Positions 1 through 64,000 of a DNA stretch of 64,000 nt are shown piece after piece (position 1 is the first letter of the stretch; every line of letters starts with the position of its first letter). Below the pieces are notes generated by a model, which did no database searches, was not told where the DNA came from, and saw nothing but the letters and a program-made list of their open reading frames with translations. A program made the position numbers and the translations under genes. The DNA comes from an uncultured Candidatus Binatia bacterium. GTDB taxonomy: Bacteria > Desulfobacterota > Binatia > UBA9968 > JAJDTQ01. The DNA lies in the NCBI GenBank assembly GCA_965213675.1, contig OZ243916.1, positions 544,001-608,000 of the forward strand, read 5' to 3'.

Positions 1-777
1 GCTCAGGATCACGGTGAAGAGCGGCGTGGTGGCGATCAGTGGCGACACCAGCACGACATCGCCCCTCTCCAGGGCGGTCATGTTCAGGGACACGGCCGCG
101 CTGTTGAGGATCCCCGACAGTCCGAACCACCACAACGTCTCGCGCCGGAATACCAGTTCCCGATATTTCCCCGTCGCCAGCAGGTAGAGCAGCAGGGCCG
201 CGAATCCGCCCCCCTGCACCATCCAGATCGCCAGCGGCACGGAGTCGATCATGCTGTAGCCGAGCTTGCGCATGGGGCTCGAGAAGCCGCCCAGGAACGC
301 CGCCATGATGGGCAGCAACAGGTAGATGGGCTGATAGGGCGCGGTTGCCTCGGAATCCTTCATGCCTAGAAGAGTCGCGCCGGCGATGATGAGCAGCGTG
401 CCCGTGGCGATGGCGGCGGTGACCGTTTCTCCCAGCACCAATACGGCCATGAGGCCGGCGAACAGCGGCGTGGTGTTGCGCAGGGGCGACGCCCGCGAGA
501 TGCCCACCTTGGTGGCGGAGACGAACAGCAGGATCTGCGTGCAGAAGGGCGACAGCACTCCCGAGCCGATGAACAGCAGCAGCCCCGCGGGCGGCGTGTG
601 TTCCCAGGAAACGAACGGACCCAGCGCCACAAACAGGACGACCGTGGAGGTGAAGAGGGAGAAGGAGGTGGCGCTCGTTGGCGTGCCGTATTTGAGCCCC
701 AGGCGGGAGCAGATCTGGCCCGAGGAAAAGCACAGAGCGGCGCCCAACGCCAGCAGCGGGATGTGCAGGTTGTCCAA
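1..777 (-). CDS. DMT/EamA family transporter (3' end runs off window)
   Basis: Minus frame from TTG at 777 (after in-frame TGA at 781-783): LDNLHIPLLALGAALCFSSGQICSRLGLKY...VGISRASPLRNTTPLFAGLMAVLVLGE...GDVVLVSPLIATTPLFTVILS; two EamA repeats. Absent from the ORF track because it has no stop in the window. Confidence 0.85.
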   Translation of the reverse strand, partial: MDNLHIPLLALGAALCFSSGQICSRLGLKYGTPTSATSFSLFTSTVVLFVALGPFVSWEHTPPAGLLLFIGSGVLSPFCTQILLFVSATKVGISRASPLRNTTPLFAGLMAVLVLGETVTAAIATGTLLIIAGATLLGMKDSEATAPYQPIYLLLPIMAAFLGGFSSPMRKLGYSMIDSVPLAIWMVQGGGFAALLLYLLATGKYRELVFRRETLWWFGLSGILNSAAVSLNMTALERGDVVLVSPLIATTPLFTVILS

Positions 778-1116
778 GGCTCAGGCCGAGTCGCTTTGGC
801 GGGTGGATGTGGGGCGTTCCATGACGAGGTTGGCGGCTTGCGCACGAGTATGCGCAGGAAATCCTGCGGTGGGCAAGGCATGACCAGGGCAGGGTTCGGC
901 GGCGCTTCCGTGGGACAGCACTGTCCCGAGTTGTCGGTCTGCACGGAAACCGGAGATCCGGACGGCGACCTTCCCACGTAACGCGGCCTCGTGAGGACAA
1001 CAATAGAGGCCCCTCGAAGCGGATGCTCGTTCAGCTTGGGGTCGCCGTGCCCGTGGCGCGCCGCGACGGGCATGTGAGTTGAAAAGACGCAGCGCATCGG
1101 ATAGCGTCCGGAAGGT

Positions 1117-1131
1117 TCGATTTTCAATCGA
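1117..1131. promoter_or_regulatory. Palindrome TCGATT-ttc-AATCGA just upstream of RBS; possible operator
   Basis: Perfect 6-bp inverted repeat abutting AAGGAG RBS of the 1145 gene. Confidence 0.3.
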
Positions 1132-1144
1132 GAAGGAGTCGTGA

Positions 1145-1870
1145 ATGGCATACACGAGCTGGCGCGGCACCGTCGGCGTGGTCAAGCCCACCATGCGCCC
1201 CGGTTCCCTGGAGGAATTCATCCGCATGATGCCCGATGGCATCGGCATCATCCCGCTCTTCATCGGTTTTCAGCGCGGCGACGCGAATGAGTTCCAGCAG
1301 GCCATGGTGGCCTACGAGGAACGGGTGGCCGAATTGGCGGGCTACGGGGTGGACCTGATTCACCCGGAAGGGGCGCCGCCCTTCATGTTCCAGGGCGTCA
1401 AGGGCGAGCGCAGGATCATCCGCGGCTGGGAAAGGAAGTACAAGGTGCCCATGGTGACCGCGGGGCAGACCCAGATCGAGGCGCTGAAGGCGCTCAAGGC
1501 CCGGAAGGTCCTCGGCGTGACCTATTTTACGGGCGAGATCAACAAGACCTTCGCCAAGTACTTCGTGGAGGCGGGTTTCGACGTGGTCGCCATGGAAGGG
1601 ATTCCGGTGGAGTTCGAGGACGTGGGCAAGCTCGCCGGTCAGGAAGTCTATGCCCACACCCGCAACGCGTTCCTGAAGCACAAGGGCGCGGACGCCATCT
1701 ACATGCTCGGTTCCGGCTGGCGCACGCTGGACATCATCGGACTCCTGGAGCAGGACCTGCAAGTGCCGGTGGTGCACCCGGTTCCCGCCCGCGTTTGGGC
1801 CATCCAGAAGCGGCTTCACGTGAACGAGTCGGTGTTGGGGTACGGGCGGCTGCTGGAAGAAATGGTGTAG
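1145..1870 (+). CDS. Arylmalonate decarboxylase / maleate isomerase (Asp/Glu racemase superfamily)-like protein lacking Cys
   Basis: AAGGAG RBS; family pattern (G.V.P, ALKAL.ARKV.GVTY, YFVEAGFDV, LEQDLQVPVV, GYGRLL). Confidence 0.8.
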   Translation: MAYTSWRGTVGVVKPTMRPGSLEEFIRMMPDGIGIIPLFIGFQRGDANEFQQAMVAYEERVAELAGYGVDLIHPEGAPPFMFQGVKGERRIIRGWERKYKVPMVTAGQTQIEALKALKARKVLGVTYFTGEINKTFAKYFVEAGFDVVAMEGIPVEFEDVGKLAGQEVYAHTRNAFLKHKGADAIYMLGSGWRTLDIIGLLEQDLQVPVVHPVPARVWAIQKRLHVNESVLGYGRLLEEMV

Positions 1871-2235
1871 CGGGGCGGCCGTCAAAAGGAAGCCCGCCAG
1901 CATCGCGGCGGCGAAGCCGAACACCACCTCGTGGGCGTGCCACGACGTGCCCGCGAGAAAGCCGGCCCGGGTAGCGGAAGATCGGCTCCAAACCGCCACC
2001 GCCGTCGCCGCGAACACGGCGGCCAGCAGCTAGTGTGGTGTCTGGATAATTCGCGTCATAATCTGCGGGTCTTTTTCGCCGTCGGCTGCGTTGCTCTTCC
2101 TCGCGTGGTACACGCCACTGCTCGTCATCGCGCCTTGCCGACAACAAAAAATCCTCCGCAGATTATGACCCGAATTAACCAGACACCACACTAGAAGGCC
2201 CGGAAGCCCATGTGAAGTACGGGCCAAGAGTGCAT
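1871..2235 (-). pseudogene. nnrS: nnrS N-terminal remnant interrupted by a MITE
   Basis: Removing the element gives MHSWPVLHMGFRAF*LLAAVFAATAVAVW...WHAHEVVFGFAAAMLAGFLLTA, matching NnrS motifs GFRPF and WHAHEMxFG...GFLLTA; truncated at ~1871. Confidence 0.8.
2030..2194. mobile_element. MITE-like element family A, copy 1 (165 bp, CTAG at both ends)
   Basis: ~39-bp terminal inverted repeat CTAGTGTGGTGTCTGG(A/T)TAATTCG(C/G)GTCATAATCTGCGG; near-identical copy at 17815-17979. Confidence 0.9.
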
Positions 2236-2546
2236 TTCTTCGGGCTCCGTACTCAGCGCTCTCAAAAGCGTCGGCTCAACCGGGCAAACCGTTGGGGCGA
2301 GACCTGGTCAGGAAACTCCAGAACAGGCTCATATACAGGGCGAATCCCAGGCACCAGAGCAGGGAGGAGAGGCCGTAGCCTACCGGCACCACGGTCCCGA
2401 CCTCCAGCCACGGGGGAACGATCCGCCCAACCGCGGGTGGTGCTGTACGGCAGAAAATAGTCCACGAGCAGGAAGATCGCCAGCACGCCGATGGCGAAAT
2501 GGCGGAGCGGCGGCCGCGCTACGAACGGCTCGTCCTCGTCGGCCTC

Positions 2547-3479
2547 TAGCAGGCCGTGGGAAAACGCGTAGATTTGAGCGTTTGTGAGAGAATCGATGGA
2601 AAAGCCGGCTTCAGGGCAAGGAGCAGAACTTGTTGCGCTGGCCATTTCAGGCCAACGAAGCCGGCGCAGACGCCCGGAGGCCATGGACGCATGCTCAACC
2701 TCCGACTCCCAGGGTACGCAGTCGCACCAGGTTGTAGACGGCGAAGGTGAGGGTGAACTGGAAGTCGACCTTGGCCAGGCCCCGGTGCTTGAGTTTGCGC
2801 ATGCCTCCGATGGTCTTGGCCCAGCCGAAGCCTTCCTCGATCCGTTTGCGGATGCGCTGGCTCACCGCGTAACCACGGTGACGGGTGGTGCGCCGGTCAA
2901 TGGCGGAACGCCGGCGGGTGTCGTTCTGGGCCACATGCGGACTGACGTTGGCGCAGCGCAGTCCCTCCACAAAGTCTTTTGTATCGTATCCCTTGTCCGC
3001 CCCGAGGGTGAGCCGATCGGCGCCGGGACGCGCCGCAATCATCGCCAAGCCCGCCTCGCGCTCAGCCCGGCCGCCGGCTTCGGTGGTACGGGTATCGACG
3101 ATCAGTCCATGGCGGTTATCCATCAACGCATGGCCCAGGTAGCACAGCTTCGCTTCCTGTCCCTGGCCCTTGCGGTACAGCCGTGCCTGCGGATCGGTGC
3201 TCGACTGGTGGGTCGCATTGCTGCGCTTCTCGCCGTGGAAGTCCGCCTCCGCATTGCGTCCGCCGCCACCAAGCCGTCCGCCTCCGTCTTTCGGCCGGAA
3301 CGACTTCATCGACGCCCACGCCTCCAGCAACGTCCCGTCCACGCTGAAGTGTTCATCCGACAAAAGGCGTCCTTCGCGGGCCTGGCCCAGTATCTGCCCG
3401 AAAAAGGCCCGCGCGATGTCCGACCCGATATCTTATTTACTCTTATCCGCGTCAGGCGGAGTTTTTCAACAACCTGCTA
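2547..3479 (-). mobile_element. Internally deleted IS (IS5/IS1182-like DDE element)
   Basis: Imperfect terminal IRs TAGCAGGCCGTGGGAAAA (2547) and TAGCAGGTTGTTGAAAAA (minus strand from 3479) flank a transposase C-terminal half. Confidence 0.8.
2695..3426 (-). pseudogene. IS5-family transposase, N-terminally truncated
   Basis: LLSDEHFSVDGTLLEAWASMKSF, TLGADKGYD, RKRIEEGFGWAK, AVYNLVRL motifs; homology stops ~3426 with no N-terminal domain. Confidence 0.85.
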
Positions 3480-3504
3480 AAAGCAGGTCCCGTGCATTGT
3501 GACG

Positions 3505-3792
3505 CTACACCGTAATCCGTAACTGCATTCCCAAAGCCCGTGTGATCCGCATCACCGTGGCGAAGGTCGGATTGCCGTCCTGCGACAAAGCCTTGTAAAG
3601 ACCCTCCCGGCTCATTCCGATCTCTCGGGCCAGTCGGCTCATGTTTCCCGCCCGCACCATATCGTTCAGGGCGGCCCGGATCAGACTGCCATCGCCCGGA
3701 TCCTCTTCCGCGCATGCTTCCAGGTAAAGGCGCGCATCTTCCCGGGTCCGAAGCTGCTCCGTGACGTCCCATTTCGTGAAGGTTTCGGTCAT
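3505..3792 (-). CDS. Addiction module antidote protein (HI1420-like HTH antitoxin)
   Basis: MTETFTKWDVTEQLRT...YLEACAEED.GD..LIRAAL...MSRLAREIGMSREGLYKALSQDGNPTFATV; ATGA overlap with upstream toxin. Confidence 0.9.
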   Translation of the reverse strand: MTETFTKWDVTEQLRTREDARLYLEACAEEDPGDGSLIRAALNDMVRAGNMSRLAREIGMSREGLYKALSQDGNPTFATVMRITRALGMQLRITV

Positions 3793-4084
3793 GTCCGCCT
3801 CCAGTCCTTCGCCAACCGCTCGGCGCGTTCGATGTCGCGCTCCTGGCTGCCCTTGTCGCCTCCGCAGAGCACGACCACCGTCGACCCTCGCGGAGGAAAT
3901 ACAGGCGGTAGCCCGGTCCGTGATGTACGCGCATCTCAAACAGACCGCCGCCCACCGACTTCGCCTCCCCCGCATTGCCCAGCGAGAGGTTTCGCAGACG
4001 CGCGTTGATCCGTGCGACCGCAGTGCGGTCGCGCAAGCTACGAATCCAGCGCTTGAACGTCACGCTTTCTACTATCCGGATCAC
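3789..4084 (-). pseudogene. Addiction module killer protein (HI1419/RelE-like), frameshifted near 3880
   Basis: FKRWIRSLRDRTAVARINARL..LSLGNAGEAKSVGGGLFEMRVHHGPGYRLYF; C-terminal VVVLCGGDKGSQERDIERA lies in another frame. Confidence 0.85.
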
Positions 4085-4092
4085 CAACAGGG

Positions 4093-4122
4093 AGTGTGAA
4101 CTATAGTTCACAACTAGTCAAG
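4093..4122 (-). promoter_or_regulatory. TA operon promoter (TTGACT-N17-CACACT) overlapped by 18-bp perfect palindrome TGTGAACTATAGTTCACA
   Basis: Palindrome at 4095-4112 lies between and over the -35 and -10 hexamers, typical of TA autorepression. Confidence 0.75.
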
Positions 4123-4388
4123 TACTCGTCAGGAGAGACAGAACGAGACCTGGAAGAGCGTTGAAATAGAGTCGGCGAAGAACGTTGAGGATTGCGGGGG
4201 AAGGCGGACGAATAGCTTGATGGTCAGGGTCAGCACGAGAGGTTGGGGAGGCGGCGTCAGGCGGCGCATCGTCGTCGGGTCTGTCGGCGCAGGCTCCTGG
4301 CGGCGAGTTTCGACGAGGGAATCCGCAATGAGCAGATCCGCCTGGACCGCGCGCTGGGGACAACGACGCCGCGGAGGGGCGAGCCGAG

Positions 4389-5240
4389 CCCCATTTCATG
4401 GGCGCCGTCGTGCTCCAGCAGACGCAGTTTCCGACGGCGACGATCGAGCGCCGCATCGTGGTTGACGGCCAGCAGCGGCTCATCACGCTGTAGCTGCTTA
4501 TGGACGTAACCCAGGAGGTGCTTGAAGATCAGGAGCACTCTGGCCCCGCCAAGCGCTTGGCCGCGCTGGTGGCCAACGGCGAGGAATACCTGAACGAGAA
4601 CCCGAATCACGCCTTCAAGGTCTGGCCAACGACCGTCGACAGGGAAGCCTTTCGACATGCGATGAGCAACGAAATGACGCCTGCCAAATACGCGAATTCC
4701 CGAATCGTGCAGGCACACGAGTACTTCAAGGCGCAGGCGGAGCAATGGCTCGACCAGTTCCCGCGAGACACAGGGGAACGCGACAGCGCGGCTTCTGCTT
4801 TGGAAGTAGCTGTGAGCCGTAGTTTGGAGATCGTGGTCATCGACCTGGAAGAGTCCGACGAGCCACACATCATCTTCGAGACGTTGAATGCGCGCGGCAC
4901 GCTGCTACTCCAATCCGACATGGTCAAGAACAAGGTGCTGCACGAGGCGGGAATCGGGATCAGGAATGACGACGAGGAATCAACTCCCGAAGAGCGGAAC
5001 ATCTGGCCGCTCTTGAGAGCTTCCTGGTTCGACGGGTCGTGTGCGGATATAGCGCCAGGAGTTACGGAGAGCTCTTCGTTGGCCTGATTCGGAAGCTCGC
5101 GAAAGCACCGACGCGCGACGTCGACCGCGTCATCGTCTCCCATCTTGGAGAGCAGACCGCGCAGGCCGGACTGTGGCCTGGTGATGAGGAGTTACGCGAG
5201 AGATTCGTCAACGCGCCCCTCTACTCGTACCTGACACGTG
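4389..5240 (+). pseudogene. DUF262/DUF1524 (GmrSD-like) defence gene remnant
   Basis: PHFMGAVVL...IVVDGQQRLITL*LL (in-frame TAG 4491-4493)...IFETLNARG..L.QSDMVKN; frameshift ~5015 into FLVRR.VCGY...WPGDEE...PLY; no HNH tail. Confidence 0.85.
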
Positions 5241-5385
5241 TTAGCCGAGAGAGGGGGGAGGACGATGCGAGGACCGCCGTGTACCCGAACACGGGCCCGG
5301 GAAGTTTTGCCAAACCTCCCGCAAGGGGCCGGTCTTCCGCAGCGACGGCGCATCACCCAGGGCCATTCTGTTCAGCCGGTGGGGC

Positions 5386-6159
5386 CTACCAATCCGCCGG
5401 TTTGACTATCTTTGTTCCCGGTAGCGTTTCGGGAAACTGCGCCGCCCGCAGCATCGCGGGACGGATGTGGCGTACGTGGCTCGCGGCGTTCCGCAACTGT
5501 GAAGCGATCTGCCAACGGCCCGGACAGGCGACGAAGATCGGGCGTTTCAATTCCCCGGTGACCATACGAATCGGCACCACCAAGTCAGTGTCGTTCGACA
5601 CGACCACTGCCGCATCGAAAAGGTCCTTCCACGCGTCGTTAAGCAGGTGGGCGGCAAGATTCACGTCCGAGCCCTTCTCCTCCATCGTGTGGAACTCCGC
5701 GATCACGGCGTCCGGGAGGGGTATCCTCGTCCCGCGACCCCCGCCCTCGCGTTCGCCGTGTCTGTCGAGATAGAGGCCCACCGGCAGTGTCTGGGGCCGC
5801 TCCCCGAGCACCCGGTGGTCGCCTTCGGGGAGCGTGACCGGCCGAGGTGCATCGATCCGTCTACCAGCGACCGGGAGGTTGGCGAGAGGACGCCACGCGG
5901 TCTTGGCCAGGAAAGGCCCGTAATGGATCTCAACTTCTGGCGGGGTCACAAGCGCCTTCAGGTAAAGCTGCTGGCGAGCCGGCGCCTGTGGATCGAGCTT
6001 ACCGGAAACACGCGCCGTGAAGTAGCGAAGCCGGTCGATCGTGCACTCGCGGGGACGCAGAAGGGCGGTTAGCTTGACCGGGTCGAGCCACCTGAAGGGT
6101 GTCCCCTTAAGGGCTCCGTAGTACAGGTTGAAGCCATCGACATAGACCCTCGTCCTCAT
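5386..6159 (-). CDS. NYN domain (LabA/DUF88, PIN-like) putative ribonuclease
   Basis: MRTRVYVDGFNLYY, YFTA, EEKGSDVNLA, VVVSNDTDL: acidic NYN catalytic motifs intact; ATG at 6159. Confidence 0.9.
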   Translation of the reverse strand: MRTRVYVDGFNLYYGALKGTPFRWLDPVKLTALLRPRECTIDRLRYFTARVSGKLDPQAPARQQLYLKALVTPPEVEIHYGPFLAKTAWRPLANLPVAGRRIDAPRPVTLPEGDHRVLGERPQTLPVGLYLDRHGEREGGGRGTRIPLPDAVIAEFHTMEEKGSDVNLAAHLLNDAWKDLFDAAVVVSNDTDLVVPIRMVTGELKRPIFVACPGRWQIASQLRNAASHVRHIRPAMLRAAQFPETLPGTKIVKPADW

Positions 6160-6171
6160 GTCCGTCCCCAG

Positions 6172-6235
6172 AAAAAGCAAGGGCCGCTCTCCTGGAGCAG
6201 CCCTTGAGCCGACAGCACGCTGCCAGCGGGTAATT
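6172..6235 (-). ncRNA. Candidate ~65-nt structured leader/antitoxin RNA upstream of NYN gene
   Basis: Two hairpins (GCUGGCAG-cgug-CUGUCGGC; CAAGGGCUGCUC-cagga-GAGCGGCCCUUG) followed by CUUUUU; three G-U pairs form only on the minus strand. Confidence 0.55.
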
Positions 6236-6241
6236 CCGACA

Positions 6242-6270
6242 ACCTTACGACCATTCCGCCCAGCCCGCAA
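6242..6270 (-). promoter_or_regulatory. sigma70-like promoter TTGCGG-N17-TAAGGT upstream of the RNA/NYN unit
   Basis: 17-bp spacing; predicted start ~6235, just before the first hairpin. Confidence 0.5.
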
Positions 6271-6342
6271 GCGGTGGCCAGTCCGGTTTCCGTGCCTAAA
6301 GGGCCATGTCATGCTCGATGTTCTCGGCCCGCGCCCGAGATG

Positions 6343-6590
6343 CAATAAGCCGCCCAGTCATCCATCAGCCGACGGCGGCGTTGGACAGGTCCGTGCGACG
6401 AGATACGGTTTCGACTTGGTTGCGAGTCGTGTGTTCCAGCGCAGCATGCGCCACTTCGCACGGATGGTCCGTCTCTTCGGTCGTCCAATCCCAAACTCGA
6501 CTGGGAGCCGCGCGCCAAGGTCGCGATCTTCGACGCTCTGAAAAGTCCGGTATCGCCGCGCTCCCGAGTTGCCAGCCGTCTTTTGGCCAA
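6343..6590 (-). pseudogene. Tyrosine recombinase (P4-like integrase) C-terminal remnant
   Basis: Degenerate, frameshifted match to HGFRSSFRDW..EETDHP.EV...AL.H..RNQVE..Y.R.DL..RRR.LMDDWA.Y. Confidence 0.75.
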
Positions 6591-6836
6591 ACGGAACCAG
6601 CTTGATCGCGTCGGACTACACCCACGCCATCGGCCGCGAAGTTGAAGGCTTGTTTACTCAGGGTTTGAGCAGAATCTTTTCGACATTGCGAAACACTGCG
6701 CTGTTCCACCGCTCGTCTCGATGGTTCATCTGATTCATTTCCTGCGGAAACTGTCGGCTTTCTCGAAAAGGTTTCACCGGTCTTGGGGTCGTGGCCTTCG
6801 ACCCGCATGACCGATCTCCCGACTATCCTTCACCTG

Positions 6837-7973
6837 CTAGGGTGCCGCCTGGGCCAGCGGCGATACGTTCAGGTTGTAGAGCCGCGTCACGTTGGTGGTG
6901 AGCAGCTTGGCGCGGTCGCCGGCGTCGAGGCCGTTCATGTCGCGGGCAATGACGTCGCGGGAGTTGGGCCAAGTGGAATTCTGGTGCGGGTAGTCGTTGG
7001 ACCACATGCAGTTGTCGGCGCCCCACCAGGAGAACAGGCGGCCGCCGATGTGGTCGTTGAAGAAGGTGGCGTACACCTGCCGGTTGAAGTACTCGCTGGG
7101 GAGCTTGTCCATGGGCAGGGGCTGGGCGTGGCGATGGCGCCGGAAGTTCTTGTCGCACTGGCCGAGCCAGAAGGGCATCCAGCCGATTTCGTTCTCCACC
7201 GAGACGATCTTGAGGCTGGGATAGCGCTCAAGCGCCCCCGAGAAGATGATGTCGAAGAGCGCGTCTTCGATCTCGCGGGTCTGCTCCACGCCGATGCGGT
7301 AGCGCTTCATGCCCGTGGCAGTCTGGCGGTGCATGCTGTCGCCGAACCCCGTGAGGATGTGCAGGTGTACCGGCATGTCGAGGTCCTGGGATGCGGCCCA
7401 GTAGCGTTCGTAGTGATCGGAGGTAAAGGGCAGGTCGGGGTGGGGTACCTGCCAGATGAGAGTGCCGACCATGCCGGCCTTGCGGCAACGCTCCATCTCG
7501 GCCAGCGCATGGTCCATGTCGAACGCCGAGATCAGTGCGACCCCGAAGAGGCGGTCCGGCGCTCCTTGGCAATACTCGATGAGCCAGTCGTTGTAGGTGC
7601 GGAACAGGCCTTCCTGAAGCGCGGCGTCCTCCACGCAGAAGAACCCGAGTCCCAAGCTGGGATAGAGCACCTCGCCCGAGACGCCGTCGGTGGCCATGTC
7701 CTTGACGCGCTCCACCGGGTCCCAGCCGCCGGGACGCGCCACCGAGAAACCGGCGCGGCGGAAGTCCTCCACCTGCTCCGGGCGCTGGCCCGCCATGAAG
7801 AGCCCGCCCACGGCCTGCGGGATCACGTCCGGGCACCCGAACATCCAGGCGTCGCGTCCCTCGTCGAAGTAAGCCTTGGGCGCTCGGTCGCGCAAGGACG
7901 ACGGCAACCCCTTCTCCCAGAGGTCTGGAACCTCGATGACGTGCGAGTCTGCCGAAATGATGGCTTCTTCCAT
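6837..7973 (-). CDS. Amidohydrolase family protein (Amidohydro_2)
   Basis: ISADSHV, DGVSGEVLYPS, YNDWL, HLH, ENEIGW, WSNDYPH. Confidence 0.9.
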   Translation of the reverse strand: MEEAIISADSHVIEVPDLWEKGLPSSLRDRAPKAYFDEGRDAWMFGCPDVIPQAVGGLFMAGQRPEQVEDFRRAGFSVARPGGWDPVERVKDMATDGVSGEVLYPSLGLGFFCVEDAALQEGLFRTYNDWLIEYCQGAPDRLFGVALISAFDMDHALAEMERCRKAGMVGTLIWQVPHPDLPFTSDHYERYWAASQDLDMPVHLHILTGFGDSMHRQTATGMKRYRIGVEQTREIEDALFDIIFSGALERYPSLKIVSVENEIGWMPFWLGQCDKNFRRHRHAQPLPMDKLPSEYFNRQVYATFFNDHIGGRLFSWWGADNCMWSNDYPHQNSTWPNSRDVIARDMNGLDAGDRAKLLTTNVTRLYNLNVSPLAQAAP

Positions 7974-8066
7974 GACGGTTTCTCCTGTTCTTCTTCCACC
8001 CCTTCTTTGCCCAGACAGGGCTGCTTTGGGTGGCCTCTTGCCACCACCGCTACCACGGAGCCGGGC

Positions 8067-9812
8067 TCAACCACAATCCTCGATTGCCGCTGCCTCCCGG
8101 CCGGCGATGTATCCCTGCACGGTGCAGCGGCCCATGCCGTGCTGGTTGAAGCCGCCGGCGGACTCGCCGCCGCAATAAAGGCCGGGGATGATGGCGCCGT
8201 TCATGTCCAGCACCTGGCACTTCTCATTGATGCGCAGGCCGGCGCGGCTGTCGTGGATCAAGGGCGTGCCCCAGGCGGCGTGGAAAGGCGGCTTCTCGAT
8301 CTTGTACTTGGGGGAGGGCTTGCCGAAGTCCTTGTCCGTGCCGGAGTCCACAAAACTGTTGTAGCGGCGCACCGTGGCTTCCAGTACGGCGCCGCTCACG
8401 GGCGCGGGCTGCCATGGGTTCCGGATGGCGGAGGCCAGGTCCGGCAGGGTGTCGGCGCTGAAGAAGTAGCCGGCGGGGTCCACATGCGGCGGGGTGACCG
8501 TCCAGCCTTCGCGTTCCACCGCGGCGGAGTCGAAGATGGCCCACACCGGCCCGCCCGAGTAGTCGGGAGGCATGGAACCCGGGTTCATGGCCACCGCGGC
8601 GTTGAAGAAGTTGGAGTGGTGGGGATCGTACTGGATGTGGGTGTTGCGGTGGTCTCCCGGGGTGTACGGGTCGATGTCCTTGTGCTTGTTTCCCTCAGGG
8701 TAGTCGCCTTGGGTTTCGTCGTAGAAACGCTCGCCCACCTGGTTCACCAGGATCAGGTCGTGCCAGTTCTTGACGGACAGGCCCATGGCGCGCACCAGCG
8801 GGAAAATGGGGCTTTCCAACTCCCACGTCATGTAGTTCCAGCGCGTGCCCAGGGCGCGCTGCACCCGGATGTTGTCGCCGTTCTCCAGGACTTGGTTGGC
8901 CAGGCCCCACAAGGACGCGCCCACGGCCATGGCGGCGAGTTCGCCGCTGCCGTCCTGGTACGTGTAGGGCTCGCCGGCCACTTGGTAGACTTCGGTGAGC
9001 CGGGGGTCGAACATGCGCCGGAAGTTGACGTTGCTGGTGCTGCCACCGGTGGCAACGATCACCGCCTTGCGGGCGCGGATGGTCAGCGCGGCCTCGGTGC
9101 GGTCGATGTTGCCGTGGTTGCGGAAGCTGCGCAGCGGGGTAGTGCTGCCGGGCATGACGGTGGGGGTGTATTCGGCGGTGATGCCGACGACCCGTTCGGA
9201 AGGCTGGCCGGGGGCGCCTTCCCGGATGATGGCGGACATTTTGTAGTTCAGCAGGAACTTGACGCCCTTTTCCCGGGCGCTGGCTTCCAGCGGCCGCACC
9301 ATGCCGGTGCCGGGCCGGGCGTTGGGGCTTTCCAGGCCGGCGCCGTGCTCCCAATAGGTGTGGTTCTCCCGGTGCGCGGAGTTGCCGGTGGAGTGGGCGC
9401 CCCGGCTGTCGGGCGGAATCTCCCGAAACTTCACGCCGTTGGCCACCAGAAACTCATAGGTTTGCGCGCAATGATCGGCGAAGGCGCGGATCACCGCCCG
9501 GTCGCTGTAGCGGTAGTCCGGGGAGCCGTTGACCTGCACCACCGACCAGTCCGTGAGGTCGGCGAAGACCGTGTCCGGTGAGTCTTCGATGCCGTACTTG
9601 CGCTGCGCGCTGGTGCCGCCACCCAGCGGCACGTTGCCGCCGCTCAGGATGGCGTGGCCACCCACGTCGTAGTTGGTTTCCACCACCAGCACGGACGCAC
9701 CCGCGTCCGCCGCGGCTATGGCCGCGGGCAACCCGGTGGCCCCCGATCCGACAATGACGACGTCCGCCGAAAGGTCGGGCTCCGTCCGTAGTCCGGTTGA
9801 TTCCTGTGCCAT
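8067..9812 (-). CDS. FAD-dependent oxidoreductase (FAD_binding_2; flavocytochrome c flavin-subunit-like)
   Basis: DVVIVGSGATG, ILSGG, VIVATGG, ILVNQ.G.RF.DE, IPGLYCGGE; start after GGAGA RBS. Confidence 0.85.
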   Translation of the reverse strand: MAQESTGLRTEPDLSADVVIVGSGATGLPAAIAAADAGASVLVVETNYDVGGHAILSGGNVPLGGGTSAQRKYGIEDSPDTVFADLTDWSVVQVNGSPDYRYSDRAVIRAFADHCAQTYEFLVANGVKFREIPPDSRGAHSTGNSAHRENHTYWEHGAGLESPNARPGTGMVRPLEASAREKGVKFLLNYKMSAIIREGAPGQPSERVVGITAEYTPTVMPGSTTPLRSFRNHGNIDRTEAALTIRARKAVIVATGGSTSNVNFRRMFDPRLTEVYQVAGEPYTYQDGSGELAAMAVGASLWGLANQVLENGDNIRVQRALGTRWNYMTWELESPIFPLVRAMGLSVKNWHDLILVNQVGERFYDETQGDYPEGNKHKDIDPYTPGDHRNTHIQYDPHHSNFFNAAVAMNPGSMPPDYSGGPVWAIFDSAAVEREGWTVTPPHVDPAGYFFSADTLPDLASAIRNPWQPAPVSGAVLEATVRRYNSFVDSGTDKDFGKPSPKYKIEKPPFHAAWGTPLIHDSRAGLRINEKCQVLDMNGAIIPGLYCGGESAGGFNQHGMGRCTVQGYIAGREAAAIEDCG

Positions 9813-10032
9813 GGCTGCGTCTCCCTCCGTGAACTGCGTTCGGCGTGGCCGACCGCTGTGGCCCCGCGAAGTCCGGCAGTACTCGCGAGTCACCACGATG
9901 TCCTTGTCTCTTTATATTATGTTTCAGGGCAAGTCTGACAGACTTCCGCCAAGCACGATGGCGTCCATCGACGGCGCCACCCTTGGACCGGCGCCGTTCG
10001 ACCTCGCTGCGCCACGATTCGGGCGTGACGAC

Positions 10033-10767
10033 TCATGATTCCGGCGCCCACTGAAGTTCCCGTTCCATGAAGTCCACCACCATGGGCCATGCCAGTTCCG
10101 CGGTGTGGGCGTGATAGCCCACCGCGCCCGGGTCCACGAACCCATGCCCGCCGAAAGGAAAGAAATGCCATTCCAGCGGCTGCCCGTTCCCTCGGAACGC
10201 GTACATCATCCTGTCCTGGACCGGAATCGTCGTGACCACGTCATCGGCTCCGTAGATGTTGATGGAAGGACAACGCATGGCCCTGGCCTTCTCCCACGGC
10301 GGGATCGGCCGCATGTCCGTGGGCGGCTCATCCCGCACCGTGGGGTAGTAGCCCACGAACGCCCGCACTTCGGGGGTCGCCGCGACGAAGTTGATGGCGA
10401 TGCGCCCGCCCATGCAGTAGCCGGACACGGCTACCCGCGTGTTGTCCACGTGGGGCTGGGACAGCAGGAAGCGCCAGCTCTCGGTGAGCGCGGCGTCAAA
10501 CTGGTCGTCTGACGTCTTCGCCTGGATCTCGGCGCCGCTGACGATGTGAGTGGGCTCCGGATATCCCAGTTGCTCGAAGACATTCGGCGCAAACGTGCTG
10601 TAGCCCAGGGCGGCGAACTTCCGCGCCTCGATCTTGATGTAGTCCGTCAATCCACCCTTCGGGTGGATCAGCAGCAACGCCGGCCCCGGCTCCGTCCGTT
10701 GCGGATGCGCCAGGAACCCGGCGACGCCGTGTTCCTTCTTGTTGAATGAGCGCTCAATGAGCTGCAT
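10033..10767 (-). CDS. Dienelactone hydrolase family protein
   Basis: GYCMGG nucleophile elbow, YGADD, GHGF; GGAGGA RBS. Confidence 0.9.
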   Translation of the reverse strand: MQLIERSFNKKEHGVAGFLAHPQRTEPGPALLLIHPKGGLTDYIKIEARKFAALGYSTFAPNVFEQLGYPEPTHIVSGAEIQAKTSDDQFDAALTESWRFLLSQPHVDNTRVAVSGYCMGGRIAINFVAATPEVRAFVGYYPTVRDEPPTDMRPIPPWEKARAMRCPSINIYGADDVVTTIPVQDRMMYAFRGNGQPLEWHFFPFGGHGFVDPGAVGYHAHTAELAWPMVVDFMERELQWAPES

Positions 10768-10833
10768 GGGTCCTCCCGGTTTGGACATGGTCTGTGGACT
10801 CCGGATCGTCGGAGGTGCGCGTATCCGCAAAAT

Positions 10834-11076
10834 TCACTGCGGACTTCCTTCGAAAGCGTCGAGCAGGTCGTCGGGCAGTGGCTCGAAGAACGTGGACGGG
10901 ACGGTCATCCCTTGATCGATTCCCACCGCTTTCGGTTCCATCCGCGGTTTCGTGACGGCCCGCAATTCGGCCACCGGCACGTTGCGGCGGAAGAGAAGGA
11001 TGGTTTCGCCGACTCCTACGCTCGCGAGATTCCGGGAAGGATTGTTGTTGGCTTCGGAAGACTCGATCCGAATCAT
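10834..11076 (-). CDS. Orphan, degenerate Phd/YefM-type antitoxin
   Basis: MIRI...EA....SR.LA.V..GETILL.RRNVPVAELR...VPSTFFEPLPDDLLDAFEG; no adjacent toxin. Confidence 0.65.
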   Translation of the reverse strand: MIRIESSEANNNPSRNLASVGVGETILLFRRNVPVAELRAVTKPRMEPKAVGIDQGMTVPSTFFEPLPDDLLDAFEGSPQ

Positions 11077-11196
11077 GGCGTGATTATGGATTGTTTCCTT
11101 GACCAATTTCAACTTCGGGAGACGGATGACCCGTCGGGTGCGCATGGCGGTGGCGCCGTCTTGACTTGAAGAGGGAAATCGGCAAAGGGTACGGCC

Positions 11197-12327
11197 ATGC
11201 GAATCATCGACGCAGACGGACACGTGAACGAGTGCCCCGCGACCTTCGACGACAAGTACATGGACCCGGCGTTCCGGGACCAGCGGCCGGCAATCGTCGG
11301 TTCGGGAGGGATGTACTACTGGATGATCGGCGAGCAGGTGGTGCCGCGGCGGTCGGGGCTGGGCTGCAACAACTTCAGCACCCCGGCCCGGGTCGATGGC
11401 AAGTCCACGCGTCATGGGGCACTGATCGAGGGGAAGAACCTGGATAGCTTGGACAGCCAGGAGTTGACGGATCTCAATGCTCGTCTCGAGGCGCTGGACG
11501 CAGAGGACATCGATGTCCAGGTGATCTTTCCGACACTCTTCCTGGCCTATCCCTTGACCACGGATCCGGCGCTCATGACAGCGCTGTGTTCTTCCTACAA
11601 CCGCTGGATGGGCGACACGCTGTCGGGTTGCGAGCGCCTGAAGTGGGCCGGGGTCGTCAATTTGGAAGACGTGTCCGGGGCGGTGCATGGCGTGTACGAG
11701 GCCAAGAGCCTCGGCGCCTCGGCCATCATGGTGCTGGGGACCGCCGGTGACCGCATGCTGGACAACCCCATGTTCCTGCCCTTCTACGAGGCCATGGCGG
11801 AGACGGACCTGACCCTGGGCGTGCACGTGGGATGGTCGTGCCCGTCGCTCAACAACCTCTACAGCGAACTGTACCCCTCCTGGATCACGGCGTTCACCAT
11901 GCCGTTGCTGATGGGGTTCGTCGCCTTCATGACCGGCGGCGTCCTGGACCGGTTTCCGAACCTGCGGGTGGTCTTCCTGGAGGCGGGCTGCCTTTGGATC
12001 CCGTTCGTCCTCGACCGCCTCAAACACCGGTACCCGCATGCCCACCGGCTGGCGAACCTCTACCCGCAGATCCACGTCAACGCCGCCGCCGAGCCCAATG
12101 AGTACCTGAAGCGCGGCAACCTGTACTGGAGCGCGGAAGTGGAGGACGACATGCTGCCCCAGGTCATGGACCTGGTGGGGGAGGGCCAGATCGTTTTCGG
12201 CTCCGACATGCCCCACTCCGACCGGGAGCGCTACGCCGCCAGGACGCTGCGCGAGCGGGACGACGTGAGCGAATCGGGCAAAAGGGCGATCCTGGAGAGC
12301 AACCCGGCGCGGTTATACGGGTTCTAA
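11197..12327 (+). CDS. Amidohydrolase family protein
   Basis: IIDADGHV, IDVQVIFPT, YNRWM, GVHVG, FLEAG..W, FGSDMPH. Confidence 0.9.
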   Translation: MRIIDADGHVNECPATFDDKYMDPAFRDQRPAIVGSGGMYYWMIGEQVVPRRSGLGCNNFSTPARVDGKSTRHGALIEGKNLDSLDSQELTDLNARLEALDAEDIDVQVIFPTLFLAYPLTTDPALMTALCSSYNRWMGDTLSGCERLKWAGVVNLEDVSGAVHGVYEAKSLGASAIMVLGTAGDRMLDNPMFLPFYEAMAETDLTLGVHVGWSCPSLNNLYSELYPSWITAFTMPLLMGFVAFMTGGVLDRFPNLRVVFLEAGCLWIPFVLDRLKHRYPHAHRLANLYPQIHVNAAAEPNEYLKRGNLYWSAEVEDDMLPQVMDLVGEGQIVFGSDMPHSDRERYAARTLRERDDVSESGKRAILESNPARLYGF

Positions 12328-12403
12328 TGTCGTGTAACGTCAGAATCGCGAACCCCGCATCCGCCGCGAGCGCGGAATGCCTGAACCGCAAGGAGAACTT
12401 GAA

Positions 12404-12826
12404 ATGTCGCTCAATACCTATCTCTTCTTTGACGGCAATTGCCGGGAGGCCTTCGAGTTTTACCGCTCGGTGTTCGGCGGCGAGTACGAGATGCTACAGA
12501 CCTTCGGCGACGGGCCGCCGGATCTGAACGTGACGGAGGAGGAGAAGGAGCGCATCATGCACGTCGCCCTCGCCGTTGGATCGGGCGTGCTGATGGGAAG
12601 CGACAGCGCCTCCGCCTTCGGTCCGCCTCCGGTTCAGGGGACCAACTTCGCGATATCCATCGACGGCGAGAGCAGGAAGTACTGCGACGAGGTTTTCGCG
12701 AGACTGTCGGAGGGAGGCACGGTCACCATGCCCATGCAGGACACCTTCTGGGGCGCCTACTTCGGCAGTTGGATCGACCGGTTCGGCGTCACTTGGATGA
12801 TCAGCTACGAGTTGCCGGGCGAATAA
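12404..12826 (+). CDS. VOC family PhnB-like protein
   Basis: YLFFDGNCREAFEFY..VFGG, IMH, LMGSD, MPMQDTFWGAYFG..IDRFGV.W; AAGGAG RBS. Confidence 0.9.
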   Translation: MSLNTYLFFDGNCREAFEFYRSVFGGEYEMLQTFGDGPPDLNVTEEEKERIMHVALAVGSGVLMGSDSASAFGPPPVQGTNFAISIDGESRKYCDEVFARLSEGGTVTMPMQDTFWGAYFGSWIDRFGVTWMISYELPGE

Positions 12827-12864
12827 ACCGGGAACCCTCCACTTCACTTGCACCCGGAGTAGAC

Positions 12865-13269
12865 ATGGCAGAGAAGACGCTAAAGGGCAGTTGTCTGTGC
12901 AAGGCCGTCCGATTTGAAATCAGCCCGCCGTTCATCCGCTTCGCCCACTGCTACTGCATGCGGTGCCGCAAGGCCACGGGCGGGGTGAAGTCCAGCAACA
13001 TCTCGGTGCCGCTGGAGCAGTTCAAGTGGATCTCAGGCGAGGATGTGATTTCCCGGTGGGACATGCCCGAGGCGCGCGCGTTCGCCATCGCCGTCTGCAG
13101 CAAGTGCAACTGCCCGGTAGCGCGTCCCACCCGGGACCGCTCGCGCATGACCGTTCCCGCCGGCAGCCTCGACGACGAGCCCGGCGAGGGACCGTCGGCT
13201 CACCGCTACTGGGACAACCGCGCCGGCTGGGCGGCCACCGACGAGTCCCACCTGCCCTACGAGGACTGA
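12865..13269 (+). CDS. GFA (CENP-V/Mss4-like) Zn-binding protein
   Basis: GSCLCKAVRF, HCYCMRCRK, CSKCNC motifs. Confidence 0.85.
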   Translation: MAEKTLKGSCLCKAVRFEISPPFIRFAHCYCMRCRKATGGVKSSNISVPLEQFKWISGEDVISRWDMPEARAFAIAVCSKCNCPVARPTRDRSRMTVPAGSLDDEPGEGPSAHRYWDNRAGWAATDESHLPYED

Positions 13270-13275
13270 TCGGAC

Positions 13276-14031
13276 ATGGCCCAACAGGATCGTGAATTCG
13301 TGGTGGGCTCCGTATGGCCCACCAACCGCACCGGGACCTTGGGCGACAACGAGCTCGACCGCCGGCTACCGCCGGCCATCAGGCTTGTCCACGTCACCAT
13401 GGACTTTCAGGAGGGGACCGAGGAAGAGTTCGCCCGCTCCATCCCCGGCTACGAGGCCAAGGCCGCGGGGCTCATGGGGGAGAAGCCCAACCTCATCCGC
13501 GTGCTCGGCGCGCCGCCCTTCATGATTCTGGGGTTCGACGGCGAGAGCCGGGTCATACGGGGCTGGGAAGAGAAATACGGCGTGCCCATGTTTACGTCGG
13601 GCCAGAACCACGTGCGCGCGCTCCGCGCCCTCGGGATCAAGCGCCTGCTCGGCGGTACCTACCTGCCCGACAACCTCAACGACATCTTCGCCAGCTACCT
13701 GCGGGAAGCCGGCTTTGACGTCATCGCCATGGAGGGCATGGACGCGCCGTTCCATGAGGTGCCGAATATCCCGGCCACGGAAATCGCCGAGCACTTGAAG
13801 CAGTCGTTCCGGCGCCATCCGGGCGCCGAGGCCCTGTACCTGCTGGGGTCGGCCTGGAAGGTCCTGGACGTCCTCGAAGACATCGAGGACAGCGTAGGCG
13901 TACCGGTGATATACCCCCTCACTGCCCGGAGCTGGGAAACCCGGCTACGCCTGGGCTTCCGCCAGCCCATCCCCGGCTACGGCCGGCTCCTGTCCGAGAT
14001 GCCGGACCTGGGTCCCGTGGTCGGTAGTTAG
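13276..14031 (+). CDS. Arylmalonate decarboxylase / maleate isomerase-like protein lacking Cys (paralog of 1145-1870)
   Basis: Shared GAPPFM, IRGWE.KY.VPM.T.GQ, AGFDV.AMEG, LYLLGS.W, GYGRLL. Confidence 0.8.
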   Translation: MAQQDREFVVGSVWPTNRTGTLGDNELDRRLPPAIRLVHVTMDFQEGTEEEFARSIPGYEAKAAGLMGEKPNLIRVLGAPPFMILGFDGESRVIRGWEEKYGVPMFTSGQNHVRALRALGIKRLLGGTYLPDNLNDIFASYLREAGFDVIAMEGMDAPFHEVPNIPATEIAEHLKQSFRRHPGAEALYLLGSAWKVLDVLEDIEDSVGVPVIYPLTARSWETRLRLGFRQPIPGYGRLLSEMPDLGPVVGS

Positions 14032-14049
14032 TTTGACGTCGCGGTTGAT

Positions 14050-14472
14050 CTACCTGCCGAGATTTCGCTCCTGAATCTCGTTTCGGGCAGCGCTGGAAAG
14101 AAACGCGGAGCGGGTCATGCCGCGCCGCTTGGCCTCGTCATCTATGGCCTGCAAAAGGCCGTAATCCAGGGAGACATTGACGCGCCGTGGCGACCCTTTG
14201 TCGATGACCGCGGGGATGAAACAGATGGTCGCTCCTTCCCGCCATTCTGCGAGGTTCGGATCGGCTTCGATATCCTCAAGCGAACGCGGCTTCGGGATTG
14301 CCTCCCCGTCTTGGATCATGCCCTCGATATGAAAGGCGAGCGCAGTAGCGCCACGCCGAATGGTCTCATCAATGGTGTCGCCGTCGGACACGCATCCCGG
14401 AAAGTCGGGAAAGCTAATACCGAAACCCGGTTCATCATCTCGGTGGACGAAGGCGATGTAGAGCATGGCCAT
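14050..14472 (-). CDS. hicB: HicB family antitoxin (RHH C-terminus)
   Basis: FGISFPDFPGCVSDGDT, IPKP.SLE, RVNVSLD..LL.AID.EA..RGMTRSAFL. Confidence 0.9.
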   Translation of the reverse strand: MAMLYIAFVHRDDEPGFGISFPDFPGCVSDGDTIDETIRRGATALAFHIEGMIQDGEAIPKPRSLEDIEADPNLAEWREGATICFIPAVIDKGSPRRVNVSLDYGLLQAIDDEAKRRGMTRSAFLSSAARNEIQERNLGR

Positions 14473-14480
14473 TCCCTTTG

Positions 14481-14669
14481 TTACCTCCAGCCCGCTTGCC
14501 TGTAGATCGAAATGATCGTGCCAGGTTTGATGTCCCGCCTCGGGTGCGGCACGGTCACACGCCCCGTCTTGAGAGGATGTTTGAACTGCCAGTGGTCGCC
14601 TTTGACAGCGACGCGCGCGTCGCGTTGCCGCCAGCGGGGAGCGACGACGCGATACGGTGTCTGGTGCAT
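14481..14669 (-). CDS. hicA: HicA family toxin with atypical N-terminus (possibly decayed)
   Basis: VKGDHWQFKHPLKTGRVTVPHPRRDIKPGT..SIYRQAG; the usual N-terminal helix is not recognisable. Confidence 0.65.
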   Translation of the reverse strand: MHQTPYRVVAPRWRQRDARVAVKGDHWQFKHPLKTGRVTVPHPRRDIKPGTIISIYRQAGWR

Positions 14670-14689
14670 TACCGTTGAGAGGTAATCCT

Positions 14690-16012
14690 TTACGACGCGA
14701 ACCGCGACATCGTCACCGGCGTGTACTCGTCCGGCGCCTGGGTGACCACCAGCTCGGGCTCGATGCCGTAGAGGCGGCGGGCGTTGCCGCCCAGCATCTT
14801 CTCCTGGACGTGCTTCGGGACGTTGTGCTTGGTCATGGCGTCCATGGCTTCCCATACGTCGGCGGCGTCGAGGTGGGGCATGTCCGAGGACCACAGGCCG
14901 ATGTCTTCGTAGAGGTCCCAGAGCCGGAAGGTGATCTCCTCGTCGCCCTCGAAGGCGATGAAGCAGCTCTTGTAGAAAACCTCCTTGGGATCGCCGATGT
15001 TCTCGTTGGTGTGGCGGTAGAGCTCCAGGTAGCCTTCGGCCTTCTCCAGCACCAGCGGTAGCCAGCTCGAGTTGGACTCCAGGATCGCCACCTTGAGGCG
15101 CGGGAACTTCTCGAGCCAGCCGGTCATCAGCACCACGCCGGTCCAGGTCATGGCCTCGGCGATGAAGCCGTAGGCGGCGTCGCCGGCCTGCTTGGACCCC
15201 ATGGCCTGCATGATGTTGGCGACGAACTGGCCGGGCGAGTAGACCAGGATGTCCTCGTCGCCGAACAGGCGCTTGCGGTCGGTGCCCATGCGCTCCGCCA
15301 GCCCCGGCGACATGGCCTCGCCCCGGGAGGGGAAGGTGTGCATGCCCAGCACCATGCCCAGTTCCTCGAACTCCTTCCACAAGGGGTCGAACTCCGGAAA
15401 GGTGGGGTAGCGGTTGAGGGCGATGATGGGCCGCACCAGCGCCGACTTGAAGCCGCGCTTCGCCACCCGCCGCAACTCGTCGATGGCGCGGTCCACGTCC
15501 TGCAGGGGCAGCACCGCCGCCGGGTACATACGTTTCCGGTCGGCGCCGCAGTAGTCGTAGACCCAGTCGTTGTAGGCCCGGGCGCACAGGTGCGCGGCCT
15601 CGGCGTTCTCCACCAGCGGCAGGTAGACGAAGGTCGAGGGAAAGATCATCACCTGGTCGATGCCGGAGGCGTCCATGTCCTTGAGGCGCACGTGGGGGTC
15701 CCGGGCGCTGGCGTTGCGGCCTACCGTCTCGTCCCATTCTTTGGTGCCGGGCTGAACGCTGCCGATTTCCTCCTTGGTCAGCCCGGGATGCCAGGTTTCC
15801 GCCGGATACTTCCACTCGTTGGGGCTGCGAAAGCTGATGCGCGAGTTGCGCACCAGCACGAGGCGGTCCGCGTCGCGGTAGAAGTGCGTCTTGGCCAGCG
15901 AACGGTGGCGCTCCGGAATGTACTTGTCCCACACCTCCGGGGGCTCGTAGATGTGGCTGTCGCAGTCGAAAACGGGAAAGTCCTTGGTACGACCTTTGGC
16001 GCTGTAAGCCAT
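14690..16012 (-). CDS. Amidohydrolase family protein
   Basis: VFDCDSHI, MDASGIDQVMIFPS, AYNDW, GMH, LESNSSW, WSSDMPH; AGGAGG RBS. Confidence 0.9.
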   Translation of the reverse strand: MAYSAKGRTKDFPVFDCDSHIYEPPEVWDKYIPERHRSLAKTHFYRDADRLVLVRNSRISFRSPNEWKYPAETWHPGLTKEEIGSVQPGTKEWDETVGRNASARDPHVRLKDMDASGIDQVMIFPSTFVYLPLVENAEAAHLCARAYNDWVYDYCGADRKRMYPAAVLPLQDVDRAIDELRRVAKRGFKSALVRPIIALNRYPTFPEFDPLWKEFEELGMVLGMHTFPSRGEAMSPGLAERMGTDRKRLFGDEDILVYSPGQFVANIMQAMGSKQAGDAAYGFIAEAMTWTGVVLMTGWLEKFPRLKVAILESNSSWLPLVLEKAEGYLELYRHTNENIGDPKEVFYKSCFIAFEGDEEITFRLWDLYEDIGLWSSDMPHLDAADVWEAMDAMTKHNVPKHVQEKMLGGNARRLYGIEPELVVTQAPDEYTPVTMSRFAS

Positions 16013-16037
16013 GATACCTCCTGCGGGTGGGTTGGAG

Positions 16038-16886
16038 TTACTTCCGGTCGGGCCATGCCGCCTGCGAAGACAGGTCCTGCCAGGCCGCCGGACGGCAGAC
16101 TGCCTTGGCGGCTTCGTCGGGCTCCAGGGCGGTATCCCAGTCGTTGCCCACGAAGCGGCAGCCGGTGATGTCACGGGAAGCGTCCGACACGAGCCAGCGG
16201 ACGGGCGCGGCCATGACCCCGGGCTGGACCAGCTTGCCGCGGTCGAAGGGGGCGCTTTCGGGGATGAAGCTCGTGTTGGTGGGTCCGCCGGGCACCAGCA
16301 CGTTGACGGTGACGCCGGTGCCTTCCAGGTCCTTGGCCCAGCTCGCGGTGGCGGCCTCCAGCGCGGCCTTGGACATGCCGTAGGGGGTGTAGGCGCCGCG
16401 GAACATGGTGTCGAGGCTCGTGGTGACGTTGACGATGCGGCCGGAACCTTGCTCTACCAAGTGAGGAGTGACCGCCCGGGCCATCAGGAAGGCGCCTTTC
16501 CAGTTGACGTCCATCACCGCTTGCCAGCGGTCAGGCTCCACTTCCCAGAAACGCACCGGCTCGCTCATGTAGTTGGCGCGCACGGTCTGCATGCCGATGC
16601 CGGCGGCGTTGACCAGCGCGTCCACGCGCCCGAAGCGGTGAAGCACCGCGGCCGCCACCCGCTCGCATTCCTCCGCCTGGGTGATGTCCGCGGCGAGGGT
16701 CATGAGGGCGCCTTCCTCCGCCACACCCGCGGCGCGCCGGGCCATGGCCTGGCAACGCTCCTCCTGGTTGTCCACCACCGCCACCCGGGCGCCGTCCTCC
16801 AACAGCGCCAGCGTCATGACCGTGCCCATGCCGCCGGCGCCGCCAGTGATAATCACGATCTTTCCGTTCAGGGGTTTTTCGGGCAC
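16038..16886 (-). CDS. SDR family oxidoreductase
   Basis: TGGAGGMG, VNAAG, YGMSK motifs; GTG start after GAAAGGA. Confidence 0.9.
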   Translation of the reverse strand: MPEKPLNGKIVIITGGAGGMGTVMTLALLEDGARVAVVDNQEERCQAMARRAAGVAEEGALMTLAADITQAEECERVAAAVLHRFGRVDALVNAAGIGMQTVRANYMSEPVRFWEVEPDRWQAVMDVNWKGAFLMARAVTPHLVEQGSGRIVNVTTSLDTMFRGAYTPYGMSKAALEAATASWAKDLEGTGVTVNVLVPGGPTNTSFIPESAPFDRGKLVQPGVMAAPVRWLVSDASRDITGCRFVGNDWDTALEPDEAAKAVCRPAAWQDLSSQAAWPDRK

Positions 16887-16992
16887 TGGGCGGTCCTTTC
16901 TCGAATCGGTTTCAAGTGTGTGCCGGACGATGACGCGCGCGGGTCCCGCAACCGTGGGTGGCCACGCGAAGGGTGCCGGAATCTCCCCGGCC

Positions 16993-17802
16993 TCATGCTC
17001 CCTGCTTGTTCGCCTTGTACTGCTGGTGGTTACGGTCGAGGGCGGCCAGGCACTCGGGGTCGAAGTCCTGCTTCGCCAGGGGTTCGGACTCCCAGTGGCC
17101 GTGGGTGTCGGCGCCGCGCAGCAGCGCCGCGCTGGCATGGTCGAACAGCGTCTGGTGCACGTGCGGGGCGATGAAGTGGATGGAGTAGCCCAGCCGGCGG
17201 TCGTCGGACTGATTGGGATTGGAGCCGTGGATCACGGTCTCGCTGTGAAACGAGATCTCGCCGGCCTCGAGCTCCACGTCCACCGCCTGGGACTCGTCCA
17301 CGCCCTCGATGGTCTGGCCCCTGGACAACAGGTTGTCCTCGGCGAAGGTCTCCACGTGCCGGAGCGCGCCCGCCGCGTGGGAGCGGGGGATCACCCGCAT
17401 GCAGCCGCTCGGAACCCTGCTGTCGGTGAACGCGAACCAGGCGGTGAGGGTCTCCCGCGGCTGCAGCCCGTAATAGGTGGTGTCCTGGTGCCAGGAGACG
17501 AACCGGGAATCGTGGGCGTTCTTGGTGAAGAAGCTGGAGCCCCAGCACAGGATGTCCGGACCGATGATGTCCTCCACCGCGTCCAGCATCACCGGATGAC
17601 GGATCAACTCGTTCAACCAGGGGAAGGGAAGGTGGGCCTTGATGCGGTAACGCTCCTGGAGTTCGCCGCCGATGGTTTGTTCCACCTCCTCCAGCCTGCA
17701 CCGCAGCGCGCCCGCGGAGTTCCTGTCCATGATGCGGACAGGAAATAGAAACCCGTCCCGATGGTAGGCGTCCACCTGCGCTTGTGTCAGTACCTTGGGC
17801 AT
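16993..17802 (-). CDS. Phytanoyl-CoA dioxygenase (PhyH) family Fe(II)/2OG oxygenase
   Basis: YHRDGF, WHQD, GCMRVIPRSH, HGSNPN.S..RR. Confidence 0.9.
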   Translation of the reverse strand: MPKVLTQAQVDAYHRDGFLFPVRIMDRNSAGALRCRLEEVEQTIGGELQERYRIKAHLPFPWLNELIRHPVMLDAVEDIIGPDILCWGSSFFTKNAHDSRFVSWHQDTTYYGLQPRETLTAWFAFTDSRVPSGCMRVIPRSHAAGALRHVETFAEDNLLSRGQTIEGVDESQAVDVELEAGEISFHSETVIHGSNPNQSDDRRLGYSIHFIAPHVHQTLFDHASAALLRGADTHGHWESEPLAKQDFDPECLAALDRNHQQYKANKQGA

Positions 17803-17814
17803 TGTGGTCTCCGT

Positions 17815-17979
17815 CCAGTGTGGTGTCTGGTTAATTCGCGTCATAATCTGCGGGTCTTATTCGCCGTCGGCTGCGTTGCTCTTCCTCGCGTGGTACCCGC
17901 CACTGCTCGTCATCGCGCCTTGCCGACAACAAAAAATCCTCCGCAGTTTATGACGCGAATTAACCAGACACCACACTAG
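17815..17979. mobile_element. MITE-like element family A, copy 2
   Basis: Near-identical to 2030-2194; left end CCAG, right end CTAG. Confidence 0.9.
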
Positions 17980-18124
17980 AACATCTGTGTATGTGGATTA
18001 GGACAAAAGCCAACGGGCCAAGAGACAATCTGGCGTCAGCGGTACATTCTGTCAACCTCGCCTGGAGGGGATGCGTGGCGCCATGATGCTCCAGGCCGGG
18101 AGGCGCGGCAGCCTGGAGCCAATG

Positions 18125-19315
18125 CTACAGTTTGGCCGCTTGGCGCAGGCTGGCGATCATCGAGACCCGCAGCAGGTAGTCGTAGGACTTCTTCGGGTCG
18201 GCGGCGGTCTCGCGCAGGGTGCGGCGGAACTCTTCCTGGCGCTCGGGGTCGCGGGCCTCCAGGTTGCGCTTGTTGCGCGTGGAGTGGAGGTTGGCGTACT
18301 CCAGCGCGATGGGCCGGCGCTGGCGCTCGTAGCCGTCGAGCTCCGCATCCGGCGCCTCGCCGCGGCACACCCGCGCAAGTCTTCGGGCCAGGTTGTAGCC
18401 GTCGTGGATGCCGCCGTTCATGCCCATGCCGCCCAGCGGGTTGTTGATGTGGGCGGCGTCGCCGGCGAGGAACGCGCGGCCCTGGCGGTAGCGCGCAGCC
18501 ACCCGCTGGTGCACGGGGTAGAGGGTGCGGTGTTCCACCGGGTAGGGCCGTCCGGTGGGCAGGACGCTCTGCAACCGCCGTTCGATGCCGCTGTCGCTCA
18601 GCACGTCCGCGTCGCTCTCTGCCGGTTGCGTGGGGAACATCACGCGCCACAGTCCAGGCACCCGCAACAGGAAGAACCACTCCACCGGATCCGCAAAGTA
18701 GCTCACGGGCGCGAGCCCGGCGAAGTGCTCTTCGAAACGAAACGGGGTGCTCACCACGAGAAAGCGCTCAGGCCAGGTGAACCCGTCGAAGGGGATGTCC
18801 AGGGCCTTGCGCACGTTGCTGCGGGCGCCGTCCGCGCCCACCAGGTAGCGCCCGCGGAAGCGCCGGGTTTCGCCGTTCTGCCGCACCACCGCGGTGACGG
18901 ACGTCTTGTCCTCCTCCACGCCCGTCACTTCGCTTGCGAAATGCACCGATGCGCCGGGCAGGGTCGCAAGCTTTTCGTAGAGCAGGCGGTTGAGCTTGAA
19001 CTGCTCGCATTGGAGCCGGTAGGGGTGCGCGGTGACGGCGGCGATCTGTCCGAAGTCGAACTCCGCGATGCAGCCGGCGCGCTCGCGGTACTGGAGGGTG
19101 GGCGCCTTCAGGCCCAGCGCCAGGAAGTCCTCCATCACGCCGGTGGACGCCAGCATGTCCAGGGTGGGCGGATGAAAGGTGGATGCGCGCAGCGTTTCCG
19201 GCAGCGCCGGTTCCGCCTCCAGCACGGTGACGGGTATTTCGTGCTGAGCGAGGTACACCGCCGCCACCAGCCCCACGGGTCCGGCGCCCGCCACCAGCAC
19301 GCGCTCCGCGCTCAT
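18125..19315 (-). CDS. FAD-dependent monooxygenase (MhpA/aromatic hydroxylase family)
   Basis: GAGPVG, LVGADGARS.VR, LAGDAAH.NNP.GG.GMN.GI.D. Confidence 0.9.
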   Translation of the reverse strand: MSAERVLVAGAGPVGLVAAVYLAQHEIPVTVLEAEPALPETLRASTFHPPTLDMLASTGVMEDFLALGLKAPTLQYRERAGCIAEFDFGQIAAVTAHPYRLQCEQFKLNRLLYEKLATLPGASVHFASEVTGVEEDKTSVTAVVRQNGETRRFRGRYLVGADGARSNVRKALDIPFDGFTWPERFLVVSTPFRFEEHFAGLAPVSYFADPVEWFFLLRVPGLWRVMFPTQPAESDADVLSDSGIERRLQSVLPTGRPYPVEHRTLYPVHQRVAARYRQGRAFLAGDAAHINNPLGGMGMNGGIHDGYNLARRLARVCRGEAPDAELDGYERQRRPIALEYANLHSTRNKRNLEARDPERQEEFRRTLRETAADPKKSYDYLLRVSMIASLRQAAKL

Positions 19316-19474
19316 GTCGTTGGCAGGGCGATCAGGCACGAATCCGTCTTTGCGCGAAACCGGCTGTCTCGATACTCGCCGGGCGGGGACGTCACGAGGC
19401 GTCCATGCCATTTCATGGCGGGGCGAAGGATGGACACGGCCTGGGCAGGGGCAACCCCGGCGGATCGGGTGACC

Positions 19475-20434
19475 CTACCGGAAGTGCGGCATGATGTGCT
19501 CGGTGCACACGTCCAGGTGCTGGAACTGGTCCTTGGCGGCGAAGCGCACGATGAATGTCTGGATGCCGGCCTCGGCGTACTGGTTGATGAAATCCACCAC
19601 CTCGTGGGTGCCGCCGGCCTTGACCACGAGCTGCGCGGCCACCTGCTCGTAGGTCTTGTGGTAGTAGGCCTCCAGGAACGCGCCGCCTTCGCGCCGGGCC
19701 TTGTCGGCGTCGGGGTCGATGTGGATGGTGAGGTAGAGGCAGCGGTGGATGTCGCCGGGGTTGCGTCCGGCGTCGCTGGCGAAGTCTTCGAGCTTTTTCT
19801 GCGACTCCTTGAAGACCTGGAGTGACGGGATGTTGGTGATCCAGGCATCGCCATAGAGGGCGGCGCGCTTGAGCCCGCTGTCCACGTCGTTGCTGGAAAC
19901 CCACACGGGGACGCCGGGCCGCTGCACGGGCTTGGGCAGCAGCGAGAGGTCCTGGATGGTGTAGTACTTGTTCTCGTGGGTGACGTTGTCCCCGGCCCAC
20001 AGCATCTTCATGATCTTCAGCACCTGGCTCAGGCGTCCGGCCTTCTGGTTGAAGGGTACGCCGCAGGCCGTGTACTCGTCCTCGAACATCTTGTCGTTGC
20101 GCGACACGCCCACGCCGCAGATCAGACGCCCGGCACTGAGCACATCGACGCTGGCCAGGGCTTGGGCCAGCACCACCGGGTTGCGCATGGCCGCCAGCAG
20201 CACCGCGGTGCCGATCCTCACGCGCTGGGTCTTCACCGCCAGCGCCCCCAGGGTGCTGATGACCTCCAGGCGCGATTTGGCCGTGACGCTGTCGCCGATC
20301 CACACCGAGTCGTAACCGGCCTCCTCGACGGCGGTGGCCAGGTTGAAGACGGGGCTCAGGTCCGGGACCGCGGTTTGGGCGAGGATGACGCCGCGGGTCG
20401 GTAGCAGGATGCCGAAGCTGAGTTTGTGGTTCAT
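19475..20434 (-). CDS. LLM class flavin-dependent oxidoreductase
   Basis: AGYDSVWIGD, RIGTAVL...RNP..LA...ASVD.LS.GRL, PKPVQ.P..PVW. Confidence 0.9.
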   Translation of the reverse strand: MNHKLSFGILLPTRGVILAQTAVPDLSPVFNLATAVEEAGYDSVWIGDSVTAKSRLEVISTLGALAVKTQRVRIGTAVLLAAMRNPVVLAQALASVDVLSAGRLICGVGVSRNDKMFEDEYTACGVPFNQKAGRLSQVLKIMKMLWAGDNVTHENKYYTIQDLSLLPKPVQRPGVPVWVSSNDVDSGLKRAALYGDAWITNIPSLQVFKESQKKLEDFASDAGRNPGDIHRCLYLTIHIDPDADKARREGGAFLEAYYHKTYEQVAAQLVVKAGGTHEVVDFINQYAEAGIQTFIVRFAAKDQFQHLDVCTEHIMPHFR

Positions 20435-20537
20435 GGGGTTCTCCAGTGAGGATGCTTTCGTGATGGCGCCATGGACGGTGGGTCCGTACACTGGGCCTGC
20501 GCTCGTGGCGGCTCAGGGGGCAACCGTGGCTTGCGGT

Positions 20538-22097
20538 TCAAATACGCACGAACAAATCGCGGGCGCCTTCGTTGGTGAGTTGGCTGATGGTGGTGATCCG
20601 GTCGCTGAACTCCTGGAGGGTCCCCAACGAGTTGGAACCCACGTCGATGAGGATGGAGAAGAGCGAAAAGCTCAGCCGGTCCTTCTCCCGCAGAAATCGT
20701 TCGGACCATTCTTCCGACACGCGGCACTCGCCGTCCGTGATGAAGACGATGTCTCCCTTCTTATATCGGGATTTCTTCAGGCACTCCAGCGCTGCGTCCA
20801 GCGGCTGCTCGAAGTCGGTGCCGCCGCCGGGAAAGTGTTCGGCGAGGTCCATGAGCTTGTCCGGCTCCACCTCGCCGCCGCGCCGGGTGGTCATGTCCAG
20901 GACGTGCAGAGCGGCATTCCGCGAGGAAAAGCAGATGGAGCGGAACGGGCGGCGCTGGCGCCGGGTCAGCTCCAGCAGGGTCAGGGTCACGGCCTTGGAC
21001 CACAACTCCTTGTCCCCGGCCATGGAGGAGCTGCCGTCGAGGCACACCACCACCGGCCCCTTGCGCTTCTCCTCCATGCCCCGGAGGGAGTACTGCAGGA
21101 GCTGGTTCTCCAGGAGACGGCGCTGGAAGTCCCGGTGCAGCAACGGCTGGCGCAGCGCCGCCAGCTCCTGGGGCAGCAGGCGCTCCAGCGCGCCCCCTTG
21201 TTCCACCGAGTAGAGCTCCTCGTTGGCGCGCTCGAAGGTGCGCTTGCGCAGCGCCAGCGCATGGGATTTCATGCGTCCGACCATGCGGATGAGCTTCTTG
21301 AGCTTCTCGTTGCCCGCGAGCCGCCGCCCCAACTCAAGCCGCCGGTCCGCGGGGAGGCGCCCGCCGCCGCCCAGGGCGGAGCCCCACGCTTCCGCTTCCG
21401 CCGCGGCTTCCTCTAGCTGTTGGGCGGCGCGGATGGCGGACGCCTGCACCCGCGCCCTGGCTTCGTTGCCCGTGCGGTGGAGGTCTTCGGTCAACTGCCG
21501 CCGCTTCTGCCGGATGGACGCCGCTTCGCCCCGCAGCCGGCTCTGGAGGCGCTCCCGGACTTTCGCCAGCGCGTCCTCCTTGCCCTCCTGCCCGGCCAGT
21601 TCGCCCGCGTGCTCCAGCATTTCCTGGACCTTGTGGAACTCCTCCTCCTGCTGGCGCAGTTTCCAGGTATCCATCATGTCGTGGCGCGTCCACGGCTTTT
21701 CCGACTTGAGCATGGCGAGGAGCCCCTCGCCCACTAGCAGGGTGCACAGTCCGGCCCTGGCCTCGTCCAGCACGGTCATTTCCCGCAGGATGCGGCTCAC
21801 CTCGCCGCCGTGGAGCGCGTCGAGAAGCGTCCGGTTGAGCGCGGCGCTGGGGAGCAGGTCGGCTTCGGCGACAAAGACGATGTTGTACTTGAACAGCAGG
21901 CAGAAGACGTCCCGCAGCAGTGAAGGGAAATGGGGCAGCAGCGCCTGGCCGGCGCGCTCCAACTCGCGCAGCGACGCGGCGTTCCGGCGAAGCTGCCCGT
22001 AGGCGTGCCGGTCGTAGCGGTCGCTCTCGATCCAGTTGGCGTTGTCCGGCAGGCCGGGCAGCGGAACGGGCCGTTTCTTCGCGGTCCCGCGGGCCAC
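20538..22097 (-). CDS. VWA domain protein (ViaA-like)
   Basis: KGPVVVCLDGSSSM (MIDAS), GGGTDF, DIVFITDG; GTG start overlaps upstream stop. Confidence 0.85.
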   Translation of the reverse strand: MARGTAKKRPVPLPGLPDNANWIESDRYDRHAYGQLRRNAASLRELERAGQALLPHFPSLLRDVFCLLFKYNIVFVAEADLLPSAALNRTLLDALHGGEVSRILREMTVLDEARAGLCTLLVGEGLLAMLKSEKPWTRHDMMDTWKLRQQEEEFHKVQEMLEHAGELAGQEGKEDALAKVRERLQSRLRGEAASIRQKRRQLTEDLHRTGNEARARVQASAIRAAQQLEEAAAEAEAWGSALGGGGRLPADRRLELGRRLAGNEKLKKLIRMVGRMKSHALALRKRTFERANEELYSVEQGGALERLLPQELAALRQPLLHRDFQRRLLENQLLQYSLRGMEEKRKGPVVVCLDGSSSMAGDKELWSKAVTLTLLELTRRQRRPFRSICFSSRNAALHVLDMTTRRGGEVEPDKLMDLAEHFPGGGTDFEQPLDAALECLKKSRYKKGDIVFITDGECRVSEEWSERFLREKDRLSFSLFSILIDVGSNSLGTLQEFSDRITTISQLTNEGARDLFVRI

Positions 22098-23215
22098 TAC
22101 ATCTCCTCCAGCATGCGCTTCTGCAGGGTCTGGATCTCTTCGCGCATGCCTTCCACCCGGACCACGGGACGCTCCGCGCTGGAAGCCTTCTCGATGAGCT
22201 GCTCCAGCCGGGCCAGGATGTTGCGCAGCTTGGTGTGCCCCTCGATGAGGGCCTGTGAGCGCAGATCCTCCGTTTCCCACGGGCGCTGCACATACTCGCC
22301 GATTTCCCGCGCCTGATAGAGCAGTTCCTGTGCTTCCTTTTCGTAGCCCAGCACGATCTCCCGGATGACCGCGCTGACCTCGGCGTGCTCCGAGGGCTCC
22401 CGCCACAGCACGTGCTCGAGGAACAGCAGGCTCTGGTCGGAGACCTGCGCGTCGCCCGCCAGATACGAATGGGCCTTCATGAGCGCCAGGGACTGGCGGT
22501 AGCGCCGGTCCGAGGCCACCATCTGTTTCTTGCCGAGTTGCCGGCGGATTTCGGCCATGGCCCGGTGCACGTGGCCTGGAACAGGCTGCGCGGCCGCCTC
22601 GCGCTGCAGCGCGTTCAGTTCGCTCAGGGTGAGGCAAACCCGCGCCGCTTGCGGCGCCGCCTCCAGCATGCGCAGGAAGCGGTAATCCTCCTGGATGTAA
22701 TCCACCACGAAGCGGAGCAGGAAACGGTCGTACAAGGCGGTCAACTCGTCGTCTTCGGGCAACTCGTTGCTGGCGCCGAACAGGGTGATGAGCGGCACGT
22801 CGCGCACTTGCTGTCCGTTGTGAAAGCGCCGTTCGTTGATGATGGTGAGGATCGAGTTGAGGATGGACGAGTTGGCCTTGAATACCTCGTCCAGGAACGC
22901 GATGTGGGCCTCCGGCAGCTTGCCGGTGGTGACCCGCCGGTAGTCGTCCTGTTCAAGCCCCTTGAGGCTCACCGCGCCGAACAGTTCCTCGGGTGCGGTG
23001 AAGCGTGTCAGGAGCCACTGAAAATAGTCGGCGCCTTCGATGCGGCGGCACAACTCGTCCGCCAGCATCGATTTGGCCGTCCCGGGCGGCCCGATGACGA
23101 GCAGGTTCCGGGCCGAAAGCAGCGCCGCGAGAGCGCCGTCGATCAACTCGCCGCGCTCCAGGAACATCTGTCGCAGCTCCTCGCGCAGCGCCAGCAGTTT
23201 TTCCTTGGGGGTCAT
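22097..23215 (-). CDS. MoxR-family AAA+ ATPase (RavA-like)
   Basis: GPPGTAKS, LLTRFT.PEELFG, FLDEVFKANSSILNS, ASNELP, ALYDRF, SDRR. Confidence 0.9.
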   Translation of the reverse strand: MTPKEKLLALREELRQMFLERGELIDGALAALLSARNLLVIGPPGTAKSMLADELCRRIEGADYFQWLLTRFTAPEELFGAVSLKGLEQDDYRRVTTGKLPEAHIAFLDEVFKANSSILNSILTIINERRFHNGQQVRDVPLITLFGASNELPEDDELTALYDRFLLRFVVDYIQEDYRFLRMLEAAPQAARVCLTLSELNALQREAAAQPVPGHVHRAMAEIRRQLGKKQMVASDRRYRQSLALMKAHSYLAGDAQVSDQSLLFLEHVLWREPSEHAEVSAVIREIVLGYEKEAQELLYQAREIGEYVQRPWETEDLRSQALIEGHTKLRNILARLEQLIEKASSAERPVVRVEGMREEIQTLQKRMLEEM

Positions 23216-23362
23216 GTCGGAGGCCTGAGGAACGTGTAACAAAAGCGGGTGAGCCGCACAAATATGTTGCAACCCTTCAACGGACGTTTTACCTTGGCAT
23301 CAGGAGGGGATGGGCGGCGGCCGTGGCTGTCGCCCGCAACCAGGCGGACAGGAGGGAAGCCC

Positions 23363-24181
23363 ATGCCGATTATCACGATCATTCGTGGCGCGTTTGGCGC
23401 GGGGCCGGAGGTCGCCGAGCGGGTGGCGCAGGACCTGGGCTACTCGTGCGTGGACCGGGAGGTGCTGATCGAGGCGAGCAACCGGTACGGCATTCCCGAG
23501 GCCAAGTACGAGGAGGTGCTGGAGTCGGGGCCGCACTGGTGGGAGCGCTGGCGCGAGAGCCTGCGATTGTATCGCATCACGCTTCAGGCGGCCATGTGCG
23601 AAATGGCGCGCGACGGCCAGATCGTCTACCACGGCCACATGGGCCAGGAACTCCTGCCCGGCATCAGCCACGTGCTCAAGGTACTGCTGACCGCGCCGCT
23701 GGAATATCAGGTGGAGCAGGTGCGGGACCGGGAAGGTCTCGACGAGGCCGGCGGCCGGCGTTACGTGGAGAACGTCAACAAGGCGCGCTCCCGGCGCATG
23801 GAGGCCGTCTTCGGCGCGGACTGGCGCGACGCGTCGCGCTATGACCTGGTGCTCAACGCCGGACAGATGACGGTGGACACCCTGGCGCGGTTGATCGAGG
23901 ACGCGGCCGGGCGTCCCGAATACCAGAAGACCGCGGAGTCCGAGCAGGTCTTCGCCGACCTGTCCCTGACGTCGCGGGTCCAGGCGGCGCTCGTCGTGTC
24001 GCCCAAGACCCGCAACCTGAACGTGCGCGTGCGGACAAGCGCGGGCGTGGCGCATATCTCCGGCATCCTGACCCAGCCCGCCCTGCAGGAAGAGATTGTC
24101 GCGGTGGCCAAGGAGGTGCCCGGAACCACGGAAGTGGAGACCGACTTCGAATCGCCGCCGGTGGAGTACATGTTCCCGTAA
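23363..24181 (+). CDS. Cytidylate kinase-like protein with C-terminal BON domain
   Basis: IITI.R..GAG..VA..VA..LGY..VDRE, YDLVLN; C-terminal ALVVSP.T..LNVRV....GVAHISG BON-like segment. Confidence 0.75.
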   Translation: MPIITIIRGAFGAGPEVAERVAQDLGYSCVDREVLIEASNRYGIPEAKYEEVLESGPHWWERWRESLRLYRITLQAAMCEMARDGQIVYHGHMGQELLPGISHVLKVLLTAPLEYQVEQVRDREGLDEAGGRRYVENVNKARSRRMEAVFGADWRDASRYDLVLNAGQMTVDTLARLIEDAAGRPEYQKTAESEQVFADLSLTSRVQAALVVSPKTRNLNVRVRTSAGVAHISGILTQPALQEEIVAVAKEVPGTTEVETDFESPPVEYMFP

Positions 24182-24262
24182 CCGGACGCGCATCCGCGTT
24201 GGGAGGGACCCCACGCCGGCGGAGCGGTCCAGAGAACGGCCCGGAGAATCAAGAGGCTACAA

Positions 24263-25234
24263 ATGGCACAGAAGAGCATTCTGGTGACCGGCGGCACCGG
24301 TCTGGTAGGCGCGTACGTGGTGGGAATGCTGCAGGAGCGGGGCGAGCGCCCGGTCATCTTCGACGTGGCGGTCAACGAGCGCCTGCTCCGGGCCGTGGGC
24401 GTCGATCCGGCGTCGGTGGAGACCGTGCGCGGCGACATCCTGGACCTGCCGCAACTGGTGAGCGCGGTGCGCGACCATGATGTCGGCCAGGTCATCCATC
24501 TGGCGGCGTTTCTCGGGGAGGAAGTGCAGCGGCGCCCCTACACCGGCGTGCGCCTGAATCTCATGGGGACGGTCAACGTGCTCGAGGCGGTGCGGCTGGA
24601 GAACGTGCCGCGGATGACGTTCCCGAGTTCGGGAACCGTCTATCTGGGTTCCATGGGGGAGGGCCTTCCGACCATCGACGAGACCGTTCCCGTCAATCCG
24701 CCGTCGGTCTACGCCGCCACCAAGGGCGGGTGCGAGTTTCTCGGCAACGCCTACGCCAGGATGTACGGCTTCGAGTTCGTGTGCGTCCGTTACGTGGGAG
24801 GGCTGTACGGCCCGTCGCCCACCGCCATGAAGGCCACCCGGGAGCAGGCCATCCAGGACATGATCCGCGCGGCGTTGAAGGGGGAGGACGCGGTCATCAA
24901 CTGGCCTTATGGCCCCACGGAGATTCTCTATGGCAAGGACGCCGCCACCGCCACGGTCCTGGCGGCGCTGAAGCCGGAGCACAAGGACCGGCTCTTCCAC
25001 ATCGGCTGCAGCGGCATGGTCACCGGCGACGACGTTCTCGCGGCTTTGAAGAAGCATTTCCCGGAGTCCCGCGTGGCGCTGCAACGGGGCAGCGATCCCA
25101 TGTCCTATCCGTCCAATCGGGCCCTGACCGACCTGTCGCGCGCGGCGGAGCAATTGGGTTTCGAGGCCGAATACACCCTGGACAAGGCCATGGCGGACTA
25201 CGCCGAGACCATGAGGAAGCTCGAGGGCCTTTAG
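24263..25234 (+). CDS. NAD-dependent epimerase/dehydratase
   Basis: VTGGTGLVG, IHLAA, YAATK. Confidence 0.9.
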   Translation: MAQKSILVTGGTGLVGAYVVGMLQERGERPVIFDVAVNERLLRAVGVDPASVETVRGDILDLPQLVSAVRDHDVGQVIHLAAFLGEEVQRRPYTGVRLNLMGTVNVLEAVRLENVPRMTFPSSGTVYLGSMGEGLPTIDETVPVNPPSVYAATKGGCEFLGNAYARMYGFEFVCVRYVGGLYGPSPTAMKATREQAIQDMIRAALKGEDAVINWPYGPTEILYGKDAATATVLAALKPEHKDRLFHIGCSGMVTGDDVLAALKKHFPESRVALQRGSDPMSYPSNRALTDLSRAAEQLGFEAEYTLDKAMADYAETMRKLEGL

Positions 25235-25312
25235 GATGACGTGTTTGCCGGCCCCTGAATCCCATGCGGGCGGCGCAATGCCGGCCGCCGGTTCGGTCTT
25301 TCCTTACGAGTC

Positions 25313-25900
25313 ATGATCGCCGCCGTCGTGCTGTCCGCGGGCGCTTCGAGCCGCATGGGCCGGCCCAAGGCGCTGTTGCCGCTGGACGGGGTTCCCTTCA
25401 TCGAGCGCATCGTGCGCGCGCTGGAGCGGACCCGAGTGGAGCGGACTTTGGTGGTGCTGGGCCACAATGCCGGGGCCATGCGTGAAGCCATCGCCTATCT
25501 CGGCGTGGACACGGTGGTGAACCCGGACTACGCGCGCGGGCAACTCTCCTCGCTTCATGTTGCCATCCGGGCATTGGAAGGCGAGCCCGTGGAAGCGATC
25601 CTGGTTCATTTGGTGGACCACCCGTTCATCGAGAGCCGTCTCGTGGACCGGATGATCGAACGCTTCCGGGCGGACGGGAAGCTCATCGTGGTGCCGCGCT
25701 TCAACGGCCGGCGCGGCCATCCCGTGCTCTTCTCCGCGCGGCTCTTCCCCGAGTTTCTGGCCGCTTCGCTCGACACCGGCGCCAAGCCGGTGGTGCGGGG
25801 CCACCCCGACGAGACGCTCGAGTTGGACACCGACGAGGCGGGCGTCCTCGTGGACATCGACACGCCCGAGGAATACCGAAAGCATGTCAGGGAGCCGTAG
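25313..25900 (+). CDS. MocA/YgfJ-like nucleotidyltransferase (molybdopterin cytidylyltransferase family)
   Basis: LSAGASSRMGRPKALL, NPDY..GQLSSL, LVDHP, GHPVLF, DIDTPEEY. Confidence 0.85.
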   Translation: MIAAVVLSAGASSRMGRPKALLPLDGVPFIERIVRALERTRVERTLVVLGHNAGAMREAIAYLGVDTVVNPDYARGQLSSLHVAIRALEGEPVEAILVHLVDHPFIESRLVDRMIERFRADGKLIVVPRFNGRRGHPVLFSARLFPEFLAASLDTGAKPVVRGHPDETLELDTDEAGVLVDIDTPEEYRKHVREP

Positions 25901-26038
25901 TCCGTTCCCGTCGAGGGCGGCCGCGTTGGCGCCGCTGTGCGAGGGCCCGGGCCGAACTCACGGGCGCTCGTGCGCGAACGGGTCCTCGGGGCGCGTGCCG
26001 TGGATCCGGTGGGTGCGAGTCTTCACAAGGAGCGGTGA

Positions 26039-27010
26039 ATGTCCCGGTTGAAGCTGAACTTTGCCTGCGGCAGTTATGATCTCCTGCGTCCCCTGTGGGA
26101 GAAGGTGGTGGAACCCGCGGGCGTCGATCTGAACGTCATGACCATGCCGTCGCCCGAACGCCATGGACGCATGCTGCGTCACGAGGAGTTCGACGCGTGC
26201 GAGCTGTCGCTGGTGGGTTATCTCGTGGCCCATGACCAGGGGCGCGACTTCACCGCCATTCCGGCGTTTCCGCACCGGCGTTTCCGTCACAGCTACATGG
26301 TCAAGCGCACCGGGTGCGGCATCGAGACGCCCGCGGACCTGAACGGCAAGCGCATTGGCCTGGATACGCTCCAGAACTCCGCGGGCCTGTGGATGCGCGG
26401 CATTCTGCAGGACTACTACGGCGTGGACCTGCGCACGGTGGAGTGGTGGTGCCAGGAGGAGGAAGACGTGCCTCTGGAGCCGGCCTCGTGGATGAATATC
26501 CACCGGGTGCGTGAAGGCCGGGACATCGACGAGATGCTGTGCGCCGGAGAGTTGGAAGGGTCGCTCTATCCCGAGGTGCTGCCGTCGATCCGCTCCGGCT
26601 CCGACAAGGTGGCGCTGCTCTTCCCGGAACCCCGGCAGGCGGAGGTGGAGTACTACCGCCGGAGCGGCATCTTCCCCATCATGCACACGGTGGTGGTCAA
26701 GGACGAGATACTGGAGCGGAACCCCTGGGTGGCGGTGAGCCTGCTGCAGGCCCTCCAGCGGTCCAAGGAAGTCTGCTACGAGCGCATGCGCGACCCCCGA
26801 AGCCTGGCCCTGGTGTGGGCCAAGGAAGAGCTTCAGGAGCAGCACGCCATCTTCGGGCCCGACCCTTGGCCCTACAACCTGGACGACAACCGCCCCGCGC
26901 TGGAAGCCGCGGTCCGCTACGAGTTCGAGCAGGGCATGATCAAGCACAAGCCCGCGATCGAAGAGCTGTTCTTCCCGCCCTCCCTCCAGGAGATCCAGCA
27001 CTACGTCTGA
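26039..27010 (+). CDS. 4,5-dihydroxyphthalate decarboxylase-like / PBP-fold protein
   Basis: ACG.YD, FDACELSL, IPAFPHRRFRH, GIFPIMH, DPWPY. Confidence 0.8.
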   Translation: MSRLKLNFACGSYDLLRPLWEKVVEPAGVDLNVMTMPSPERHGRMLRHEEFDACELSLVGYLVAHDQGRDFTAIPAFPHRRFRHSYMVKRTGCGIETPADLNGKRIGLDTLQNSAGLWMRGILQDYYGVDLRTVEWWCQEEEDVPLEPASWMNIHRVREGRDIDEMLCAGELEGSLYPEVLPSIRSGSDKVALLFPEPRQAEVEYYRRSGIFPIMHTVVVKDEILERNPWVAVSLLQALQRSKEVCYERMRDPRSLALVWAKEELQEQHAIFGPDPWPYNLDDNRPALEAAVRYEFEQGMIKHKPAIEELFFPPSLQEIQHYV

Positions 27011-27231
27011 GACGTCACGCCCATCAGGTTCCCGACGGGTGCGGCGACTTGTTGACGCCATCCACCGGACCTGTGGAAAACCTGTTCACATGCCGTTGTA
27101 CCGGGCGGTTCCAGCCCTTGAGAAACGGCTGTGTCAGCGACCTGCACAGAGAGTAACCAGGGGTTCGCTCGTGTTTTCGGGTGGTTATCTCCAAATGTGG
27201 CTGGACAGCAGCGGGACGGTCTACGGCACGA

Positions 27232-28215
27232 TCAAATTCGAAAGGTGCGGTGCGTGCTCGCGGCGAACAGTTCCTCGATGGCCATGCTGTGCTCGATCAT
27301 CCCCTGTTCGCCCATGTAACGTACGAATGTTTCGAGGGTCTTGCGGTTGGATTCCACACCGTAGGGCCAGAAATCCTCGCCCATGGCCTCCACGGTCCGG
27401 TAGGCGTGCTCGGTGAGGAAGGGCAGCGTCAGTGGGAGGGCGCTGGTCTGGGTAAGGTCGGCCACGGCCAGGTCCTTGGCCTCGGAAAAGGCCTTCATCA
27501 GGGTAGCGGCGACCCAGGGATGCTCGTCGAGAATCTCCCGCCGGATCGACACCGTGTGCATGATGGGGAAGATCCGGGTGCGGTTGAAGTAGTCCCGCTC
27601 CACCTTCCAGGGTTCCGGGAAGAGCCGCCGTACCGTGGCACCGGCAGGGTCGAAGGTGGAGGGCGTCCGGGCCGTGATCAACGCCTGGATCTCGCCGTCG
27701 GCCAGCATTTGCGCCAGGGAGCGGTCCGGCGGCGCGAAGCCGAGGCTGATGCCCGCCGGTTCCACCGGCTCGAAGGGGATCCGGCCGGGGTCTTCCAGGC
27801 CGCCCTGGATCCATTCGACGTCCCCGGCCCGGACGCCGTAGTCGTCTGAGAGGATTCCCCGCGCCCACACGGCCGCGGTCATCTGGTACTCCGGCACGCC
27901 GATTTGCTTGCCCTTGAGGTCCTCCGGGCCGTCTATGCCCGAACCGCCGTGAACGAAGATGCAGGACTGGCGGAAGAACCGCGACGGGAATACCGGAATC
28001 GCCATCAGGTCGTCGACGCCGCGCCCCCGGCGCACCACGTAGCCCCCCAGGGAGGTCTCGGCCACGTCGAACTCGCGGTATTGCATCATGCGCCAGAAGG
28101 TCTCCTCCACCTTCAGCGTCAGGCAGTTGAGCCGGATGCCGTCGGGCCGCACGCGGCCGTCCCGCAGGGCTTCGGTCCGGTCATAGTGGCCGCACGCCAG
28201 AGTCAGGTTCAGCAT
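27232..28215 (-). CDS. 4,5-dihydroxyphthalate decarboxylase-like / PBP-fold protein (paralog)
   Basis: LACGHYDRT, IPVFPSRFFR, GVPEYQMTAAVWARG, IFPIMH, DFWPYG. Confidence 0.85.
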   Translation of the reverse strand: MLNLTLACGHYDRTEALRDGRVRPDGIRLNCLTLKVEETFWRMMQYREFDVAETSLGGYVVRRGRGVDDLMAIPVFPSRFFRQSCIFVHGGSGIDGPEDLKGKQIGVPEYQMTAAVWARGILSDDYGVRAGDVEWIQGGLEDPGRIPFEPVEPAGISLGFAPPDRSLAQMLADGEIQALITARTPSTFDPAGATVRRLFPEPWKVERDYFNRTRIFPIMHTVSIRREILDEHPWVAATLMKAFSEAKDLAVADLTQTSALPLTLPFLTEHAYRTVEAMGEDFWPYGVESNRKTLETFVRYMGEQGMIEHSMAIEELFAASTHRTFRI

Positions 28216-28331
28216 GATGTCTCCCGGGGTCCGACCTTCCCTGAGGCAGTTGAATCAGTTGACAGGGTTCCGGCAGATTAGCTAATGCTGAAACAGTTTT
28301 CCAGACAGGACACGAACCTTGGGGGGTTGCC

Positions 28332-29120
28332 ATGAGTGATGCGCCGGTGCCGGTCAAGAGATGCCTGATCCGGACCATGTCCGACACCATCGAGACGGAC
28401 ATCCATCGGGTCCACGTCATCGCCAACGAGATCCTCCCGCGCTACCACAAGCCCAAGCTGTCCTTCGAGGAGCTGCGCAAGGTGGCGGACGGGCCGTTCG
28501 ATTTCTTCCTGGCGCCGATCCTTTTCGCGGAAGACTACGCGCGCGACCCGAACATCATCTACAACGAGGGGGTCCGCCGCGAGATCCGCGGCCACGCGCT
28601 GGAGATCGCCCGCCGCCACGGCTTCGACGTCGACCCGCCGGACTTCATCCCCGGCGTCGAGGAGTCCCTGAAGCAGGCCCGGGCCGCGGGCCTGAGCAAC
28701 ATGGTGCTCACCACCAGCGGCCGCCGCTACAAGCACCGGGTCATGGAGGAGCACGGCATCAGCGAGTACTTCGAGGAGATCATCGACCGCGACGAGACCT
28801 ACTTCCGCAAGGAGCAGGGAATCTACCACCTGTTCCGGAAGCTCAACCGGAATCTCGAAGTGATCCTCCTGTCCGGAACCGCCACCTACCTGCGGGCGGG
28901 CAACAACCTGGAATTCGCCCAGGTGGCCGGCAGCGACCTCTCGGTGTTCACCGTGGCCCTGGCCACGGAGCACTCCTACAACGACGAGGAAACACTGGCC
29001 GCGGCCAGGCCGAAGCTTCTCATCCGGAGCCTTGACGAGTTGTTCCCGAAGCTGCGCGAGGCCGGCGTCCTGGCCCCGGAAGGGGCCGCCCACCGCCCGG
29101 CTGCGTCCACCGCGGCATAG
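28332..29120 (+). CDS. HAD-fold protein lacking catalytic aspartates
   Basis: PGVEESLK......VLTTSG, I.EYFEEII, ALATEHS....L....P.LLI.SL.EL layout of HAD hydrolases; motif I reads RTMSDT. Confidence 0.6.
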   Translation: MSDAPVPVKRCLIRTMSDTIETDIHRVHVIANEILPRYHKPKLSFEELRKVADGPFDFFLAPILFAEDYARDPNIIYNEGVRREIRGHALEIARRHGFDVDPPDFIPGVEESLKQARAAGLSNMVLTTSGRRYKHRVMEEHGISEYFEEIIDRDETYFRKEQGIYHLFRKLNRNLEVILLSGTATYLRAGNNLEFAQVAGSDLSVFTVALATEHSYNDEETLAAARPKLLIRSLDELFPKLREAGVLAPEGAAHRPAASTAA

Positions 29121-29141
29121 GGCACGGCCGCCCGCCCGGCG

Positions 29142-29939
29142 TCAGCTCCGCGACCACTTGGTCTTCGGAATCTCCAACCGTTCGCCGTCCACGTGGATGG
29201 CGTCGACGCGCTCGTTGAAGAAGCACATCAGGTCCTTGATCCTGGGACACTCGGCGATGGTTTCCTCGTAGCTCCAGACCGTGTCCTCGAAGGGCGTGCC
29301 GTTTACGTTGGCGGACCAATAGCGGGCCGTGCCCTTGTAGGGACAACGCGACCTGGTGTCGCTGGGTTCCAGCAGGTCCATGCGCACGTCTTCCCGCGGC
29401 AGGTAATAGCGGATCAGGTGGCCGGTCTCGAGCACCAGCCGGGGCTGCCGCGAATCCGCCACCACCTCGCCGCCCAAGGTCACCTGCACCTGGCGTGAGC
29501 TCTTGAGCACGTCCACGCGCTTGTACGGGTCCCGGGCATGGACGAAGATCTCGTCCTCCTCCTCGTACCAGCCGTCCATCCGGTTCCAGTAGAAGGAGAG
29601 GTATCCCGCGATGTCACGGGACTGCGCCAGGGGGTCGGGGTAGCTCCAGGCCGCCGATTCGGCCGTCTTGCCCCCCGCGGCCACGTCCCAGTAGCAAGCC
29701 TCCCCCTTGACGGGGCAGCGGGTATGGTGGTCGTTGGGCGTCAGGCACTCCATGCGGACGTCTTCTGGCGGGAAATAGTAGACCGGGACGTGCCCCGCTT
29801 CCCGCAGAAGCATGGCCCGTTTCGTGTCGACGAGGGTCTCCCCGCCGAACTTCACCCGAACGCGCCGAGGGCTTTCCTCGAAGTCGAGCCAGTGCTCGGA
29901 GTGCTCGCCGTAGCTCCGCGGTTTGTGTACCGTTTCCAT
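29142..29939 (-). CDS. Tandem DUF427 domain protein
   Basis: Two repeats of YY.P.EDVRM..L.P....T/S.CP.KG.A.YW; HARDPYKRVD linker. Confidence 0.9.
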   Translation of the reverse strand: METVHKPRSYGEHSEHWLDFEESPRRVRVKFGGETLVDTKRAMLLREAGHVPVYYFPPEDVRMECLTPNDHHTRCPVKGEACYWDVAAGGKTAESAAWSYPDPLAQSRDIAGYLSFYWNRMDGWYEEEDEIFVHARDPYKRVDVLKSSRQVQVTLGGEVVADSRQPRLVLETGHLIRYYLPREDVRMDLLEPSDTRSRCPYKGTARYWSANVNGTPFEDTVWSYEETIAECPRIKDLMCFFNERVDAIHVDGERLEIPKTKWSRS

Positions 29940-30101
29940 GGGTTCCTCCGTTCGGGTTTCATGCAGGCGTCCCGCTCCCGGGACATGCGGATTCTGCTCA
30001 TGCAAGAGATGGGGTGTCAAGACGGGCCGGTTCCGCGGTTTGGCACGGGCCACCCCGCGTTGTAGAACATCCGGGAACACCCCACGGGAGGAAACGGACC
30101 C

Positions 30102-30569
30102 ATGAAACACAAGCCCGGTGACAAGGCGCCGGATTTCCGGTTGATGGACCAGCACGGCAATTCCCACAAGCTCTCCGGCTACAAGGGGAAGTGGGTGCTG
30201 CTGTTCTTCTACCCCAAGGACGCCACCCCCGGCTGAACGATGGAGGCCCGTAGTATACGGGACCACATAGCCGAGTTCGACAAGGCCGAGGCCATCGTCC
30301 TGGGAGTCAGCATCGATCCGGTCAAGAGCCACGCCAGGTTCGCCGAGAAGCACCAGCTTCCGTTCACGTTGCTGGCGGACGAGGAAAAGGAGGTGGTGAG
30401 GCTGTACGACGTATGGGGGCTCAAGAAGTTCATGGGTAGGGAATACGAGGGCACGTACCGGATGTCGTTTCTCATCGATCCCAAGGGCAAGATCGCCAGG
30501 ATTTACGAGAAGGTGAAACCCGGGCAGCACGCGCAAGAGGTGCTCGATGACCTGGCGGAGCTGGCTTAG
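30102..30569 (+). CDS. bcp: Selenocysteine-containing BCP/PrxQ peroxiredoxin (UGA at 30234-30236)
   Basis: MKHKPGDKAPDF.L.DQ.G....LS.YKGKWVLLFFYPKDATPG-UGA-TMEA; UGA sits at the peroxidatic Cys; frame continues VLGVS.D...SH..F..K..LPF.LL.D, R.SFLID..G. Confidence 0.9.
30240..30268 (+). promoter_or_regulatory. Bacterial SECIS-like stem-loop
   Basis: AUG-ga-GG-CCCGUA-gua-UACGGG-a-CC-a-CAU just after the UGA; apical G ~17 nt from the codon. Confidence 0.7.
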
Positions 30570-30631
30570 GGTTTCCCGGACATCGGCCGGGCCGCCGAAC
30601 GCGGGGGTCGGAACCGGGTCGGGATGAGCCC

Positions 30632-31120
30632 GTGACCGACACACGGCAGGGGGATGAGGCGTTCATGGCGCGGGCGCTGGCCGAGGCCGAGGCCGCGAGC
30701 CGGGAGGCGGAGGTGCCCGTCGGGGCGGTGGTCGTGTCCGGCGGCTCGGTGGTCGGCCAGGGACACAACCTGCGCGAGGCCCTGGGAGATCCGACGAGCC
30801 ACGCCGAGATCCTGGCCATCAGGGAGGCGGCCCGGGAACGCGGGTCCTGGCGCCTGGATGACTGCACGCTGTACGTGACCCTTGAGCCCTGCGTCATGTG
30901 CGCGGGCGCCATCGTCCAGGCCCGCATCGAGCGCCTGGTGTTCGGCTGCCCGGACCCCAAGGGTGGCGCGGTGAGGTCGCTCTACCGGGTTTGCGACGAC
31001 CCGCGCCTCAACCACCGCGTGGCCGTTACCGAAGGTGTCCTGGCGGACCGGTGCGCAGGCCTGCTCAAGCGGTTCTTCGCGGGCCTGCGGGGTTCCGATG
31101 CAGGCGGTGGGAGCGGATGA
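30632..31120 (+). CDS. tadA: tRNA adenosine(34) deaminase
   Basis: EVPVGAV, DPTSHAEILA, WRL..CTLYVTLEPCVMCAGA, DPKGGA, LNH. Confidence 0.95.
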   Translation: MTDTRQGDEAFMARALAEAEAASREAEVPVGAVVVSGGSVVGQGHNLREALGDPTSHAEILAIREAARERGSWRLDDCTLYVTLEPCVMCAGAIVQARIERLVFGCPDPKGGAVRSLYRVCDDPRLNHRVAVTEGVLADRCAGLLKRFFAGLRGSDAGGGSG

Positions 31121-31127
31121 CGTCGTT

Positions 31128-32492
31128 ATGGATGCCAGCGCGAAATACTTGAGCGCCTACGCCGCCGCCCTGGACTACCGGGACCTCCCTCCCGACACGA
31201 TCCACGAGGCCCGCCGCCGGATCCTCGATTCGGTGGGTTGCGCGTTGGGGGCCTACGCTGCCGAGCCGTGCCGCATCGCCCGGGAACTGGCGCCCGCCGT
31301 CCACGGCGGGGCGGCGGCGCGGATCCTGGGAACCGGACGGGTCACCCCGCCGGACATGGCCGCCTTCGCCAACACCGCCATGATCCGCTACCTGGACTGC
31401 AACGACAGCTTCGTGTCGCCGGGCGGAGGGCATCCCAGCGACATGCTGCCCGCGGTGCTGGCCGCGGCCGAGGCTGCCGGCGCGTCCGGGCGCGCGGCGA
31501 TCACCGCGCTGGTGCTAGCCTACGAGATCTACGGACAGTTCGCCGAGCGCGTCGCCACCCGCGAGAAGGGGTGGGACCAGGGACTCTTCATCGGTCCGGC
31601 GAGCGCCTGTGCCGCGGGCAAGGTCCTGGCGCTGCCGGAGGACCGGCTCGCCCACGCCATGTCCATGACGGCGGTGTCCCAGGTGCCGCTGGGTCAGACC
31701 CGGGTGGGCGAGCTGTCCATGTGGAAGGGCTGCGCCACCGCCATGGCCGTCCGCAACGGCGTCTTCGCCGCGCTCCTCGCCGGTGCCGGCATGGAGGGGC
31801 CGCCCGAACCCTTCGAAGGACGCTACGGCTTGTTCGACCAGGTGACCGGAGCCCTGCAGCTCGACGGTTTCGGCGATGCCGGGGCGGGCGTCCGGTTCAA
31901 GCTCAGCGACACCAGCATCAAGTATTTCCCGGTGCAGATCCACACCCAGGCCGGCGCGGCCATGGCGCTGGAGCTGAGGGACGAGTTCCACCTGGACGAC
32001 TTGGAACGCATCCGCATCGCCACCTACGCGGTGGCCGTCCGGAACGCCGCGGGCGAGCCCGAGAAATGGGATCCCAGGACCCGCGAAACCGCTGATCACA
32101 GCCTCCCGTACGTGGTTGCCGCCGCCCTGACCGACGGCGCGCTGACCCCGGCCAGCTTCGACGAGAAACGTATCGGCGATCCGCTGCTGCGGCCGCTCAT
32201 GCGCAAGGTCGAGGTCGGCGAGGACCCCGAGGCCACCCGCAACTATCCCGCCCAGCAGCGGGCCCGAATGGAGATCGAGCTGCGTTCCGGACGCCGGCTG
32301 ACACAAGCCGCCGACTACCCCAGGGGTCACAGCCGAAATCCGCTTTCCGACGACGAGCTCGAGCGGAAGTTCCTGGGCCTTACGACGGGCGTCCTGTCGC
32401 CGTCGCGGCAGAAGTCGCTGGCGGAGCTGCTGTGGCGGTTCGACGAGCTTGAAAATCTCGATGGCTTGTTCGAAGCTGCCCGAGTCGAATAA
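31128..32492 (+). CDS. MmgE/PrpD family protein
   Basis: RYLDCND, GHPSD, R.GELSMWKG, RETADHSLPY, PRGH..NP. Confidence 0.9.
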   Translation: MDASAKYLSAYAAALDYRDLPPDTIHEARRRILDSVGCALGAYAAEPCRIARELAPAVHGGAAARILGTGRVTPPDMAAFANTAMIRYLDCNDSFVSPGGGHPSDMLPAVLAAAEAAGASGRAAITALVLAYEIYGQFAERVATREKGWDQGLFIGPASACAAGKVLALPEDRLAHAMSMTAVSQVPLGQTRVGELSMWKGCATAMAVRNGVFAALLAGAGMEGPPEPFEGRYGLFDQVTGALQLDGFGDAGAGVRFKLSDTSIKYFPVQIHTQAGAAMALELRDEFHLDDLERIRIATYAVAVRNAAGEPEKWDPRTRETADHSLPYVVAAALTDGALTPASFDEKRIGDPLLRPLMRKVEVGEDPEATRNYPAQQRARMEIELRSGRRLTQAADYPRGHSRNPLSDDELERKFLGLTTGVLSPSRQKSLAELLWRFDELENLDGLFEAARVE

Positions 32493-32536
32493 CGCCCTCT
32501 CCCGCCGAGAGGGGCCATTCAAGAGGAGGTTTCATC

Positions 32537-32914
32537 ATGTCCAAGCTGGCCCAGTTCCGTTCGTGGAATTTCAATGCCGAGGATCTGGACAAGACCGTGA
32601 GCTTCTACCAGGATGTCCTCGGGGCCACGGTCCGCAAAAAGCACGTGGTGGCTGGCGTGGATGTGGTCCGGCTCAATCTCGGCGGCACCGTCCTGGGCGT
32701 CTTCGACGCCTCCAAGGATCGCCACCCCCGCGTCCCTCACCACACCTTCGAGATCGACGGATCACCGGGCGAGCCCGAGGACTTCGTCAAGGAAATCGAG
32801 GCCAGGGGCGCCAAGGTCAGCGAAATCCGCCGCCACGGCGAGGGCAAAGGGTACTCGGTCTACGTCATCGACCCGAGCGGAAACCGGCTGGAGTTGTCCA
32901 CGTCGTCGGGGTAG
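32537..32914 (+). CDS. VOC/glyoxalase family protein
   Basis: DLDKTVSFYQDVLG, HH.F, SVYV.DPSGNRLEL; AGGAGG RBS. Confidence 0.85.
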   Translation: MSKLAQFRSWNFNAEDLDKTVSFYQDVLGATVRKKHVVAGVDVVRLNLGGTVLGVFDASKDRHPRVPHHTFEIDGSPGEPEDFVKEIEARGAKVSEIRRHGEGKGYSVYVIDPSGNRLELSTSSG

Positions 32915-32945
32915 GAGCTCGTGGCGAGGGTGGGAACACGCAAGC

Positions 32946-32974
32946 TTGCACATGACCCGTTTGAGGTCTATATT
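32946..32974 (+). promoter_or_regulatory. sigma70 promoter TTGCAC-N17-TATATT of the phd-parE operon
   Basis: 17-bp spacer containing a GACC...GGTC inverted motif. Confidence 0.6.
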
Positions 32975-32994
32975 TGGTCTTTGGGGAGTCCGTC

Positions 32995-33267
32995 GTGAAG
33001 CTGTCCAGTCAGATCAAGCCCATAAGCTACCTCAAGTCCCACGCGGCCGAGATCGTGCGAACGCTGGGCAACAGGGGGGAACCCTTGATCATCACCCAGA
33101 ACGGTGAGGCCAAGGCCGTCTTGCAGGATATCGACACCTACGAACAGATGCAGGAGACGGTTGCGCTGCTCAAGATTCTGGCGCTGGGTACCCGCCAGAT
33201 CGAAGCCGGCCAAGTTCAGCCGGCCACGGAAGTCATCGCGCGGCTCCGGGCGCGACAGACTACCTGA
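32995..33267 (+). CDS. Phd/YefM family antitoxin
   Basis: VKLSSQIKPISYLK.HAAEI, PLIITQNGEAKAVLQD, LLKILALG. Confidence 0.9.
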   Translation: MKLSSQIKPISYLKSHAAEIVRTLGNRGEPLIITQNGEAKAVLQDIDTYEQMQETVALLKILALGTRQIEAGQVQPATEVIARLRARQTT

Positions 33268-33593
33268 TGTCGTTCGCGGTCCAGTTGACCGAAGACGCGC
33301 TACGGGACGTGGAGGAGATCGACGACTACGTCCGGCAGCACGATGGGCCGCGTCGTGCGGATCATGTCCTGGAGCGGTTCGAGTCAGCCTTCGCGAGTCT
33401 GTCCGATCGTCCTCACAGCGGACGCTATCCACGGGAGTTGCTGGACACCGGGGTTCGGGAGTACCGCGAAATCTTTTTCAAGCCCTACCGTATCGTCTAC
33501 CGGGTGATAGAGAACAGTGTCTACGTGCTGCTGATCGCCGACGGGCGGCGTGACATGCAAACTTTGTTGCAACGGCGCCTGCTCCAGGCATAG
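33267..33593 (+). CDS. ParE/RelE family toxin
   Basis: V.LT.DA.RD..EI..Y, G.YP.EL...G..EYRE....PYRIVYR, DGRRDMQ.LL.RRLL; 1-nt overlap with antitoxin. Confidence 0.9.
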   Translation: MSFAVQLTEDALRDVEEIDDYVRQHDGPRRADHVLERFESAFASLSDRPHSGRYPRELLDTGVREYREIFFKPYRIVYRVIENSVYVLLIADGRRDMQTLLQRRLLQA

Positions 33594-33645
33594 GTCTTGT
33601 CGCGGTCTGGCGGCGGCTGACATGGAGTAGCTTGGGAACCTCAGC

Positions 33646-34581
33646 GTGCCGAATTCCAGGAAAGCACCGCTTGGCGCACTCTGCGTGGCACTGTTACTGT
33701 TCGCGGGACCGCAACCCGCGGCGTCCGATCCGGTTCTGATAGCCAAACGCGAGTCCGTCTACAACAACATCTACGTCTTCAAGGAAGGCCCCATCGTCAC
33801 CATGACGTTCGGTCACAACCGGGCGCTCTACACGGAGACGGTCTACGACACGCGCGACGAGTTCGCGCTCCCTTCACGATACACACGGTACATGACCGCC
33901 GTCCTCGCCTACGCGGGCGACGTGGACCGCGTCCTCGAAATCGGTTTCGGCGGGGGCCGGACCGCGTGGTACCTCCACAGGACCATGCCCGACCTTGAAG
34001 TCGTTTCGGTGGAGCTCGACCCGGAGGTGTTCGATCTGGCCAAACGTCACTTCGGAGTCCGGCTCGAACGGAATTTCAATGTCTCCATCGAGGATGGCCG
34101 CCGATACATTCAGCGTCGGAGAACACAATGGCCCGTCATCCTGATCGACGCCTATCGCAGCGCGTTCGTGCCTTTTCATCTGCTCACGACGGAGTTCTAC
34201 AAACTCGTCAAGACCCGCCTCAGCCCGGGCGGGGCCGTGGCGCAGAACGTCGAGCCCAACACCATGATGTTCGACGCCGCCCTCGTCACCATCGGCAAGG
34301 TCTTCGACCACGTGGACCTGTACGATGCGGGAGGCAACGTGGTGATGATCGCCTATGACGGGCCCAGGCGCGAACAGGCGCGGTTGGCGTCAACCGCCGC
34401 AAGGTTGGACGATGCGTTCGGGTTCAAGTACCCGTTGAGCGGAATGGTCTCCCAACGACGCAGCGTCGAGCGCCTGCCGGACACCGCCGCGCTCACGGAT
34501 GATTTCGCGCCGGTGGAATCGCTCCGCGCGATAAAGAGGCACAATCGCAAACTGGACGAGTTCCTGAAAGGGAAGTGGTGA
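33646..34581 (+). CDS. Spermidine-synthase-like SAM-dependent transferase domain with signal-peptide-like N-terminus
   Basis: VLEIGFGGG, VELDPEV, EDGRRY, ILIDAY, PFHLLT.EFY, LTDDFAPVE. Confidence 0.8.
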   Translation: MPNSRKAPLGALCVALLLFAGPQPAASDPVLIAKRESVYNNIYVFKEGPIVTMTFGHNRALYTETVYDTRDEFALPSRYTRYMTAVLAYAGDVDRVLEIGFGGGRTAWYLHRTMPDLEVVSVELDPEVFDLAKRHFGVRLERNFNVSIEDGRRYIQRRRTQWPVILIDAYRSAFVPFHLLTTEFYKLVKTRLSPGGAVAQNVEPNTMMFDAALVTIGKVFDHVDLYDAGGNVVMIAYDGPRREQARLASTAARLDDAFGFKYPLSGMVSQRRSVERLPDTAALTDDFAPVESLRAIKRHNRKLDEFLKGKW

Positions 34582-35198
34582 TGGGACGTGCGATCGGTTC
34601 GGTGTGGCTGTTCCTGCTGATCTTTCTTTCCGGCTTCGCCCTCATGGGCTTCGAGATGTTGGGAAGCCGGTACCTCAATCCCTACTTCGGCAGCGGCATC
34701 ACGACATGGGCCTGCCTGATTTCCGTGGTGCTTTTCGCGATGATGGTCGGCTACACCATGGGAGGCATCGTCGCCGATCGTTCCCGAGAAATCTGGATCG
34801 TATCGAGCGTGCTCTCCGTCGTCGGAGTGTACCTGATCCTCGTGGCGTTCCTGGCGAACCGGGTCATGGAAGGCATCATGCTGTCCGCCGGCTACGACTT
34901 CTGGGGCATCATGCTCGCCTCCGTGTGTCTGACGTTTCTCCCCGTGGCGCTGCTTGCAGCGCTATCCCCGTTCTTCGTCCGTCTCTTGCTCAAGGAACTG
35001 GAGTACGGCGGACGTATTACCGGCGCCGTGTACGGAGTCTCCACCATGGGAAACGTGCTCGGCACCCTGGTGACCGTGTTCGTGTTCATCCCCAACGTGG
35101 GGACCAGCAAGATAACCGTGGTGTTCGGAGGCGTCCTGATCGCGTGCGGCGTGGCCTCACTTCTCCTGAGTCGCTCCGGCGCCGTGCGGGACGTCTGA
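34575..35198 (+). CDS. Membrane domain of the fused MFS/spermidine synthase family, stand-alone
   Basis: FLSGF..M.FEM.GSR.L.PYFG....TW..LISV, G..YGVST.G..LGT. Confidence 0.8.
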   Translation: MVMGRAIGSVWLFLLIFLSGFALMGFEMLGSRYLNPYFGSGITTWACLISVVLFAMMVGYTMGGIVADRSREIWIVSSVLSVVGVYLILVAFLANRVMEGIMLSAGYDFWGIMLASVCLTFLPVALLAALSPFFVRLLLKELEYGGRITGAVYGVSTMGNVLGTLVTVFVFIPNVGTSKITVVFGGVLIACGVASLLLSRSGAVRDV

Positions 35199-35253
35199 AA
35201 TATATTGAATGGCCCGCTATATGGACGGCCGTCTGGATTAAAATGAACGATTT

Positions 35254-35285
35254 TAGTTGACAAATAGGTGAGTAGTTGGGAAATT
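35254..35285 (+). promoter_or_regulatory. abiE promoter region: TTGACA -35 with direct repeats TAGTTGnnAAAT
   Basis: Perfect TTGACA at 35257; repeats at 35254 and 35273; AT-rich. Confidence 0.5.
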
Positions 35286-35295
35286 TATTGCCATT

Positions 35296-36132
35296 ATGTC
35301 GCTGGAGCGTCTGACTAAAGGTTCGGCACGACTCAATGATTTCCTGGCCCGGCACGCCGTCTTCTCGGTGGACGAACTGGATGATTTTCTGTCCAACCGA
35401 GGGTCCAACAACACGAGCACTCGCGCATCGCTACTAGCCTACCACAGTAGACAGGGGCGGATCATCCACGTGCGTCGTGGCCTGTATGCCACCGTTCCGT
35501 TGGGATCGGACCCGGCCTCCGCGCCGGTCGATCCGTATCTGGTGGCGGCCAAGATGACCGAAGACGCGGTGCTGGCCTATCACACGGCCATGGAATTCCA
35601 CGGCAGGGCCTATGCCGTCCATTGGAGACTGGTCTACCTTTCAGCGATCAAGTCTCTTCCGCTCACCTTCCAATCGCATGCATATCGGGGTGCGCTGTTT
35701 CCACCGCCGCTCCTGGCGAAGAGCGCCGCAGGGTTCGGAGTCGTCCGTCACCATCGCTCCGGTGTGGAAGTTAGGGTGACGAACCACGAGAGGACCTTGG
35801 TCGATATGCTCGATCGGCCGGATCTCACTGGAAGCTGGGAAGAGATATGGCGCTCTCTGGAATCGGTGGAGTTCTTCGATTTGGATCAGGTCATCGAATA
35901 CACGCGTCTCTTGGAGAATGCCACCACCTCGGCAAAGGTCGGATTCTTCCTGGAGCAACACAGGGAACCGTTGATGGTGGAAGATGCCCACCTTGATGCT
36001 CTGCGTGGCTTGAGGCCCCGGCAGCCCCACTATATGACGCGCTACAACCGCAGAGACTGCAAGCGGGTCAAAGGCTGGAACCTGATGATCCCCGACGAGA
36101 TCCTCAATCGATCCTGGGGGGAGGTCACGTGA
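35296..36132 (+). CDS. AbiEi-type (type IV TA) antitoxin/transcriptional regulator
   Basis: I..VRRGLY, AY.TA.EFHG, RVT..ERTLVD.L.RP...G..EE. Confidence 0.85.
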   Translation: MSLERLTKGSARLNDFLARHAVFSVDELDDFLSNRGSNNTSTRASLLAYHSRQGRIIHVRRGLYATVPLGSDPASAPVDPYLVAAKMTEDAVLAYHTAMEFHGRAYAVHWRLVYLSAIKSLPLTFQSHAYRGALFPPPLLAKSAAGFGVVRHHRSGVEVRVTNHERTLVDMLDRPDLTGSWEEIWRSLESVEFFDLDQVIEYTRLLENATTSAKVGFFLEQHREPLMVEDAHLDALRGLRPRQPHYMTRYNRRDCKRVKGWNLMIPDEILNRSWGEVT

Positions 36133-37094
36133 GATTCTCCTCGTCGGAAATATTGCCTTTGGCCAGGGCCAACGGCTTCAACGAACACGTTGTGGAGAAA
36201 GCCCTTCACTTGCTGCATCTCCTGAACACCCTCGACTCCCATCCATCACTCAAGGGGAAGTGGGCTTTGAAGGGCGGGACGGCCTTGAATCTGTTTGTGT
36301 TCAGCTATCCGAGGTTGTCCGTAGACATCGATCTCAACTACATCGGCGCGCTGGACCGTGAGGAAATGTTGGCGGATCGGCCCAAGGTCGAGCAGGCGGC
36401 TCAGGCCGTTTTTTCCAGAGAAGGGTTCACCGTTCGGCGGGTGCCGAGCGAACATGCGGGAGGAAAGTGGCGGCTGAGCTACCCAAGCTTCACCGGACAA
36501 TCGGTGAACCTTGACGTGGATTTGAACTTCATGTTCAGACGGCCACTCTGGGAAGTTCACCGCGCTGATTCGCATCCGCTCGGAGGCTTCCAGGCCAGAC
36601 GCGTCCCTCTTCTCGACCTGCACGAACTCTTAGCCGGAAAGCTCGCCGCACTGCTGTCCCGCAGACAGGCGAGAGATCTGTTCGATTGCCATCGGATTCC
36701 GGATATGGACGGTCTCCGGCGCGACCGGCTCCGCATCGCCTTCGTCGTCTACGGAGGAATGAACCGCAAGGACTGGAGGACTGTTTCACTCGAAGACGTG
36801 GACTACGATGGATCGGAGCTTGAAAGGCAACTCGCCCCCACGCTCCGTGCCCGCCCATCGCAAGAGCCAGCCTCACCAGCGGAATATGGCGCGCAGTTGG
36901 TACGCGGGTGCAAAAGGGCTCTGTCCGCCGTGCTGCCGTTCACCGATAACGAGCGAGCCTTCCTCGACGCGTTGCTTGACAAGGGAGAAGTCGACGCTAC
37001 GGTCTTGACCTCCGATCCGTCCCTCCAGGATCGGATTCAGGCCCAGCCGCTCCTTGAATGGAAGGCCCTCAACGTGCGGCGGCACAGGGGTTAG
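36129..37094 (+). CDS. AbiEii/AbiGii nucleotidyltransferase toxin
   Basis: LKGGTALNL, RLSVDIDL, EL.AGKL.AL..R..ARDLFD; GTGA overlap. Confidence 0.9.
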   Translation: MRFSSSEILPLARANGFNEHVVEKALHLLHLLNTLDSHPSLKGKWALKGGTALNLFVFSYPRLSVDIDLNYIGALDREEMLADRPKVEQAAQAVFSREGFTVRRVPSEHAGGKWRLSYPSFTGQSVNLDVDLNFMFRRPLWEVHRADSHPLGGFQARRVPLLDLHELLAGKLAALLSRRQARDLFDCHRIPDMDGLRRDRLRIAFVVYGGMNRKDWRTVSLEDVDYDGSELERQLAPTLRARPSQEPASPAEYGAQLVRGCKRALSAVLPFTDNERAFLDALLDKGEVDATVLTSDPSLQDRIQAQPLLEWKALNVRRHRG

Positions 37095-37149
37095 GGTGAG
37101 TGTCAGTCGGTGAGCTTTCTTTGTGAGCTATGAAGCGGTTGGGTCCCAT

Positions 37150-37345
37150 TCCGTGCAGATCGCACTGAAGGCGGCCCTTTACAACGCTTGGTGCCAAGCT
37201 GGGGTTTCGCAACACGGTCTTGCCCGCCCACCTCGACATGGCCGAGAGCGAGGTGCCGCGCATGCTGAATTCAGGACACAGAACCGAGGCTGCGACGATC
37301 GATCTTGTCCTGCGCCGGTTGGGGAAGCGCGTCCCCGTGACTGTC
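37150..37345 (+). pseudogene. HicB-like (HTH) antitoxin C-terminal remnant
   Basis: ALKAALYNA...AGVS...LA then frameshift HLDMAESEV.RML...H.T..ATID..L..LGKR. Confidence 0.55.
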
Positions 37346-37364
37346 GGCGAGGCGGCGTTCCCGT

Positions 37365-37460
37365 TCGCCGCTGAACAGCACCTTGCGGCTGTCTACGAAC
37401 ACATTGCGCAGGACGCACTTCCGCACGCACAATGTGTGGCTGACCGGACCACGGCGCGAA
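37365..37460 (+). pseudogene. RelE/ParE toxin N-terminal remnant
   Basis: A.QHL.A.YE.IAQD...A..V.DR.T resembles the ParE N-terminal helix; truncated by coxM end. Confidence 0.4.
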
Positions 37461-37464
37461 CTGC

Positions 37465-38322
37465 TCACCCAGCCCGTGCCGCCTGGATCGTCCTCTCCAC
37501 GTACACCTGCGCCAGATGGGAGCGGTAAACGGGAGTGGCGTTGACGTCCTCGATGGGGTCGATGCCGTCCGTGACCAGTGCCGCCGCGCTTGCGATGGTG
37601 CCGTCGTCGAGCTTCTGGCCCCGTAGCGCGGCTTCCACCTTTTCGGCGCGGAAGGCCACGTCGGTCATGCCGGTGACTGCCACGGCGATGTTCTCGCAGA
37701 CGCCGTCGGCGGACTCTTGCAGGCACACCGCGACGCCGACGATGGCGAAGCCGGCGGCTTGTCGCGACACCTTCTGGTACGAGGACTTGTAGCCCTCCCG
37801 TGCGGGCACCCGGATCTCCGTGAGGAGTTCTTCGGGCATGAGGCTGGTGGTGAGCATGGTGATGAAGAACTCGCCGGCGGGGATCCAGCGCTCGCCGTCA
37901 GGTCCGGTTGCCTTGAGTTCGGCGTCCAGGGCCAGGATGGCGGCGGGCAGGTCCTCGGCGGGATCGGCGTGGGCGAGTCCGCCGCCGACGGTGCCGCGGT
38001 TCCGCACCTGGACGTCGCCCACCACCACGGCGGTCTGGGCCAGTAGCGGGCAGCGGCTGAGGATCAACTCGGACTCCGCCACGTCGGTGTAGGTCGCCAG
38101 CGCGCCGATGGCGATGTGGTCTCCGTCCTCGCGGATGTAGTTGAGTTCGTCGAGGCCGCCGATGTCGATGATGACCTCGGGCTTGGCCAGCCGCAGCTTC
38201 ATGAGGGGCAGCAGGCTCTGGCCGCCGGCCAGGACCTTGGCGTCGTCCGCGTTGGCGGACAGCAGCGACAGGGCCTCCTCCAGGGAAGCGGGTGCGTGGT
38301 AGTCGAACGCGCCGGGAATCAT
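37465..38322 (-). CDS. Mo-hydroxylase FAD-binding medium subunit (CoxM/CutM-like)
   Basis: MIPGAFDYHAP.SLEEA, LAGGQSL.P.MKLR, QVRNRGT.GG..AHADP. Confidence 0.9.
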   Translation of the reverse strand: MIPGAFDYHAPASLEEALSLLSANADDAKVLAGGQSLLPLMKLRLAKPEVIIDIGGLDELNYIREDGDHIAIGALATYTDVAESELILSRCPLLAQTAVVVGDVQVRNRGTVGGGLAHADPAEDLPAAILALDAELKATGPDGERWIPAGEFFITMLTTSLMPEELLTEIRVPAREGYKSSYQKVSRQAAGFAIVGVAVCLQESADGVCENIAVAVTGMTDVAFRAEKVEAALRGQKLDDGTIASAAALVTDGIDPIEDVNATPVYRSHLAQVYVERTIQAARAG

Positions 38323-40745
38323 GCCTGGGCCTCCTGAATCAATTGCCATACACGCTCGGGGGTGAGCGGCAGATGCCGGACCTTGACGCCGAAGGGTTCC
38401 AGGGCGTTCTCCACGGCGCTGGCGATGGCGGCGGGGGAGGGGATGGCGGCGCCTTCGCCCGCGGCCTTCTGTCCCAGCGGCGTGAACGCCGACGGAGAAG
38501 GCGCGTGTTCCACCTCGACGTGGGGGGTCTCGGCGGTGGAGCACTTGCCGTAGTCGGTGAGCGTGATGGTGAGGAGTTGGCCCTCGTCGTCGTAGACAAA
38601 GCCTTCGCCCAGGGCCACGGCGATGCCATGGGCGGCGGAGCCGTAAATCTGTCCGTCCACCACGCCGGGATTGATGATGGTGCCGTTGTCGCCCACGATG
38701 AGGTAGCGCAGCACTTCGACCTTGCCGGTGCGCGGGTCCACCTCCACGACGGCCACGTGGGCGCCGGCGCCGAAGGTGAACTGGGCGCGGACCCGGCGAT
38801 CCTGGCCCGGCACCATGTTGGGCTGGGCGTGGGGAAACGTGTAGTAGAACGTGGTCTGAAGCCCGGCGTCGATGCCTTCGGGCAGGAGCGACTGATTGTT
38901 GTAGGCCACCTTGCCGAGTTCGGCGAAGGTGAGCCTGCGCCGCGGGAATCCGGGAACGGTCACCACTCCTCCGGCGATCTCCAGGTCGGAGGGCGCGGCG
39001 TCGAGGATGTGCCCGGCCACCTTGAGGATCTTTTCCCGGAGTTGCGTGGCTGCGCCGATGATGGAGCCGATGTCGTAGAGGTGAAAATTGTTGCCGCTGT
39101 TGGCCGCGGCCACACCCCAGGGTGCGATGTCGCTGTCGAAGGGTGTGGTGGTGCTGATGACGTCCGGGCTTACGCCGAGAATCCCGGCGGCCACCTGGGC
39201 GGTGGTGGTTTCGTGGGCCTGTCCGCAGTTGGGGGAACCGAGATACAGGGCGATGGTGCCGTTCTTCTCCAGCTTGATGGTGGCGCCGTTGATGCCGCCG
39301 GAGCCGGGCGTCTCCTTCATCTCGGGGAAGATGGCCATGTCCCGGGCGGCGTTGCGGCCGCCGGGCTCCACGCCGATGACCACGCCGATGCCGAGGTAGC
39401 GGCCCGTCTCGCGCTCCCGCGCCTGCTCCTCCTTGAGCGCGGGGTAGTCCACCTTCTCCAACGCCCGCTTCAGCAGGCCGGGGTAGTCGCCGCTGTCGTA
39501 GATGTTGCCGTTGGGCGTGGTGTAGGGCATCTGCTCCGGCTGCACCAGATTCTTGAAGCGCACCTCGGAGGGGTCCATGTCCAGGTCCTGGGCCACCCGG
39601 TCGATGATGCGCTCCCAGATGTAGCACATGGCGGGCTTGCCGATGCCGCGGTTGGGAATCACCGGACAGCGGTTGGTGACCACGGAATAGCCGTCGGCGC
39701 GGATGTTCTGGACCTTGTAGGTGTTGCTCAGGTTGTTGAGCTTGTTGGTGAAGTGGATGGTGAGCGTACTGATGGAGCCGCCCACGTCGTCGATTTCCTT
39801 GAAGCGCAGCCCGTCCACCGTGCCGTCGTTCTTCACCGCGGCCTCGACGTCGAAATGCTGCTCGCACGCGTGGCCCGCGGCCATCATGTGCTCGTTGCGG
39901 TCCTCGATCCACTTGACGGGCCGGCCCGACTTGATGGCCAGCAACGCCACGATGACCACGTACTTGCGGATCAGGTGGATCTTCTGGCCGAAGCCGCCGC
40001 CGATGTCGGGGATGATGACCCGGATGTCGTCGATCTCGAGGGCGTCCCGCAGCGCGTCGTAGATGTTCTCCGGCACCTGGGTGTTGGTGCGCACCGTGAG
40101 CTTGCGGCTGAAGCGGTCGTAGGAGGCGATGCACGCCAGCGGCTCCAGCGGCGTCGAGCTGTAGCGGTGAATCTTGAGGTTCTCCCGCACCACCCGGTCG
40201 GCCTCCCGGAACGCCTTCTCGGTGTCGCCGTATTCCAGGGTGCCCTGCCACGCCAGGTTGGCGCCCAGTTCGTCGTAGATGACCGAGGCGTCTTCGCCGG
40301 CCATGGCCTTGTGAACGTCGGTGTTGGCGGGGAGGATGTCGTAGTCCACGGTAATGGACTCGAGCACGTCCTCCGCGGTGCTCCGGTCCCGGGCCGCCAC
40401 CGCGCCCACCGGCTCGCCCACGTAGCGCACCTTGTCCACCGCGCCGGCGTACTCCGCGATGGGCCGCTTGAGGCCCGCGGCGTAGCGTCCGGGGCGAAAC
40501 GGCCGGGTGTCCCGCTTGATGTCCTCGGGGGTCACCACCGCGAACACGTCCGGGCGGCTCAGGGCATCCTGGGCGTCCACGCCGGCGATGCGCGCATGCG
40601 CGTGCGGGCTCCGCAGGAACACCGCCTGCAACATGCCGGGCTCGGTGAAGTCGTCGGTGTATCGACCCCTTCCGGTGACGAGCCGCGGCCCTTCCTTGCT
40701 CCGGGCGGCAAGGCCCACGTACTGTTTCGGATCTCCGTTAGCCAT
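38319..40745 (-). CDS. Mo-hydroxylase molybdopterin large subunit (CoxL/xanthine dehydrogenase family)
   Basis: TGRGRYTDD, RSPHAHA, GGGFGQK, YDSGDY, GQAHETT.AQ, INP.VVDGQ, KAAGEG. Confidence 0.9.
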   Translation of the reverse strand: MANGDPKQYVGLAARSKEGPRLVTGRGRYTDDFTEPGMLQAVFLRSPHAHARIAGVDAQDALSRPDVFAVVTPEDIKRDTRPFRPGRYAAGLKRPIAEYAGAVDKVRYVGEPVGAVAARDRSTAEDVLESITVDYDILPANTDVHKAMAGEDASVIYDELGANLAWQGTLEYGDTEKAFREADRVVRENLKIHRYSSTPLEPLACIASYDRFSRKLTVRTNTQVPENIYDALRDALEIDDIRVIIPDIGGGFGQKIHLIRKYVVIVALLAIKSGRPVKWIEDRNEHMMAAGHACEQHFDVEAAVKNDGTVDGLRFKEIDDVGGSISTLTIHFTNKLNNLSNTYKVQNIRADGYSVVTNRCPVIPNRGIGKPAMCYIWERIIDRVAQDLDMDPSEVRFKNLVQPEQMPYTTPNGNIYDSGDYPGLLKRALEKVDYPALKEEQARERETGRYLGIGVVIGVEPGGRNAARDMAIFPEMKETPGSGGINGATIKLEKNGTIALYLGSPNCGQAHETTTAQVAAGILGVSPDVISTTTPFDSDIAPWGVAAANSGNNFHLYDIGSIIGAATQLREKILKVAGHILDAAPSDLEIAGGVVTVPGFPRRRLTFAELGKVAYNNQSLLPEGIDAGLQTTFYYTFPHAQPNMVPGQDRRVRAQFTFGAGAHVAVVEVDPRTGKVEVLRYLIVGDNGTIINPGVVDGQIYGSAAHGIAVALGEGFVYDDEGQLLTITLTDYGKCSTAETPHVEVEHAPSPSAFTPLGQKAAGEGAAIPSPAAIASAVENALEPFGVKVRHLPLTPERVWQLIQEAQA

Positions 40746-41211
40746 GGTCCACCTGTTCCGCGGCTTCCTTCACGGCCGCCACGATCTGCACATAGCCCGT
40801 ACACATGCACAGATTGCCCGCCAGACCCTCGCGGATCTCCTCCTCGCTGGGGTTCGGGTTCTTCTTCAACAGGGCGTCGGCCGCCATGATCATTCCCGGC
40901 GTGCAGTAGCCGCACTGGAAGCCGTAGTGGTTGATGAAAGCTTCCTGAACCGGGTGCAGCGTGTCGTCTTCCGCGAGCCCCTCGATGGTCGTGATCTCCT
41001 TGCCGTTGGCCTGCACCGCGAACATCAGGCAGGATTTCACCAGCGTCCCGTTGACCTGCACGCTGCACGCGCCGCACTCCCCGACGATGCAGCCGATGTG
41101 CGTACCGGTGAGACCAATGGTCTCCCGCAGAAAGTAGGAGAGGAGCTGGCGCGGCTCCACCTCTTCTTCGTACAACCGTCCGTTGACGGTTACCCGAACC
41201 GTCTGTTTCAT
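40738..41211 (-). CDS. Mo-hydroxylase 2Fe-2S small subunit (CoxS/CutS-like)
   Basis: GC..GECGAC, QCGYCTPG, GNLC.CTGY. Confidence 0.92.
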   Translation of the reverse strand: MKQTVRVTVNGRLYEEEVEPRQLLSYFLRETIGLTGTHIGCIVGECGACSVQVNGTLVKSCLMFAVQANGKEITTIEGLAEDDTLHPVQEAFINHYGFQCGYCTPGMIMAADALLKKNPNPSEEEIREGLAGNLCMCTGYVQIVAAVKEAAEQVDHG

Positions 41212-41401
41212 GGTGTGATCGTCGCTCCCCGTGTGTTTGGATCGTGTTCCCGGCGCGTCGCGGGACGTGATCGCCGTTCATAATCGAAGGCGCGGCCGAA
41301 ACCCCGGCCGCGCCCTGAAACTGCACAAACGACGGTTTATAACGGGGAGTTCGCGGGAGTGTCAAATCACGGCTTCGGGACCGGTGATCGATGGCTCCAA
41401 T

Positions 41402-42061
41402 TCAAGGCGAAACGCCGGAACGGGCCGCGCGTTTCTTCGCCCACGGCGCGTTGCGCCAGACCGCGATGCGGTAGCCGAGCAGCAGCGCCAGCACGCTCGC
41501 GAAGATCAGCGGCTCCCGCAGGTCGGCCTTCACCAGCCACAGGAAATGGACCACGCCGGCGATGGCGGAGAAGTAGACGAGGCGGTGGAGTTGCTGCCAG
41601 CGGCGCCCGCCGAGCCTGCGGATCCAGCCCGCGGTGGATGTGACGGCCAACGGCAGCATCAGCAGGAAGCCCACGGAACCCGCGGTGATGTACGGCCGCT
41701 TGAGCACGTCCTGGAGGATCGCCGCGGGGTCGAAGAAGTGGTCCAGCACTACAAAGGTGGCCAGGTGTACGCAGGTGTAGAAGAAGGCGAACAGGCCCAG
41801 CATGCGCCGCAAGCGGATGACGTTGGCGTAACCCGTAAGGCGCCGGAGCGGCGTCACCGCCAGCGTCAGCATCAGGAACACCAGCGCAAAGGTGCCGGTG
41901 GCATGGGTAATGAACTCCACCGGGTTGGCGCCGAGCCCGCCGGTGAAGATCCCCACCGTGAGCCGCGCCGCCGGAATCAGCGCCACCGCAAAGACGAGGA
42001 CCTTGATCCAGGTGAAGGACCTGCCCCGGGCAGATGGTTTCATCGGTCGTGCGTCCGGCAT
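41402..42061 (-). CDS. msrQ: Protein-methionine-sulfoxide reductase heme subunit
   Basis: NPVE.I.H.TG, LAVTPLR, RRMLGL.AFFY..H, KRPYIT.G, W..LHRLVY. Confidence 0.9.
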   Translation of the reverse strand: MPDARPMKPSARGRSFTWIKVLVFAVALIPAARLTVGIFTGGLGANPVEFITHATGTFALVFLMLTLAVTPLRRLTGYANVIRLRRMLGLFAFFYTCVHLATFVVLDHFFDPAAILQDVLKRPYITAGSVGFLLMLPLAVTSTAGWIRRLGGRRWQQLHRLVYFSAIAGVVHFLWLVKADLREPLIFASVLALLLGYRIAVWRNAPWAKKRAARSGVSP

Positions 42062-42128
42062 GACACTTCCCGTCCCCTGAACGGCATGCCGCCCGGGCGG
42101 GTGGACGGGGCGGCCGGGGCTCGGCGAC

Positions 42129-43088
42129 TCAGTAGAGCTTCTCCAGGTCCATGTCCTTGTACAGGTGCGCCACCTGCTCTTCATAGCCGTTGAACATGAG
42201 CGTCTTGCGCCGGAAGAAGTCGCCGATGCGGCGCTCGCTCGCCTGGCTCCAGCGCGGATGGTTCACCGTGGGGTTGACGTTGGAGTAGAAGCCGTACTCT
42301 TGCGCCGCCGCGACGTTCCATGACGTGGGCGGCTCCTTCTCCACGAAGCGAATCTTCACGATGGACTTGATGCTCTTGAAGCCGTACTTCCACGGCACCA
42401 CGAGGCGAATGGGCGCGCCGTTCTGATTGGGCATCACCTCGCCGTAGAGGCCCACGCCGAGGATGGTGAGCGGATTCATGGCCTCGTCCATGCGCAGTCC
42501 CTCGATGTACGGCCAGTCGAGGATGGCGCGTTTCTGGCCGGGCATCTGCTCGGGATCGTGCAGCGTGACGAACTGGACGTATTTGGCGTTGCCGGTGGGC
42601 TCCACCGCCTTGATCAGGTGACTCAGTTCGAACCCGATCCACGGGATCACCATGGACCACGCTTCCACGCAGCGAAGCCGGTAGACCCGTTCCTCCAGCG
42701 GCATCTTCAACAGCGCTTCGATGTCGAAGGTCTTGGGCTTGTGCACCTCGCCCTCCACTGCCACGGTCCACGGGCGGGTCTTGAGGCTCCCGGAATGGCG
42801 CTTGGGGTCGCCCTTGTCGGCGCCGAACTCGTAGAAGTTGTTGTAGCTGGTGATGTCCTTGAGCGGCGTCTGGGGCTCGTCGGTGGTGAACTTGCCCTTG
42901 CCGACGTTTTCGAGCCTGGCGGCGCCCCAGGCCGTGCCCACGGAATCCAGCAGCCCAGGGGCCAGAAGGCCCGTCCCCAAGGCAGCCGCGCCGACGGACG
43001 CCGTTTGAATGAACTGACGCCGGTTGAGATACAAGTCCTTGCCGGTGATCTCGCTGCTCTTGATGTCCGCGGGCCTCTTGATCAGCAT
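42129..43088 (-). CDS. msrP: Protein-methionine-sulfoxide reductase catalytic subunit
   Basis: Tat motif [45 protein letters not shown]. Confidence 0.95.
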
Positions 43089-43280
43089 AAGTGCTTCCTT
43101 TCCTCGTTCAGGCACGGTGAGTGGTGTCGCACTCACTTCAGTGTGGCATGGGAACCCCTCATGTCAACTCTCGACGGGTTCAAGGGCCATCATGCCGGGA
43201 AGGCGCGGAAATGGACCGTGGGGCCATTTCGTAGTAGATTCCTCCATCCCGTTGATTCCCTGGAAATTGGAGGCGCCACG

Positions 43281-44246
43281 ATGCAGGAGAAGATCGTCTA
43301 TCTGAACGGCAGCTTCGTGCCCGAGAGCGAGGCCAGGGTCTCGGTCCTCGACATGGGCTTCCACGCTGGCGACGGCGTCTACGACGTGACCCGCACCTTT
43401 CGCCACCAGCCGTTCAAGCTCAAGGAACACAATGAGCGGCTGTTCCGCTCCCTGAAGTATACCCGCATCGACTGCGGCCTGTCGCTGGACGAAATGGAGG
43501 CGGCGGCCCTGGAGGTGCTCGAGCGCAACCGGGACCTCCTGGAGCCCGATGACGACTTTGCCATCTGGCAGGTGGTGAGCCGGGGAGAACGGTCTTCGAA
43601 GGGCGGACGGGCCAAGGGGAAGGCCACGGTGGCGATCTACTGCCACGACGTGGATTTCACCGGCTTCTGCCGCCACTACCTCGAGGGGGTCCCCATCATC
43701 GTGCCCGCCACCCGGCGCATTCCGCCCCAGTGCCTGGAATCCAAGGCCAAGATCACCAACAAGATGAACCACATCATCGCCACCTTCGAGGCCAGGCAGG
43801 CGGACCCCAAGGCCATCCCGCTGATGCTGGACCTTGACGGCAACATCGCCGAGAGCAACGCTCACAATTTCTTCGCGGTCATGGGCCACAAGGTCTACAC
43901 GCCGGGCTCCAAGAACGTACTGGGGGGCATTACCCGCGCCGTCCTCGGCGAGTTGTCCGGTCGCCTGGACCTGGAGGTGGAGGAGACCAATCTCACCCCC
44001 TACGATTGCCTGAACGCGGACGAGGCCTTCCTCACCAGCACCAGCCCCACCATCGTGCCCATCAGGAGCATCAACGGCGTCGGCTTTTCCTGCGACGCTC
44101 CCGGTCCCGTGACCGTGCGGCTGCTCAAGGGCTGGTCCGAACTCGTGGGTGTGGACATCGTCGCCCAAGCCATTGACCACATGGGGGAGGAGAAGGGCGA
44201 GTTGATGGCCGCGTGGAACGAGAAGCAGGCCGCGCTGGGAATGTAG
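43281..44246 (+). CDS. Aminotransferase class IV (IlvE/D-amino acid aminotransferase-like)
   Basis: YLNG.FVP..EA.VSV.D.GF..GDGVYD, AK, L.GITR, ADEAFLTST. Confidence 0.9.
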   Translation: MQEKIVYLNGSFVPESEARVSVLDMGFHAGDGVYDVTRTFRHQPFKLKEHNERLFRSLKYTRIDCGLSLDEMEAAALEVLERNRDLLEPDDDFAIWQVVSRGERSSKGGRAKGKATVAIYCHDVDFTGFCRHYLEGVPIIVPATRRIPPQCLESKAKITNKMNHIIATFEARQADPKAIPLMLDLDGNIAESNAHNFFAVMGHKVYTPGSKNVLGGITRAVLGELSGRLDLEVEETNLTPYDCLNADEAFLTSTSPTIVPIRSINGVGFSCDAPGPVTVRLLKGWSELVGVDIVAQAIDHMGEEKGELMAAWNEKQAALGM

Positions 44247-44253
44247 CGGCAGC

Positions 44254-45180
44254 GTGGCCCCCACCAACCGCCCGCCCCGCGGGCTGAAGCATTACCTCTA
44301 CGTCGCCGTCTCCGGCCTGACCATGGGCGCCGCCGACGTCGTCCCCGGCGTCTCGGGCGGCACCATGGCCTTCATCATGGGCGTCTACGAAGAACTCGTG
44401 GACGCCCTCAAGACCTTCAACTGGCGGCTGCTGCTCCTGCTTCTGCGCCTGCGCTTCCGCGAGGCGGCGGCCGCCGTTCCCTGGCGGTTCCTGGCCGTAC
44501 TCGGCGCCGGCATTGCCGCCGCCGTCCTGGTGCTGGCCGGCCCCATCGGCTGGCTGCTGGACCATCACCCGGTGCCGCTGTTCGCCTTCTTCTTCGGCTT
44601 GGTCCTGGCCAGCATCGTCACCGTGGCCGCCCGGTTGCGCGGGTCCGTGGCCGCCGTGCTGTGCCTGCTGCTGGGCACGGCGGCCGCCTGGTGGCTGGTG
44701 GGCCTGGTCCCCGCGGCAATGCCCCACGATGCCGTGACGCTCTTCCTGAGCGGGGCCGCCGCCATCACTGCCATGATACTGCCCGGCATCTCCGGCTCCT
44801 TCATCCTCCTGCTCCTGGGCCAGTACGAATTCGCCATCGACGCCGTCCGTGACCGGGACTTCCTCGCCATCCTGCCTCTTGCCAAGGGCGCCATCTGCGG
44901 CATCCTGCCGTTCGTGCGGATCCTGAGCTGGCTGCTGCGCCGGCACCACCAGCTCACCCTCGCGCTCCTCATCGGCTTCATGGCCGGGTCGCTGCGGAAG
45001 ATCTGGCCGTACAAGGCGGTGGTGCCGGGACAGGGCGAGGGGGCGGCCTTCCGGGAAATCAACGTGCTGCCGGCGGTGGATGGCGCCTTCTGGCTGGCGG
45101 CGGGTTTGTGTGTCCTTGGATTCCTGTTGGTGCTTGGCTTGAACCGGATGGCTCGGACAAGAGGGCCGGCCGGTGCATAG
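44254..45180 (+). CDS. DUF368 membrane protein (undecaprenyl-phosphate translocase family)
   Basis: MGAADVVPGVSGGT.A.I.G.YE, AMILPGISGSF.LLLLG.Y. Confidence 0.9.
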   Translation: MAPTNRPPRGLKHYLYVAVSGLTMGAADVVPGVSGGTMAFIMGVYEELVDALKTFNWRLLLLLLRLRFREAAAAVPWRFLAVLGAGIAAAVLVLAGPIGWLLDHHPVPLFAFFFGLVLASIVTVAARLRGSVAAVLCLLLGTAAAWWLVGLVPAAMPHDAVTLFLSGAAAITAMILPGISGSFILLLLGQYEFAIDAVRDRDFLAILPLAKGAICGILPFVRILSWLLRRHHQLTLALLIGFMAGSLRKIWPYKAVVPGQGEGAAFREINVLPAVDGAFWLAAGLCVLGFLLVLGLNRMARTRGPAGA

Positions 45181-45191
45181 GACAACGCTGC

Positions 45192-45349
45192 CTAGTGTGG
45201 TGTCTGGTTAATTCGCGAAAGCGAAAACTTGCCATCGCCGTGCCTTCGGCCGTCCGTTTGAGGAGAATATCAGGTCAAATTTGACGAGTTCGAGCGGCCG
45301 AAGGGATGGATGAGAGCGGATTCGCAGCCGTGAACTCCTACGGCGCAAG
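45192..45349. mobile_element. Chimeric MITE: family A left end joined to family B body
   Basis: Begins CTAGTGTGGTGTCTGGTTAATTCGCG (family A TIR); remainder aligns as reverse complement of 59441-59579. Confidence 0.8.
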
Positions 45350-45352
45350 GAT

Positions 45353-46039
45353 TCACGGACCGTCCTGCAGCTTCCCGTAGGCGTCAGCATACCGCTCCCC
45401 GAAGACCCTCAGCGACCGGGCGTCGTAGTGCAGGCGGTCGCCCTTGTCGGTGAGGCCTTGGGCGTTGACGAAGGCGCTGTGGGGAACGGTTTCCGGGACC
45501 TTGCGCAGTTCCGCGTTCACGATGCGGTAGTGCGGGAAGTCGGCACGCTTGGAAAGATAGCCTCCCAGCTCTCCCACGATCACCGGCAGAAAAGGGGTGT
45601 CGAGCTGCTCTCTCAACCTGGCCGCCATGACGCTGAACCGCTGGAGGTAACTGGAGGCGTCGGCTTGGGACTTGGAGTCGTGCTCTCCCTGGTGCCACAG
45701 CACGGCCTTGATGGCGCCGTCCCCGGCAGCCTCGCGAGCGGCGGCCATGGCGCCTTCATGGAGGTCGGCGCCGGGCATCCAGCGTTCGAGAGGCGTGGAA
45801 CCCACGGCCCGGGGCACCAAGCCGATTTCCCGGTCCGGGCCGGCGGCCAGCACCGCGCGGGCGAAGCTCATGGCCAGGCCGATGCCGGCGGTGGGCCGGT
45901 CATGGTGCAACGGCTCTTCGGCGGTGGCCCAGCGGCCGTCCTGGAACACCCGGATGCGTTCGTCGCGGATGGGCGCCACGTCTTCCAGGAGCCCGCGGCC
46001 GGCCATGTTGGACTGGCCCATGAGGAGGAAGATGTCCAT
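45353..46039 (-). CDS. Sialate O-acetylesterase (SASA/SGNH) family
   Basis: LLMGQSNMAGRG, LWHQGE.D, D..HY. Confidence 0.88.
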   Translation of the reverse strand: MDIFLLMGQSNMAGRGLLEDVAPIRDERIRVFQDGRWATAEEPLHHDRPTAGIGLAMSFARAVLAAGPDREIGLVPRAVGSTPLERWMPGADLHEGAMAAAREAAGDGAIKAVLWHQGEHDSKSQADASSYLQRFSVMAARLREQLDTPFLPVIVGELGGYLSKRADFPHYRIVNAELRKVPETVPHSAFVNAQGLTDKGDRLHYDARSLRVFGERYADAYGKLQDGP

Positions 46040-46057
46040 GGCTTGTGGAGGGATGGT

Positions 46058-47044
46058 TCAGTAGGGCAGCCGGGTTCCGGCGCCTTCCTCCAAGGCTTTC
46101 CGGTACAGCCACGCGGCCAGCGAGATGTCCTGGTTCACCAGGCCGATGGCGCGCATGAAAATCCGTTCCCGGTCGTCTTCCCGGCCGGGGACCTTGCCCG
46201 ACAGGACGTCCGGGATCTCGGCGTAGACGTCATCGGCGGTGAGGAAGCCTTCCTTGAGCATCCGGTCGATGTCGGACTTCTTCCTGCACTGGGCCCAACT
46301 GTCCACCACGAACTTTCCCATGCCCTTGTAGGCGGCGTTCTCCAGTTCCTGATGCTTGCCGATGGAGTAGACGAAGGCCCCTTCGGAGATCCATTCCTGC
46401 TTGACGAAGGGCTCGGCGGTGGTGGTGGCGGACACCACCAGGTCCGCGCCGTCCAGCGCCTGTGGAGCGGTGTCGCAGGGGACGATGTTCAGGGCCAACT
46501 CCTCGCCCACCTCCCGGGCGAAGGCCTCCCGGGTCTCGGGGCGGCGGGACAGCACCCGCACCTCCTTGAGGTCGAAGGCGCGCGCCATGACCGGCACGGT
46601 GGCGCTGGCGGTGTCGCCGACGCCGAGCATGGCCATCACCGACGCGCCCCGGCGCGAGAGGCTCTGGCAGGCCACGGTGGCGGCGGCGCCGGTCCTGACG
46701 GAGTGGCACCAGTCCTCGTCCATGATGGCGGTGACCTCGCCGCCCTGGCGGTCGCTCAGGATGAGGATGCGCCGGGGGCCCTGGGGCGGCCGTGACGGGT
46801 CGCGGCTCCCGCCCGCGGCCTTGATGGCGCGGAAGCGGAACCCGGCGGCGGCGTCCAGCGAGCAGCCGGTGACCCAATACTGCCAGCCCTGCTCGGGCTT
46901 GACGGCTAGATCCTCCGGAACGGACCAGCCCACGCGTCCGGCGCTGTGGTCCTGCAGCGCGGACTTGACGATGTCGATGGCCTCGCCCAGGTCGAGGAGG
47001 CGCTTCACGTCGTCGTTGGACAGATAAAGGATTCCGTTGGCCAT
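46058..47044 (-). CDS. Ornithine cyclodeaminase/mu-crystallin family
   Basis: RTGAA, LGVG.TA, ADLVVSAT, GR..D.E.I....GL..QD. Confidence 0.85.
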   Translation of the reverse strand: MANGILYLSNDDVKRLLDLGEAIDIVKSALQDHSAGRVGWSVPEDLAVKPEQGWQYWVTGCSLDAAAGFRFRAIKAAGGSRDPSRPPQGPRRILILSDRQGGEVTAIMDEDWCHSVRTGAAATVACQSLSRRGASVMAMLGVGDTASATVPVMARAFDLKEVRVLSRRPETREAFAREVGEELALNIVPCDTAPQALDGADLVVSATTTAEPFVKQEWISEGAFVYSIGKHQELENAAYKGMGKFVVDSWAQCRKKSDIDRMLKEGFLTADDVYAEIPDVLSGKVPGREDDRERIFMRAIGLVNQDISLAAWLYRKALEEGAGTRLPY

Positions 47045-47084
47045 GGCGTTCCCCGGCTATCGCGGGCCCCGCGGCCCGGCCGCT

Positions 47085-48227
47085 TCATGGTTCGATGATG
47101 TGGAGCCGTTCGGCACCGGCGGTCAGGGGCTCCGCCCCGTCCGCCGTGATGAATACGTCCTCTTCCAGGTGGATGGAGGCCCCCGGGATGCGCACCTTCG
47201 GCTCGATGGCGAGTACCATGCCCACCTCCACGTTGCGCACCTCGGCCTCGCTGATGGAGGGGGGTTCGGCCCGGGCCATTCCGATGCCGTGTCCGATGCG
47301 CTTGGGGCTGTCCACCTCGGGGTATCCGTTCCGCTTGAGCTCGACGTTGGCCACCCGCGGGATCTCGGCGATGGGCGTCCCCGGCTTCATCACCTTCTTG
47401 CATTCCTGGATCAGGTGCAGCGCCAGCCCGTGTTCCTTGATCTGGTCGGCGCTCGGCGCGCCGAAGACCGCCTGGCGGGTGATGTCGCCGTAGTACCCCT
47501 CGTAGCAGGCGCCGAAGTCGGCGATCAGGCGGTCGCCTTTCTCGTAGCGCCGCTCGTCGTACTTGGTGGAGGCGTTGAGCATGAGGAAGCCGGGATGGCG
47601 CGGATGGGCGCCTTCCTCGATCATGGCGATGTAGAGGCGCTCGGCCACCTCCCTGCGGGTCACCCCGGCCTTCAGGTCCGGCAGGATGCGGTCGAAGGCG
47701 TTTACCGAGATGTCGCACGCCTTGCGCATGTTCTCCATCTCCCGCGGGCTCTTGTAGAGCCGCTGGTCGGTCAGGGCCGCGGACCCGTCCTCGATCTTGG
47801 CCTTGGGCAAAGCCTCGGTGAGCTGGGTGAGATAGTTGACCGGGAAGCCCAGCCGCTGGTCGTCGTCGAGCTCGAACCCCAGCTTCGCCGAGCCGTAGCC
47901 CATGTCGTTCAGGATCCCGCTCAGCATCTCACGCGGAAAGGGCACGTCCACGTAGCTCCGCACCTCGCCGAACCAGGGCAACGCCTCGGCCTTGGTCTTG
48001 TTGTTGCCGTACACCAGTGCGAAGGGCTTGCCCTCCCTGGGAATGAAGCAGATCTCGGGCCGCATCAGGTGGTCGAACTGGTAGCTGACCAGGCCGGTGA
48101 AGTACCAGAAGTTGTCGCGGCTCGAGGCCACGATCAGGTCCAGCTCGTCCCGCTCCATGAGCCGCTGCAGCTCCTGGTGCCGTGATTCGTACTCTTCCTG
48201 GGGAAACGGTGCTTCGATCATGCGCAT
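47085..48227 (-). CDS. M24 (Xaa-Pro peptidase/creatinase) family protein
   Basis: KS..E...MR.A, D.GA.Y.GY.GDITR, GHGIG, IEP, EED. Confidence 0.88.
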   Translation of the reverse strand: MRMIEAPFPQEEYESRHQELQRLMERDELDLIVASSRDNFWYFTGLVSYQFDHLMRPEICFIPREGKPFALVYGNNKTKAEALPWFGEVRSYVDVPFPREMLSGILNDMGYGSAKLGFELDDDQRLGFPVNYLTQLTEALPKAKIEDGSAALTDQRLYKSPREMENMRKACDISVNAFDRILPDLKAGVTRREVAERLYIAMIEEGAHPRHPGFLMLNASTKYDERRYEKGDRLIADFGACYEGYYGDITRQAVFGAPSADQIKEHGLALHLIQECKKVMKPGTPIAEIPRVANVELKRNGYPEVDSPKRIGHGIGMARAEPPSISEAEVRNVEVGMVLAIEPKVRIPGASIHLEEDVFITADGAEPLTAGAERLHIIEP

Positions 48228-48422
48228 GCCTCCGTACGGGTGTAGTGATGGGACGGCTGGAACATATCAAGGGGTAGTGAGGGCCGCAAACCAGCCTGGC
48301 GCCGCGCCGCCCGGGGTCCCGCCTTCGTGGGAAACCGTGCCGTGTCCCGCAAGCTTCTGCGGCGCGCGCCGCGGAAATGGACGGAACGGGACAACCGGGG
48401 AGCGGGACGCCTCTGGCGGACT

Positions 48423-49811
48423 TCAGAACTCCGCGAATCCCGGGACTCGGGGGAAGGGAATGACGTCGCGGATGTTGCCCATGCCGGTCATGAACTGAAT
48501 CAGCCGCTCAAAGCCCAGCCCGAAGCCCGCGTGGGGCGCGCTGCCGTAACGCCGCAGCTCCAGGTACCACCAGTATTCTTCTTCGGGCAGGCCGCATTCC
48601 CGGATACGCTGGCGGAGCTGCGTCATACGGTGCTCGCGCTGGGAGCCGCCGATGATCTCGCCGATCTTGGGCACGAGCACGTCCATGGCGGCCACGGTGC
48701 GCTCGTCGTCGTTGAGGTACATGTAGAACGCCTTGATCTCCTTGGGATAGTCGATGACCATCACGGGCCGTCCCACGTGCTCTTCCACGATGTAGCGTTC
48801 GTGCTCGCTCTGGAGGTTGACGCCCCACGACACCGGATACTCGAAAGAGCGGCCGGAACGCTGGAGGATGTCCACGGCCTCCGTATAGGTCATGCGCTCG
48901 AAGGGCTGCTCCACGATGTGGGCAAGCGTTTCCAGCACGGTGGTGTCGATGCGCTGGTTGAAGAACGCCATGTCGTCGGCGCAGTTTTCCAGCACGTCCC
49001 GGGTGATTTCCTTGAGGAACGCTTCCGCCAGGTCCATGTCGCCCTGGATGTCGCAGAAGGCCATTTCCGGCTCCACCATCCAGAACTCCGCCAGGTGGCG
49101 GCTGGTATTGGAGTTCTCCGAGCGGAACGTCGGGCCGAACGTGTAAACGTGGCTCAAGGCCAGGGCCGCGATCTCCGCCTCGAGCTGGCCGGACACCGTG
49201 AGGCGCGCTTCCTTGCCGAAGAAGTCCTGGGAGTAGTCCACCCGGCCCGCCGGGGTGCGGGGCGCGTCGTCCGGGTCCAGCGCGGAGACCCGGAACATCT
49301 CGCCGGCGCCTTCGCAGTCGGACAGCGTGATGATGGGGGCATGCAGGTGGATGAAGCCACGCTCCTGAAAGAACCGGTGAATGGCCTGGGCGGCGGCGTT
49401 GCGCACGCGCATCACCGCGCCGAAGGTGTTGGTGCGCATGCGCAGGTGCCCCAGGGTGCGCAGAAACTCGAAGCTGTGACGCTTCTTCTGGAGCGGATAG
49501 TCGTCGTCGGCGCGGCCCACCACCTCCACCCGCGCCGCCTGGATCTCGTAGCGCTGCCCCTTGCCCGGCGATTCCACCAGCCGTCCCGCCACGCGTACGC
49601 AGCAGCCAGTGGTAAGCCTGCCCACCTCGGACTGGTAGTTGGCCAGTTCCGGCGCGGCCACCGCCTGGATGCCGGCCATGCACGATCCGTCCGAAACGTC
49701 GAGAAACGAGACATTCTTGCTGTGGCGCACGGTGCGCAGCCAGCCTTCCACCGTCACGTCCGCGCCCGCCACGCCGCGGTCGAGCACGTCCTTGATACGT
49801 TCCTTTGCCAT
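48423..49811 (-). CDS. asnS: Asparagine--tRNA ligase
   Basis: [71 protein letters not shown]. Confidence 0.97.
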
Positions 49812-49948
49812 GACTGTTCAGTGTCTCCTTTCCGAGGGATCATCGCGACCGGTCCGAAACCCGTCGTCGCTCAAGGCTCCCGAGTCCCTCCCTGCTCCCG
49901 GCCTCTGCAGCATTGCGGTGAACGTGTGAATCACGATTTGGGCGCCGC

Positions 49949-50662
49949 TCACATCCCCAGCCGCAGGATCATGCGCAGGGCCAGCAGCGTCACGACCCAC
50001 TTGAGAACCGTGCGGAACAGCGCTTCCGGAACCCGCGCGCGCAGCCGGGTGCCCACCCAGGAGCCCAGAGTCGTGCTCACCACCATGCCGGCGATCAGGT
50101 GAAGGTACGGCGCAAAGGCGAATCCAAGCAAGAAGAAAGTGGACACCTTGATGACGTGCACCGCGGTCATCTGGACGGCGTGGGTGATGACGAGGCGGTC
50201 CCGGGGAAGTCCCTCGCGGATGAGGAAGGGCATGTTGAGGGGGCCCACCACGCCGACGAACAAGGACAGGAATGCCTGCACGCCGCCCACGATGGCGAAT
50301 TTCCCCGGAATGCGCGGGACGCTTCGGATGCCGGGCGCCCAGGTGATGAGCAGGATGAAGCCGCCGATGACCACGGGCAGGTATTCGGAGTCGATGTCCA
50401 CCAGCAGCATCGAGCCCAGCGACGCCCCCAGGAGCCCGCCCAGAACGAATGGCAGGAAGAACGTCCACACCACATGGCGCAGGCCGAACAGCGCGCGCGT
50501 GAGGTTGCTGAAGATCTGCACCATGCCGTGCACCGGGATGATGGCGGGGGTGGGAATGAGCCCCGGCATGACCGACATGAGCAGGATGCCGCCGCCGAGG
50601 CCCACCACGGCGGCGGTGACCGCGGCGACGAAAGCGATGCCTATGAGGAACAGTTCGGTCAC
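49949..50662 (-). CDS. Sulfite exporter TauE/SafE family
   Basis: G.GGG.LL, P.HG.VQ..SN..R, VG..GP; hydrophobic throughout. Confidence 0.85.
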   Translation of the reverse strand: MTELFLIGIAFVAAVTAAVVGLGGGILLMSVMPGLIPTPAIIPVHGMVQIFSNLTRALFGLRHVVWTFFLPFVLGGLLGASLGSMLLVDIDSEYLPVVIGGFILLITWAPGIRSVPRIPGKFAIVGGVQAFLSLFVGVVGPLNMPFLIREGLPRDRLVITHAVQMTAVHVIKVSTFFLLGFAFAPYLHLIAGMVVSTTLGSWVGTRLRARVPEALFRTVLKWVVTLLALRMILRLGM

Positions 50663-50762
50663 GGAGCGGAGGGACCGTCAGGGGCCAGGGACTGGCCGGT
50701 CTGGACCGTTGCCTCCGGGACCTGTCCCACTGTCCCTGCTTCCAGCTTCTGCCACATCGGGG

Positions 50763-51566
50763 CTACGATTCCGGGTCCGGGGTCGTGTCCCGTCGCACCG
50801 GATTGCGCAGGGTGCCGATGTGGTTGATGTCGACGGCCACCACGTCGCCATCCTTCATGTCCTCGGTGGCGCCGTCGGTGCCCATCCACAGAATGTCTCC
50901 GGGCGCCAGGGTGAGGTAGCGGCTCATGGCGCTGATGTAGCGGGCCACGCTGAAGATGGCGTCCTTCACCTGGTACTCGCCCACCACCCGGTCGTTCAGG
51001 GTGACGGTGACGTGCAGGTCGTCGGGATGGAGGTCGGTGACGATCCACGGGCCCATGGGCTTGAAGGTGTCGGTGTTCTTGGCGCGCCACAGGGTGCGGT
51101 CGGACCGCTGCCAGGTGCGTTCGCTCACGTCGTTGCCGATGGTGTAGCCGAACACGTAGTCCAGCGCCTCGTTCTCGGGCACGTTGCGGCAGGTGCGTCC
51201 GAGGACGGCCACCAACTCGCCCTCATACTGCACCCGCTCGGAGGCATCCCGCGGGATGACGATGGCGTCGCCGTCAGCCGCCAGCGCATTCACGGCGCGG
51301 TAGCCCACGTCCGGCTTGGGTGGGAACACCGGCTCTTCGCCCCGCACCTGGGCGGCGAAGGTCACGTGCTCGCGGTAGTTGACCCCGGCGGCGTAGAAGG
51401 TTGGCGGCACCACCGGGGCCAGCAGCTTCACGTCCGCCAGCGCATGGGTGTCGCCGGTGACGGTATAGTTCTCGAAGGGGCTGCCGCCGATGACATGGAC
51501 GGTGTCCGCGTCGTCGATGAAGCCAAAGGCCGTCTTGCCGCTGCTGTGGAATCTGCACCACCTCAT
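50763..51566 (-). CDS. Fumarylacetoacetate hydrolase family protein
   Basis: G.NY..H, YEGEL..V.G, GYTIGNDVS.R, AKNTDTF.PMGPW, L.PGD...GT. Confidence 0.9.
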   Translation of the reverse strand: MRWCRFHSSGKTAFGFIDDADTVHVIGGSPFENYTVTGDTHALADVKLLAPVVPPTFYAAGVNYREHVTFAAQVRGEEPVFPPKPDVGYRAVNALAADGDAIVIPRDASERVQYEGELVAVLGRTCRNVPENEALDYVFGYTIGNDVSERTWQRSDRTLWRAKNTDTFKPMGPWIVTDLHPDDLHVTVTLNDRVVGEYQVKDAIFSVARYISAMSRYLTLAPGDILWMGTDGATEDMKDGDVVAVDINHIGTLRNPVRRDTTPDPES

Positions 51567-51589
51567 TCGAAGTTCTCCCACACACATTC

Positions 51590-51715
51590 GCCATTCCCGC
51601 GAAAGCCTGCCCTCGACCGTGATCGGGGGCGGGAAACCAGGAGCGGGGGCGTGGGACAAACCTTCGCGCGGCCCAACCGCCCAGACCCCTGGATTCCCGC
51701 ATTCGCGGGAATGAC
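51590..51715. repeat. REP/RPE-type palindromic element with a nested palindromic insert
   Basis: CATTCCCGCGAAAG...GCGGGAAACCAG ... CTGGATTCCCGCATTCGCGGGAATGAC; left arm interrupted by CCTGCCCTCGACCGTGATCGGGG. Confidence 0.7.
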
Positions 51716-51734
51716 GGTTACGAGTTGCCGTCGC

Positions 51735-53183
51735 CTATTCCCGCACCACCCAAAGGTCCATGAAGTCCCGCACGCGCATGGGTTCCAGGAGGTCGCGAGA
51801 GGCGCACGCCGTGAGGATTGCCGCGCACTCGCCCGCGGGGAGGCGCGCGTCCAGGTGGCGCTGAAACTTCGCCTCCAGCAGCGGCACCGCCTCGCCGCGA
51901 CGCCTGCGGTGTCCGATGGGGTAGGCCACCTCCACCCGCGCCGTGGCGCTGCCGTCCCTGAAGTGCACCTGCACGGCGTTGCCGATGGCGCGCTTGTCCG
52001 GGTCCATGTAGTCCACGGTGAATTGCGGATTCTCCCGCACTTCCATCTTGTCGCGCAGGGCATCGATGCGCGGGTCCTGCGCCGCTTCGTCCTCATAATG
52101 CCGCGCGGTGAGAGCGCCGTGGATCAACGGGACGGCCACCATGTACTGAAGGCAATGGTCCCGGTCCGCGGGGTTGTCCAGCGGGCCGGTCTTGTCGATG
52201 ATGCGTGAACCCGCCTCCTGGGTCTCGATGACCACTCGCTCCACCGCGTCGAGCCGGTCCTTGACCGCGCCGTGCAACGCCAGCGCCGCTTCCACCGCGG
52301 TCTGGGCGTGAAACTCCGCGGGAAACGAGATCTTGAACAGCACGTTCTCCATGACGTAGCCGCCGTAGGGCTGGCTGAACGAGAACGGGCGGCCCTTGAA
52401 GAGTACGTCGTACCAGCCCCAGCCCTTGGCGGAGAGCGCCGAGGGATAGCCCATCTCCCCCTGAAGCGCCATCAACGCCAGGCGCACGGCGCGACTGGCG
52501 GCGTCGCCCGCGGCCCAACTCTTGCGCGAGCCGGTGTTGGGGGCGTGGCGGTAGGCGCGCAGGGCGCCGCCGTCGATCCAGGCGTTGGAGAGGGCGTTTA
52601 CCACCTGCTCCTGCGAACCGCCCAACAGGGCCGCGGCCACCGCGGTGCTGGCCACCCGCACCAGCAGCACGTGGTCCAGGCCCACGCGGTTGAAACTGTT
52701 CTCCAGGGCCATGACGCCCTGGATCTCGTGAGCCTGGATCATGCTCGTCAGCACGTCGCCCATGGTGACGCCGCCGCCCTCGCCCGCGCGCCGGTCGAGG
52801 TAATCCGCCACCGCCAGGATCGCCCCCAGGTTGTCCGAGGGATGGCCCCATTCCGCGGCCAGAAAGGTGTCGTTGAAGTCGAGCCAGCGGATCATGGCGC
52901 CGATGTTGAAAGCGGCCTGGACCGGGTCGAGTTCCCATTCCGTGCCGGGGACGCGGGCGCCTCCGGGCATGACCGCGCCGGGCACCACCGGCCCCAGCAG
53001 CCGGGTGCACGCCGGAAACTCCAGCGCCGCCAGGGCGCAGCCCAGGCTGTCCATGAGACACAGACGCGCGGTCTCCCGCGCCTCGTTGGAGAAAGGTCCG
53101 CCCGAAAGGGCGTACGACGCCATGTCGGAGAGGACCGCATCGGGCCGGGGCCGCTGGGCGTCGCGCACGGAAAAGTGGGTCAT
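51735..53183 (-). CDS. prpD: 2-methylcitrate dehydratase
   Basis: [81 protein letters not shown]. Confidence 0.95.
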
Positions 53184-53209
53184 GGTGAAGCCGTGGAAGC
53201 GATGGGCGG

Positions 53210-54091
53210 CTATTCCTTGCGGAACAGGGCGTCCAGTTTCTGCTCGTAGGCGTGGTAGCCAAGCACGTCGTAGAGCTGCTCGCGGGTCTGCATCCCTTCG
53301 ATCACACCGCTCTGGGTGCCGTCCTCGCGGATGACCTGGTAGACGTTCATGGCGGCTTGGCTCATGGCGCGGAACGCGGACAGGGGATAGAGCACGAGCC
53401 CGACCCCGGCCTCGCGCAACTCGTCCACGCCGAAGAGCGGCGTGCGCCCGAACTCGGTCAGGTTGGCCAGCACCGGTACGTCCACGCCGGCGCAGAAGGC
53501 GCGGTAGTCGTCCAGCGTTTGCACCGCTTCGGGAAAGATCATGTCCGCCCCGGCGTCGACGTAACGCCGCACCCGCTCCAGCGCGGCCTCCAGGCCCTCG
53601 CTGGCGAAGGCGTCGGTGCGCGCCATGATGACGAATTGGTCGTCGATGCGTCCGTCGACCGCCGCCTTGATGCGGTCCACCATCTCGCCGGTGGAGACGA
53701 TCTGCTTGTTGGGCCGGTGGCCGCAGCGTTTGGCCTGAACCTGGTCTTCCATGTGCACAGCCGCCGCCTGGGCGCGGATCATCTCGCGGATGGCGCGGGA
53801 GATATTGAAGGCCGTGCCCCAGCCGGTGTCGATGTCCACGAGCAGCGGCAGCGGGCTTGCCGCGGTGAGCCGGCGCACGTCTTCGAGCACGTCGTTCAGG
53901 GTGGTGACGCCCAGATCCGGCTGGGCAAAGGATGCGTTGGCGACTCCCGCGCCGGACAGGTAGAGCGCCCGGAAGCCCTGCCGCTCGGCCAGCAGCGCGC
54001 AGTAGGCGTTGATGGCGCCGACGACCTGAAGCGGGCGTTCTTCCCGAACCGCGCGCCGGAACGCCGCGCCCGGTGATCTCTCGTGTTCCAT
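53210..54091 (-). CDS. prpB: Methylisocitrate lyase
   Basis: [46 protein letters not shown]. Confidence 0.95.
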
Positions 54092-54123
54092 GTTCGTGGT
54101 GTCCCGGTGTGTCCCTGCAACGC

Positions 54124-54774
54124 TCAGAAGTAGGACAGGTCCAGTGCGCCCACCCGCTGCAGGTGGGTGACGTCGCCCCAGGTCTCCAGCCCCCAGGCGC
54201 CGTCCTGAAATCTGAACCGGTTGACGCTGGCGTTCTTGAAGGAGAAACGCCGCGGCGCGTCCAGGGAGATGTCCAGCGTGTGGCGGAACAGGGCGCTCAG
54301 GACGCCGCCGTGGGTGACCACCATGATCACGTCGCCGGCGTGACGCCGCGCCAGTTCTTCCAGGCACCGCATGTTCCGCGCGGTTTGCTGCCGGAAGCTC
54401 TCGCCCTGGGGCACCGCGTGGTCGGCGCCGCCGTTCCGGTGTTCCTGGTACTCCGTCGGATAGCGCCGGCGGATCTCGTCGCCGTCGAGCCCCTGAAAGA
54501 TGCCGAGATGGCGCTCGCGCAGGCGCGCGTCGGCAACCACTTCGTGGCCGGTCTTCTCGGCGATGGCCTTGGCGGTCTCATAGGCCCGGCCCAGGTCGCT
54601 GCTGTAGATGGCGCTGCAACTCTCCGGGGTGAAGCGCTGCGCCAGCGCTTCCGCCTGGGCGCGCCCCTTGGGCGTGAGCGTGCTGTCGAGGTGGCCCTGG
54701 CGCCGGCCCTCGGTGTTCCACTCGGTTTCGCCGTGCCGCACCACGATGACGTCGGTCGCGTCCATGCGGGACAT
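54124..54774 (-). CDS. Histidine phosphatase family protein
   Basis: [32 protein letters not shown]. Confidence 0.9.
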
Positions 54775-54875
54775 CCTAGCCAATGGACCTTGAAATTTCT
54801 ATCGGAATGGAGGATAGGCCAACGGAAGCGCTGGCCGTATGCGCTCCACATCATTCGTCCCCAAGGAGGAGAACC

Positions 54876-55313
54876 ATGGAAGCCAAGACCTTTTCCGTCA
54901 AGACGCCCTGCATCACCGGCGGCCGCAGCCACATGCCCCTGGTGCGGACCGACGTGCTCATGAGCGGCCTCAACTACTACGCGCCCGGCCGCAAGAACAA
55001 ACTGCACACCCACCCGGGCGAGGACCACATGTTCGTGGTGCTGGACGGCGAAGCCACCTTCTTCGACAAGGAACAGAAGGCTACGGTGCTGGGCAAGGGA
55101 GACGGCATCCTTCTCCCGGAAGGCCACTACTACCAGTTCGAGAGCACCGGCGACACGGCGCTGGCGTTGCTGCGCTTCGCCGCCTACAAGCCGGATCGGA
55201 AAGACATCCGGCGCGTGGACGCCACCGGCGAAAACTCCCGCACGGAGGATGAGATGGATTACGTGTGCGTGGACGGCGACCCCGTCGAGGGCCAGGAGTG
55301 GACGCTGAGTTGA
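54876..55313 (+). CDS. Cupin domain protein
   Basis: LHTHPGEDH.F.VL.GEA.F, GDGILLP.G.YY.F; AAGGAGGA RBS. Confidence 0.85.
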   Translation: MEAKTFSVKTPCITGGRSHMPLVRTDVLMSGLNYYAPGRKNKLHTHPGEDHMFVVLDGEATFFDKEQKATVLGKGDGILLPEGHYYQFESTGDTALALLRFAAYKPDRKDIRRVDATGENSRTEDEMDYVCVDGDPVEGQEWTLS

Positions 55314-55444
55314 TCCAGGACCGGGCGACGGCGGCGTGCCGGTTCGCCCCTCGGCGTGGTCGATGCCCGGATCGATATCCGCCCCGCGCCAGTCCGGAAG
55401 AAGCCGTACATCCCGCACGGTTGAAGCGTATCTCAGGGAGTGGT

Positions 55445-55520
55445 TGGTGAGCCGTGCCGGGATCGAACCGGCGACCCTCTGCTTAAAAGGCAGATGCTCT
55501 ACCTGCTGAGCTAACGGCTC
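55445..55520 (-). tRNA. tRNA-Lys (anticodon UUU)
   Basis: GAGCCGTTAGCTCAGCAGGTAGAGCATCTGCCTTTTAAGCAGAGGGTCGCCGGTTCGATCCCGGCACGGCTCACCA; 76 nt, encoded CCA. Confidence 0.97.
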
Positions 55521-55699
55521 GCGGTGGGGATGCGGCGGCGCGGTGGCCACCGCGCCGACAAGTGGATATCAGTCTACCAGTGCGTCGCGGCAGCGTGCAA
55601 GGCAGACGCCTGCGCCATCCTCGTCATGCGGCTCGCGTTCTGGTAGAGAGCCACGAAACCCGCCAGCTTCCAAGACACCGGTCGAGAGGAGATCCGTCA

Positions 55700-56788
55700 A
55701 TGCTTTTGATTGCCGATCCTGACGTACAACAAGTCCTTCGGGTGGAGGACATCATCGACGACATGGAGCGGGCCTTTGCCGAGGAAGCGCGCGGCATCGC
55801 CGTCAACAAGCCGCGTACGCGCTACAAGGTGCCGCCGGATCCGGACTCCGACGGCTACATGGCCAACATCATTCCCGGCGCGGTGCCGAGTTCCGGGGTG
55901 GCGGCGCTCCGCTATGATTCCATGGTGGTGCGGGAGCGGATGGTGGAGGGGCTCAAACGCATGGATTACCCGTATCCGGCGCGCCGGAGCTGGGGCTTCG
56001 TGCTGCTGTTCAACCTGGAGGACGCGGAGCCCCTGGCCATCATTCACGACTTCAGCCTGTCGGCGATACGGGTGGGCGCCACCACCGGGGTGGCCACGCG
56101 CGCGCTGTCGCGGGAGGACAGCCGGGTGGTGGGGCTCTTCGGCTCGGGCAACGAGGCGGTGCAGAACCTTGCGGCCATCTGCGCGGTGCGGGACGTGCGC
56201 GAGGTGCGCGTGTACAGTGTCACCAAAGAGCACCGGGAACGGTTCGCCATGGAGATGACCGGCCGGCTCGACATCCAGGTGCGGCCGGTGGACAACGCCC
56301 GGGCCGTGGTGGAAGGCGCGGACATCGTCATGTGCGCCACCAACGCCAGCACGCCGGTGTTCGACGGCGACTGGCTGGTACCCGGCCAGATGGTCACCAC
56401 CATCGTCAACACCGACGGGGTACACCGGCGCACCGAGGCGGACGCCGCCACGTTTACGCGCGCCGATCTCATCGTGCTCAACAACAAGGAAACGTCCCTG
56501 CACAATCAGCAGCGCGAGATGCTCGACCTCATCGACGAGGGCAGGATCGGGTGGGACAGGATCTGCGAGTTGGGTCAGGTTCTCATCGGCGACAACCCGG
56601 GCCGAAAGAGCGCGGACGACATCATCTACTACAAGAGCAACACCGGGGTCGGAATCCAGTTCGCCGCCGCCGGCGCGGTGATCTACGAGGAATGCAAGAA
56701 GCGGGGGCTCGGACGCGAGTTGCCCACCGAGTGGTTCGGCGCCGACCTGGGCGAGTGGCTGGACAAGGGGTACTCGCCGTCGCCGTAG
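55700..56788 (+). CDS. Ornithine cyclodeaminase/mu-crystallin family
   Basis: RVGA..G, GLFGSG.EA, ADIV.CATN..TPV, GR.S.DDI.YY..N.G.GIQFAA. Confidence 0.85.
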   Translation: MLLIADPDVQQVLRVEDIIDDMERAFAEEARGIAVNKPRTRYKVPPDPDSDGYMANIIPGAVPSSGVAALRYDSMVVRERMVEGLKRMDYPYPARRSWGFVLLFNLEDAEPLAIIHDFSLSAIRVGATTGVATRALSREDSRVVGLFGSGNEAVQNLAAICAVRDVREVRVYSVTKEHRERFAMEMTGRLDIQVRPVDNARAVVEGADIVMCATNASTPVFDGDWLVPGQMVTTIVNTDGVHRRTEADAATFTRADLIVLNNKETSLHNQQREMLDLIDEGRIGWDRICELGQVLIGDNPGRKSADDIIYYKSNTGVGIQFAAAGAVIYEECKKRGLGRELPTEWFGADLGEWLDKGYSPSP

Positions 56789-56898
56789 GCGGACGCGCGG
56801 CTCCACGACGCGGCCGTGCAAACCCGGGACCTGGCCGGCGGCATCAGGGTCGTCGACATCGAACCCCTGCCCGTGCCCTTGCGGGAAGGGCTGGATAA

Positions 56899-56913
56899 CA
56901 GACACCACACTAG
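56899..56913. repeat. Solo MITE family A end (CAGACACCACACTAG) overlapping the stop codon of the 56910-58025 gene
   Basis: 15/15 identity to the family A right end. Confidence 0.6.
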
Positions 56914-58025
56914 AACAGGTCCGGAAACAGGTCCTCCGGTATCTCCCGTCCGAGTCCCTGGCTCACCGCCGCCTCGTACACCTTGCCCGCAAGGGCGGCG
57001 AACTGCAGACCGAAGCCGACGCTGTTGTTGAAGCAGGTGATCTGCTCGGAGTCGGTGCGGCCGGGGTGGCGGTTGAGCAGCAGGTCGGGCAGGTCGGGGG
57101 CGTGGGCCCAGTCGATGTCCACGGCTTCGCCGGGCGGGTAGCCCTTGTCGATATCCAGCAGGACCCGCGGGGGCAGAGGTCCCTTGTCGTTCCGGGCTAC
57201 GAAGACCATCGGCCCGAGGTTGTCCCGGGAGTTGACGGCGAGCACGTCGAAACGGTTGAAGGTCTCCGGCGCGATCTCGCAATGGCGCACCGAGCACACG
57301 TACATGCCGGGCTCCAGCCAGGCGCTTTGGATCACCGGCGTCAGGGCGTTGGTGGCGATGATGACGATGTCGCTGCCGCGCATGGCTTTTTCGGCGCTGT
57401 CCACGGCCGCCACATCCGGACGATTCTCCCACCGCGGATCCTCGACGAAACGCTTGCGGTGGTCCGCGTTGGGGCTGAAGACCCGGATGGATCGGATCCC
57501 GCCGGTGGCGTGCAGCATGGCTTCCACGTGCGCCCCGGCCATGAAACCGGTGCCGAGCACTCCCACGCTGGCGGCGTCGGGCCTGGCAAGATATGTGGCC
57601 GCAAGACCCGCGGCGGCGCCTACCCGGAGATTGCGAATGTGCCCCTCGCTGACCAGGGCGAGCAGGTCGCCGTTCTCCAGGCTGAACAGAAACAGCAAGC
57701 CCCGCGTGACGCTGTGGGACCGGCGCGTGCCCGGGGTCCGGTCCCGGCGAAAGCTGCCGGCGCGCTCCTGCCAGAAAAGCTTGTCGGTGAGGAACCGGAT
57801 GGCCGCGTACTTCCGCGTGGCGGCGGACATGGTCTTCAGGCTGTGGGCGCCGGGCAGCGTGTTGCCGTCCACGTCCACGTAGGAATCGGGCGTCAGCAGA
57901 TCGATCCGCGGGCTTGTGACGGCGGCGCCGGCGCCGAGATCCCGGTAGGCTTCCTCAAGGGCCGCCAGACTCGTGGGCATGTCCAGAAGCCGTTCGGCGT
58001 CGTTGTGGTCAATGGCGAGTATCAT
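56910..58025 (-). CDS. Ornithine cyclodeaminase/mu-crystallin family
   Basis: LRVGAA.G, VLGTG.MA, SDIVIIATN, GRT..EQIT.F.N..G.GLQFAA. Confidence 0.85.
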   Translation of the reverse strand: MILAIDHNDAERLLDMPTSLAALEEAYRDLGAGAAVTSPRIDLLTPDSYVDVDGNTLPGAHSLKTMSAATRKYAAIRFLTDKLFWQERAGSFRRDRTPGTRRSHSVTRGLLFLFSLENGDLLALVSEGHIRNLRVGAAAGLAATYLARPDAASVGVLGTGFMAGAHVEAMLHATGGIRSIRVFSPNADHRKRFVEDPRWENRPDVAAVDSAEKAMRGSDIVIIATNALTPVIQSAWLEPGMYVCSVRHCEIAPETFNRFDVLAVNSRDNLGPMVFVARNDKGPLPPRVLLDIDKGYPPGEAVDIDWAHAPDLPDLLLNRHPGRTDSEQITCFNNSVGFGLQFAALAGKVYEAAVSQGLGREIPEDLFPDLF

Positions 58026-58321
58026 GTGCATTCCTCTGACAATGGAACGTTGGCGATTGGATTCAGGGGCGTTCCGCCGAGGCCGGGGGAGCGCCGATGA
58101 TTCCCGAAGGCTGGCGCGTTGTCAAGACGCCGGCGCCATGCCTCGGCGTCGATTGATGGATTGCCAAAAATGCAAACCCGTATAACGTTCCAGATATTTC
58201 TCGTAGTTGTGTCGTGCAACAAACTCTATGATTCCCGAGTGTGTTTATGTATACTCCCCGCGATTGGCCGAAGGGGCAGGGCCACAGGCACGTTGCGGAG
58301 ACCCACGACAGGAGGCGTAGA

Positions 58322-58888
58322 ATGGCACTCGATCCGGCAGCCACTGCCAGCACATTCGACCGTTACATCGAGGAGCTTCGCGCGCTGTGGAAGGACAGCA
58401 ACGACGTGAATCTTCCCTTCAAGGTGAAGGCCGCCATGGAGCGGATGCTCGCATCCACGAGTCCCGACGATCCGTGGATGGCGGAGATCATCGGGGACGC
58501 CAAGCCGTCGCGGGAACTCTACCGGGATCCGGAGTACGGATTCGTCCAGATGGGTCACGTCCATCCCCAAGGGCACGGCAATCTGCCCCATGACCACGGC
58601 CCTTGCTGGGTGGTCTACGGCGCCTATCAGGGACTGACGGAGATCAGCCTGTACGAGCGTGTCGACGACGGCAGGAACGCGGACAGGGCGGACCTGCGCA
58701 CCACTGAGGTCCACAAGCTGGGAGCCGGCGTCGTCTACCCCTATCTGACCGGACAGATCCATTCGACGCACGCAGCCGAGACGCCCGCGGTGGTCTTTCG
58801 CTTCCTGAGCGCGGATCTCACCCGGATCCTGCGCCGGCGCTATGACGTCGAGACAGGCGAGGTATCGCTCATCGAGCCGCAGCCGTAA
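58322..58888 (+). CDS. Cysteine-dioxygenase-like cupin protein
   Basis: LYRDPEYGFV, PHDHG..W.VYG...G, Y.R.DDG, IHS; AGGAGG RBS. Confidence 0.75.
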   Translation: MALDPAATASTFDRYIEELRALWKDSNDVNLPFKVKAAMERMLASTSPDDPWMAEIIGDAKPSRELYRDPEYGFVQMGHVHPQGHGNLPHDHGPCWVVYGAYQGLTEISLYERVDDGRNADRADLRTTEVHKLGAGVVYPYLTGQIHSTHAAETPAVVFRFLSADLTRILRRRYDVETGEVSLIEPQP

Positions 58889-59016
58889 CGGTTTGCCGCC
58901 AGAACCCGGGCATTCCCGGCCGCAGGATGCGCCCGGCGGCCGCAGCGAATGTGGCGCAGTCCGCGCGTGAATTGCAGGGCCGGTTCTCCGCCAGGCGCCG
59001 AAAGGAGTTGGAACGC

Positions 59017-59373
59017 ATGGACGTCGATATCAAGTGGGGCCGGAAGGACGGGCTCGTGATCGCCATGCTGGCCGGTCGTTTCAGCAGCGCCAACGCGCCC
59101 CTGTTCGAAAGCCTGTTGGAGAACGGAATCGACCCGTCCGACCACGCGTTGATCCTGGACTTCGAGCACGTGACCTTCCTGAGCAGCGCGGGTCTCCGAG
59201 TCGTCCTGAGCATTGGCCGGCAGTTCAACAAGCCGGGAAAGAAGTACGCCATGTGCGCCCTTCAGGAAGGGGTTCGCGGTATTGTCAAACTCAGCGGCAT
59301 AGACAGGTTGATCCCGGTATACGACACGCAGACATCGGCGGTGGCCGCGTACGAAGCAAAACCGTCTCCGTGA
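59017..59373 (+). CDS. STAS domain anti-sigma factor antagonist
   Basis: L.GR....NA..F, ILDF..V.FLSSAGLR (phosphoacceptor Ser), LSG.D; AAAGGAG RBS. Confidence 0.88.
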   Translation: MDVDIKWGRKDGLVIAMLAGRFSSANAPLFESLLENGIDPSDHALILDFEHVTFLSSAGLRVVLSIGRQFNKPGKKYAMCALQEGVRGIVKLSGIDRLIPVYDTQTSAVAAYEAKPSP

Positions 59374-59440
59374 GTTTCGCACAGGGCCCGTCTTGACGGA
59401 TGCCGTGTTCCCCGCCGCATTCCCTTTGATCTCCTGGCCG

Positions 59441-59593
59441 CTTGCGCCGCAGGAATTCACGGCTGCTTGTCCGTTCTCATCCGTCTTTTCGGCCGCTGGA
59501 TTTCGTCAAATTTGACCTGAAATTCTCCTCATTCCACTTGCCGAAGGGATGGCGATCGCGAATTTACGCTTTCGCGAATGCCTGCGGCGCAGG
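59441..59593. mobile_element. MITE-like element family B
   Basis: 20-bp TIR CTTGCGCCGCAGGAATTCAC / GCGAATGCCTGCGGCGCAGG; central palindrome GTCAAATTTGAC; second copy inside 45192-45349. Confidence 0.75.
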
Positions 59594-59634
59594 CTCCTGG
59601 ACAACGACGTGTCCGGGAATCCCGTCGAAGGTTC

Positions 59635-60990
59635 ATGGAGTTCGAGGAAATCGTCGTGAACGAACCCTACCCCGGCGCTCCCGAGAGCCGGATGATCGAA
59701 ACCGCCGCGCCCGAAGTCATCCGGCAGCTCCAGGGTGAACGCCTCGCCGCCCTCGTGCAGCGCGCTTGGGACCGCATCCCGTTCTACCGCCACCGCTGGG
59801 AAGCCTGCGGCCTCCAACCCGGCGACATCCGCGCCGCCGGCGACATCCGCAAGCTCCCGGTCATTCGCAAGAGCGACTTCGAGGACAGCCTGCGGCTGCA
59901 CCCGCCCTTCGGCGACTACCAGGGCGACTTCGCCGCGGTACGGGTGCAGGCCAGCTCCGGCACGTCGGGCAACCCCAAGCCGTTCTTCTTCACGCGGAAC
60001 GACTGGGACATCATCGCCAGGCTGTGGAGCCGGCGCTTCCACGCCCAGGGTGTCAGGGAACGGGACATCCTCCAGATCGTGTTTGCCTACACGCTGTTCA
60101 TCGTGGGCTTCACCGCGTCAGAGGGCGCCATGCGCCTGGGCGCGCTGGTGGTGCCCACCGGCAGCGGCAGCGTCACTCCGAGCGAGCGGCAGGTGAAGAT
60201 CGCCCGGGACTGGGGCACCACGGTTCTGGCCGGAACCCCGTCCTATGTGCTCCACCTGGCCGACGTGGCCGAGGCGCAGGGTCTCGACTTGAGAAAGGAC
60301 TTCCGCCTGCGCCGCACCATCCACACGTCCGAGACCATGACCGAGGCGGCGCGCCGGGCCATCGAGAGCCGCTGGGGCGTGACCGCCTACGACAACTTCG
60401 GCAGCGTCGAGACCGGCTCTCCCACGTTCGAGTGCGAGGAACGCAACGGCTACCACGTGAACGAGGACGCCTACATCTTCGAGGTGCTGGATCCGCGTAC
60501 CCACGAGCCGGCCGCCGCGGGCGAGGAGGGCGTGCTCGTGGTCACCTGCCTGTTCAAGGAGGCGGCGCCCGTCATCCGCTACAACATCGAGGACCTGTGC
60601 GCGTTCATCGAGGGCGCGTGCGGCTGCGGGCGCACCTTCCGGCGCATCTCCCGGCTGCGCGGGCGCCTGAGCGACATGGTCAAGGTGAGCGGCATCCCGT
60701 TCTACCCGACGTCGGTGGAGAGCGCGTTGGAGCGGCTGCCGCAGCTCACCCGCGAGTATCGTGTCACGGTGGATCGGGTGGGGCAGCAGGACCGCCTGAC
60801 GGTGGAGGTGGAAATGCGCCCCGGCTGCGAATCCGGCGACGGCATCCGGCGGCAACTGGAGCGGGAACTCAAGGTGGCCACGAACCTCACCATGGAGGCG
60901 GTGCTGTTGTCGCCCGGCGCACTGGCGCGTTCCCTGGGAGTGGAGAACCGCATCAAGGTGCGGCGCATCCGGGACCGCCGGCCGTCGTGA
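59635..60990 (+). CDS. Phenylacetate--CoA ligase (PaaK) family protein
   Basis: KLP..RK.D, ASSGTSG.P, GTPSY, FGS.E, IRY...D, C.CGR, GR.SDM.KV.G...YP. Confidence 0.88.
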   Translation: MEFEEIVVNEPYPGAPESRMIETAAPEVIRQLQGERLAALVQRAWDRIPFYRHRWEACGLQPGDIRAAGDIRKLPVIRKSDFEDSLRLHPPFGDYQGDFAAVRVQASSGTSGNPKPFFFTRNDWDIIARLWSRRFHAQGVRERDILQIVFAYTLFIVGFTASEGAMRLGALVVPTGSGSVTPSERQVKIARDWGTTVLAGTPSYVLHLADVAEAQGLDLRKDFRLRRTIHTSETMTEAARRAIESRWGVTAYDNFGSVETGSPTFECEERNGYHVNEDAYIFEVLDPRTHEPAAAGEEGVLVVTCLFKEAAPVIRYNIEDLCAFIEGACGCGRTFRRISRLRGRLSDMVKVSGIPFYPTSVESALERLPQLTREYRVTVDRVGQQDRLTVEVEMRPGCESGDGIRRQLERELKVATNLTMEAVLLSPGALARSLGVENRIKVRRIRDRRPS

Positions 60991-61046
60991 CGCCCGCCCC
61001 CGGGCGCCGGTTTGCGGTACCGGGGTTTTCCGGTACCCCTGACATC

Positions 61047-62174
61047 ATGGAAAGCATCGAAGACGCCGCCCGCGCCCTGGCCCTGGACCGCAAGTGGCTT
61101 CAGGAGTTCGACGTGGTCGATCCCTTGAACGACACGTCGCTGCGCGGCTTTCTCTCCCGGCGGCCGGATCATCGCTACGGGGCGCTGGCGCTCACCCACG
61201 TGAACGAGGCGCCGGCGCCGCAGATCGTGTTCGCCACGCCCAAGCTGCACTATCCCTTCGACCGGCAGGGCCGGTTCCATTTCCCGCCCCTTCGCGAGAT
61301 CGAGATCTTCGAGAAGTACGACGGCACCAACGTGCTCGCCTACGCCTACCACGCCGCGGGCGGGCGCCGGTTCCTGACCTACAAGCTGCGCCTGTCGCCG
61401 GTGCTGCGCAACGGCCGCTTCGGCGCGTTCCTGGACCTGTGGCGGGAGCTGCTGGGGCGCTACCCGGTCATTCCCGAGCTGGTGGACTTGAACGGCTGCG
61501 CCCTCGGGTTCGAACTTTACGGGCGCCGCAACGCCCATCTCATTCACTACGAGAATCCCCTGGACTGTGTGCTGCTCTACGGCGTCACCGGGGATGGAAA
61601 CCCGGTGTCGCCATCCGTGCTGGACGGCCGCGGGGTCCCGACGGCCACGCGTTACGGCGCCCTGGCCGCGGGCCGGGATCCGGTGGCGGAGTACGGCGCG
61701 ATTCGCGAGCGTATGGAACGGGACAACCGCCCGGCGGATGACGGCCGCATCGCGGGCGTGGAAGGCGCCGTGTGGTACGTGCACACCGGCGCCGGCGCCA
61801 CGGTGCTGTTCAAGTGCAAGCCCGAATCGGTGGAGCAGGTGCACTGGGTGGGCAGCATCCACAAGGCCGCGGTCACCGCCACCTGCTGGAACGTCTTCGA
61901 GAGCCAGGACGCGCTCACCTACGAGACCCTGTATCCGCTCCTGGCCGAAGAGTACGACGGCGACGAGATCGAACGCTTCAGGACCTGCATTGACGAATGC
62001 ATCGCCGCGGTGTGCGAGGAGATGGAGTTCAAGAACCGGGTGCTGGACGAATATCGCCGGGTGGGGGTCACCCTTGCCGAGGACAAGGGCGCGGTCATGC
62101 GCCGCCTTTCGGGCAAGTTCCGGAAGCAGGAGATGAAGAAGGTCTTTGCCCTCATCGCGCTCGATGAAGGGTAG
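61047..62174 (+). CDS. ATP-dependent RNA-ligase-fold nucleotidyltransferase (hypothetical)
   Basis: Motif I EKYDGTN, III FELYG, IV EGAV, V FKCK, upstream TPKLHY; helical C-terminal domain. Confidence 0.7.
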   Translation: MESIEDAARALALDRKWLQEFDVVDPLNDTSLRGFLSRRPDHRYGALALTHVNEAPAPQIVFATPKLHYPFDRQGRFHFPPLREIEIFEKYDGTNVLAYAYHAAGGRRFLTYKLRLSPVLRNGRFGAFLDLWRELLGRYPVIPELVDLNGCALGFELYGRRNAHLIHYENPLDCVLLYGVTGDGNPVSPSVLDGRGVPTATRYGALAAGRDPVAEYGAIRERMERDNRPADDGRIAGVEGAVWYVHTGAGATVLFKCKPESVEQVHWVGSIHKAAVTATCWNVFESQDALTYETLYPLLAEEYDGDEIERFRTCIDECIAAVCEEMEFKNRVLDEYRRVGVTLAEDKGAVMRRLSGKFRKQEMKKVFALIALDEG

Positions 62175-62234
62175 CCCGCCCGGGGACACGGCGCGTCCTT
62201 GCAATCGCCCCATCGCCCCCTTACGTTGAACGCC

Positions 62235-63668
62235 ATGATCTTCGACGACAACCGCGGTTTTATCGATGCGTTGCGGCAGTCCGGCGACCTCGTGGAAGTG
62301 GCAAGGGAAGTGAGCTGGGACCTGGAACTCGGCGCCGTCAGCCGGCTGGCGTGCGAGAAGGACGGCCCCGCGGTGTGGTTCAAGCGTGTCACCGATTACG
62401 TGGAGGACGTGTCGGTGTTCGTCAATCCGGTGGCCACCTGGCGGCGCATCGCCATCGCCCTGGGGTTGCCGCCCACGGCCACGGTGCGGGAAATCTACGA
62501 AGCCTACGAGAAGGGGGAAGCCAACCCCGTCGAGCCGGTGGAAGTGACACGGGCGCCGTGCAAGCAGGTGATCCGACTGGGCGCCGCCGCCAACCTGTGG
62601 GACCTCCCCACGCCCATGCTCCACGAGGGCGACGGCGGCCGTTACCTGGGCACCTGGGACTTGGTCATCTCCAGGGACGCGGACAGTGGCTGGGTCAACT
62701 GGGGCATGTACCGGTTCATGGTCTACGACGCGCACCACCTCACCGGCTTCCCGCGCCCCACCAGCCACCTGGGCAAGGTATTCCTGGACCAGTACGCCGC
62801 CCGGGGGAAGCCCATGCCCCTGGCCATCGCCATCGGCGCCGACCCCTTGTCGCACTTCGCCGCGGCGGCCACCTACGCCCTGGGGGGCGACGAGGCGAGC
62901 CTGGCGGGCGGTTTGCGCGGGCGGCCCGTGGAGATGATCCGCTGCGAAACCAGCGACCTGCGGGTGCCGGCCCATTCCGAGATCGTCATCGAGGGTGAAG
63001 TGCTGCCCGATCGGGTGGGGCTGGAGGGACCCTACGGCGAGTACCCGGGCTACCGCACCGGCGAAATGGGCAACGGCATCCTGTTCCGCACCACCGCCAT
63101 CACCCACCGGGAGAAGCCCGTGCTCACGGTGGACGCCACCGGCTACAAGGACGACAGCTCCACGGTGACGGCGCTGTCCGGCGCGCTGGCCATCAAGCGC
63201 CGGCTGGAGCGCCACGGCGTGCCGGTGCGGGACGTGTACGTGCCGCCGGAGGGGGCCGTGCACCTGGCGGTGATGAGCGTGGAGTACGGCGGTCAAGAGG
63301 TGGCCCGCAAGGTGCTCCAGGTGCTGACTTCGCGCCGGGCGCTGCTCTCCAAGCTCTTCCTCGTGGACACCGATACCGACGTGTTCGACATGGGCAAGGT
63401 GCTGCACGCCTTCTCCACCAAGTGCCATCCGGCCAACGGCATCCACGTGATCCACTACGAGGGCCGGGCCAATACGCTCACGCCCTGTTACAGCCAGGCG
63501 GAGCGCGCCGCGCAGAAGGGCGCCACCGTGCTGTACGACTGCACCTGGCCGGGAGAGTGGTCGCGGGAGTGGGAGACGCCGGTGAAGGCGACGCTGGATT
63601 CGATCTTCTCGGAAGAGGTGCGGGAGAAGGTGCTGAAGAACTGGAGCGACTATGGCTTCAAGCAGTGA
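62235..63668 (+). CDS. UbiD-family (de)carboxylase, phenylphosphate carboxylase alpha (PpcA)-like
   Basis: NR.FI..L..SGD, EV.WD.E.GA, H.GDGGRYLGTW, NWGMYR, EGPYGEYPGY, DCTWP..W, EKV..NW.DYGF. Confidence 0.85.
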   Translation: MIFDDNRGFIDALRQSGDLVEVAREVSWDLELGAVSRLACEKDGPAVWFKRVTDYVEDVSVFVNPVATWRRIAIALGLPPTATVREIYEAYEKGEANPVEPVEVTRAPCKQVIRLGAAANLWDLPTPMLHEGDGGRYLGTWDLVISRDADSGWVNWGMYRFMVYDAHHLTGFPRPTSHLGKVFLDQYAARGKPMPLAIAIGADPLSHFAAAATYALGGDEASLAGGLRGRPVEMIRCETSDLRVPAHSEIVIEGEVLPDRVGLEGPYGEYPGYRTGEMGNGILFRTTAITHREKPVLTVDATGYKDDSSTVTALSGALAIKRRLERHGVPVRDVYVPPEGAVHLAVMSVEYGGQEVARKVLQVLTSRRALLSKLFLVDTDTDVFDMGKVLHAFSTKCHPANGIHVIHYEGRANTLTPCYSQAERAAQKGATVLYDCTWPGEWSREWETPVKATLDSIFSEEVREKVLKNWSDYGFKQ

Positions 63669-63972
63669 GACGCCGGTCTGGGACACCTTCGTGCGCCGGC
63701 CGGGGGATGTGCGGTGCGGCGTGGAGACGCCGCTGGTGTTGCGGGACCTCAAGCCGGGCCGCGGCAAGTACGGCCTCCGGCACGTCGTCGGCGTGATTCA
63801 TGAGGATGGCGGTTCGGGCGAGCGCCTCGTCGTGCGCACCGTGGTGGGCGTGGCGCTGCCCGGTTCCTATTCCGTGGAAATCGTCCGGGACTTGCCGCAA
63901 GAGATCACGGGCACTCCGTACCGCGACTTCTATGCCGCGCTCCGGCAGGCCGCGGCAAAGAGCCAGGCGTGA
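63652..63972 (+). CDS. Phenylphosphate carboxylase gamma subunit (PpcC)-like protein
   Basis: WDTFV......G.E..L.LR.L.PG..KY...V pattern recalled from PpcC; overlaps UbiD stop; GGAG RBS. Confidence 0.65.
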   Translation: MASSSETPVWDTFVRRPGDVRCGVETPLVLRDLKPGRGKYGLRHVVGVIHEDGGSGERLVVRTVVGVALPGSYSVEIVRDLPQEITGTPYRDFYAALRQAAAKSQA

Positions 63973-63975
63973 TCC

Positions 63976-64000
63976 ATGGAGTTGCGCGACGCACGGATGC
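63976..64000 (+). CDS. Start of next operon gene (MELRDARM...), possibly a second UbiD subunit
   Basis: ATG 3 nt after previous stop; only 8 codons visible. Confidence 0.3.

Follow-up and report, generated by a model that had tools for sequence, protein, structure and literature searches.

This study revealed that a NYN-domain nuclease gene of the HEC-09 family is preceded by a small structured RNA unit, and that the order promoter, RNA, intrinsic terminator and nuclease gene recurs in 77 of 80 homologous loci as well as in the window, i.e. the whole 64,000-nt stretch of DNA from an uncultured Candidatus Binatia bacterium that was analysed. We put at roughly 50% the probability that the pair forms a type III-like toxin-antitoxin or defence module, in which the RNA would restrain the nuclease in trans while the terminator would throttle NYN transcription. 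Whatever its function, the RNA is, as judged from comparative sequence analysis, a well-supported new structured RNA family.

The elements identified in the window are listed in Table 1. The promoter TTGCGG-N17-TAAGGT, the 8-bp and 12-bp hairpins, the CUUUUU run and the ATG codon 12 nt further on were all found on the minus strand at the places where the initial annotation had put them.

Table 1. Elements of the RNA-NYN locus, with their positions in the window
Feature	Position	Strand	Basis
-35 box TTGCGG	6270-6265	minus	sequence; positional homologue of the -35 boxes in 77 other units
-10 box TAAGGT	6247-6242	minus	sequence; spaced 17 nt from the -35 box; its last base 7 nt ahead of RNA model position 1
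Predicted small RNA, type 1, ~64 nt	6235-6172	minus	covariance model and RNAfold; both ends predicted
Hairpin 1: 8 bp, CGUG loop, two G.U pairs	6227-6208	minus	sequence and RNAfold
Hairpin 2: 12 bp, G+C-rich, one U.G pair	6206-6178	minus	sequence and RNAfold
Intrinsic terminator: hairpin 2 and CUUUUU (6177-6172)	6206-6172	minus	fold and terminator scan
Spacer of 12 nt with ribosome-binding site GGGGA (6169-6165)	6171-6160	minus	sequence
NYN-domain nuclease gene, 257 aa	6159-5386	minus	ATG 6159-6157, stop 5388-5386

Within the predicted RNA, a C-rich 5' end is followed by hairpin 1, a one-base linker, the terminator hairpin and the U-run. The nuclease gene encodes a long form of the HEC-09 family with an insertion of ~50 aa. 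The gene upstream of the unit is an amidohydrolase gene. A 147-aa frame upstream of the promoter (6365-6808), which has no match in Pfam, NCBIfam or PADLOC, was treated as non-coding, and no tandem repeats were found between positions 5300 and 6900.

With regard to transcription, the window promoter is weak, its two boxes agreeing with the consensus at 6 of 12 positions, and a sigma-70 scan returned no promoter at this locus by its own criteria. Across loci, the mean match is 8.7/12 in the units as opposed to 5.8/12 in 380 control windows, and the distance to the RNA is fixed. As the end of the -10 box precedes the RNA by 5-7 nt in 57 of 78 units, the transcription start in the window is predicted at ~6234-6236, which agrees with the start at ~6235 proposed initially. 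Among sequencing runs searched for positions 5386-6400, no RNA run was listed. A terminator scan of 3 kb gave the window hairpin as the sole site, where 2.3 sites are expected from shuffled sequences, so the terminator call alone does not rise above chance. The feature as a whole stands far above chance, because the unit is conserved at the equivalent place in 77 of the 80 homologous loci and covaries.

The structure of the RNA was found to be strongly conserved. Model R1 matches the window at 6234-6170 on the minus strand with 81 bits (E 1.4e-21), and RNAfold predicts precisely the two hairpins of Table 1, with a minimum free energy of -42.2 kcal/mol (z = -2.43; 4 of 200 shuffles equally stable). 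Both hairpins are present in the minimum-energy and in the centroid fold of the window RNA, and neither of these two folds contains a competing antiterminator pairing. In the alignment of 28 type 1 sequences (A1), 99.6% of the cells are paired and both sides have changed in 12 of 20 pairs; none of 500 shuffles scored as high, and slid controls reached at most 50.4% paired cells. Changes on both sides affect 5 of 8 pairs of hairpin 1, where 100% of the cells are paired, and 7 of 12 pairs of the terminator hairpin (99.4% paired). The 34 type 2 sequences (A3) exhibit 91.8% paired cells, with changes on both sides in 16 of 20 pairs. A two-hairpin leader that is conserved and covaries across phyla precedes the NYN homologs; its absence had been named in the initial annotation as a result that would refute its reading. 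The same annotation had noted that the wobble pairs form on the sense strand only, and this pattern extends to the family: the ratio of G.U to A.C cells is 64:0 in type 1 and 53:10 in type 2. This excess indicates that the structure is a property of the sense-strand RNA.

In type 1, parts of hairpin 1 are constrained in their sequence and not in their pairing alone. The two pairs that close the loop never vary, most columns of the loop hardly do, and one pair is G.U in 23 of 28 sequences and A-U in the other 5, never G-C. This double constraint suggests specific recognition by a protein. The RNA alignments contain no variable, guide-like segment. No Rfam 15 family, the abiF motif and the rne leader included, matched the window between 4500 and 7500 at E <= 1. 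At 10 other loci, Rfam gave five weak matches, of which only Moco in L066 overlaps the unit, with 22.4 bits against a gathering threshold of 36.

The linkage between RNA and nuclease is tight. A match to the RNA model lies directly upstream of NYN, on the same strand, in 77 of the 80 loci, which come from many phyla; two of the remaining three are cut by contig ends and the third, L044, is ambiguous. In L044 the match lies on the opposite strand and its hairpin is nearly palindromic, for which reason this locus was not counted as a separate layout. At most one of 78 assessable genome loci has an intact NYN gene without a same-strand RNA match directly upstream. Among distant plasmid homologs with 26-39% identity, found in E. 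coli, Klebsiella, Xanthomonas and Phaeobacter, a two-hairpin unit was present in all four cases looked at; that of Klebsiella and Xanthomonas counts as a type apart from types 1 and 2. The other loci have short G-rich spacers comparable to that of the window; G-rich ribosome sites are not universal among them. No conserved protein neighbour was found within 3 kb on either side across the 80 loci, which bears out the earlier remark that no protein antitoxin adjoins the nuclease.

The NYN protein itself has its catalytic residues intact. Pfam NYN (PF01936) is the only Pfam domain found in it, at 26.3 bits against a cut-off of 24.2, and the PADLOC HEC-09 model (PDLC04163) matches with E 2.5e-39. 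NCBIfam holds no family for the protein or its neighbours, and a sequence-profile search of the PDB gave just two chance-level matches (E ~0.35). In a structural comparison of the AlphaFold2 model (pLDDT 85.7), the best Foldseek match was 2qip (E 1.7e-7), and NYN domains of MARF1 were matched with E 1e-4 to 6e-4. Seven acidic residues, D8, E160, E161, D165, D175, D190 and D192, are invariant in all 35 aligned homologs, in keeping with the intact acidic motifs noted in the initial annotation.

The module is widespread and mobile. At least 7,687 related proteins came up in a word-indexed search and at least 513 relatives in the genome collection, and 401 plasmid records and 59 viral contigs carry the family. 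Cultured bacteria among the carriers are Phaeobacter piscinae pP18_h (L090), Tepidicaulis marinus (L033) and Granulicella tundricola (H1). Within the genus, 10 of 28 genomes have the module, a patchy distribution; the source genome of the window has three modules, and the one in the window lies within a defence and toxin-antitoxin island that has decayed. Transfer between phyla involves RNA and NYN jointly, with ~80% protein identity and a nearly unchanged RNA.

The RNA was also found in arrangements other than the common one. RNA and NYN diverge in L107, L112, L114 and L136, and in L143, L145 and L146 they converge with their tails facing each other; these layouts stem from only a handful of lineages, namely one family of relatives, L136 and a single prophage lineage. 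Arrays of two units were seen only in L065, L125 and L087, and the tandem units of L065 each have their own promoter. Among 28 places of type 2 RNA in relatives, NYN is intact downstream in 9, divergent in 3, reduced to remnants in 4, absent in 10 and doubtful in 2. Among 11 type 1 places in the genus, NYN is intact in 2 and otherwise frameshifted, truncated, stopped, degenerate or gone, with the reservation that some frameshifts may be assembly errors of metagenome-assembled genomes. Four of five genomes searched (completeness 83-100%) carry structured orphan units and no detectable NYN homolog. The orphan units L020 and L080 have kept their structure through compensatory changes and have no gene downstream. 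Other units precede different genes: an MNT-HEPN operon 44 nt away in L115, Fic genes in L079 and L080, and integrase genes in L035 (a tyrosine integrase) and L104. One family of relatives has the unit flanked by a small HTH gene on one side and an integrase on the other, whether NYN is present or absent (L104, L109, L114), and duplications of promoter plus RNA flank inserted genes in L020, L035 and L076. On this comparative evidence, the RNA is best regarded as a gene of its own that outlasts the decay of NYN.

These observations can be accommodated by the following mechanism. The module would consist of an RNA of ~65 nt, with its own promoter and a strong intrinsic terminator, paired with the HEC-09 NYN-fold ribonuclease. 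The RNA would be made in excess, and its two stable hairpins would leave almost no single-stranded substrate. Hairpin 1 and the C-rich 5' end may bind the NYN protein and keep the nuclease inactive, in the manner of a type III antitoxin. In the tandem layout, the terminator would pass only rare read-through into the NYN frame, so that the RNA would always outnumber the enzyme. If the supply or stability of the RNA dropped, for example upon phage shut-off of host transcription or plasmid loss, the freed nuclease would be expected to cut cellular or phage RNA. The initial annotation had offered two possibilities, a nuclease restrained by a small RNA and an autoregulatory attenuator. The comparative data lean towards the former because of the opposite-strand layouts, the orphans and arrays, and the persistence of the RNA after NYN decay. 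A pure antitoxin role nevertheless does not account for the orphan RNAs in NYN-free genomes, and the units ahead of other genes are equally compatible with a cassette for generic control in cis or with a mobile-element RNA.

The alternative that survives best, although we consider it unlikely, is that the RNA acts purely in cis. The hairpins would then be the 5' UTR of the NYN mRNA, the terminator would attenuate, and the short RNA would be a by-product; binding or cutting of hairpin 1, by the NYN protein or by some factor of the host or of a phage, would set the NYN level. This agrees with the same-strand position in 77 of 80 loci and with the distance of 10-25 nt, including a ribosome-binding site, between U-run and start codon, on account of which NYN must be read through the terminator. 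As the spacer has no room for a separate NYN promoter, the terminator must to some extent act in cis in the common layout, and this could there be the whole story. The U-runs may be perfect or, in some alphaproteobacterial copies, degenerate, as would be seen if read-through were subject to tuning, and the position of the L115 unit ahead of the MNT-HEPN operon is likewise as expected of a leader. However, an RNA encoded on the strand opposite to NYN, as in the four divergent and three convergent loci, cannot be a leader there. The separate promoters of the tandem units in L065, and the compensatory changes by which the orphans L020 and L080 keep their structure with no downstream gene, are also at odds with a leader. 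Moreover, near-consensus promoters that run into a strong terminator would be wasteful for mere silencing, and the minimum-energy fold, considered by itself, has no antiterminator pairing to compete with the terminator.

It is rather improbable that the RNA is instead a positive partner of the nuclease, be it as a cofactor for structure, as an RNA that confers specificity or acts as a sensor, or as a substrate that the enzyme processes, so that the active unit would be a ribonucleoprotein. The linkage that holds whatever the orientation, the lack of any other conserved component and the sequence constraint on hairpin 1 of type 1 would all suit such a partnership. Against it, the RNA has no guide-like variable segment, and a cofactor would be expected to decay with NYN, yet this RNA outlasts NYN and occurs in NYN-free genomes.

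The orphans in NYN-free genomes can also be read as a sign that the RNA primarily belongs to mobile elements, as a regulatory or antisense RNA or as a tRNA-like integration target of integrase islands, with NYN as a frequent passenger. The units between HTH gene and integrase with NYN optional, the unit ahead of the tyrosine integrase in L035 and the duplications around inserted genes point in the same direction. We nevertheless assign this explanation only a small probability. A related integrase was found within 3 kb at just 3 of the 80 NYN loci, RNA and NYN move jointly between phyla, and small plasmids carry the module and little else, such as a 3.4-kb E. coli plasmid with two annotated features. 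In addition, the wobble asymmetry indicates an RNA rather than a DNA site. Finally, a terminator that arose by chance or that serves the amidohydrolase gene, next to a palindrome and unrelated to NYN, would fit the terminator count and the weak promoter of the window. This explanation has a negligible probability, as it is already refuted by covariation and by the recurrence of the unit before NYN genes whose neighbours are otherwise unrelated (77 of 80 loci).

Returning to the RNA as a restraint on the nuclease, the broadest form of this proposal, which we hold tentatively and at slightly under even odds, is that a NYN/PIN-like nuclease may here form the core of an RNA-antitoxin or RNA-gated system, which would be the first of its kind. 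Such modules would make up a class of type III-like toxin-antitoxin or defence systems that is both new and very widespread; their RNA, an uncatalogued two-hairpin family with at least three subtypes, would act in trans in any orientation and persist as an orphan 'immunity' RNA after loss of the toxin. If this is true, RNA-based toxin control extends to the PIN-like superfamily, and the carriage of a solitary, catalytically intact nuclease gene by so many elements is explained. Regardless of function, the RNA is a marker for annotating NYN modules and a candidate for Rfam-type catalogues. No account of an RNA that partners NYN genes turned up in the openly searchable literature, subscription journals and supplementary tables (e.g. 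those of large RNA-motif surveys) aside.

With regard to known systems, the leaders of the E. coli rne, rnc and pnp genes autoregulate their ribonuclease genes, and the NYN unit resembles them as a conserved hairpin ahead of a ribonuclease gene that is a possible target of its own enzyme. These leaders are not known to have a strong terminator right before the start codon or to occur as separate, opposite-strand or orphan genes, features that the NYN unit shows.

The type III loci ToxIN, CptIN and TenpIN have the order promoter, RNA, terminator and endoribonuclease. The NYN module shares with them this gene order, the absence of a protein antitoxin, the carriage by plasmids and phages, the patchy distribution and, in a few loci (L065, L125, L087), two tandem RNA units. 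To our knowledge, the only type III toxins known are ToxN-like, plus the recent AbiF case. ToxI, CptI and TenpI are defined by tandem direct RNA repeats, whereas the window RNA is one two-hairpin unit with no direct-repeat array. The nuclease fold is NYN (PIN-like) and not ToxN/AbiQ, according to Pfam and the structural matches to 2qip and MARF1. Both the single unit and the fold speak against an antitoxin reading. A further difference is that the RNA of the NYN module lies on the opposite strand in some lineages. It is in its layout that the module resembles ToxIN; it is not a member of that family.

The window NYN belongs to the same protein family as HEC-09, according to the PADLOC HEC-09 model. 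HEC-09 is an Hma-embedded candidate defence gene whose NYN domain resembles MARF1 and has conserved aspartates (Payne et al., bioRxiv 10.1101/2024.01.29.577857). A representative cloned along with what is presumed to be its native promoter region did not protect against any of the phages used, and the passages of that preprint on HEC-09 treat it as a single protein gene and do not mention an RNA (Payne et al., bioRxiv 10.1101/2024.01.29.577857). The negative phage result counts against the proposed module. If the proposed restraint by RNA is correct, HEC-09 gains its missing second component, which bears on the negative phage test and on the design of cloning and assays.

A parallel to the proposed mechanism is offered by AbiF and RCd22 (abiF motif) of a Clostridioides difficile prophage. 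In this pair, described as type III-like, the upstream structured RNA is reported to neutralise an RNase-type toxin by direct binding, in cis as well as in trans (bioRxiv 10.1101/2025.04.15.648962). The toxins differ, NYN in one case and an Abi_2/HEPN-like protein in the other, and the abiF Rfam motif has no match here. What the two modules share is that a structured non-coding RNA precedes a nuclease, predicted in the case of NYN, that is not of the ToxN kind. To the extent of that account, AbiF/RCd22 is a precedent that counts in favour of RNA restraint in the NYN module.

This analysis revealed that the NYN nuclease gene of the window is preceded by a predicted small two-hairpin RNA with its own promoter and terminator. 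The minus-strand layout described in the initial annotation (promoter, two hairpins, CUUUUU, 12-nt spacer and ATG) matched the sequence element by element, and the observation as a whole was confirmed by sequence reading, folding and homologous loci. RNAfold returned both hairpins of the window's unit exactly (-42.2 kcal/mol, z = -2.43, equalled by 4 of 200 shuffles); taken alone, this fold energy is weak evidence for an RNA. A terminator scan gave one site versus 2.3 from shuffles, and a sigma-70 promoter scan gave none by its own criteria. No tandem repeats were found at the locus and no Rfam match to its RNA at E values up to 1.

Features of the RNA-NYN locus, its surroundings and the two further RNA units of the window's own genome (G000)
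Feature	Position	Strand	Basis
-35 box TTGCGG	6270-6265	minus	sequence
-10 box TAAGGT, 17 nt past TTGCGG	6247-6242	minus	sequence
C-rich RNA start UUACCC		minus	sequence
Hairpin 1: 8 bp, CGUG loop, two G.U pairs	6227-6208	minus	sequence, RNAfold
Linker between hairpins, one unpaired U		minus	sequence
G+C-rich hairpin: 12 bp, one U.G pair	6206-6178	minus	sequence, RNAfold
U-run CUUUUU	6177-6172	minus	sequence
Spacer of 12 nt with GGGGA, between CUUUUU and NYN ATG		minus	sequence
NYN gene, 257 aa	ATG at 6159, end at 5386	minus	open frame, Pfam, PADLOC
GmrSD_N (DUF262) fragment, 195 aa, last part of domain only	4500-5087	plus	
DDE transposase fragment	2695-3363	minus	
HI1420-type addiction-module antidote gene	3505-3975	minus	
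Amidohydrolase-like gene	6837-7973		
Type 2 RNA unit L002/L085	G000:C1:2975974-2976035		
Type 2 RNA unit L086	G000:C1:2645699-2645762		

At least 7,687 related proteins were identified at E values up to 0.001 among 8,000 scored candidates, and a species-level genome collection held at least 513 loci with NYN relatives, the best 80 of which formed the comparative set. These 80 span Acidobacteriota, Alpha- and Gammaproteobacteria, Nitrospirota, Gemmatimonadota, Chloroflexota, Verrucomicrobiota, Planctomycetota, Bacteroidota, Nitrospinota and others; as NYN identity reaches 79% between phyla, horizontal transfer is indicated. Read locus by locus, the 150-160 nt upstream of the NYN homologs showed one architecture throughout: promoter, C-rich 5' end, hairpin 1, short linker, G+C-rich hairpin, U-run, ribosome site and start. 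Two sequence subtypes were found, namely type 1, to which the window's RNA with its CGUG loop belongs, and type 2, mostly with UUCG loops. In their alignments (A1, 28 type 1 sequences; A3, 34 type 2 sequences), standard pairs filled 99.6% and 91.8% of the paired cells, and both sides had changed at 12 and 16 of the 20 pairs, respectively, so that the covariation of the upstream leader proposed for checking in the initial annotation was positive. The observed values were reached by 0 of 500 shuffles of A1; for A3 this was 0 of 500 on four measures and 2 of 500 on pair types. At most 50.4% (A1) and 53.6% (A3) of cells were paired in slid controls. G.U cells numbered 64 versus 0 A.C cells in A1 and 53 versus 10 in A3, an excess which assigns the structure to the transcript of the NYN strand rather than to a DNA palindrome and bears out the earlier argument from sense-strand wobble pairs.

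Of the 80 loci, 77 had a match to the covariance models of the two types (R1 and R2) directly upstream of NYN and on its strand. Two others have lost this region to contig ends (L024, L062), and L044 is ambiguous, with a near-palindromic hairpin and a model match on the opposite strand. Across 78 units, the best -35/-10 match averaged 8.7/12 versus 5.8/12 in 380 control windows, with the -10 box ending 5-7 nt ahead of the first model position in 57. The window's promoter is among the weakest (6/12), yet stands at the homologous position. A two-hairpin unit also precedes distant plasmid NYN homologs (26-39% identity), examined on a 3.4-kb E. coli plasmid, a Klebsiella plasmid, Xanthomonas pXap41 and Phaeobacter pP18_h. 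Hairpin 1 takes a third, shared form on the plasmids of Klebsiella and Xanthomonas (L088, L089): it is longer, carries a common AUUAAGUU loop segment and leads into a strong terminator, which probably makes this a third subtype of the RNA. The name given to the protein in some records, 6-hydroxy-3-succinoylpyridine 3-monooxygenase HspA, looks like a misleading annotation of a NYN protein. At 10 further loci, no unit had an above-threshold Rfam match, the sole overlapping one being a sub-threshold Moco in L066, and nothing in Rfam 15 matched the RNA family.

The nuclease of the window belongs to the NYN/HEC-09 family. It scored just above the Pfam NYN threshold (26.3 versus 24.2 bits), and the PADLOC model for HEC-09, a candidate defence gene, matched it with an E value of 2.5e-39. 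Its AlphaFold2 model (pLDDT 85.7), built from a 35-sequence alignment, had VPA0982 (2qip) and the NYN domains of mouse and human MARF1 as top structural matches, and D8, E160, E161, D165, D175, D190 and D192 are unchanged in 35 of 35 homologs. An insertion of about 50 residues, where model confidence is low, makes the protein a long form. According to passages on HEC-09 by Payne et al. (bioRxiv 10.1101/2024.01.29.577857), a representative cloned with its putative native promoter region gave no protection against any phage tested; an RNA goes unmentioned in these passages.

Convergent with NYN, the GmrSD_N fragment also matches PADLOC HEC-06/Orf5 and type IV restriction models (about 550-630 positions) and, judged by these matches, looks like the remnant of a truncated GmrSD/BrxU-like restriction gene. 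Together with the transposase fragment and the antidote gene, it makes the neighbourhood look like a decaying mobile, defence and toxin-antitoxin island. The frame just upstream of the antidote gene (to 4111) had no Pfam match. The approximately 570 nt between the amidohydrolase-like gene and the RNA promoter (6271-6836, minus strand) contain no recognisable gene; a 147-aa frame at 6365-6808 had no match in Pfam, NCBIfam or PADLOC.

The initial annotation saw no protein antitoxin beside the nuclease, and none is conserved within 3 kb on either side across the 80 loci. When open frames of at least 70 aa in these regions were clustered, only the NYN cluster spanned all 80 loci and the remaining neighbour clusters covered five at most, so the module consists of the RNA and NYN. 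Two clusters were rejected as partners: one of 69 loci, comprising antisense frames within the NYN gene, and one of five loci, an out-of-frame reading across the unit and the NYN start.

Orientation, arrays, orphan copies and asymmetric decay show that the RNA is more than a 5' leader and is a gene of its own. In three genomes of the window's order (L107, L112, L114) and in the viral contig L136, the unit, with its own promoter, is divergent from NYN, on the opposite strand and about 65-70 nt from its start. It is convergent in three near-identical prophage contigs (L143, L145, L146), where the stop codon of NYN directly adjoins the U-run. Two units with separate promoters occur in L065, two tandem units precede NYN in L125 and on the E. 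coli plasmid L087, and L035 carries an additional unit besides the NYN-linked one. In L020 and L080, the extra units are not followed by NYN, and compensatory changes relative to the NYN-linked copy of the same locus maintain their structure. Four of five orphan-unit genomes searched have no detectable NYN homolog at 83-100% completeness, and the fifth has a weak match only (E 4e-8). An RNA acting purely in cis, as a leader of NYN, is a reading that the opposite-strand layouts and the orphan units weaken, and we consider it unlikely.

Two loci show rearrangements involving the unit. In L020 (634-2993), an inverted insert of two genes, one for a Macro-domain protein and one for a 341-aa product unmatched in Pfam, is bracketed by two units; no gene follows the upstream unit, which retains both stems through compensatory changes. 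In L076 (837-1090 and 2704-3017), an approximately 250-bp duplication of promoter, RNA and first NYN codons flanks about 1.8 kb of inserted DNA, and the first copy thus runs into a truncated NYN start.

R2 matched in 28 of 151 related genomes. At the 28 type 2 places outside the window's genome, full-length NYN lies directly downstream in 9 and divergently in 3, remnants alone are left in 4 (L095, L101, L102, L113), no NYN occurs within 1.5 kb in 10 (one of them, L106, in an unpublished genome), and 2 are doubtful matches. Of 28 genomes in the genus, 10 had type 1 units by R1; NYN at the 11 places outside the window's genome is intact in 2, frameshifted in 2 (some frameshifts may be assembly errors), truncated in 1, interrupted by an in-frame stop in 1, degenerate in 1, reduced to its start in 1 and missing in 3. 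The window's genome holds three modules, the window's being intact and two of type 2 having disrupted NYN frames. The latter (L002/L085, L086) are broken by a mid-gene frame change or deletion, and L086 and the related L049 have ATC instead of ATG at the NYN start position. Of 78 assessable genome loci, at most 1 has an intact NYN that lacks a same-strand RNA match directly upstream. Viral contigs provided 46 assessable full-length loci: such a match is present in 38 (9 of these being weak matches to a variant unit, about 37 nt long), the RNA is on the opposite strand in 4, and an R1/R2 match is absent in 4, one of which (L150) visibly folds into the same architecture. The antidote of a harmful gene is expected to show this pattern, with the RNA present whenever NYN is intact and often outliving it. 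That the RNA is instead a positive cofactor of NYN is improbable, being weakened by this asymmetric decay.

Within one related family, units are flanked by a small HTH gene on one side and a tyrosine integrase on the other, whether NYN is present or not, and in L035 a single unit precedes an Arm-type integrase. L115 (1501-2336) has a single diverged unit with a weak U-run 44 nt before an MNT-HEPN pair (Pfam NTP_transf_2 and HEPN). In L079 (2187-3277) and L080 (5518-6497), a second unit lies 1.2-2.5 kb downstream of the NYN module, and a Fic/DOC-family gene 300-420 nt beyond it. Given these contexts and the NYN-free orphans, the RNA may have functions beyond NYN, either tied to mobile elements or as a general control cassette. 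An RNA of mobile elements with NYN as a passenger is nevertheless very unlikely, as RNA and NYN are co-transferred on minimal plasmids and integrases are rare.

Other arrangements were also seen. L080 has an HTH antidote-like gene between its two units. In one related family, comprising L107 (1225-2254), L112, L114, L104 and L109, the spacer that separates a small Xre-type HTH gene from either NYN or a tyrosine integrase carries the unit in antisense; transcription reading through from the HTH gene would yield an RNA complementary to the small one, a type I-like geometry.

We assign a probability of about one half to a type III-like module in which the small RNA silences the NYN nuclease in trans. 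The strong promoter at a fixed place and the strong terminator would yield an abundant, almost fully double-stranded RNA, which would bind and silence the nuclease; in the tandem layout, the terminator would restrict NYN transcription to read-through. The RNA's structure, conservation, linkage to NYN and independence, as shown here, support part of the interpretation in the initial annotation; its function is what we infer.

Our literature search, with supplements and subscription journals outside its scope, found no paper in which NYN genes are linked to a partner RNA. AbiF with RCd22 comes closest as a precedent: according to a preprint (bioRxiv 10.1101/2025.04.15.648962), AbiF, an RNase of non-ToxN type, is neutralised in cis and in trans by a structured RNA encoded upstream. 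Tests for two defining features of ToxIN, CptIN and TenpIN, the toxin fold and the repeat array, found neither, which places the RNA-NYN module outside these families; it has the same layout as they do and plausibly follows the same logic.
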